28,677 bases of DNA. Origin: Promethearchaeota archaeon. GTDB taxonomy: Archaea > Asgardarchaeota > Lokiarchaeia > Sigyniarchaeales > SOKP01. The translations under genes and the position numbers were made by a program. Location: the NCBI GenBank assembly GCA_048938445.1, contig JBHLME010000054.1, positions 1-28,677 on the forward strand, given 5' to 3'. Under the pieces are notes generated by a model. That model had not been told where the DNA came from, searched no databases, and saw nothing but the letters and a program-made list of their open reading frames with translations. Positions 1-28,677 of the stretch are shown one piece after another (the first letter of the stretch is position 1; the number at the start of each line of letters is the position of its first letter).

Positions 1-1038
1 TATTTAACACTATTTGCTAGAACTCAGAATTTTGATAAATCTCTTCTTGAATCCGAGCTTTATTGGAATAGACATCTAGGTAAAATTCGTTGCATGCGTA
101 AAACACTATTTATTCACACGAAAGAAATGCTTCCAATCGCATATGCTGCAACTAAAAAGATTATTGAACAGTATTTTGATAAATTTTTTGAAATCTACGA
201 GATTTCTGAAGAAGAATATGAAACCTATTCCGAAAAAATATCATTTATTCTTAATGAAAATGAATTATCCACTTCTGAAATTAAAAAACGGTTAGATGGA
301 TACAAGAAAACCACACAACTCTTAGGATTAATGTGTGATCAAGGGATTTTAATTAGAGGAACTCCTGTTAAGGGTTGGAAAGACAGGCGGAATAATTATA
401 CACTATTTCGGAATTACTTTCCAGATATGAATCTTAAAAAATATGATGAAACAGACGCGTTGAACATCTTACTGAAGAAATATTTAATAACATATGGACC
501 GTCAACTGAAAATGATATTTCTTGGTGGTGTGGAATTGGTAAACTTAAAGTGAGGGACACATTAGATAAAGTTAAGGACGAAATTGAAATAGTTAAAATT
601 GAACGAATTAAACATGAATACCTCATTTTTAGGTCAGATATAGAAAAAATCGATAAAAATTCACCCTTTAAAGAAAATTCTGTTATATTTTTACCCATGC
701 TTGATCCCTACATCATGGGTTATAAAGATCGAGAGAGATATATCGATTATAAACATAATGCCTATGTATTTGATCGTTCGGGCAACGCAACATCAACTAT
801 AATGCATAATGGTACCATTATTGGGATTTGGGATAATACAGAAAAACCAGAACCAATGATAAAAGTTTTTCTATTTGAAGAAATTAATGAAGAGGTAAAA
901 AATTTAATTAAAATCAAAGCCAATGAGCTTGGTAAGTTCATACATGAAAAAGATGTCAATGTAAAAGAATGTAAGAAGATGGAACCTTTAACAAAAAGAA
1001 CTGCAGGAAATTTCATGACACCACTAAAAAATTGTTAA
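1..1038 (+). CDS. AlkZ/HTH_42-family winged-helix DNA glycosylase-like protein (5' end outside the window)
   Basis: Frame is open from base 1 (YLTLFAR...RCMRKTLF). Motifs YLxxYGP, DISWWCG, FLPMLDPYIMGYKDR and GTIIGIW match the AlkZ/YcaQ-like family. Confidence 0.75.
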   Translation, partial: YLTLFARTQNFDKSLLESELYWNRHLGKIRCMRKTLFIHTKEMLPIAYAATKKIIEQYFDKFFEIYEISEEEYETYSEKISFILNENELSTSEIKKRLDGYKKTTQLLGLMCDQGILIRGTPVKGWKDRRNNYTLFRNYFPDMNLKKYDETDALNILLKKYLITYGPSTENDISWWCGIGKLKVRDTLDKVKDEIEIVKIERIKHEYLIFRSDIEKIDKNSPFKENSVIFLPMLDPYIMGYKDRERYIDYKHNAYVFDRSGNATSTIMHNGTIIGIWDNTEKPEPMIKVFLFEEINEEVKNLIKIKANELGKFIHEKDVNVKECKKMEPLTKRTAGNFMTPLKNC

Positions 1039-1094
1039 AAATAATTAAAAATATTATTTTAATATCATAACTTAATTAGAAATTTTAGATTCCA

Positions 1095-1910
1095 ATGTCA
1101 GATTATAAAAAAATTGTACCCTGTTTAGATGTAAAAGACGGAAGAGTAGTTAAAGGAATTCAATTTGTCAACTTGAGGGATGCTGGAGATCCTGTCGAAT
1201 TTGGAAAATATTACGAAGAAGAAGGCGCTGATGAGCTAGTATTTTTAGATATTACCGCAACTGTTGAAAAAAGAAAAACTGTTGTGGATTTAGTGAAAAA
1301 AGTGGCGGAAGGTGTATCAATTCCCTTTGCTGTAGGTGGAGGTATCGCATCAATAGAGGATGTTCAAGCAATTTTAGATGCAGGAGCTGATAAAGTGTCA
1401 TTAAATAGTGCCGCAGTGAGAACTCCTGAATTATTATCTGAAATATCTAATCAATATGGACCTGAACGTCTTGTTTGTGCTATTGATGGTAATAGAGTAT
1501 ATGTTAATTCTAGAGATGAAGCGCCTGATAAAACTCTTTTTGAGGTAGAGGATAAATTTTGCTGGTTTGATGTCATGACTCATAGCGGTACAAAATCAAC
1601 GGGAATGGATGCAATTCAATGGGCAAAAAAAGTAAAAGAACTTGGAGTAGGAGAGATATTACCTACTTCAAAAACATATGATGGAACCAAGGATGGATAT
1701 GATTTAGAAATGACTCGAGGAATTGCTGAAGCAACTGGACTCCCAGTAACAGCCTCTGGAGGCGCAGGCACCTTACAACATATATTAGAAGCATTTACTA
1801 TAGGAAAAGCAGCAGCAGCATTAGCGGCATCTATTTTTCACTTTCGAGAAATAACAATAAAGGAATGTAAAGAATATTGTGTTAAAAATGGAATTCCAAT
1901 GAAAGTATAA
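1095..1910 (+). CDS. hisF: Imidazole glycerol phosphate synthase cyclase subunit HisF, divergent paralogue
   Basis: [51 protein letters not shown]; both catalytic Asp positions present. Confidence 0.93.
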   Translation: MSDYKKIVPCLDVKDGRVVKGIQFVNLRDAGDPVEFGKYYEEEGADELVFLDITATVEKRKTVVDLVKKVAEGVSIPFAVGGGIASIEDVQAILDAGADKVSLNSAAVRTPELLSEISNQYGPERLVCAIDGNRVYVNSRDEAPDKTLFEVEDKFCWFDVMTHSGTKSTGMDAIQWAKKVKELGVGEILPTSKTYDGTKDGYDLEMTRGIAEATGLPVTASGGAGTLQHILEAFTIGKAAAALAASIFHFREITIKECKEYCVKNGIPMKV

Positions 1911-2059
1911 CTTATTTTATTTCTTATTTTTATATTTCTTTAATTAAATTAATTAAATTAATATAACTCGAAGAAAACTTCAAGTATGCATATTTTAAAA
2001 GAGTAAATCTAAAATATTTTCTAATATTTTCAAATATAGAAAATTAATAAATATGTATT

Positions 2060-2884
2060 TTGATTAAATTGCCCCTTACTAAACGTATCATACCTTGTCT
2101 TGACGTAACAGAAGGTCGAGTTGTAAAAGGAACTAAATTCATAAACCTCAAGGATGCAGGGGATGCTGTCGAATTAGGTGCATTTTATGATGAACAAGGA
2201 GCAGATGAATTGGTATTTTTAGATATTACAGCCTCCTCTGATAAAAGGAAAATACTCATAGATTTAGTAGAAAGAACTGGGGAAGAGGTTTTCATCCCCT
2301 TTACTGTTGGTGGTGGATTACGTTCTGTTGTAGATATTAAAGAAATATTGAGAGCGGGAGCAGATAAAATATCTTTAAATACCGCAGCAGTAAAAAATCC
2401 TGAATTAATTAAAGAAGGTGCTAAAATTTTTGGTTCTCAATGCATTGTCACTGCGATTGATGCAAAAAGAGTCTATGTGAATTCACCTGAAAATGCGAGA
2501 GATAAAATTGTAATTCAAATTGGAGAAAAGTATTGTTGGTGGGAAGTATATATACACGGCGGAAGAACTCCAATGGGTATTGATGCCATTCAATGGGGTG
2601 AGCAAGCTACTAAACTTGGAAGTGGTGAAATACTCCTTACATCAATGGACATGGATGGTGTAAAGCAAGGATTTGATTTAGAACTTACTCGAGAATTTAG
2701 TGAGAGATTGGATGTTCCAATAATTGCATCAGGAGGTGCTGGAAATCCACAACACATAATAAATGCATTCATAATTGGAAAAGCTGATGCTGCTCTTGCG
2801 GCTTCAATATTTCATTATAATGAATATCCCATAGAAATTGTTAAAAAAGAATGTGCGAATGCTGGAATTCCCATGAGGTTGTAA
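2060..2884 (+). CDS. hisF: Imidazole glycerol phosphate synthase cyclase subunit HisF, canonical copy
   Basis: [39 protein letters not shown]; ends 3 nt before hisH. Start is TTG and is uncertain. Confidence 0.96.
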
Positions 2885-2887
2885 AGA

Positions 2888-3517
2888 ATGACACTAAAAA
2901 TTGTTATAATCGATTACGAAATGGGTAATTTAAAGAGCATTTACAAGTGTTTGAAACATTTGGGTATTGAATCAATAATAACTGACAATTCTAAGATAAT
3001 ATTAGATGCAGATGGAGTAATTCTTCCAGGTGTCGGAGCTTTTGGAGATGCGATGAAACATTTAAAGCAAAAGAATCTCATTCATATAATAAAAGAAGTC
3101 GCAGAAAATCAAGTTCCATTATTTGGGATATGTTTAGGTCAGCAACTTCTCTTTTCAAAAAGCCATGAAATGGGAGAACATGAGGGTTTAAATTTAATTA
3201 AAGGAGAAGTAATTCAATTTGATATTTCAAAAGTTGATAAAGTCCCACAAATTGGATGGAATAGCGTGGAATTCGTTGATAAAGATCATTTTTTAGTTGA
3301 AAGAGTTCCTAATAACTCCTATTTTTATTTTGTACATAGTTATTATGTAGTTCCATGTGATAATAGTGATATTCTAGGTTTAACAAGATTTGGAGAGATT
3401 GAATATAGTTCAATAATTGGTAGAAAAAATATTGTTGCTACTCAATTTCATCCAGAAAAGTCGAGCAAGTATGGAATTCAAATGTATCAAAATTTTATCC
3501 ATTTTTGTAAAAAGTAG
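2888..3517 (+). CDS. hisH: Imidazole glycerol phosphate synthase glutaminase subunit HisH
   Basis: IDYEMGNL, LPGVGAF, GICLGQQ (catalytic Cys), YFVHSY, QFHPEKS (His-Glu). Confidence 0.96.
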   Translation: MTLKIVIIDYEMGNLKSIYKCLKHLGIESIITDNSKIILDADGVILPGVGAFGDAMKHLKQKNLIHIIKEVAENQVPLFGICLGQQLLFSKSHEMGEHEGLNLIKGEVIQFDISKVDKVPQIGWNSVEFVDKDHFLVERVPNNSYFYFVHSYYVVPCDNSDILGLTRFGEIEYSSIIGRKNIVATQFHPEKSSKYGIQMYQNFIHFCKK

Positions 3518-3604
3518 AGCAATCATTTTTACTTTTTCGCCAAAATCTTTTTTAATTTCTATAATTTCATTATAATAATTTACCTTTTTTTAGGGGTTGT
3601 TAAT

Positions 3605-6571
3605 ATGAAATTTAATAAAAAAACGATTGTAAGCTTTATATTAAGTTTTATTATTTTCTCAATGATTTTGGGAAATTCCGCCATATCTAACAATATTCAA
3701 GGGAACAATGATTCACAAACATTTGATTTAACTCAACCAAAAAGCTCAGATTTCTGGACGGGATTTACTTTCATACATATTACTGGTGCTAATTGGTCAA
3801 CAGCTGCGGGTTATGATTGGTGTTCTGGAAATGGAACTTATGCAAATCCTTATGTCATAGAAAATATTACTATAAATGCTGGTACATCACCTACGGGAAG
3901 CGGTATTTTGATTCAAAATTCAGATGCTTTTTTTAAAATTAGAAACTGTACCATAATTAATGCAGGTGTATGGCCAGCTGCAGGAATACGTCTTGATAAT
4001 GCGAATAATGGAACTCTTATTGAAAATAACTTAACTTTAAATCAAGGTCCTGGCATTGTTGTATATCAGAGTAGTAATAATACTATCTTCAATAATACTG
4101 CGATTAATAATTCTGGATATGGAATTATTTTAGCACAAAGTAATGAAAACAGAGTTTTGGAAAATTATGCATATTATAATAGACAAGATGGAATAAGGTT
4201 ATACTTAAGTGATTTAAACAACGTCAGCTACAACACGGTCGAAGATAATGATGGGGATGGATTTTATGTACAAGATAGTTATTGGAATGATTTTATTGGA
4301 AATGAAATAATCTTTAATGATGGACGAGGATTTCACATGTATGTCGGTGATAACAATGAGATAATAGGTAATAATTTAACAAGTAATAATAATCGAGGAA
4401 TTCTACTTGCTTCTCTTTCTGGTAGTGAATGTCTTAATAATAACATCTCAAGTAACGTGTTTGAAAACAATAATGGTTATGGAATTGATATTCAAAGTTA
4501 TAGTGACAATAATCTATTCTATAACAATAGCTTTATTAATACAATAGGAACTCACGCTCGAGATAATGGTGCTAGCAATACTTGGGATTTAAATGGTTTA
4601 GGCAATTATTGGGATGACTATACTGGTTATGATTTAGATAATGATGGTATAGGAGATACACCCTACAGCATTAGTGGAGGCTCACAGGATTTATACCCAA
4701 TTTGGGATGATGGAAATCACACCTACTGGAATATGTCTCCCATTAGTATTGATGGTGATGGGGCTAATAATTGGACATGGGCTAAGAAATATGAATGGTG
4801 TAATGGTGCAGGTACATGGTCAGATCCATATATTATTGAAAACGTTACGATAGATGCGAATGATGCTGGTTATTGCATAAGGATCGTTGATTCAAGCGCT
4901 TATTTCATCATAAGGAACTGCACATTATATGACGCATCGACTGTTAGCGGTTATAATATTTATTGTGATAATGTAAATAATGGAACCATATACAACAACA
5001 CTTGTTATGATTCTCGCTATGGATTATGGTTTGATACATGTAGAAATTTTACCATTGAAGATAATATCATCCATACTATCACTCGCTATGGAATGTATAT
5101 TTACTTAACAGAAACATCGGAAATAATAAATAATACAGTCACCGCTTCGCAAAGAGATATAGGCCTATACAATTCTCAATATATCAATATGTCTTACAAT
5201 AAAATGCTTTCTAGTGGATTATGGATGTGGACCAGTATACTCCAGACAGCAAACACTCATAATATCGACACTACTAATACTTTGAATGGAAAAATAGTAT
5301 ATTATTATAAGAATGAGAATAATTTGGATCAGAATAACTTTACAAATGCTGCTCAAATCTTTTTAGGTGGTTGCTCAAATTCTAATATCACTAATATCAA
5401 TATCACAACAGGTATTAGAGCTATATCTCTACACCACTCTACGAATATAATCGTCTCAAATTGTAATATTACCAGCAATAGCGAAAATGGTATATACCTT
5501 CAAAATAGTGATAACAATGTTATTACCAACAACTATATCCAGAATCCAGGAAACGGTGTTGAACTTTATTATTATTCTGATAATAATAATATAACAAATA
5601 ATAACATATACGATACTGTTTATGGTGTGTATTTTTATTATATCTGTGTTGGAAATAGAATCATAAATAATGACATTAATCGAACAGCTGGAAATGGAAT
5701 CCTTCTCAGTTATCAATGTGATAATAGTCTAATTGATTCGAATAATGTCACTTTAGCATCAAATCATGGAATAGAACTTAGAAATGAGTGTGACAACTGC
5801 AATATTACCAAAAATATCATTAAAGACGGGTCTTCAGATGGTATAAATATTAATGACGAGTGCAATAGCAATGAAATATGGGAAAATGCAATCATAAACA
5901 ATGATATAGGATTATCCATCGAAAATCCTGGAATAGAATCAAATCTAAATCTAATATACAACAATACATTTGAAGCTAACAATCTTCATGGATTCGATGA
6001 TTGTTCAAATAATAATTGGAATAATTCAATTATAGGAAATTCCTGGGACAATACAACTGATGCTGACGATGATGGCCTTCCAGATATATATAATCCTTAT
6101 CCTATAAGTGGAGCTGGAAATGCAATAGATTACTTACCTTGGAGAGATGATGGTGATGATAATGCTCCCACTATTACGTTAGTCTCACCCTCACAATATT
6201 TTGAAACAAAGAATGCACCTCTAGTTAATGTAACTTTCTATGATTATTATGGAGTGAATGATACATGGTATCAATATTTAGGATATTCTGGAAATATTTC
6301 ACTTTCTGGGAATGCATTCCAAGTCGATCCTACAATATGGAGTCAATTGCAGGGAGGATCTCTTTTGACAATCAGAATATATGCTAATGACACTAGTGGT
6401 CAAGAGAATTACGTGGATTTAATCATTAAAAAAACTGGAGAATCTCCGCCAGATGGGATACCATGGGATCTTATAGTTTTGATAGTAGTGGGATGTTCAT
6501 TAGGAATCGGAGCATTGATAGGGATAGGACTTTTTCTAAGGTTTAAAAAGAATAAAAGAGTTAATAATTAA
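3605..6571 (+). CDS. Secreted, membrane-anchored parallel beta-helix (NosD/pectin-lyase-like) surface glycoprotein
   Basis: N-terminal signal peptide, many GIxL-xxS-xxN-xI-xxN repeats, two GNxWD...DxDxDG...PY motifs, many N-x-S/T sequons, C-terminal TM helix followed by a basic tail. Confidence 0.85.
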   Translation: MKFNKKTIVSFILSFIIFSMILGNSAISNNIQGNNDSQTFDLTQPKSSDFWTGFTFIHITGANWSTAAGYDWCSGNGTYANPYVIENITINAGTSPTGSGILIQNSDAFFKIRNCTIINAGVWPAAGIRLDNANNGTLIENNLTLNQGPGIVVYQSSNNTIFNNTAINNSGYGIILAQSNENRVLENYAYYNRQDGIRLYLSDLNNVSYNTVEDNDGDGFYVQDSYWNDFIGNEIIFNDGRGFHMYVGDNNEIIGNNLTSNNNRGILLASLSGSECLNNNISSNVFENNNGYGIDIQSYSDNNLFYNNSFINTIGTHARDNGASNTWDLNGLGNYWDDYTGYDLDNDGIGDTPYSISGGSQDLYPIWDDGNHTYWNMSPISIDGDGANNWTWAKKYEWCNGAGTWSDPYIIENVTIDANDAGYCIRIVDSSAYFIIRNCTLYDASTVSGYNIYCDNVNNGTIYNNTCYDSRYGLWFDTCRNFTIEDNIIHTITRYGMYIYLTETSEIINNTVTASQRDIGLYNSQYINMSYNKMLSSGLWMWTSILQTANTHNIDTTNTLNGKIVYYYKNENNLDQNNFTNAAQIFLGGCSNSNITNINITTGIRAISLHHSTNIIVSNCNITSNSENGIYLQNSDNNVITNNYIQNPGNGVELYYYSDNNNITNNNIYDTVYGVYFYYICVGNRIINNDINRTAGNGILLSYQCDNSLIDSNNVTLASNHGIELRNECDNCNITKNIIKDGSSDGININDECNSNEIWENAIINNDIGLSIENPGIESNLNLIYNNTFEANNLHGFDDCSNNNWNNSIIGNSWDNTTDADDDGLPDIYNPYPISGAGNAIDYLPWRDDGDDNAPTITLVSPSQYFETKNAPLVNVTFYDYYGVNDTWYQYLGYSGNISLSGNAFQVDPTIWSQLQGGSLLTIRIYANDTSGQENYVDLIIKKTGESPPDGIPWDLIVLIVVGCSLGIGALIGIGLFLRFKKNKRVNN

Positions 6572-6595
6572 TTTTTTTTTTTTATCTATTTTTTT
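6572..6595 (+). terminator. Oligo-T archaeal-type terminator
   Basis: Long T run immediately after the stop codon of the surface-protein gene. Confidence 0.5.
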
Positions 6596-6657
6596 AAAGG
6601 AGAGTTATCAGATTAATAATTTTATTTAAAAATTTTCTTTCAAATTAAGTACTTATT

Positions 6658-8055
6658 ATGGGTGGTCTATTCGGAGTTTATTCAAGTGGCGATTGTGTTA
6701 AGGACCTTTTTTATGGAACGGATTATCATTCCCATTTAGGAACGAGAAGAGGGGGCCTTGCCGTGAAAAATTCAGTTGGGTTTCAAAGATATATCAAGGA
6801 CATCACGAATGCTCAATTCAGATCCAAGTTTGAGAAAGACATAAAGAACATGCATGGAAATAAAGGCATAGGTGTAATCAGTGATACTGATGACCAACCT
6901 TTGATAATCAACTCACATTTAGGCGTGTTCGCAATTTCTACAGTAGGTAAGATAAATAATTTGGAGGAATTAGCGGATGAGGCATTAAAGAATGGAGCAC
7001 ATTTCTCAGAGATGCAAGGGGGGGAAATTAATCCAACCGAAATGGTTGCAACGATAATAAGTCAGGGTAGCACCTTTGAAGAAGGGATCAAAAAAGTTCA
7101 AGAAATGATTGATGGATCATGTACCATACTTATATTGACAAATGAAGGGATCTATGCCGTGCGAGATAAACTTGGGCGAACGCCACTCATTATAGGTGAG
7201 AAATTAGGATCATATGCTGTTACAATGGAAACTTGTGCATTTCCAAATCTTAAATATAAAATAATAAAATATCTTGGACCAGGAGAAGTGATTTTCATTG
7301 GTAAGAATGGTCTCACACAAAAAATTATACCAGGAAATCGACTGCAAATATGTTCATTCTTATGGGTATATTACGGATATCCCGCATCTAATTATGAAGG
7401 TATTAATGTAGAATATGTTCGATATAAGTGTGGTTCTTTTCTAGCAAAAAATGATGATGTGGAAATAGATCGTGTTGCTGGAATTCCCGACTCGGGAACA
7501 GCACATGGTTTGGGATATTCATCAGAGGCAAACATTCCTTTTTCTCGTCCTTTTATAAAATATACTCCCACATGGCCTCGAAGCTTCATGCCTCAAGAAC
7601 AAGAAATTAGAAATCAAGTTGCGAAAATGAAACTCATTCCGGTTAAGGAACTCATTAAAGACAAACGTCTCCTTTTCTGTGAGGATTCAATCGTGAGAGG
7701 CACTCAATTAAGAAAAGCAATTCAAAGGATGTATGACGCTGGAGCTAAAGAAATTCACATGAGACCTGCATGTCCTCCCCTTGTATATGGTTGTAAGTTT
7801 TTAAATTTTTCAAGGTCTCGTTCTGAATTAGACTTAGCAGGGAGATGGGCAATTAAAGAATTATTAGGGAAGGAAATCAATGATCCAGCAGAATATACAG
7901 ATCCTGAATCTGATAAATATAAAGCAATGGTAGAAGTAATTCGAAATAGATTAAAATTGACAACTTTAAAATATCAAAGGCTTGAAGACTTGGTTAAAGC
8001 CATTGGATTGCCAAAAGAGAAGCTTTGTACGTATTGCTGGGATGGCGTGGAATAA
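6658..8055 (+). CDS. purF: Amidophosphoribosyltransferase-like protein lacking the N-terminal nucleophile Cys
   Basis: RDKLGRTPL, GIPDSG, EDSIVRGT, RPACPP, CTYC; N-terminus is MGGLFG instead of CGxxG. Confidence 0.85.
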   Translation: MGGLFGVYSSGDCVKDLFYGTDYHSHLGTRRGGLAVKNSVGFQRYIKDITNAQFRSKFEKDIKNMHGNKGIGVISDTDDQPLIINSHLGVFAISTVGKINNLEELADEALKNGAHFSEMQGGEINPTEMVATIISQGSTFEEGIKKVQEMIDGSCTILILTNEGIYAVRDKLGRTPLIIGEKLGSYAVTMETCAFPNLKYKIIKYLGPGEVIFIGKNGLTQKIIPGNRLQICSFLWVYYGYPASNYEGINVEYVRYKCGSFLAKNDDVEIDRVAGIPDSGTAHGLGYSSEANIPFSRPFIKYTPTWPRSFMPQEQEIRNQVAKMKLIPVKELIKDKRLLFCEDSIVRGTQLRKAIQRMYDAGAKEIHMRPACPPLVYGCKFLNFSRSRSELDLAGRWAIKELLGKEINDPAEYTDPESDKYKAMVEVIRNRLKLTTLKYQRLEDLVKAIGLPKEKLCTYCWDGVE

Positions 8056-8081
8056 TAATTAAAATCATTCAAAATAATATC

Positions 8082-9602
8082 TTATGATCTATGCATTTTT
8101 AATGAATTCTCAAATTCAGCAAGATGATCTATAGTTTCAATAGGATATTTTCCAGTCAAGCATGCCAAACATAGCTGATCCTCACGTAATCCAATTGATT
8201 TTACTAAATCCTCCAATGTATTGTACAATAACGAGTCAGCACCGATAGTTTTCCTAATTTCTTCAATATAACCATCAGCATGTAGTCGTTTAGTCCTCCC
8301 TGCAATTAATTCTTCCCGCGTTGGAAAATCTATTCCCATGTAGCAAGCGCTTATAACCGGAGGACAACTAATTCTAACATTTACAGATTTAGCTCCAACT
8401 GCTCTAATTAAAGAAATTATTTGCTTGGTTGTTGTTCCCCGAACAATTGAATCATCTATTAATATGACGTGTTTTCCTTCAATGACGTGCCTAATTGGAT
8501 TTAATTTTTCTTTTACAGCATCATCTCTTTTTTTTTGGCCAGGCATGATGAATGTCCTCCACACATAACGATTTTTCATCAAACCCTCTATATAGGGTAA
8601 GCCAGACTCTTTAGCATATCCCACGGAGGCACTCCTTCCAGAATCAGGTACGGGGACCACAATTGCATCTTTCTTAAAATTAGGATCTTTTAATAAGGGA
8701 TCATTTTTAGCTAAATAAATACCTAAATTTATTCTGGCTGAAGCAACAGAAATTCCATCGATTATAGAATCTGGTCGTGCAAAATATATGAATTCAAACT
8801 GACATCGTGCGGTCCTGTTAGATTTTAAAATCATTTCAGAATGAATGTCTTTTTGATGGCTTAAATGAACAATTTCTCCAGGTTTCACGTCTCTTAAAAA
8901 TTTACCGCTAACAGCATCGATTGCACATGATTCAGAAGCGATAAAATAGAGGTTTCGTTTTTCCGTCTTTAATTCTCCAATACATAACGGTTTAAATCCA
9001 AGTGGGTCTCTCATGGCATAAATATCACCGCTCGGAGTTAATAATAGCAAGGAATAAGAACCTTCTAAAAATCTACTTGCAACTTTTAATATCTCGACCC
9101 AATCTTCTGTTCCTAAAGCAATTGAAGCAATTAATTGTGCCATTACCTCGGTATCAGTGTTTGTTATAAATACCCTCCCCATATCATCCATTTTTTCTTT
9201 AATATCATCATAGATCGGTATGGTTCCATTAAACGCAATTGCAAATTCAATTTCATTATTCTTATAATGAAAAGGTTGAATATAGTGGTATGATGAAAAT
9301 TCTGAAGAACCTGTTGTCGCATATCTATTATGACCTATGCCAACATTGCCCCAGAACTGAGATAAGCGCTTTTTATTCAAGACTTTTGAGACTAATCCCT
9401 TTTTTTTATAAGTATGAATCCTAGTATCGCCAGTATATACGATTGAAACTCCAGTAGATTCTTGGCCTCGATGTTGTAGAGCAATAAGTCCATTATACAA
9501 AAGTTTTGATACAGAATAACCCATATCATCACATGTAACACCAAAAACAGCACATTGTTCGACGGGTTTGTCTCTCATTGTCTTTGTTTTTTTTTTAACC
9601 AT
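8082..9602 (-). CDS. purF: Amidophosphoribosyltransferase (canonical, with propeptide and Fe-S cysteines)
   Basis: Propeptide then CAVFG, LQHRGQE, GHNRYATTG, RDPLGFKPL, CQFEFIYFARPDS, DDSIVRGTT, CYMGID, CLACLTG. Confidence 0.96.
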   Translation of the reverse strand: MVKKKTKTMRDKPVEQCAVFGVTCDDMGYSVSKLLYNGLIALQHRGQESTGVSIVYTGDTRIHTYKKKGLVSKVLNKKRLSQFWGNVGIGHNRYATTGSSEFSSYHYIQPFHYKNNEIEFAIAFNGTIPIYDDIKEKMDDMGRVFITNTDTEVMAQLIASIALGTEDWVEILKVASRFLEGSYSLLLLTPSGDIYAMRDPLGFKPLCIGELKTEKRNLYFIASESCAIDAVSGKFLRDVKPGEIVHLSHQKDIHSEMILKSNRTARCQFEFIYFARPDSIIDGISVASARINLGIYLAKNDPLLKDPNFKKDAIVVPVPDSGRSASVGYAKESGLPYIEGLMKNRYVWRTFIMPGQKKRDDAVKEKLNPIRHVIEGKHVILIDDSIVRGTTTKQIISLIRAVGAKSVNVRISCPPVISACYMGIDFPTREELIAGRTKRLHADGYIEEIRKTIGADSLLYNTLEDLVKSIGLREDQLCLACLTGKYPIETIDHLAEFENSLKMHRS

Positions 9603-9720
9603 TGTTTTTCTAAATAAGAGAGAATTATGATTATCTACAATTAAAATAAGTAATTATAAGTTTAATAAATTATTTCGATTATATAAAAAGTTATTATTAA
9701 CCATTATGTTTTTTTCATAA

Positions 9721-10398
9721 GTGCATGAAATGAGCGTGGAAAGTGAAAAAATAGCATTTACCGTATTAATAGGAGGGAAAAGCACTCGGTTCGGGAGTGA
9801 TAAAGGTCTTTTTGAATTTGGTGGAAAGCCCCTCTTATCCCATCAACTTAACATTTTATATAAATTTGATAAAGATATTTTTTTAGTAGCACATTCTGAA
9901 GAACAAGTTAATGAATATAAAAAAAGGATACGCTTTAGAGAAAATGATATCTTTCTTATAGATAATTTAGATATCGTTGAGGATAAAGAAATTAGAACAC
10001 CCATGATCGGATTATATACTGCCTTTAAAGAATTAGACACTAAAGGGTTTGATAAAACCTTTGTTTTTTCATGTGATACCCCCTTAATAAAATATGAAGT
10101 AGTTGATCTGATACTAAGACAAGCAAGCGGATATGACTGCTATATTCCAAGATGGGAAAATTTTTATCTTGAGCCTTTATTAGCAATTTATCCCGTGAAA
10201 AAAGCATTCAAGATGGCGGAAAAAAGCATAAAAAATAACATTTACAAGCTTATTGATCTTTTAAGCGAAGATTGGAGGATATATTACATCTCAGTTGAGG
10301 ATAAAATAAAACCATTAGATGAAAAACTTCATAGTTTTATAAACATTAATGGGCCAATTGATCTTGAGAAACTAATGAAAAATTTTAAGAAAGAATAA
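9721..10398 (+). CDS. mobA: Molybdenum cofactor guanylyltransferase
   Basis: LIGGKSTRFGSDKG, PMIGL, CDTP, EPLLAIY, FININ; the start may be the ATG at 9730. Confidence 0.88.
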   Translation: MHEMSVESEKIAFTVLIGGKSTRFGSDKGLFEFGGKPLLSHQLNILYKFDKDIFLVAHSEEQVNEYKKRIRFRENDIFLIDNLDIVEDKEIRTPMIGLYTAFKELDTKGFDKTFVFSCDTPLIKYEVVDLILRQASGYDCYIPRWENFYLEPLLAIYPVKKAFKMAEKSIKNNIYKLIDLLSEDWRIYYISVEDKIKPLDEKLHSFININGPIDLEKLMKNFKKE

Positions 10399-10431
10399 AT
10401 TACTAATGTTTAATTCCAACAAAAAAAGTAT

Positions 10432-10944
10432 TTATTGAATTATATTAAGATTGTTAAGTTCTTGAATGAGTTCTTTGGTGTATTTCTTAATTTTTAATCT
10501 TTTTATCTTAAATAAACTTTTTATTAGCTTTTCTCCTACTACTGATCCACCTTTTTTTTCAATATTAGACTGCATTACCTTGAATGTCTTTCCTTTCGTA
10601 AATCTACCCGTAGCAAAGAGAACGAAATTCTTCTCTTTAATATTCTTGACAAGTTGCATGTAACCAAAAAAAATAACTGCTGGTTGTCCTCCATGAACTG
10701 GAGTTCCAAAAAACACGAGATCATATGCACCAAGATCTTCAATATCCTTTTTATAACTGATGCTTGATAAGTCACCATTTTTTATTTTTTCTTGTTCTTT
10801 GATTAAATCCCTGCCTTTCTTAGAATAAAAAAACTGTTCAATCCTCACATCATGTGATTCAAGCATCTCTGCAATGGATTCTGCGAATGATTTTGTCCTA
10901 CCTGTTAGTGAAATGTATAAAATCAGAATTTTCATTAATATCAC
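10432..10944 (-). CDS. Flavodoxin-family protein
   Basis: KILILYISLTGRTKSFAE FMN-phosphate loop, YDLVFFGTPV, FVLFATG. Confidence 0.85.
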   Translation of the reverse strand: MILMKILILYISLTGRTKSFAESIAEMLESHDVRIEQFFYSKKGRDLIKEQEKIKNGDLSSISYKKDIEDLGAYDLVFFGTPVHGGQPAVIFFGYMQLVKNIKEKNFVLFATGRFTKGKTFKVMQSNIEKKGGSVVGEKLIKSLFKIKRLKIKKYTKELIQELNNLNIIQ

Positions 10945-11109
10945 TTTACATTTTTTAAATTTAATTATTCTAAGTATTTTTTAGCTTTTAAGCATTAGTG
11001 AAATTTGGGTATATTAAAGCATTACTACTGAATTCATTCAATATTCATTAATAAAGCAAATGTTAAAATCTCATGTTTTAATAGGTATTATTTCTTAAGA
11101 ATTAATCAC

Positions 11110-11763
11110 ATGTCAGTAGAAGAGTTAAGAAAGATAGTAAACAAAAAAATTGATGAAGATTTCACTCACGACATTGAATTCATTTTTAATACTATAAAGG
11201 ATCTTAAGTTAGATAAAAATTCTAAAATACTTGATATAGGCACGGGGTATGGAATAATGGCAACGATTTTAGCACTAAATGGTTTTGATGTTTTAACTGG
11301 TGAACCCAAGGAAGATCCATTAAGAGACGAGTATTATAAATATCATGAGGAGCATTGTCATAAACATCAAGAGGAGAACCACACAAACCATAATCGTATG
11401 GAAAATTATGATTGGAGAATATTAGCAAGGGATTTAAAGGTAGAAAACAAAATATCGTATTGTAATTTTGATGCTCAAAATCTTGATTTCCCCGATAATA
11501 CTTTTAAAGCAATCTTCATGTACGACGCTCTTCAGCACATCCATGACAAAAAAGCCGCTCTTAAGGAATGCATAAGAATATTAGACGCAAATGGTTTAAT
11601 TTGTGTCATTGAAACAAATCAAATGGGTATAGATTATTATAAAAAAAATTATAATTTTACCATAAACCTTGTTGACCCAAGAACTATTCTTAATGAAAAA
11701 AATATATTATTTAAAGTAATCAAAGGTCACCATGTTAATTTTTATATTGTAAGGAAAATTTAG
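11110..11763 (+). CDS. Class I SAM-dependent methyltransferase with His-rich insert
   Basis: ILDIGTGYG motif I, DAQNLDFPDNTF, ALQHI, ECIRIL. Confidence 0.85.
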   Translation: MSVEELRKIVNKKIDEDFTHDIEFIFNTIKDLKLDKNSKILDIGTGYGIMATILALNGFDVLTGEPKEDPLRDEYYKYHEEHCHKHQEENHTNHNRMENYDWRILARDLKVENKISYCNFDAQNLDFPDNTFKAIFMYDALQHIHDKKAALKECIRILDANGLICVIETNQMGIDYYKKNYNFTINLVDPRTILNEKNILFKVIKGHHVNFYIVRKI

Positions 11764-12426
11764 TTAAGAATCATTAATTTCATTAACTTTCTCTTGCTTT
11801 ATGAGAAGATAAAGCTTAATAGACATTATAAACATCCAAAAAAGGATCAATGCCATTCCAATGCGTTGCATGAGCCCATATAACGCTAGAAATCCAGGAA
11901 TTAACGTTAATGGTAACATTATACAAAAAAAAATAATTAATTCTAAAGGGAAGTATGCCCAAGCCTTTCCCCATTTATTATCAATTTTCAAGGGATACAT
12001 CAATATTATTATTGCCACAGGAATAGAAAACATGTCAATATAAGAGATTAACCAATGAATTTTAGATGATAATGTAAGATGTCTACAACCTACATCACAT
12101 GGAATGAATCCTAGCAATAAAATAATTATACCAGAAAAACCGAGCAAAAACACGCTGATAGTTGTAAATATGTGTTTTTTTATACTTTTATATAAAGCGA
12201 TACTAAATAAAATAATAGAGAGACCTAAAAGTCCAAAACCAAAGACATTCATGATTGTCGCATGTGGCGCATTTTCTGCACCTAAAGCACTTAAAACTTC
12301 TATTAAAGGATCATAATCAATCCAAATAATGCCCAATAATGTAATTACTATAGAGAATACGCAAGGACCTGCCATTCCAAAGATAGCTAAGAGTTTTAGA
12401 AATAAATTCTCTTGAATTTTCTTCAT
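11764..12426 (-). CDS. DUF998-family multi-pass membrane protein
   Basis: YDPL...LSALGAENAPH...MN, IPCD, IH, GLMQR pattern; about 5 TM helices. Confidence 0.8.
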   Translation of the reverse strand: MKKIQENLFLKLLAIFGMAGPCVFSIVITLLGIIWIDYDPLIEVLSALGAENAPHATIMNVFGFGLLGLSIILFSIALYKSIKKHIFTTISVFLLGFSGIIILLLGFIPCDVGCRHLTLSSKIHWLISYIDMFSIPVAIIILMYPLKIDNKWGKAWAYFPLELIIFFCIMLPLTLIPGFLALYGLMQRIGMALILFWMFIMSIKLYLLIKQEKVNEINDS

Positions 12427-12577
12427 GTAATCAAATTTTTACCTTTTTTTGGCATGATTAGGTTGATAAAATCTTAAAATTGAATTATAATTTCAATACT
12501 TATATAAGTATATAAATGTTTTTCAAAATGCATTTATATAAATTAAAAAAAATGAAAAATAAGGTATAATTTCTACA

Positions 12578-13246
12578 TTAATATATTGGACTTTCAAAAA
12601 GAATATCTTTATCAGCAAGACGATAGAGCTTGGTTGACATTAAAAATATCCATGAAAGCATGACTGCAAGTCCCATTCTTTGTACCAAACCAGTAATTGA
12701 AACTGAAGTGAATGTCATTGAAATTGGAATATATACCAATAAAAATAGGCCAAATAACACAAAAAAGAACCACCAATATCCCTTCCAGTTACCATCTTTA
12801 CGTAAAGGATAAACTAGTACTATCATGGCCATAGGTATTAATCCACTAGAAATACCTGCGAGAACGTTATGTCCAAAACCTAATATGGTAATTTCAGCAC
12901 CTAAAGGATCAACAGGAAATATTGAAAGGAAAAAGATTAGCGTTCCTGCGATTAAAAAGAGAACAAGACTAACTCTTGTTAGAAGATGCTTTCTAACACC
13001 TATATAAAGCCCTATTCCAAATAGAATTACATAAAGACCAAATATATTGAATCCAAAAATATTCATGAAGACACCGTGTGGTGCGATGGGAGATGCTAAT
13101 TCACTTATCACTTGACTAAATGGATTATACCCCGGATAAATTAATCCTAATACGGTAAATACTATGGCATTAATAACTGGTCCACAAATTCCAAATAGCG
13201 CAAACGATTTTTGAACTTTACTGAGATTAAACTGAAAAGTTTCCAT
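12578..13246 (-). CDS. DUF998-family multi-pass membrane protein (tandem paralogue)
   Basis: PGYNPFSQVISELA, FPVD, GH, GLVQR; colinear with the neighbouring gene. Confidence 0.82.
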   Translation of the reverse strand: METFQFNLSKVQKSFALFGICGPVINAIVFTVLGLIYPGYNPFSQVISELASPIAPHGVFMNIFGFNIFGLYVILFGIGLYIGVRKHLLTRVSLVLFLIAGTLIFFLSIFPVDPLGAEITILGFGHNVLAGISSGLIPMAMIVLVYPLRKDGNWKGYWWFFFVLFGLFLLVYIPISMTFTSVSITGLVQRMGLAVMLSWIFLMSTKLYRLADKDILFESPIY

Positions 13247-13495
13247 TTATATCCCCATACCTAAATACTTTAATTCTCGATATAAGAATTAAACATGTTA
13301 AAATATGTTACTAATATAATAATCTTGTATTTTAAATGAGTATGTAAAAAAAAAAATTTAAATAGATTTCAAAATCAAATTTTTCATATTGTCTTATATT
13401 ATTCTACTATAAAAAATTGTTATATTCATTATTTAGCAGTAATAATTTAAAAAAAAAAAGAAAATTGTTCTTTTATAAAATGGAATTGTATTTTA

Positions 13496-13909
13496 CTAAG
13501 ATTTTCGAAACAAATAATAAACATAAAAAAAAGCTGCGTCAAATGCTATAAAAAGTACTATATATACCCAAATAAGAATTGGTGGGGATGGCGTGTAAAC
13601 CCAAGGTAATAAGGGTAAAAGCACCTCGTAAAACATTACTATTATTGCTATTGTAAGCCATAACATTTCTACCTCTATAATAATTCTGACTTTTTCCCAA
13701 TCAACTCTCTTCCACGCAATAATTGATCCAAAACCAAAACCGATTATAGCAGCACCAAGTACTCTAAGAGTTATTGTATCTGTTGTAGGCCAAAGGAGTG
13801 GTACATAAAAATCTGCAAAAAAGATAAAAATTATTCCAAACACCGCCCCCACAATTGCATGGGCGAAACAAATTAATTCTAAAAGTCTTTGCTTATCCAT
13901 TATTTTCAA
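13496..13909 (-). CDS. Hypothetical 4-TM membrane protein
   Basis: Four hydrophobic segments, RVLGAA motif; ATG at 13900 is a possible start. Confidence 0.7.
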   Translation of the reverse strand: MKIMDKQRLLELICFAHAIVGAVFGIIFIFFADFYVPLLWPTTDTITLRVLGAAIIGFGFGSIIAWKRVDWEKVRIIIEVEMLWLTIAIIVMFYEVLLPLLPWVYTPSPPILIWVYIVLFIAFDAAFFYVYYLFRKS

Positions 13910-14074
13910 ACCTTTTTATTTTATTTCATGAAATATCAATTTTATTAAAAAAATTATTAAATAACATTAAGTTGTAGGATATATATAAATTTATACAAAA
14001 ATGTAATATCTTTTATTAGAATATTGAGAAAAGAGGAAGAGTCAAAAGTAAAAATGCATTAGCTAGCATTCTTA

Positions 14075-14695
14075 TTACATTGTTTTGAGGATTTCTTCAG
14101 CTCTTTGATTAACTTTCTTCTTCAAAGTTTTTTTTCTAATAAAGTTTTTATTATGACGTTTCTTGAACCTATTTTCAGCAATTATTCGCCATTTTTTTTT
14201 CCAAGAGGGAAAACCTGTTTTCACATGTTTTTCACGAGAAGGAAAATCTCTCGTAATCCAGTCAAATAAAGCGAAATAACGGTCAAAACCTGCCTCCATC
14301 GTTACTTTGGAGGATTTTACTCCTAATTTTCTAAGGTGTGCTACGAAACGTCCTTCTACAGCCTCTTGTAATTTTCCTTCAACTATAGCTGGTTCATGTT
14401 TGATGCCATTTTCATCAAACCATTCTCGTACTTTATTAAAGCAACTACCACGACAAATCTGAATAACATCATGTTCTTTATTGAAATTCAATGCTTTGAG
14501 TCCATCTTTTACCATCTCTAAGATGTACTCAAATGATTTTCGATTTTTGTGATTTTCTTCATTATAAAGTCCTACTGGTATTCCACGAAAGATAATCTCT
14601 CCCGATTCTATAACATGAAACCCAATAAATGCATCTCCAACGATATCGCCCGTGCCGCTATCGTCAATTTCTATAGTTCTTGCTTTCAGTGTCAT
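14075..14695 (-). CDS. Conserved hypothetical protein with RNase HII-like N-terminal motif
   Basis: IEIDDSGTGDIVG resembles GxDEAGRGxxxG; basic C-terminal tail; SD-like AGGTGA just upstream. Confidence 0.6.
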   Translation of the reverse strand: MTLKARTIEIDDSGTGDIVGDAFIGFHVIESGEIIFRGIPVGLYNEENHKNRKSFEYILEMVKDGLKALNFNKEHDVIQICRGSCFNKVREWFDENGIKHEPAIVEGKLQEAVEGRFVAHLRKLGVKSSKVTMEAGFDRYFALFDWITRDFPSREKHVKTGFPSWKKKWRIIAENRFKKRHNKNFIRKKTLKKKVNQRAEEILKTM

Positions 14696-14935
14696 TTTTA
14701 ATGAATCACCTGTAATCTGTTGTTTTTATAAATTATTTGTAAAGTAATTCGTTGAAATCTTAGGATATTCAGTCGATTGTTATTACCTCATATTAATTAA
14801 ATTAACACTTATTTATAGACTTTTGGAATAAGATAAATAATTTATGATTAATTATTATAAAAAATAAAGTAAATTCTGATAAGGTATGAATCACGTATAT
14901 ATAATACTAACTAAACACTATTAGAATGATAAAGA

Positions 14936-15442
14936 ATGGGAGATAATATAGATATTGACACGGAAACCATGCTTGAATTAATGAGATATGCTTTTCTTAG
15001 ATTAGATGGGGCATGGTTTATTGCTTCAGCAGAAAAATTTGGTATAGAAGCTGCAACAGATTTGGATATAAAAGCGTGGGAAAAATATTCTGAAAGATTG
15101 GGAAAAAGAATCGCTACCATTATTGGTTTGAATGGTGATTTTTCTAAAGATTTACCAAAATTAATGAAAGTTAACGATTCTTTAATGAAAATGAATACAG
15201 AACTTACAATTGAAGGTGGAAATAAAGCAATTCACAAGGTTTTTGACTGCGAAATCTGGAAAATGGTTCAAAAGGTATGGTCCCAAGATGAGATACCCTG
15301 TCATAAGGTCACGTTAGCAAGTATCAAGGGTCTATTAAAAGGTGCTTTTCCTCAAAAAGACTTTACTCTTAAGCAAAACAAAAAGATACCACTAGGAGAC
15401 CCTTTTTGTGAGATTCAAATAACTCTAAATAATCCGGATTAA
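14936..15442 (+). CDS. DUF6125 / V4R-like ligand-binding protein
   Basis: LDGAWF...EKFGIEAA...D, then C...C...GDPFCE pattern. Confidence 0.7.
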   Translation: MGDNIDIDTETMLELMRYAFLRLDGAWFIASAEKFGIEAATDLDIKAWEKYSERLGKRIATIIGLNGDFSKDLPKLMKVNDSLMKMNTELTIEGGNKAIHKVFDCEIWKMVQKVWSQDEIPCHKVTLASIKGLLKGAFPQKDFTLKQNKKIPLGDPFCEIQITLNNPD

Positions 15443-15464
15443 TTAATTAATTAGTTAAATCCGG
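15434..15464. terminator. Inverted repeat between convergent genes
   Basis: CCGGATT (15434-15440) and AATCCGG (15458-15464) enclose a TAAT-rich, nearly self-complementary core. Confidence 0.4.
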
Positions 15465-15516
15465 GGGTAATATTTTAAATTTAATTTCTAAAAAAAAATT
15501 TTTAATTTAATTTTAA

Positions 15517-15972
15517 TTAAACCATGCAACTTGAGAAAAAATCCAATACATTCAGCAATTTTTTCTTACTCATATCCATTATCATTCTCACGCACGTTCC
15601 TTTCGCAAGAAGTTGCATGTTTGATTTCCTGAACATTTCATGATAAAAAGTAAAAGAAGTATTCCCAATGTCAATTATTCTTGACTTCACGATTATGATA
15701 TCTCCAAATATAGCTGAATGATCATATGATACCTCTACATTTCTCACGGGAAAGAGAATTCCCTTGTGCACTAAATCCTTGAAAGGAGTATTACATGTAA
15801 AAAAGTTTATCAAATGAACAAAACCATCATCTAAATAAATTAGATAATTCCTAAAATGGACAATACCTCCAGCATCAACATCACTAAATCTAACAGTAAC
15901 CTCTGCTGTATCCTCAATGTCCATTAATTTTTTTTTAAGATCTTCACGTGAACTCGACATTTTTTTATCCAT
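15517..15972 (-). CDS. Acyl-CoA thioesterase, 4HBT/YbgC hot-dog family
   Basis: VRFSDVDAGGIVHFRNYL, FGDII, IGNTSF. Confidence 0.88.
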   Translation of the reverse strand: MDKKMSSSREDLKKKLMDIEDTAEVTVRFSDVDAGGIVHFRNYLIYLDDGFVHLINFFTCNTPFKDLVHKGILFPVRNVEVSYDHSAIFGDIIIVKSRIIDIGNTSFTFYHEMFRKSNMQLLAKGTCVRMIMDMSKKKLLNVLDFFSSCMV

Positions 15973-16095
15973 TAATTGTGTGTTCTATTAAATATAAAGA
16001 ATAAGATTATAAATTTTAAAGTCGTGCTTGCGGATTTATTACTAATATATCATTATCAATATTATAAATTGAAGTAAATTTCACAAGATTGAATA

Positions 16096-16257
16096 ATGAA
16101 AGAGTATAAATTAGTAAAAAAATTAAAGCAAAGCGGCTCTTCAACTTTTAGTACTATGATAAAAAGCAGAGAAAGTCAATTAAAACTGCTTTCTTCAGAG
16201 GGTTGGAGATTGGTAGGTGTTGATCGAAATTTTTTTTATCTTGAAAGAGAAATTTAA
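16096..16257 (+). CDS. Small DUF4177-like protein (53 aa), absent from the ORF track
   Basis: Manual translation: MKEYKLVKKLKQSGSSTFSTMIKSRESQLKLLSSEGWRLVGVDRNFFYLEREI; EYK...EGWxLV...YLER signature. Confidence 0.7.
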   Translation: MKEYKLVKKLKQSGSSTFSTMIKSRESQLKLLSSEGWRLVGVDRNFFYLEREI

Positions 16258-16473
16258 GAAAATAAAATATTGTAACTTTTGCTTATTCTATACAAAAAAC
16301 TATTATTAACTCTTTTTTTAATATTAAACTCTCAATTTTTAACATCAGAATAAGAAGAAACTATTTACTTTAAGAGATTTAAAAAGTTAAAGCGATATTC
16401 CTTTATTATTTTAGTTTTATAATAAATATAATAAAAGTAAAAAATAATAAAAATAAAATTTTACATGTTAAGT

Positions 16474-17292
16474 TTAAATACTTTTTGTGGCAAGTAACTC
16501 CTGAGAAGCACTTGGAGTTTTAAATATCTGGTGTGGTTGGAATATACAGATATTTGTTTCACCCATAGCGTTACTATCAGTTGTTTCTACAAAATATGCA
16601 TAGCTAGTATTTGGTTTAAGTTCTTTTTTGATGATAACTTCTCCTTTGTTCAAACCGGCATCTTTATTGCTAATTCTATCAACAAAAACGTTATCCCACC
16701 ATGTAAGCTTCTGTATGTTGAATTCTGTTGATGTCTTACCTAAAGATAAGCGGTAAATATAATATGCATCGACTCCAGCTGCATCCTTAAGCGTCGTCCA
16801 TTGCACTTTCACATCTTTTAGGGAAGTGCCTTCCGGCATACTATTTAAAGTTCCTGGAAGGTATGAATGTAAAATTTCATCTTTATTTTCAAGATATGCC
16901 TTTACCAACTTTTGACCCGGAGAACTTTTCTGATACCGTGATTTTGAAATTATATTGCCATTTTTTAGTTTAACCTTTATCTTGTACTCACCTTCTTCTA
17001 TGAAACCAGTAGTAAGGTTCACCATGTACCAGCAAGAATTAAATGCTTTGTCAATTATATACCCATTTACATTTTTAAGGTTAAATTCTTGGTTAATAAA
17101 ATTTACTTGATATCCATTAGGTCCATGGGCAGTTATCGAATCGATGTAGTCAGGTATGAAGCCTTTTGCTATCGGAAAGAACGCAATAAGAAACTTGTGC
17201 TGTTCTCTAGCTGTAGTGAAATCATAATCCACATACACATTACATGCCATGATATCATAAATCTGAATTTTAGGTTCTCTCATGATATTCAC
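16474..17292 (-). CDS. Hypothetical beta-rich protein
   Basis: 272-aa ORF with natural composition; no family recognised; ATG at 17283 is an alternative start. Confidence 0.65.
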   Translation of the reverse strand: MNIMREPKIQIYDIMACNVYVDYDFTTAREQHKFLIAFFPIAKGFIPDYIDSITAHGPNGYQVNFINQEFNLKNVNGYIIDKAFNSCWYMVNLTTGFIEEGEYKIKVKLKNGNIISKSRYQKSSPGQKLVKAYLENKDEILHSYLPGTLNSMPEGTSLKDVKVQWTTLKDAAGVDAYYIYRLSLGKTSTEFNIQKLTWWDNVFVDRISNKDAGLNKGEVIIKKELKPNTSYAYFVETTDSNAMGETNICIFQPHQIFKTPSASQELLATKSI

Positions 17293-17409
17293 ATTTTTTA
17301 TAAATTAATTTTAACCGATATCGACCATCTCAATTATTTAGATTATAAAAATTCAGAATGTCCATAATCATTTTATTTGAGATTAATACCGAATAATGTT
17401 TTAAACACT

Positions 17410-17484
17410 ACTATTTTCCAATTAATTTTATTGGAAATAGTCCAATTTAAAATATAAATTTTACTTGTGATTTACAATTGTAAA
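17410..17484. promoter_or_regulatory. Palindromic candidate operators in a divergent intergenic region
   Basis: ACTATTTTCCAAT...ATTGGAAATAGT (17410-17441) and perfect TTTACAATTGTAAA (17471-17484). Confidence 0.4.
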
Positions 17485-17659
17485 CTTTAAGATTATAAAA
17501 AAAATATGATTACAAGAGTAAATTAATGAAGATTAGAAAATTCCAAAGATAAATTTTAACTCAAGCTTAAACTTTAAAACAATTCAAAAATAAATTCTCA
17601 ATTATTAATAATTAAAAAACTTCAAGAACTTTACATTTAATTAGTAAAAGAGGATAAAA

Positions 17660-18049
17660 ATGTTTGAAAAACTAAAAACAAGCCAAGCGGCAATCACGGT
17701 CTTCCCCTTCGGAATATATTTAATGATATTAGGAACCATAATTGCCATTCATCCCGCACTTTTATTGAGTCTCGCTGGCATTGAACACTTTGACGTGATC
17801 GCACGTCTGATGGGGATGTTAACAGTAATATGCGGTTATTTTTACACTCGATGTGCTCTCGAAGGAATAAAAATGCAAAAGTTTTTTTGGTTTACGACCC
17901 ATACACGTTCAGTACAAATAATTGTAGTAGTTTTGTTTATTATTTTCGCTGAGGGCAACTTGCTCCTTTTAGGATTTAGTATAGTGGATCTTGCCGCATG
18001 TATTTGGACGATTTTTGCCCTTCGGAAGGATAAAAAGAAAGAGATTTGA
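17660..18049 (+). CDS. Hypothetical 4-TM membrane protein
   Basis: SD-like GAGG before the ATG; four hydrophobic helices. Confidence 0.75.
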   Translation: MFEKLKTSQAAITVFPFGIYLMILGTIIAIHPALLLSLAGIEHFDVIARLMGMLTVICGYFYTRCALEGIKMQKFFWFTTHTRSVQIIVVVLFIIFAEGNLLLLGFSIVDLAACIWTIFALRKDKKKEI

Positions 18050-19433
18050 AATTAAAACCTCTGAAATTGTATTTTTGGACAACACGCGATCATTAAGAAT
18101 AATAGAGGAGTTTAAATGCATTTCCACGGATTCGAACGGAAATTGGAGGTTTGAATCGATTTCCAAGAAGGATCTAGAGGAAAAGCTGGGAAAGAAATTA
18201 ATTGGCACCTCAGAAAAAATCGTGGCAAATTTCATGTGTAGCACTTCAATAGATATCGATAATATCCAATATGAGATCAAGAACAATCTTAAAGGTCATG
18301 AATATGAGCTCGCAGATCTTCTCAGAAATGCCAAGAAAGAAAGTAGTTCTACATATTATAATAACTTACAAAATGAAATTTTGACTACAACGATATATAA
18401 AATATTAAATTTAATTAACATAAAACTTAAGAGTCAATTAGCTGGTCTTACACTAGAAGAATTCTGCAAGTTTCCAGAAAAGAGAAGCGGAAATTCTTAT
18501 CTTGAACAAATTTTAATGAAACTTCAAGAAAGTTCTCATGAGATACAATCTCATCAACTTGGAAATTCATTTACAATCAAGTTTGGTACTAACGGTGAAT
18601 ATTCGATTACTTTAAGCAAGGCTGAAATTAATAAATATCTTTATTCTGATGTATTACCTGGCATTGTCGAAAGGGGAACATGGTACACATCTTCAAGAAC
18701 CATTGAAGGAATAACGGGTATTCGATATGAATCCCAAGTTGCGATGATGAGCTATTTACAGTTTAAATCCCTTTTTGTTGATACTATAAAACCTTTAAGC
18801 ACTAATGGTAAGATAAGTTATAAAATCTCAAATCCTTCCGATAAACAGTTGTTCTATGACATGAATGAAGAATATACGATTGATATGAACGGAGAGATCG
18901 ATGCAATTGATGATACTAACATAATCCGGTTATATGCCGCCCTCTTTGAAGGAAAAACCATACAGATATGTTTTGAAGAAATGTTTACACCCGAGACTGC
19001 AATCGAGTTTACAAGACTTGGAACAATGGAGGATCTAGATATTGAAGAACAGCAAGAAGCAAATATAATTAATATAATGCTTAATAGGTTTTACACCACA
19101 ACAGGAATGCCAATAACCTATTCTGGAAATTTATATTTGAGAATGCCTTATACTGATGCCGGATGCTTTACAGAATTGTTGCTAGAATATGGAAAAGAAG
19201 AAAATGAAGATCAATGGGAAGTTCAAGCAAAACTTTTAAATAAATATGTTAATTTCAAGAAATTAATTGAAAGATTTAGTGTTAATAGAGAAATGATTCG
19301 GTTTTTTGCTGATAATTTCGATGATAATATATTATTAAACAATGAGGGTTCAGTAAAATTGTTTATTGATTTTCTAAATCAAGGTAAAATTGTTATTACA
19401 GATGATTTGCTTAAACTAAATATTCTAATATAA
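17991..19433 (+). CDS. Hypothetical protein, probably 5'-truncated or with a later start
   Basis: 480-codon open frame; listed start lies 59 nt inside the upstream gene; next in-frame ATG is at 18234. Confidence 0.6.
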   Translation: MPHVFGRFLPFGRIKRKRFEIKTSEIVFLDNTRSLRIIEEFKCISTDSNGNWRFESISKKDLEEKLGKKLIGTSEKIVANFMCSTSIDIDNIQYEIKNNLKGHEYELADLLRNAKKESSSTYYNNLQNEILTTTIYKILNLINIKLKSQLAGLTLEEFCKFPEKRSGNSYLEQILMKLQESSHEIQSHQLGNSFTIKFGTNGEYSITLSKAEINKYLYSDVLPGIVERGTWYTSSRTIEGITGIRYESQVAMMSYLQFKSLFVDTIKPLSTNGKISYKISNPSDKQLFYDMNEEYTIDMNGEIDAIDDTNIIRLYAALFEGKTIQICFEEMFTPETAIEFTRLGTMEDLDIEEQQEANIINIMLNRFYTTTGMPITYSGNLYLRMPYTDAGCFTELLLEYGKEENEDQWEVQAKLLNKYVNFKKLIERFSVNREMIRFFADNFDDNILLNNEGSVKLFIDFLNQGKIVITDDLLKLNILI

Positions 19434-19478
19434 TAAGTTATTTTTTAAATTTTAATTATCAATAATACTATATGAAAT

Positions 19479-20489
19479 ATGAATGCTTCAATGAAATACC
19501 TAAAAAAAAATATCCAAATAACGGATAAGCTAGAATTAGATAAAATTGTCATCGATGAAAGACGAAAAATTGAAAAATTATTGAATAATAATACAAAAAT
19601 AAAATTAATTGGTATTGATGATAAAGGATTTATTAAAGATCTCTATTTATTTGGATATATTGGAAATTTAGATGATTATATTTTTTCAAAATTAGAATAT
19701 CTTTCGATTGAAGAAGGAGAGAATATAATTCAAGAAATTATTACAACCAATATATTACTCAAAGACATATTCATTATTAAAAGTAATATAACAGAAATTT
19801 TTAGCTTTAAAGAATATAATTACATAGAAAATCTAAATTTTAACAATAATTCTATAAAAAAAATCAATAATATAGAAAATCTTGTAAATCTTATTGAACT
19901 TAGTTTAAGAAATAATAAAATTTCTAAAATTGAGGGGTTTAATAATTTATTAAAAATTAAAAAATTGAATTTAGGGAATAATTTCATAGAATCGATTGAT
20001 GGTCTTGAAAGTCTCATAAATCTAAAAGAACTCTCAATACATGGGAATCAAATTGAAGATATCAATGAATTCAAGGATCTATCAACCTTAGAAAAGTTAG
20101 AGAAAATTGATCTTACACAGAATCCTATAAAAGATCTCAATATTACTACTCTATTACCAAATCTTAGGTCAATTTCGTTAGTAGAGTGTGAAATCTCAAA
20201 AATCTCTGCAGTGAAATACTTACCAAATCTTAAAACCATTGCTCTCCAAGGTAACAAGCTTGAAATACTTGAAAACTTTTCTCACGTTCCAAATTTAAGA
20301 AGGATAAATATCAACAGGAATAAAATAGTTTCTTGTGAAAATTTGGAGGGATTACCAAAAGGATGTACCATTGATGGATTTCACGAGGAATATTTTACAC
20401 CTCACGAGAAAAATGAGCTTGAAACTTACCTTAATTCTTTGGGAATTAAATATACATGGCGTTCGGTCAATTATCTAGATGAGCTCTAA
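19479..20489 (+). CDS. Leucine-rich repeat protein (SDS22/internalin-like)
   Basis: About 8 LxxLxLxxNxI repeats, e.g. LIELSLRNNKISKIEG and LKELSIHGNQI; no signal peptide seen. Confidence 0.9.
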   Translation: MNASMKYLKKNIQITDKLELDKIVIDERRKIEKLLNNNTKIKLIGIDDKGFIKDLYLFGYIGNLDDYIFSKLEYLSIEEGENIIQEIITTNILLKDIFIIKSNITEIFSFKEYNYIENLNFNNNSIKKINNIENLVNLIELSLRNNKISKIEGFNNLLKIKKLNLGNNFIESIDGLESLINLKELSIHGNQIEDINEFKDLSTLEKLEKIDLTQNPIKDLNITTLLPNLRSISLVECEISKISAVKYLPNLKTIALQGNKLEILENFSHVPNLRRININRNKIVSCENLEGLPKGCTIDGFHEEYFTPHEKNELETYLNSLGIKYTWRSVNYLDEL

Positions 20490-20661
20490 TCACCTAATTT
20501 TTTCTAATTTCTTAGTAATTTATAGATTCTTATCGCTTAGATAGAGTAAAGTTTACCATATTAAATTGATTATAAATACTTAAATAAATGAAAAAGAGTA
20601 AAAAATATTGTATAAAAATTAAGATAAAAATAATAATATTAAAATAAGTCATAATAGACTG

Positions 20662-21567
20662 GTGAGAATTATCAAACTATTTAAGAAAGAATTAAAGGAT
20701 ATCGATGAATACGATATATCTCAAATAGAAACAAATCCAATGAATTTTGAATCATTAACAATTGAATATAAAGTTAAATTTGATGGTAATGCAGCTGAAT
20801 TAATTAGAGATATAGTACAATTTGCTAATGGTTATGAAGAAGGATATATCTTGTTTGGTATTTCAGATGATCCTATATCCATAATTGGTATTGAAAAAAA
20901 CGAGATAGAAGGCTTAAAAAATATCATAAATGATTTATTACCAAAAAGAATAGAACCTTTAATCTCTCCATTTCCACAATACCAAGCTGTTCCCTTAGCA
21001 AGTGGAAAATATGTATTTATAATTAAGATTTTTCCTAAAGAATATGGAATTTACGGTATAAGGCAATCAGATGATATGAATAATAGAAACTATTATCGAT
21101 ATGAATTTTATAGGCGATTGGATGGAAATAAACATAGAATGAACATTGAATCGGTTGTAGAATTAATTGAAAGTAAAAATAGAGGGCTTCAAAAGCAATT
21201 AAGCATAACAATTCATGGTAGTTATTTATTAGCACAACCAGGTCATCAAGCAGAGCTATATATCGGTATTAAAGCCGTAAATAAATCCGTAAGACCAATA
21301 ATTATAAATTCATACTTACTTGAAATTCCTGAAAAAGAGAAAAGGGTATTAATATCACCATTTCATCCAGAGCATTTAATGATTTGTAGCAGATTGCCTT
21401 ATAAACTAGAAGATGGTGAATCATGTCAAGCATATTTATCAAGACAATCATTTGAAGAAACTATGAATCAAGAAGGTTGGAGCTACCCACTTAAAATCCG
21501 TGGGGTATTTGGTACTAATGATGGTGAATTTCTCTCGGAAATTATTGAATTGAAAGATAGAGAATAA
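20662..21567 (+). CDS. AlbA_2 (Schlafen-like) domain protein with unassigned C-terminal beta domain
   Basis: ESLTIEYK, DIVQFANG, GYILFGISD, FYRR motifs. Confidence 0.85.
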   Translation: MRIIKLFKKELKDIDEYDISQIETNPMNFESLTIEYKVKFDGNAAELIRDIVQFANGYEEGYILFGISDDPISIIGIEKNEIEGLKNIINDLLPKRIEPLISPFPQYQAVPLASGKYVFIIKIFPKEYGIYGIRQSDDMNNRNYYRYEFYRRLDGNKHRMNIESVVELIESKNRGLQKQLSITIHGSYLLAQPGHQAELYIGIKAVNKSVRPIIINSYLLEIPEKEKRVLISPFHPEHLMICSRLPYKLEDGESCQAYLSRQSFEETMNQEGWSYPLKIRGVFGTNDGEFLSEIIELKDRE

Positions 21568-21959
21568 TAATAATGATTTTATTTTAAAAAATTGAATTCT
21601 AACTAAAATAATCCTATTTTAGTAAAACTTAAAGTAACCAACCATCTTGATTTTCATTTTTTTTTATTAATTTCCTTAAATATATTATGATTTTCTATAA
21701 TATTTATTAATAACCATTATTAGAACACGAGAAAGCTTAAAGTGGAGAATCTCCCAAATCAACAACGGTTTTCCTTCTCTCTTTCCCTTCTTCTTTTCCT
21801 TTTTCTTTTTTCTTCTCTCTCTTTCTTCCTTCCCTGTCCTATTCCCCATCTCCCGGAATCCTACCCTCCACTCCTCCGCCAATCCCTAAAAAGGAGAAAA
21901 TGAGGGAGTGGCAGTAGTTGGTTTATTTGAACTAATAATCTTGAATTTCCTTATCTTTC

Positions 21960-22264
21960 ATAGGCCATATGACCTATTTCTTGAAGAATCTCGGGTATCT
22001 CACGAACTGTATAGGTTAGTTCACCTATATTTTAAATTAAGTAAAATTATTATGATCTATAAGTCAACTTACTTATTTTTTTAGGGAATAAGTGATATTT
22101 AAATCAGATAGGACAGCTGACCTAAAATTTAGTAAATTAATGAGATATATTGATTCAACTGAGCTGACCTATTTTATAATAGATAGTATGTTTAATATTT
22201 AGGTAGATTTACCTAAATTAAATGATATTGAGATTTAATTTAATTTTTAAGTGAGTTAACCTAT
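21960..22264. repeat. Array of seven 18-bp degenerate palindromes, about 48-bp period
   Basis: Copies start at 21960, 22011, 22059, 22108, 22155, 22199 and 22247; consensus ATAGGTCAGCTGACCTAT. Confidence 0.85.
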
Positions 22265-22386
22265 AAATCCATCTTTACAAAAAAATTGATTAAAAGGTGA
22301 CAAATGATGATTATAACCCATCATTAATGATTGATCTCGATTAACGTTGCTGGATATTGGGTAAAGTTGAGGAGTATTTTTTTCGC

Positions 22387-22598
22387 ACCCCTTAACTGAA
22401 AATGAGATGCTCAAGCATTCAAGTCTGAATAGATTAAGACTTTTAGGGTATATTCCCATTTTTTCTATTATTAAGTATATTATCCAATGAAAATTATGGT
22501 ATAATATATTAATAATGCATAAAAAAACCAAACACCCCTAAAGACTTAGTGAAAATATGGATTTAAATATTCCTGCTCTAAATTTTCAGTTAAGGGAT
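22387..22598. repeat. Two ~63-bp units in inverted orientation around an AT-rich core
   Basis: CCCTTAACTGAAAAT (22389-22403) is the exact reverse complement of 22582-22596; 22433-22449 matches the reverse complement of 22534-22550 at 13/17. Confidence 0.75.
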
Positions 22599-22908
22599 TT
22601 GATTTTTAAAAATGATCATTTAGATCTCGATCTATTAAGAGCTCCAACAGTCTAATCTTCATAGAAACCGATTAAAGGGTATTTTTTTTTATACCTATAT
22701 AATAATTGTGGATGATTATCTAAACATTCTTAGTTATTATTATAGTATCCTCTAAGGTTAATGACTTATCCATTTCATTATTAAATATCAAACATTTACT
22801 TTAGTTTCATAATAGGACGTTATAAAAGTCATGGATTATTTTAGATAACTATAATCTATTTAGCTAAATATATTAAATATTAGGAAACTTTGCATGAGGA
22901 GAAATTCC

Positions 22909-24639
22909 ATGAAAGAGTCTATAGTCATAAAAAATGGTATCGTGTTTGACCCATTAAATGATATTGACGGAGAAAAAAAGAATATTTATATTAAAGACGG
23001 TCAGGTTGTTGATGAGGTTGATGAGGCAGATGCCAAAGTCATTGACGCTTCGGGAATGATCGTGATGCCCGGTGGCGTTGATCTTCACACCCACGTTGCT
23101 GGGACCAAGGTAAATAGTGGTCGATCCTTTCGACCTGATGATAAACCTCCTGAATATAATGAGGCGAGAACAAAATTAACGCGGGGTGGAACTGGTTTTG
23201 CCGTTCCTTCGACTTGGGTTACGGGTTATCGCTATGCTCGACTTGGATACACGACCGTAGCAGAACCCGCAATGCCACTCTTAGAGGCACGCCATACCCA
23301 TGAGGAATTCAATAACATCCCAATCGTAGACAAGCTGGCAATGCCTTTATTTGGAAATAACTGGTACGTGATGCAGTATGTTAGAGAGGGTGACATTGAA
23401 AAACTTGCAGCATACGTGAATTGGATCCTCAAATCTACTAAGGGATATGCTGTTAAAATCGTAAATCCTGGAGGCGTTGAAAATTGGGCGTGGGGAAGGA
23501 ATTGCGCATCACTCGATGACGAAGTGTTTCATTGGGGGGTAACTCCAAGAACCATCGTGGAAAGCTTGGCAAAAGCTAATGAAATGCTTGAACTTCCACA
23601 TTCAATTCACGTTCATTGTAATAATCTCGGGTCCCCGGGCAACGTGAAGCATTCTCTTGCGACTTTCGACATTCCTAAAAATATCGAACCAAAAAGTTCG
23701 GTGGGACGAGAAAGGTCTTTCCACTGCACTCACGTGCAATTCAATGCGTACGGAGGAACTAATTGGGGAGATTTCGAGTCTGGTGCGTCTCAAGTAGCGG
23801 AATATGTAAATTCTAATAATCATCTTTCCATTGATATTGGGCAAGTAATCTTTTCTAAATATGCCACCACAACAATGACAGGTGATGGTCCATGGGAGTT
23901 CAACCTCCATCATTTAGGAGGCATGAGCCCTTGGGGCGTTAAGCCAGGTGTCAAATGGATTAATGGACAAATCGAAGGAGAATCAGGTTCTGGCATTGTC
24001 CCATACTTCTTTAGTCCCCAAGTTGGAGTTAACGCCGTTCAATGGGCTATTGGACTAGAACTGATGCTTCACATTAAAAATCCATTTCAAATAGCAATGA
24101 CAACGGATCATCCTAACGGCGGTCCATTCACTGCCTATCCAATGGTATTCAAGTGGTTAATGGACAAGAAAGCTCGCGATGAGATGCTTAAAAAATGCAG
24201 TCAAGCAGCAAGTACCAAAACAACTCTAGGAGATATTGACAGGGAATACACGCTTGGTGAACTGTGCACGGTGACTCGCGCGGGTAATGCAAAGACACTG
24301 GGTTTAACAGATAGAGGTCATTTAGGTGCTGGTGCGATTGGAGATGTCGCGATTTACAAGCTAGATCCAAAGAAATACGACGGCAACGCAATTGAAAAAG
24401 CCTTTACATCTGCGGCCTACACCATAAAGGAAGGACAAATCGTGGTGAAAGATGGTGAAATCGTTACCACTCCGATGGGAACGACCATTTGCGCCGAAGG
24501 AAAGATAAAAGTAAGCGCCCATGAAGCCATGTTGGAAGATGTCAAGGCAAACTGGAGGGATCATTACTCCATTAACTTCAATAATTACGCCGTTCAAGAC
24601 ATGTATGTGCCACGATGCAAGGTCGTCAACGGCGCGTGA
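22909..24639 (+). CDS. fwdA: Formylmethanofuran dehydrogenase subunit A (amidohydrolase fold)
   Basis: DLHTHVAGTKVN, HTHEE, KIVNPGG, HSIHVHCNNLG, THVQF, TTDHPNGGPF; GAGGAG precedes the ATG at 22909 (the track starts at 22894). Confidence 0.95.
   Translation: MKESIVIKNGIVFDPLNDIDGEKKNIYIKDGQVVDEVDEADAKVIDASGMIVMPGGVDLHTHVAGTKVNSGRSFRPDDKPPEYNEARTKLTRGGTGFAVPSTWVTGYRYARLGYTTVAEPAMPLLEARHTHEEFNNIPIVDKLAMPLFGNNWYVMQYVREGDIEKLAAYVNWILKSTKGYAVKIVNPGGVENWAWGRNCASLDDEVFHWGVTPRTIVESLAKANEMLELPHSIHVHCNNLGSPGNVKHSLATFDIPKNIEPKSSVGRERSFHCTHVQFNAYGGTNWGDFESGASQVAEYVNSNNHLSIDIGQVIFSKYATTTMTGDGPWEFNLHHLGGMSPWGVKPGVKWINGQIEGESGSGIVPYFFSPQVGVNAVQWAIGLELMLHIKNPFQIAMTTDHPNGGPFTAYPMVFKWLMDKKARDEMLKKCSQAASTKTTLGDIDREYTLGELCTVTRAGNAKTLGLTDRGHLGAGAIGDVAIYKLDPKKYDGNAIEKAFTSAAYTIKEGQIVVKDGEIVTTPMGTTICAEGKIKVSAHEAMLEDVKANWRDHYSINFNNYAVQDMYVPRCKVVNGA
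24567..24639 (+). repeat. Direct repeat copy 1 (fwdA 3' end)
   Basis: 73 bp, 67/73 identical to 26566-26638. Confidence 0.95.
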
Positions 24640-24674
24640 ATTTTTTTATTTTTTTATTTATTTGTTATTTTTTT
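24640..24674 (+). terminator. Oligo-T terminator of fwdA
   Basis: Several T runs directly after TGA; a similar tract follows the second repeat copy. Confidence 0.55.
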
Positions 24675-24695
24675 AAAGTTTTACGTCTATTAGTA

Positions 24696-25274
24696 TCAAA
24701 GACGTTTAAAATTGATAAGATTGACTGAAACTTTTCTATATCGGTTATATTTATTGATTAAATTAAGCTTCAATACATCATGCGCAGGCACCGTGATCCT
24801 GCGATCCCTGCTATAACCTGCTACCCATTCACTATGTTCTGGTATGTATTTAACATTTACATTTAATAATTTATTCAAATCATAATGTTTGATGCCACCA
24901 ATAATGCGTTTGTATATCAAAGCCTCAGGTCCCAATATAAAGAACTCCTTTGGTAATAAGATCAATAAAGGAACACCAAAGATTATTAACCCAAAGACTC
25001 CAAATACTATTAAAAAAATAATAATCATTATGAAACCTCCAGTAAAGCCCAATATCATAATAAAAAAGATTATAAAAGCAATGTAAATTATAATAATCCA
25101 TTTTAAGTATTTTACTCGTTCATTTTCACTCGGTTTTAATTTTTCATAGACAATCATAGTTTCATTTTTTATGATTTTATATCCATTTTCAGATTCACGA
25201 TAAATTTTAAATCTTTTTCTTTCAGTATTGTATTTCTCATAGATTTCTATATATTTTTGAATATCTGTCATCAA
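24696..25274 (-). CDS. Hypothetical 2-TM membrane protein with possible PH-like domain, paralogue 1
   Basis: IQKYIEIYEKY N-terminus, two TM helices, FFILGPEALIYK; homologous to 26683-27267. Confidence 0.75.
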   Translation of the reverse strand: MMTDIQKYIEIYEKYNTERKRFKIYRESENGYKIIKNETMIVYEKLKPSENERVKYLKWIIIIYIAFIIFFIMILGFTGGFIMIIIFLIVFGVFGLIIFGVPLLILLPKEFFILGPEALIYKRIIGGIKHYDLNKLLNVNVKYIPEHSEWVAGYSRDRRITVPAHDVLKLNLINKYNRYRKVSVNLINFKRL

Positions 25275-25305
25275 TAATTTTTCTTTATTATCATAGTTTG
25301 CAAAT

Positions 25306-25363
25306 CTTAATTAAAGAATATTCTTCCATCTTTTTAAAGACATCTGGTTATTTAGCGAAATAT
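25306..25363. repeat. Conserved upstream element, copy 1
   Basis: 25306-25339 is identical to 27301-27334, followed by ATCTGGTTATTTAG(C/T)GAAATAT in both copies. Confidence 0.9.
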
Positions 25364-25510
25364 TTCTTTTTTATTTTTTTTGATAAATTAATTCCTATTA
25401 TAAACTTAAAATGTAAAATTTATGAGGAAATTATTTAATAACTTAGAATTAAATTTAAATATGTGTATTCACATAATTTCACATAGAAAAACTAATTAAA
25501 TGAGAGAATT

Positions 25511-25735
25511 ATGGCAAACTTAACCTTATCAATTCCCAATGATATTAAAGAAATGATGGAAAAATTTCCAGAAATTAATTGGTCTGAAGTAGCAAGAGAT
25601 TCAATTAAAAAAAAAATTGCACAATTGAATTTTTTAAAGGGTTTTCGAATCAATAGTGAAATATCACCTGAAGATGCTATAAAACTTGGAAGAGAAGTGA
25701 GTGAACTCCTATTAAAACATTATAAGAGCGAATGA
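25511..25735 (+). CDS. Ribbon-helix-helix antitoxin (VapB-like)
   Basis: MANLTLSIP...EINWSEVAR pattern typical of archaeal RHH antitoxins; directly upstream of a PIN gene. Confidence 0.85.
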   Translation: MANLTLSIPNDIKEMMEKFPEINWSEVARDSIKKKIAQLNFLKGFRINSEISPEDAIKLGREVSELLLKHYKSE

Positions 25736-25738
25736 TCA

Positions 25739-26158
25739 ATGAAATTAGTTGTTGATGCTAACATTCTTTTCGCAGCTTTAATAAAAGAAGGTAAAACTGC
25801 AGAACTCTTGGTTAGTGAAAAATTAGAACTCTACGCTCCGGAGTTCTTATTCACAGAATTTGCTAAATATGAAGAGCTGGTTCTAAATAAAACTCATCGT
25901 ACTAAGGAAGAATTTGCTCAATTTTTAGATTTTTTAAAAGAACAGATTATTATTGTACCGAAAAAGGAAATAATCCCTTTTTTAGAGAATGCTGAAAAAA
26001 TATCTCCCGATCCAAAAGATACTATATATTTAGCGCTTGCACTCGCATTAAATACCAGTATCTGGTCAAATGATAAAAAACTTAAGGAGGAGCAAGAAAA
26101 AATTTCTGTGATTTCAACAGAAGAATTAATTAGATTAACAAACTTAATAAAAACTTAA
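25739..26158 (+). CDS. PIN-domain ribonuclease toxin (VapC-like)
   Basis: LVVDANILFAAL, DPKD, IWSNDKKL acidic PIN motifs. Confidence 0.9.
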   Translation: MKLVVDANILFAALIKEGKTAELLVSEKLELYAPEFLFTEFAKYEELVLNKTHRTKEEFAQFLDFLKEQIIIVPKKEIIPFLENAEKISPDPKDTIYLALALALNTSIWSNDKKLKEEQEKISVISTEELIRLTNLIKT

Positions 26159-26167
26159 TTTCAAATT

Positions 26168-26413
26168 CTAATGTACCTCTTTATTTATTACTTCATCCAA
26201 ATTAACTTTAGAAAGATTTTTTATTGCATCATTGCCTAATTCTATTATTTTTAAAATAACTTTACGATCAAGATGAGGATATTCTTCAATAATATCGTCA
26301 ATCGTGTAATTTAAACCAATAAACTCGTATATGAGAGAAACTGGGATTTTTGTACCTTTAATGATAGGTTTCCCACCAAGAATTTCAGGATTAACTTCAA
26401 TTAGATCCGACAT
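26168..26413 (-). CDS. DUF433-family protein
   Basis: NPEILGGKPIIKGTKIPV...IIEEYPHL signature. Confidence 0.9.
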   Translation of the reverse strand: MSDLIEVNPEILGGKPIIKGTKIPVSLIYEFIGLNYTIDDIIEEYPHLDRKVILKIIELGNDAIKNLSKVNLDEVINKEVH

Positions 26414-26565
26414 CTTCTACAATATTATATAGAACATCTATTATAAATAATTATTTGAATATAATGAAACAGTAAATTTTAAGAATTCATTTTTTATTTC
26501 TCTTTTTAGTAATAATTTAAAAATATACAAATTTAATAGTACAAATAATTTAATAATAATAATTT

Positions 26566-26638
26566 CTCCATTAACTTCATTAATTACGCCGTTCAAGATG
26601 CCTACGTGCCACGATGCAAGGTCGTCAACGGCGCGTGA
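26566..26638 (+). repeat. Direct repeat copy 2 (displaced fwdA 3'-end fragment)
   Basis: Reads SINFINYAVQDAYVPRCKVVNGA-stop versus SINFNNYAVQDMYVPRCKVVNGA-stop in fwdA. Confidence 0.95.
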
Positions 26639-26682
26639 TTTTTTTATTTTTTTTTTTTATTGCTTTTTAACACTCTTAATGA

Positions 26683-27267
26683 TTAATAATAGGCATAGTT
26701 AGTTTCATATTTGCAGTTACTAATAGTTAAAACTTTATTTGATCCATTTTTCTTTATTAAATCCACATACATTATTATTTCAGCAGCGAAAATCCTCTTA
26801 TAGATAAATTCTAGACCTACAACATCCCAACGTTCTTTTATATATTTGAACTCTACATTTTTTATTTGATTGATCCCACAATATTTAAAATTACCAATAA
26901 TATATTTGTATACTAAACCATCAGGACCAAATACAAAAACTCTTATTCTAAAGTAATCATGAAGAAGAGCAATCAGGAATATGAAGTTAAAGATTCCCCA
27001 AACTAGTAAAGCTATAAAAAATAATCCAATATCTCCAGGATTAAGTATAGGTATTATTATTAATGGTAAGAATATAATAGTAGATGGTAAGAAACATAAC
27101 ATATATGCTATTTTTCTTCTAAGTTCAATTTTTTTTCTTCTATATATGAAGATTTTTTCATTACTTATTGCTCTATACCCGCTTGATTCATCGTGCGTGA
27201 TCTCATATCTTGTTCTTCCAGTCTTATATTTCTCATAAATTTCTAAATATTTTTGAATATTTATCAT
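26683..27267 (-). CDS. Hypothetical 2-TM membrane protein with possible PH-like domain, paralogue 2
   Basis: IQKYLEIYEKY, two TM helices, VFVFGPDGLVYK. Confidence 0.75.
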   Translation of the reverse strand: MINIQKYLEIYEKYKTGRTRYEITHDESSGYRAISNEKIFIYRRKKIELRRKIAYMLCFLPSTIIFLPLIIIPILNPGDIGLFFIALLVWGIFNFIFLIALLHDYFRIRVFVFGPDGLVYKYIIGNFKYCGINQIKNVEFKYIKERWDVVGLEFIYKRIFAAEIIMYVDLIKKNGSNKVLTISNCKYETNYAYY

Positions 27268-27300
27268 TAATTATTGTCCTTATTATTATGGTTTGCTAAG

Positions 27301-27358
27301 CTTAATTAAAGAATATTCTTCCATCTTTTTAAAGTAATCTGGTTATTTAGTGAAATAT
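27301..27358. repeat. Conserved upstream element, copy 2
   Basis: Matches 25306-25363. Confidence 0.9.
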
Positions 27359-27675
27359 ATTATTTTTTTAATTTAGCTTATTTTCTATTCTATTCTTTCA
27401 TTCTTTTTATAATACTTATAAAAAAAAGACTAACTTAACATAATCTAATTTTTGATCTCCTAATTATTTAGGAGGGTGATATAGCGCGACACCAGAGAGA
27501 ATAAGAATAAGGGAAGGAGAATATTTCAAATGTTACTATTTTAAGTTTAAATTGTTACTATAAAAAATTGGATTGTTTCTTTTTTATTTAGCATAATTAT
27601 CGCTTATAAAAATTTGGATTATACTATTTCTTCTTATAATGGTAATTAAATTTGCTTTATAATCAAAGTCAGCCT

Positions 27676-28449
27676 TTAGATTTTTTGGCAATAAATAATT
27701 GATGACCCTCCAATTATTTTCATTTTTTGTTCATATTTTTTAATGATTTTATTAATAACACCTGATTTTATATCTTTTCGTAATTTCCTACATCCTAATT
27801 TCGTTTCTTCCTCCGTCAATAATGAAAAAGTCGAATCACCATCACGGAAATTCTTGTCTAAATAGTTTTCTGGAGATTGATTCATTATAACTGGATCTTC
27901 GTGGCAAACTTTTACTCCTATTCTTGAATAGCCATTTTTTTCAAGTAATGATATAATCTCTATAATATCAGGAATCCTTTGCAAATCTATAGTTAATCCT
28001 TCTTTAAAATAGTGATAATACCAATATGTTTTAATTTGATCATGAGAACAAGTATGAATTGCTAGATATCCTTTTTTTTTAAGAATACGATGAGCTTCTT
28101 TCAGTAATCTTGATTTATCATTAATGTGATGGAATACTTGAATTATATATAATGCATCAAAAATGCATTTAGTAAAAGGTAAAAATGTGATATCACAATT
28201 TATTAAATCTAGATTTATAGATTTATTCCTTGCTTTATTTATCATCCCTAAAGAAATATCTGCTCCAATTACACATCTCGCAAAAGATTTTAGAGATATA
28301 GTATAATTTCCAGTACCACATCCCATATCAAGGAGTAATGAATTAGAGGTTATTTGAGTTAATCTAACTAAATCCATTACAGTATTTGGATTAGCCTTCC
28401 TACTAATATCATAAATTTGATTCAATTTATTATAATTTAATTTTCTCAT
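27676..28449 (-). CDS. Class I SAM-dependent methyltransferase
   Basis: LLDMGCGTG, GADISLGM, LPF, FHHI, EAHRILKKKG. Confidence 0.9.
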   Translation of the reverse strand: MRKLNYNKLNQIYDISRKANPNTVMDLVRLTQITSNSLLLDMGCGTGNYTISLKSFARCVIGADISLGMINKARNKSINLDLINCDITFLPFTKCIFDALYIIQVFHHINDKSRLLKEAHRILKKKGYLAIHTCSHDQIKTYWYYHYFKEGLTIDLQRIPDIIEIISLLEKNGYSRIGVKVCHEDPVIMNQSPENYLDKNFRDGDSTFSLLTEEETKLGCRKLRKDIKSGVINKIIKKYEQKMKIIGGSSIIYCQKI

Positions 28450-28677
28450 TAAATTTCCCTTTAAGAAATTCTATATTTATTTTCCTTAATAAAATGAAAA
28501 AAAATTTTTTACTTAATTGGATTTTATTTTTGATCAAGTTTTCAATAGTTAAAACTTCAATAAGGTTTTTTCTGATCGGAAAGATATATAAATACAATAA
28601 ATTGAGATAATAATGAAACGATATTAAAAAATAAAAAACATATAGTTAGTTAAAGTTTCAAAGAGGGCAATATATGC

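Follow-up and report, generated by a model that had tools for sequence, protein, structure and literature searches.

A candidate iteron field of a mobile-element replication origin, possibly orphaned in an Asgard archaeal genome

The window, the whole stretch of 28,677 nucleotides that was analysed, is an entire contig and contains a phased array of seven 18-bp palindromic sites. We tentatively interpret this array as the iteron field of a mobile-element replication origin that has been orphaned in the window genome. The sole homologous array, found in one relative (G004), adjoins the gene of a mobile-element helicase whose structure is of the SaPI PriRep type, as well as an inverted repeat carrying the same pentanucleotide as the sites, which supports an iteron-like reading tied to a mobile element. 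The original prediction had described the array as sites for a dimeric DNA-binding protein, either parS/centromere-like, iteron-like or belonging to a mobile-element end. The genomic context bears out the iteron-like, mobile-element part of this proposal but lends no support to a parS locus or centromere.

The genome has a G+C content of 29.6%. Among its genes are strong homologues of actin and one for a profilin that scores at the family cut-off, as would fit an Asgard archaeon. The array is located in a 1.3-kb intergenic region between a Schlafen/AlbA_2 gene, which is preceded by an LRR gene, and an amidohydrolase gene of unusually high G+C content. The region had been predicted to be free of genes, and this holds: positions 21568-22893 contain nothing beyond ORFs of 53-91 aa. 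The small ORFs over the C+T-rich tract and the array were rejected as genes because of mostly non-synonymous changes, a shifted stop or unconserved ends relative to G004; in the 58-aa and 53-aa ORFs, with the alignment judged by eye, the substitutions are mostly non-synonymous. The features of the intergenic region are as follows; no strand is assigned except where one is given, and identities refer to the homologous block on contig C88 of G004 unless another contig is named.

21635..21739: AT-rich left part of the shared block, where the homology to G004 starts; 65.1% identical (71/109 columns)
21768..21880, plus strand: C+T-rich tract of 113 nt, 90% pyrimidine; conserved with G004 except for a 12-nt indel
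21908..21959: invariant stretch of 52 nt, including a possible eighth site; 52/52 columns identical in G004
21960..21977: palindromic site 1; 8/9 dyad pairs; three differences in G004
22011..22028: palindromic site 2; 7/9 dyad pairs; G004 copy identical
22059..22076: palindromic site 3; 7/9 dyad pairs; G004 copy identical
22108..22125: palindromic site 4; 7/9 dyad pairs; G004 copy interrupted by a group II intron in minus orientation
22155..22172: palindromic site 5; 4/9 dyad pairs, against 6/9 in G004
22199..22216: palindromic site 6; 8/9 dyad pairs; pair 7-12 is A-T in the window and T-A in G004, both sides having changed
22247..22264: palindromic site 7; 5/9 dyad pairs
22265..22283: tail of the block, where the homology to G004 ends; 73.7% identical
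22304..22555: region X, decayed and related to a non-coding region with repeats that is found on contigs C96 and C428 of G004; identity approximately 65%
22780..22893, plus strand: native upstream region of the amidohydrolase gene and approximate right limit of inserted or variable DNA; four genus members compared by eye; synteny breaks

All seven predicted sites were confirmed letter for letter, as were the start-to-start distances (51, 48, 49, 47, 44 and 48 bp) and the spacer lengths (33, 30, 31, 29, 26 and 30 nt). The period of 44-51 bp (mean 47.8, SD 2.3 bp) is highly regular; when seven sites were placed at random over the same span, none of 200,000 placements was equally regular. The claim of palindromy stands for the consensus, and the sites are real, but copies 5 and 7 are poor palindromes and the two arms are unequal. 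The right arm (T-n-ACCTA) is nearly invariant, with ACCTA exact in six of the seven copies, whereas the left arm is degenerate and TAGGT is exact in two. These six exact ACCTA and two exact TAGGT, together with their degenerate partners, place the array within the range of 6-12 short penta- or hexanucleotide iterons that characterizes a SaPI/PICI-type origin. The centres of the half-sites are 11 bp apart and therefore lie on one face of the duplex, an arrangement that would fit a dimer or two winged-helix domains. A possible eighth site (TAGTT-N10-AACTA, 21915-21934) precedes the array; its internal spacing is off, and its centre is located in phase, 44 bp before the centre of copy 1.

The similarity between the repeats is confined largely to the sites themselves. 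Pairwise identity among the palindromes is 65%, against a null value of 32% (z of approximately 10), while the 13-mers flanking them are 34% identical upstream, which is not significant, and 41% identical downstream (P=0.023; null 32%). Thus, the spacers do not align as well as the palindromes within the array, and the array is not a plain decayed minisatellite. Tandem Repeats Finder called no array with a period of approximately 48 bp at the locus.

Within the genome the array is unique. Allowing up to three mismatches, the consensus has three matches in the window against 0.05 expected, and none of 100 shuffles reaches this number. A symmetrised position weight matrix (PWM), built from the array's own sites, places seven of its eight best matches in the 4.63-Mb genome inside the 305 bp of the array, with leave-one-out scores of 9.5-21.1 bits compared with 42 matches of at least 12 bits elsewhere in the genome. 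No other cluster of at least three hits occurs in the genome. The pattern TARGT-N6-ACYTA has 19 occurrences in the genome, four of them within the array. The best additional single site, at position 29284 of contig C26, overlaps the stop of a gene and was attributed to chance. REP/BIME or MITE elements were also rejected, since these would require many dispersed copies and there is one cluster in 4.63 Mb.

The array is also rare among relatives. A blastn search of 61 genomes (the window genome and 60 relatives) gave true homology only on contig C88 of G004, a member of the same genus (E values of 2.4e-147 and 9.7e-29), and a two-site pattern was present in two of the 135 family genomes searched, while the control gave none. 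This rarity argues against a function of the host chromosome. An archaeal chromosomal origin (ORB elements with orc1/cdc6) was rejected for the same distribution and because the window has no Orc1/Cdc6 domain. A looser pattern gave fewer matches than the reversed control in five relatives of the genus. Beyond these genomes, an exact 23-mer from the invariant stretch before the array had no match in a metagenome contig collection, and the G004 helicase protein had no confirmed relatives in viral or metagenome contig collections. Seventeen viral-contig loci with the two-site pattern were discarded as unrelated phage contigs, some of which carry identical TAGGTA-N4-TACCTA arrays; Pfam scans around one of these loci were uninformative. 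Likewise, a three-site pattern retrieved 97 stretches of genome contigs, of which the 80 examined were nearly all bacterial, with no relative among them, and were nearly all plain tandem repeats with periods of 7-52 and a barely varying site. In four DNA sequencing runs, the contigs either equal the window exactly or resemble the G004 variant; none spans the stretch, and no joints were found.

The sequence shared with G004 extends beyond the array to a non-coding block of approximately 650 bp (21635-22283) with an overall identity of 82.6%. Segment 21740-21907 is 82.2% identical, copies 1-4 with their spacers 94%, and copies 5-7 with theirs 78%; identity reaches 92.8% across 21783-22170. DNA identity between coding genes of the two genomes is 72-77%, and the remaining intergenic DNA fails to align. 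Therefore, the non-coding block is at least as well preserved as the genes, although its conservation may merely reflect recent transfer. Between the genomes, 111 of 126 palindrome columns and 156 of 182 spacer columns are conserved (Fisher P=0.61), so that purifying selection specific to the sites is not visible. The dyad symmetry, in contrast, has been kept beyond chance after 14 substitutions in the seven sites: 46 and 44 of 63 dyad pairs are present in the two genomes, while random substitution leaves 37.9±2.3 pairs starting from one sequence (P=0.012) and 36.6±2.4 starting from the other (P=0.0005), two tests that are not independent of each other. The comparison involves two homologous arrays in all, which are likewise not independent of each other. 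In G004, copy 4 is interrupted by a group II intron in minus orientation, which contains an RT/maturase ORF and matches RF00029 and RF02012. A CT-rich intergenic repeat is reported for one Asgard mobile element (PMC11529989).

The surroundings of the block differ between the two genomes. The flanks are unrelated, and the left neighbour in G004 is a TPR gene. In three other relatives, also of the same genus (G001, G003 and G005), the amidohydrolase gene sits right beside other window genes, the block being absent from the junction, and the array has no counterpart upstream of the orthologous amidohydrolase. In relatives of the genus, the conserved region upstream of this gene begins just approximately 110 nt before the start codon. 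The adjacency in the three relatives and the short conserved upstream region indicate that the stretch from approximately 14.9 to 22.8 kb is a variable island, with the array at its right end. Together with the differing flanks, the block-free amidohydrolase neighbourhoods indicate that the block lies in mobile or variable DNA. Its neighbours in the island include Schlafen/AlbA_2, LRR and PIN genes. For two proteins encoded in the island, of 480 and 272 aa, protein atlas searches yielded nothing usable, and PHROGs and NCBIfam profiles, applied to eight ORFs (seven from the window, five of these in the island, plus the G004 helicase), matched nothing for the unknowns. The window contains no tRNA gene as a potential integration target, and Rfam gave nothing at the gathering score in the window, its single match having an E value of 0.48.

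In G004 the block is located at the 3' end of a train of genes for a tyrosine integrase, an AAA ATPase, an unknown protein and a P4/D5-family helicase. A distance of 233 nt separates the end of the array from the stop of the helicase gene. Contig C63 of G004 overlaps the 5' part of the helicase gene with 98% identity over 122 residues, and carries further genes for an unknown 243-aa protein, an AAA_21/AAA_15 ATPase and the tyrosine integrase, all on one strand and reading towards the array. The ATPase is of the OLD/AbiEii-like kind. Together with the helicase gene, the genes on C63 are those of a small integrative element, whose ends lie beyond the assembled sequence, the G004 contigs all being 2.5-5 kb long.

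The helicase scored 119 bits with TIGR01613 (cut-off 108.7), matched DUF5906 and D5_N, and matched PHROG 'DNA primase' families at 1.9e-46. The family to which it belongs is very large and comprises 19,893 representatives at E values of 0.001 or less. A structural model computed with 45 sequences had a pLDDT of 90.4. The best match of this model in the PDB was the SaPI5 primase-helicase (7OLA; E 4.5e-15, TM 0.53-0.57, 341-393 aligned columns), followed by the D5/E5 helicases of ASFV and poxvirus. The likeness came from the fold search; phmmer with the helicase against PDB sequences gave no matches. By reading of the secondary-structure line, the model has a putative C-terminal domain with the order helix-strand-helix-helix-strand (approximately residues 324-400) at the place of the SaPI winged helix.

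The original prediction saw no cognate protein in the window, and this proved correct for the candidate helicase beyond the window as well. In the window genome, an assembly that is 96.5% complete, consists of 256 contigs and may have missed episomal contigs in binning, the helicase family was not found by two protein queries and two family profiles (the profile controls responded), nor was a cognate integrase gene.

A strong 120-nt inverted repeat is located around an AT-rich core between the helicase stop and the array in G004. It begins approximately 45 nt from the stop, and the stem-loop into which it folds has an energy of -32.6 kcal/mol (z -8.4). One side carries two copies of GTTACCTA, and the other carries TAGGTAAC and, with one mismatch, GAGGTAAC, in opposite directions. 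The arms of the inverted repeat share the array pentanucleotide (ACCTA/TAGGT), and the motif resembles several right arms of the array. Exact pentanucleotides number seven in the G004 array and three in the inverted repeat; the latter fall within approximately 130 nt, whereas the genome as a whole has 1.44 per kb. The window lacks both the helicase and the core of the inverted repeat, and region X follows the array instead. If the array is functional in the window genome at all, it could act only in trans.

The association of such repeats with helicase genes is not restricted to this locus. Relatives of region X are found at two places in G004, one immediately after a second P4-family helicase gene (C96), whose product is 29% identical to the array-linked helicase, and the other beside a helicase remnant (C428). 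Six copies of the locus-specific GTTGCTGGGTG, in both orientations, directly follow the second helicase gene on C96, and this repeat also occurs beside the remnant on C428. In the window, region X is associated with a perfect 15-nt inverted repeat (22389-22403 and 22582-22596). Across seven related loci, a locus-specific 7-mer is repeated four to five times directly downstream of the helicase ORF in three, a level reached by at most 11 of 500 shuffles, and the other four helicase-downstream regions have no repeated motif. The inverted-repeat module of the array locus is also found on C428, beside the region X relative and the remnant of a different helicase (29% identical), so that the link between motif and helicase is not exclusive.

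From this arrangement we infer an origin function and a candidate binding protein. The sites may be inverted pentanucleotide pairs (TAGGT ... ACCTA) that are recognised as iterons, and the origin would belong to an integrative element encoding a self-loading P4/D5-family SF3 helicase with a winged-helix-like C-terminal domain. The order in G004, which is taken as the intact arrangement, is integrase, AAA ATPase, unknown gene, helicase, inverted repeat, phased array and C+T-rich tract. By analogy with SaPI origins, the DNA-binding domain of the helicase would bind the pentanucleotides, and the inverted repeat would serve as the site of melting and loading. The phased array would then act as an auxiliary iteron field, with a possible role in initiator recruitment, copy-number control or incompatibility. 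In the window genome, where the helicase and integrase genes were not found, the array would be an orphan remnant, left with the decayed region X in the variable island that precedes the amidohydrolase gene. Against this reading, the sites are paired as palindromes and have a period of 48 bp (4.6 helical turns), unlike the iterons of SaPIs and of classical 22-bp iteron plasmids. Alternatively, the block of approximately 650 bp could be a non-coding module in its own right, which moves or recombines from one element or genome to another and is retained in the chromosome with no replication gene. It would act in trans, either as a hitch-hiking mini-replicon or satellite dependent on the helicase of a helper element or as an initiator-titrating decoy that renders the cell incompatible with incoming elements of the same family; taken together with these variants, such a module seems very unlikely.

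It is unlikely that the array serves as another protein-binding cis element of the same mobile element, such as a sopC-type centromere, a packaging site, arm sites of an integrase or excisionase, or stacked operators. The dyad sites, the half-site distance and the regular phasing would fit such elements equally well, and the mobile-element context includes a tyrosine integrase. Moreover, the left edge of the block at 21635 adjoins unrelated DNA in both genomes, as the end of an element might. However, the motif common to the array and to the origin-like inverted repeat beside the helicase favours an initiator. A parS locus or centromere, one of the original suggestions, is opposed by the spacers, which are not repeated, and by the lack of any ParA/ParB/Seg-type gene in Pfam scans of the ORFs of four G004 contigs (C88, C63, C428 and C96) and of the window ORFs of at least 100 aa, excepting those of 103 and 105 aa that overlap larger genes; besides, an integrated element has no need of a centromere. 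Known arm-type sites are irregular and not palindromic, and operators would have no promoter to regulate in G004, where the array lies between convergent gene ends. A neutral relic, in which a 48-bp unit was tandemly amplified in a mobile element and is now decaying without any sequence-specific function, at least in this genome, is decidedly unlikely. The failure to find a cognate helicase or integrase in the window genome, the poor palindromes 5 and 7, the equal conservation of palindromes and spacers between the genomes, the slight similarity downstream of the sites and the visibly decayed region X nearby all agree with it; in addition, G004 tolerates the intron in copy 4 at no apparent cost. 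It accounts poorly, however, for sites that are alike among nearly random spacers, for the dyad symmetry retained above random expectation, and for a block better preserved than the genes, which recent transfer could also explain.

Another possibility is that the palindromes work by forming hairpins, either in RNA or in DNA that is single-stranded, as a structured ncRNA, a processed repeat array, terminators or stem-loop targets of the group II intron. A region of 341 nt folds better than shuffled sequences (z -2.9 on the plus strand and -4.4 on the minus strand), and, when G-U is counted, the minus strand of each genome can form 51 of the 63 pairs. One pair, in copy 6, shows the two-sided change from A-T to T-A, and read-through transcripts could cover the array, since the minus strand of G004 carries the intron as well as every gene of the element. 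In contrast, single sites fold as single-stranded DNA at 0 to -6 kcal/mol, two of the seven do not fold, and copy 6 alone beats all of 200 shuffles. In the long-range folds, pairing is mostly between different copies, the arms retain a specific sequence beyond mere complementarity, and Rfam offers no family. Because single sites are poor hairpins, recognition of duplex DNA is favoured, and we regard a hairpin function as highly improbable. The probability of a degenerate CRISPR-like repeat-spacer array is negligible. Its spacer length (26-33 nt) and conserved, AT-rich, leader-like flank are suggestive, but the repeats are 18 nt long and 65% alike, where near-identical repeats of approximately 23 nt or more are expected, and the spacers, 86% identical, are common to two species. 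No cas gene was found among the window ORFs scanned with Pfam (nor a par or orc1/cdc6 gene), and no CRISPR family in Rfam. The repeat-spacer RNA that had been offered at the outset as a less likely alternative can therefore be set aside; the conservation of the spacers between species and the weak hairpins both tell against it.

If the iteron interpretation is correct, it pairs an initiator with its sites in a testable way, namely a SaPI-like self-loading helicase with the TAGGT/ACCTA pentanucleotide. It could aid in spotting origins and their orphaned remnants in Asgard genomes and may provide a starting point for replicating vectors in these organisms, which are hard to handle genetically. 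Within a limited literature search, mobile elements of Asgard archaea appear to have no described cis-acting signals for replication: two papers on such elements, searched by term, make no mention of palindromes, iterons or an origin of replication, and the match listed in a limited search for Asgard iterons concerns Methanoperedens elements. Should the array prove to be no more than a relic, it would nevertheless point to an integrative element in decay and to a hot spot where genes turn over.

Several known systems resemble the array in part. The sopC locus of F consists of tandem 43-bp units, each with a 16-bp inverted repeat that is bound by a dimeric HTH protein, and whole units are near-identical. 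The array resembles sopC as a phased tandem array with one short inverted repeat per unit and a comparable period (approximately 48 against 43 bp). However, only the sites of 16-18 bp are similar here, the spacer flanks being close to the null value (34-41% against 32%), and no partition genes are found near the array in the window or on C88 and C63 of G004. The GAGGC pentanucleotides of SV40 large T and the sites of papillomavirus E1 are inverted pairs recognised by an initiator helicase, and in this respect, pentanucleotide repeats arranged as inverted pairs, they are similar to the array. They form one compact palindrome, whereas seven sites are distributed over 305 bp here, and the DNA-binding domains are unrelated. 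In classical iteron plasmids, Rep monomers bind contiguous direct repeats of 17-22 bp with a phasing of approximately 22 bp; an origin of this type was rejected because the array has a period of 44-51 bp and dyad-symmetric sites.

The array and its setting in G004 also resemble the origins of SaPIs and related PICIs and that of pRN1. In SaPI origins, as described, rep is followed at once by 6-12 iterons, each a penta- or hexanucleotide, with an AT-rich centre and at least two iterons per side in opposite directions, and the iterons are bound by the C-terminal winged helix of the self-loading Rep helicase (PMC9371898). In G004, the fold predicted for the helicase has the SaPI5 PriRep as its best PDB match, and a non-coding repeat region directly follows the helicase ORF. 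Its inverted repeat has an AT-rich centre flanked on each side by at least two pentanucleotides, which are oppositely oriented, in line with that description (PMC9371898). The differences are the archaeal (Asgard-like) host, the additional field of seven inverted pentanucleotide pairs with a period of approximately 48 bp, where binding is putative, and the 113-nt C+T-rich tract; moreover, the window retains the array alone. The origin of pRN1 is described as a stem-loop of 100 nt that lies downstream of orf904, its primase-helicase gene, and the abstract mentions no phased array of palindromes (PMC4234260). In G004, too, an archaeal element has a gene of the primase/SF3-helicase type that is closely followed by a long stem-loop. 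This element differs from pRN1 in that its helicase matches P4/D5-family profiles, and the window differs in having no stem-loop. The layout in G004 thus fits the descriptions of the SaPI and pRN1 origins alike.

The array of palindromic sites is followed by a non-coding region, here called region X, which has related copies in the same-genus relative G004. The features of the window and of the G004 contigs L009, L042 and L045 are as follows.

Window 21768-21880: C+T-rich tract of 113 nt, 90% C+T on the + strand
Window 22304-22600, L042 1-454 and L045 140-560: region X
Window 22894-24639: amidohydrolase gene (Amidohydro_3)
L009 3750-3875 and L045 1-90: 120-nt inverted repeat with an AT-rich palindrome inside

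A variable island occupies about 14900-22780 of the window; G001, another relative in the genus, has the orthologues of the flanking genes without the island between them. The island encodes DUF6125, thioesterase, LRR and Schlafen/AlbA_2 proteins together with three ORFs of 272, 129 and 480 aa that belong to no family. The window yielded no integrase. The amidohydrolase gene has a G+C content of 44-47%, compared with ~30% for the genome. Despite this high value, it is not a recent import because it is conserved in four genus relatives, with a DNA identity of 73-78%. The C+T-rich tract also exceeds the genome in G+C content (~45% versus 30%), and it is kept in G004 except for a 12-nt indel. Both of its strands are open simply because stop codons are absent.

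In G004, two copies of region X are present, both non-coding and each containing six GTTGCTGGGTG repeats in both orientations, and a second P4-family helicase gene adjoins the region. The window contains only a decayed version, which retains a perfect 15-nt inverted repeat (22389-22403 and 22582-22596). The 120-nt inverted repeat comes immediately after the 3' end of the other helicase gene, the one beside the homologous array; it is present in two copies in G004 and in none in the window, and its DNA fold has an energy of −32.6 kcal/mol (z −8.4).

A complete-looking group II intron (L009, on contig C88, 1235-3531, minus strand) interrupts the fourth palindromic site of the homologous G004 array and has the same orientation as the mobile-element genes. 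It matches RF00029 and RF02012, and its ORF encodes a 487-aa RT/maturase with RVT_N, RVT_1 and GIIM domains. The split site differs from site 4 of the window at one position.

Repeats were also observed in other contigs. In contig C31 of G084, a genome of another genus, a helicase gene with 43% identity is followed downstream by a 1.45-kb non-coding region of 19% G+C (L046 8132-9584), which contains five copies of AATCCAAT in both orientations, a count reached by 11 of 500 shuffles. Two unrelated phage contigs from IMG/VR each have five identical palindromes of 16 bp, TAGGTA-N4-TACCTA, grouped in a cluster (L019 9017-9217 and L024 12557-12757) and spaced 28-80 bp apart, with a sixth copy ~1.9 kb away. 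Pfam searches of the ORFs flanking the L019 cluster gave no informative match. The outer half-site of the phage palindromes is the same as that of the window array.
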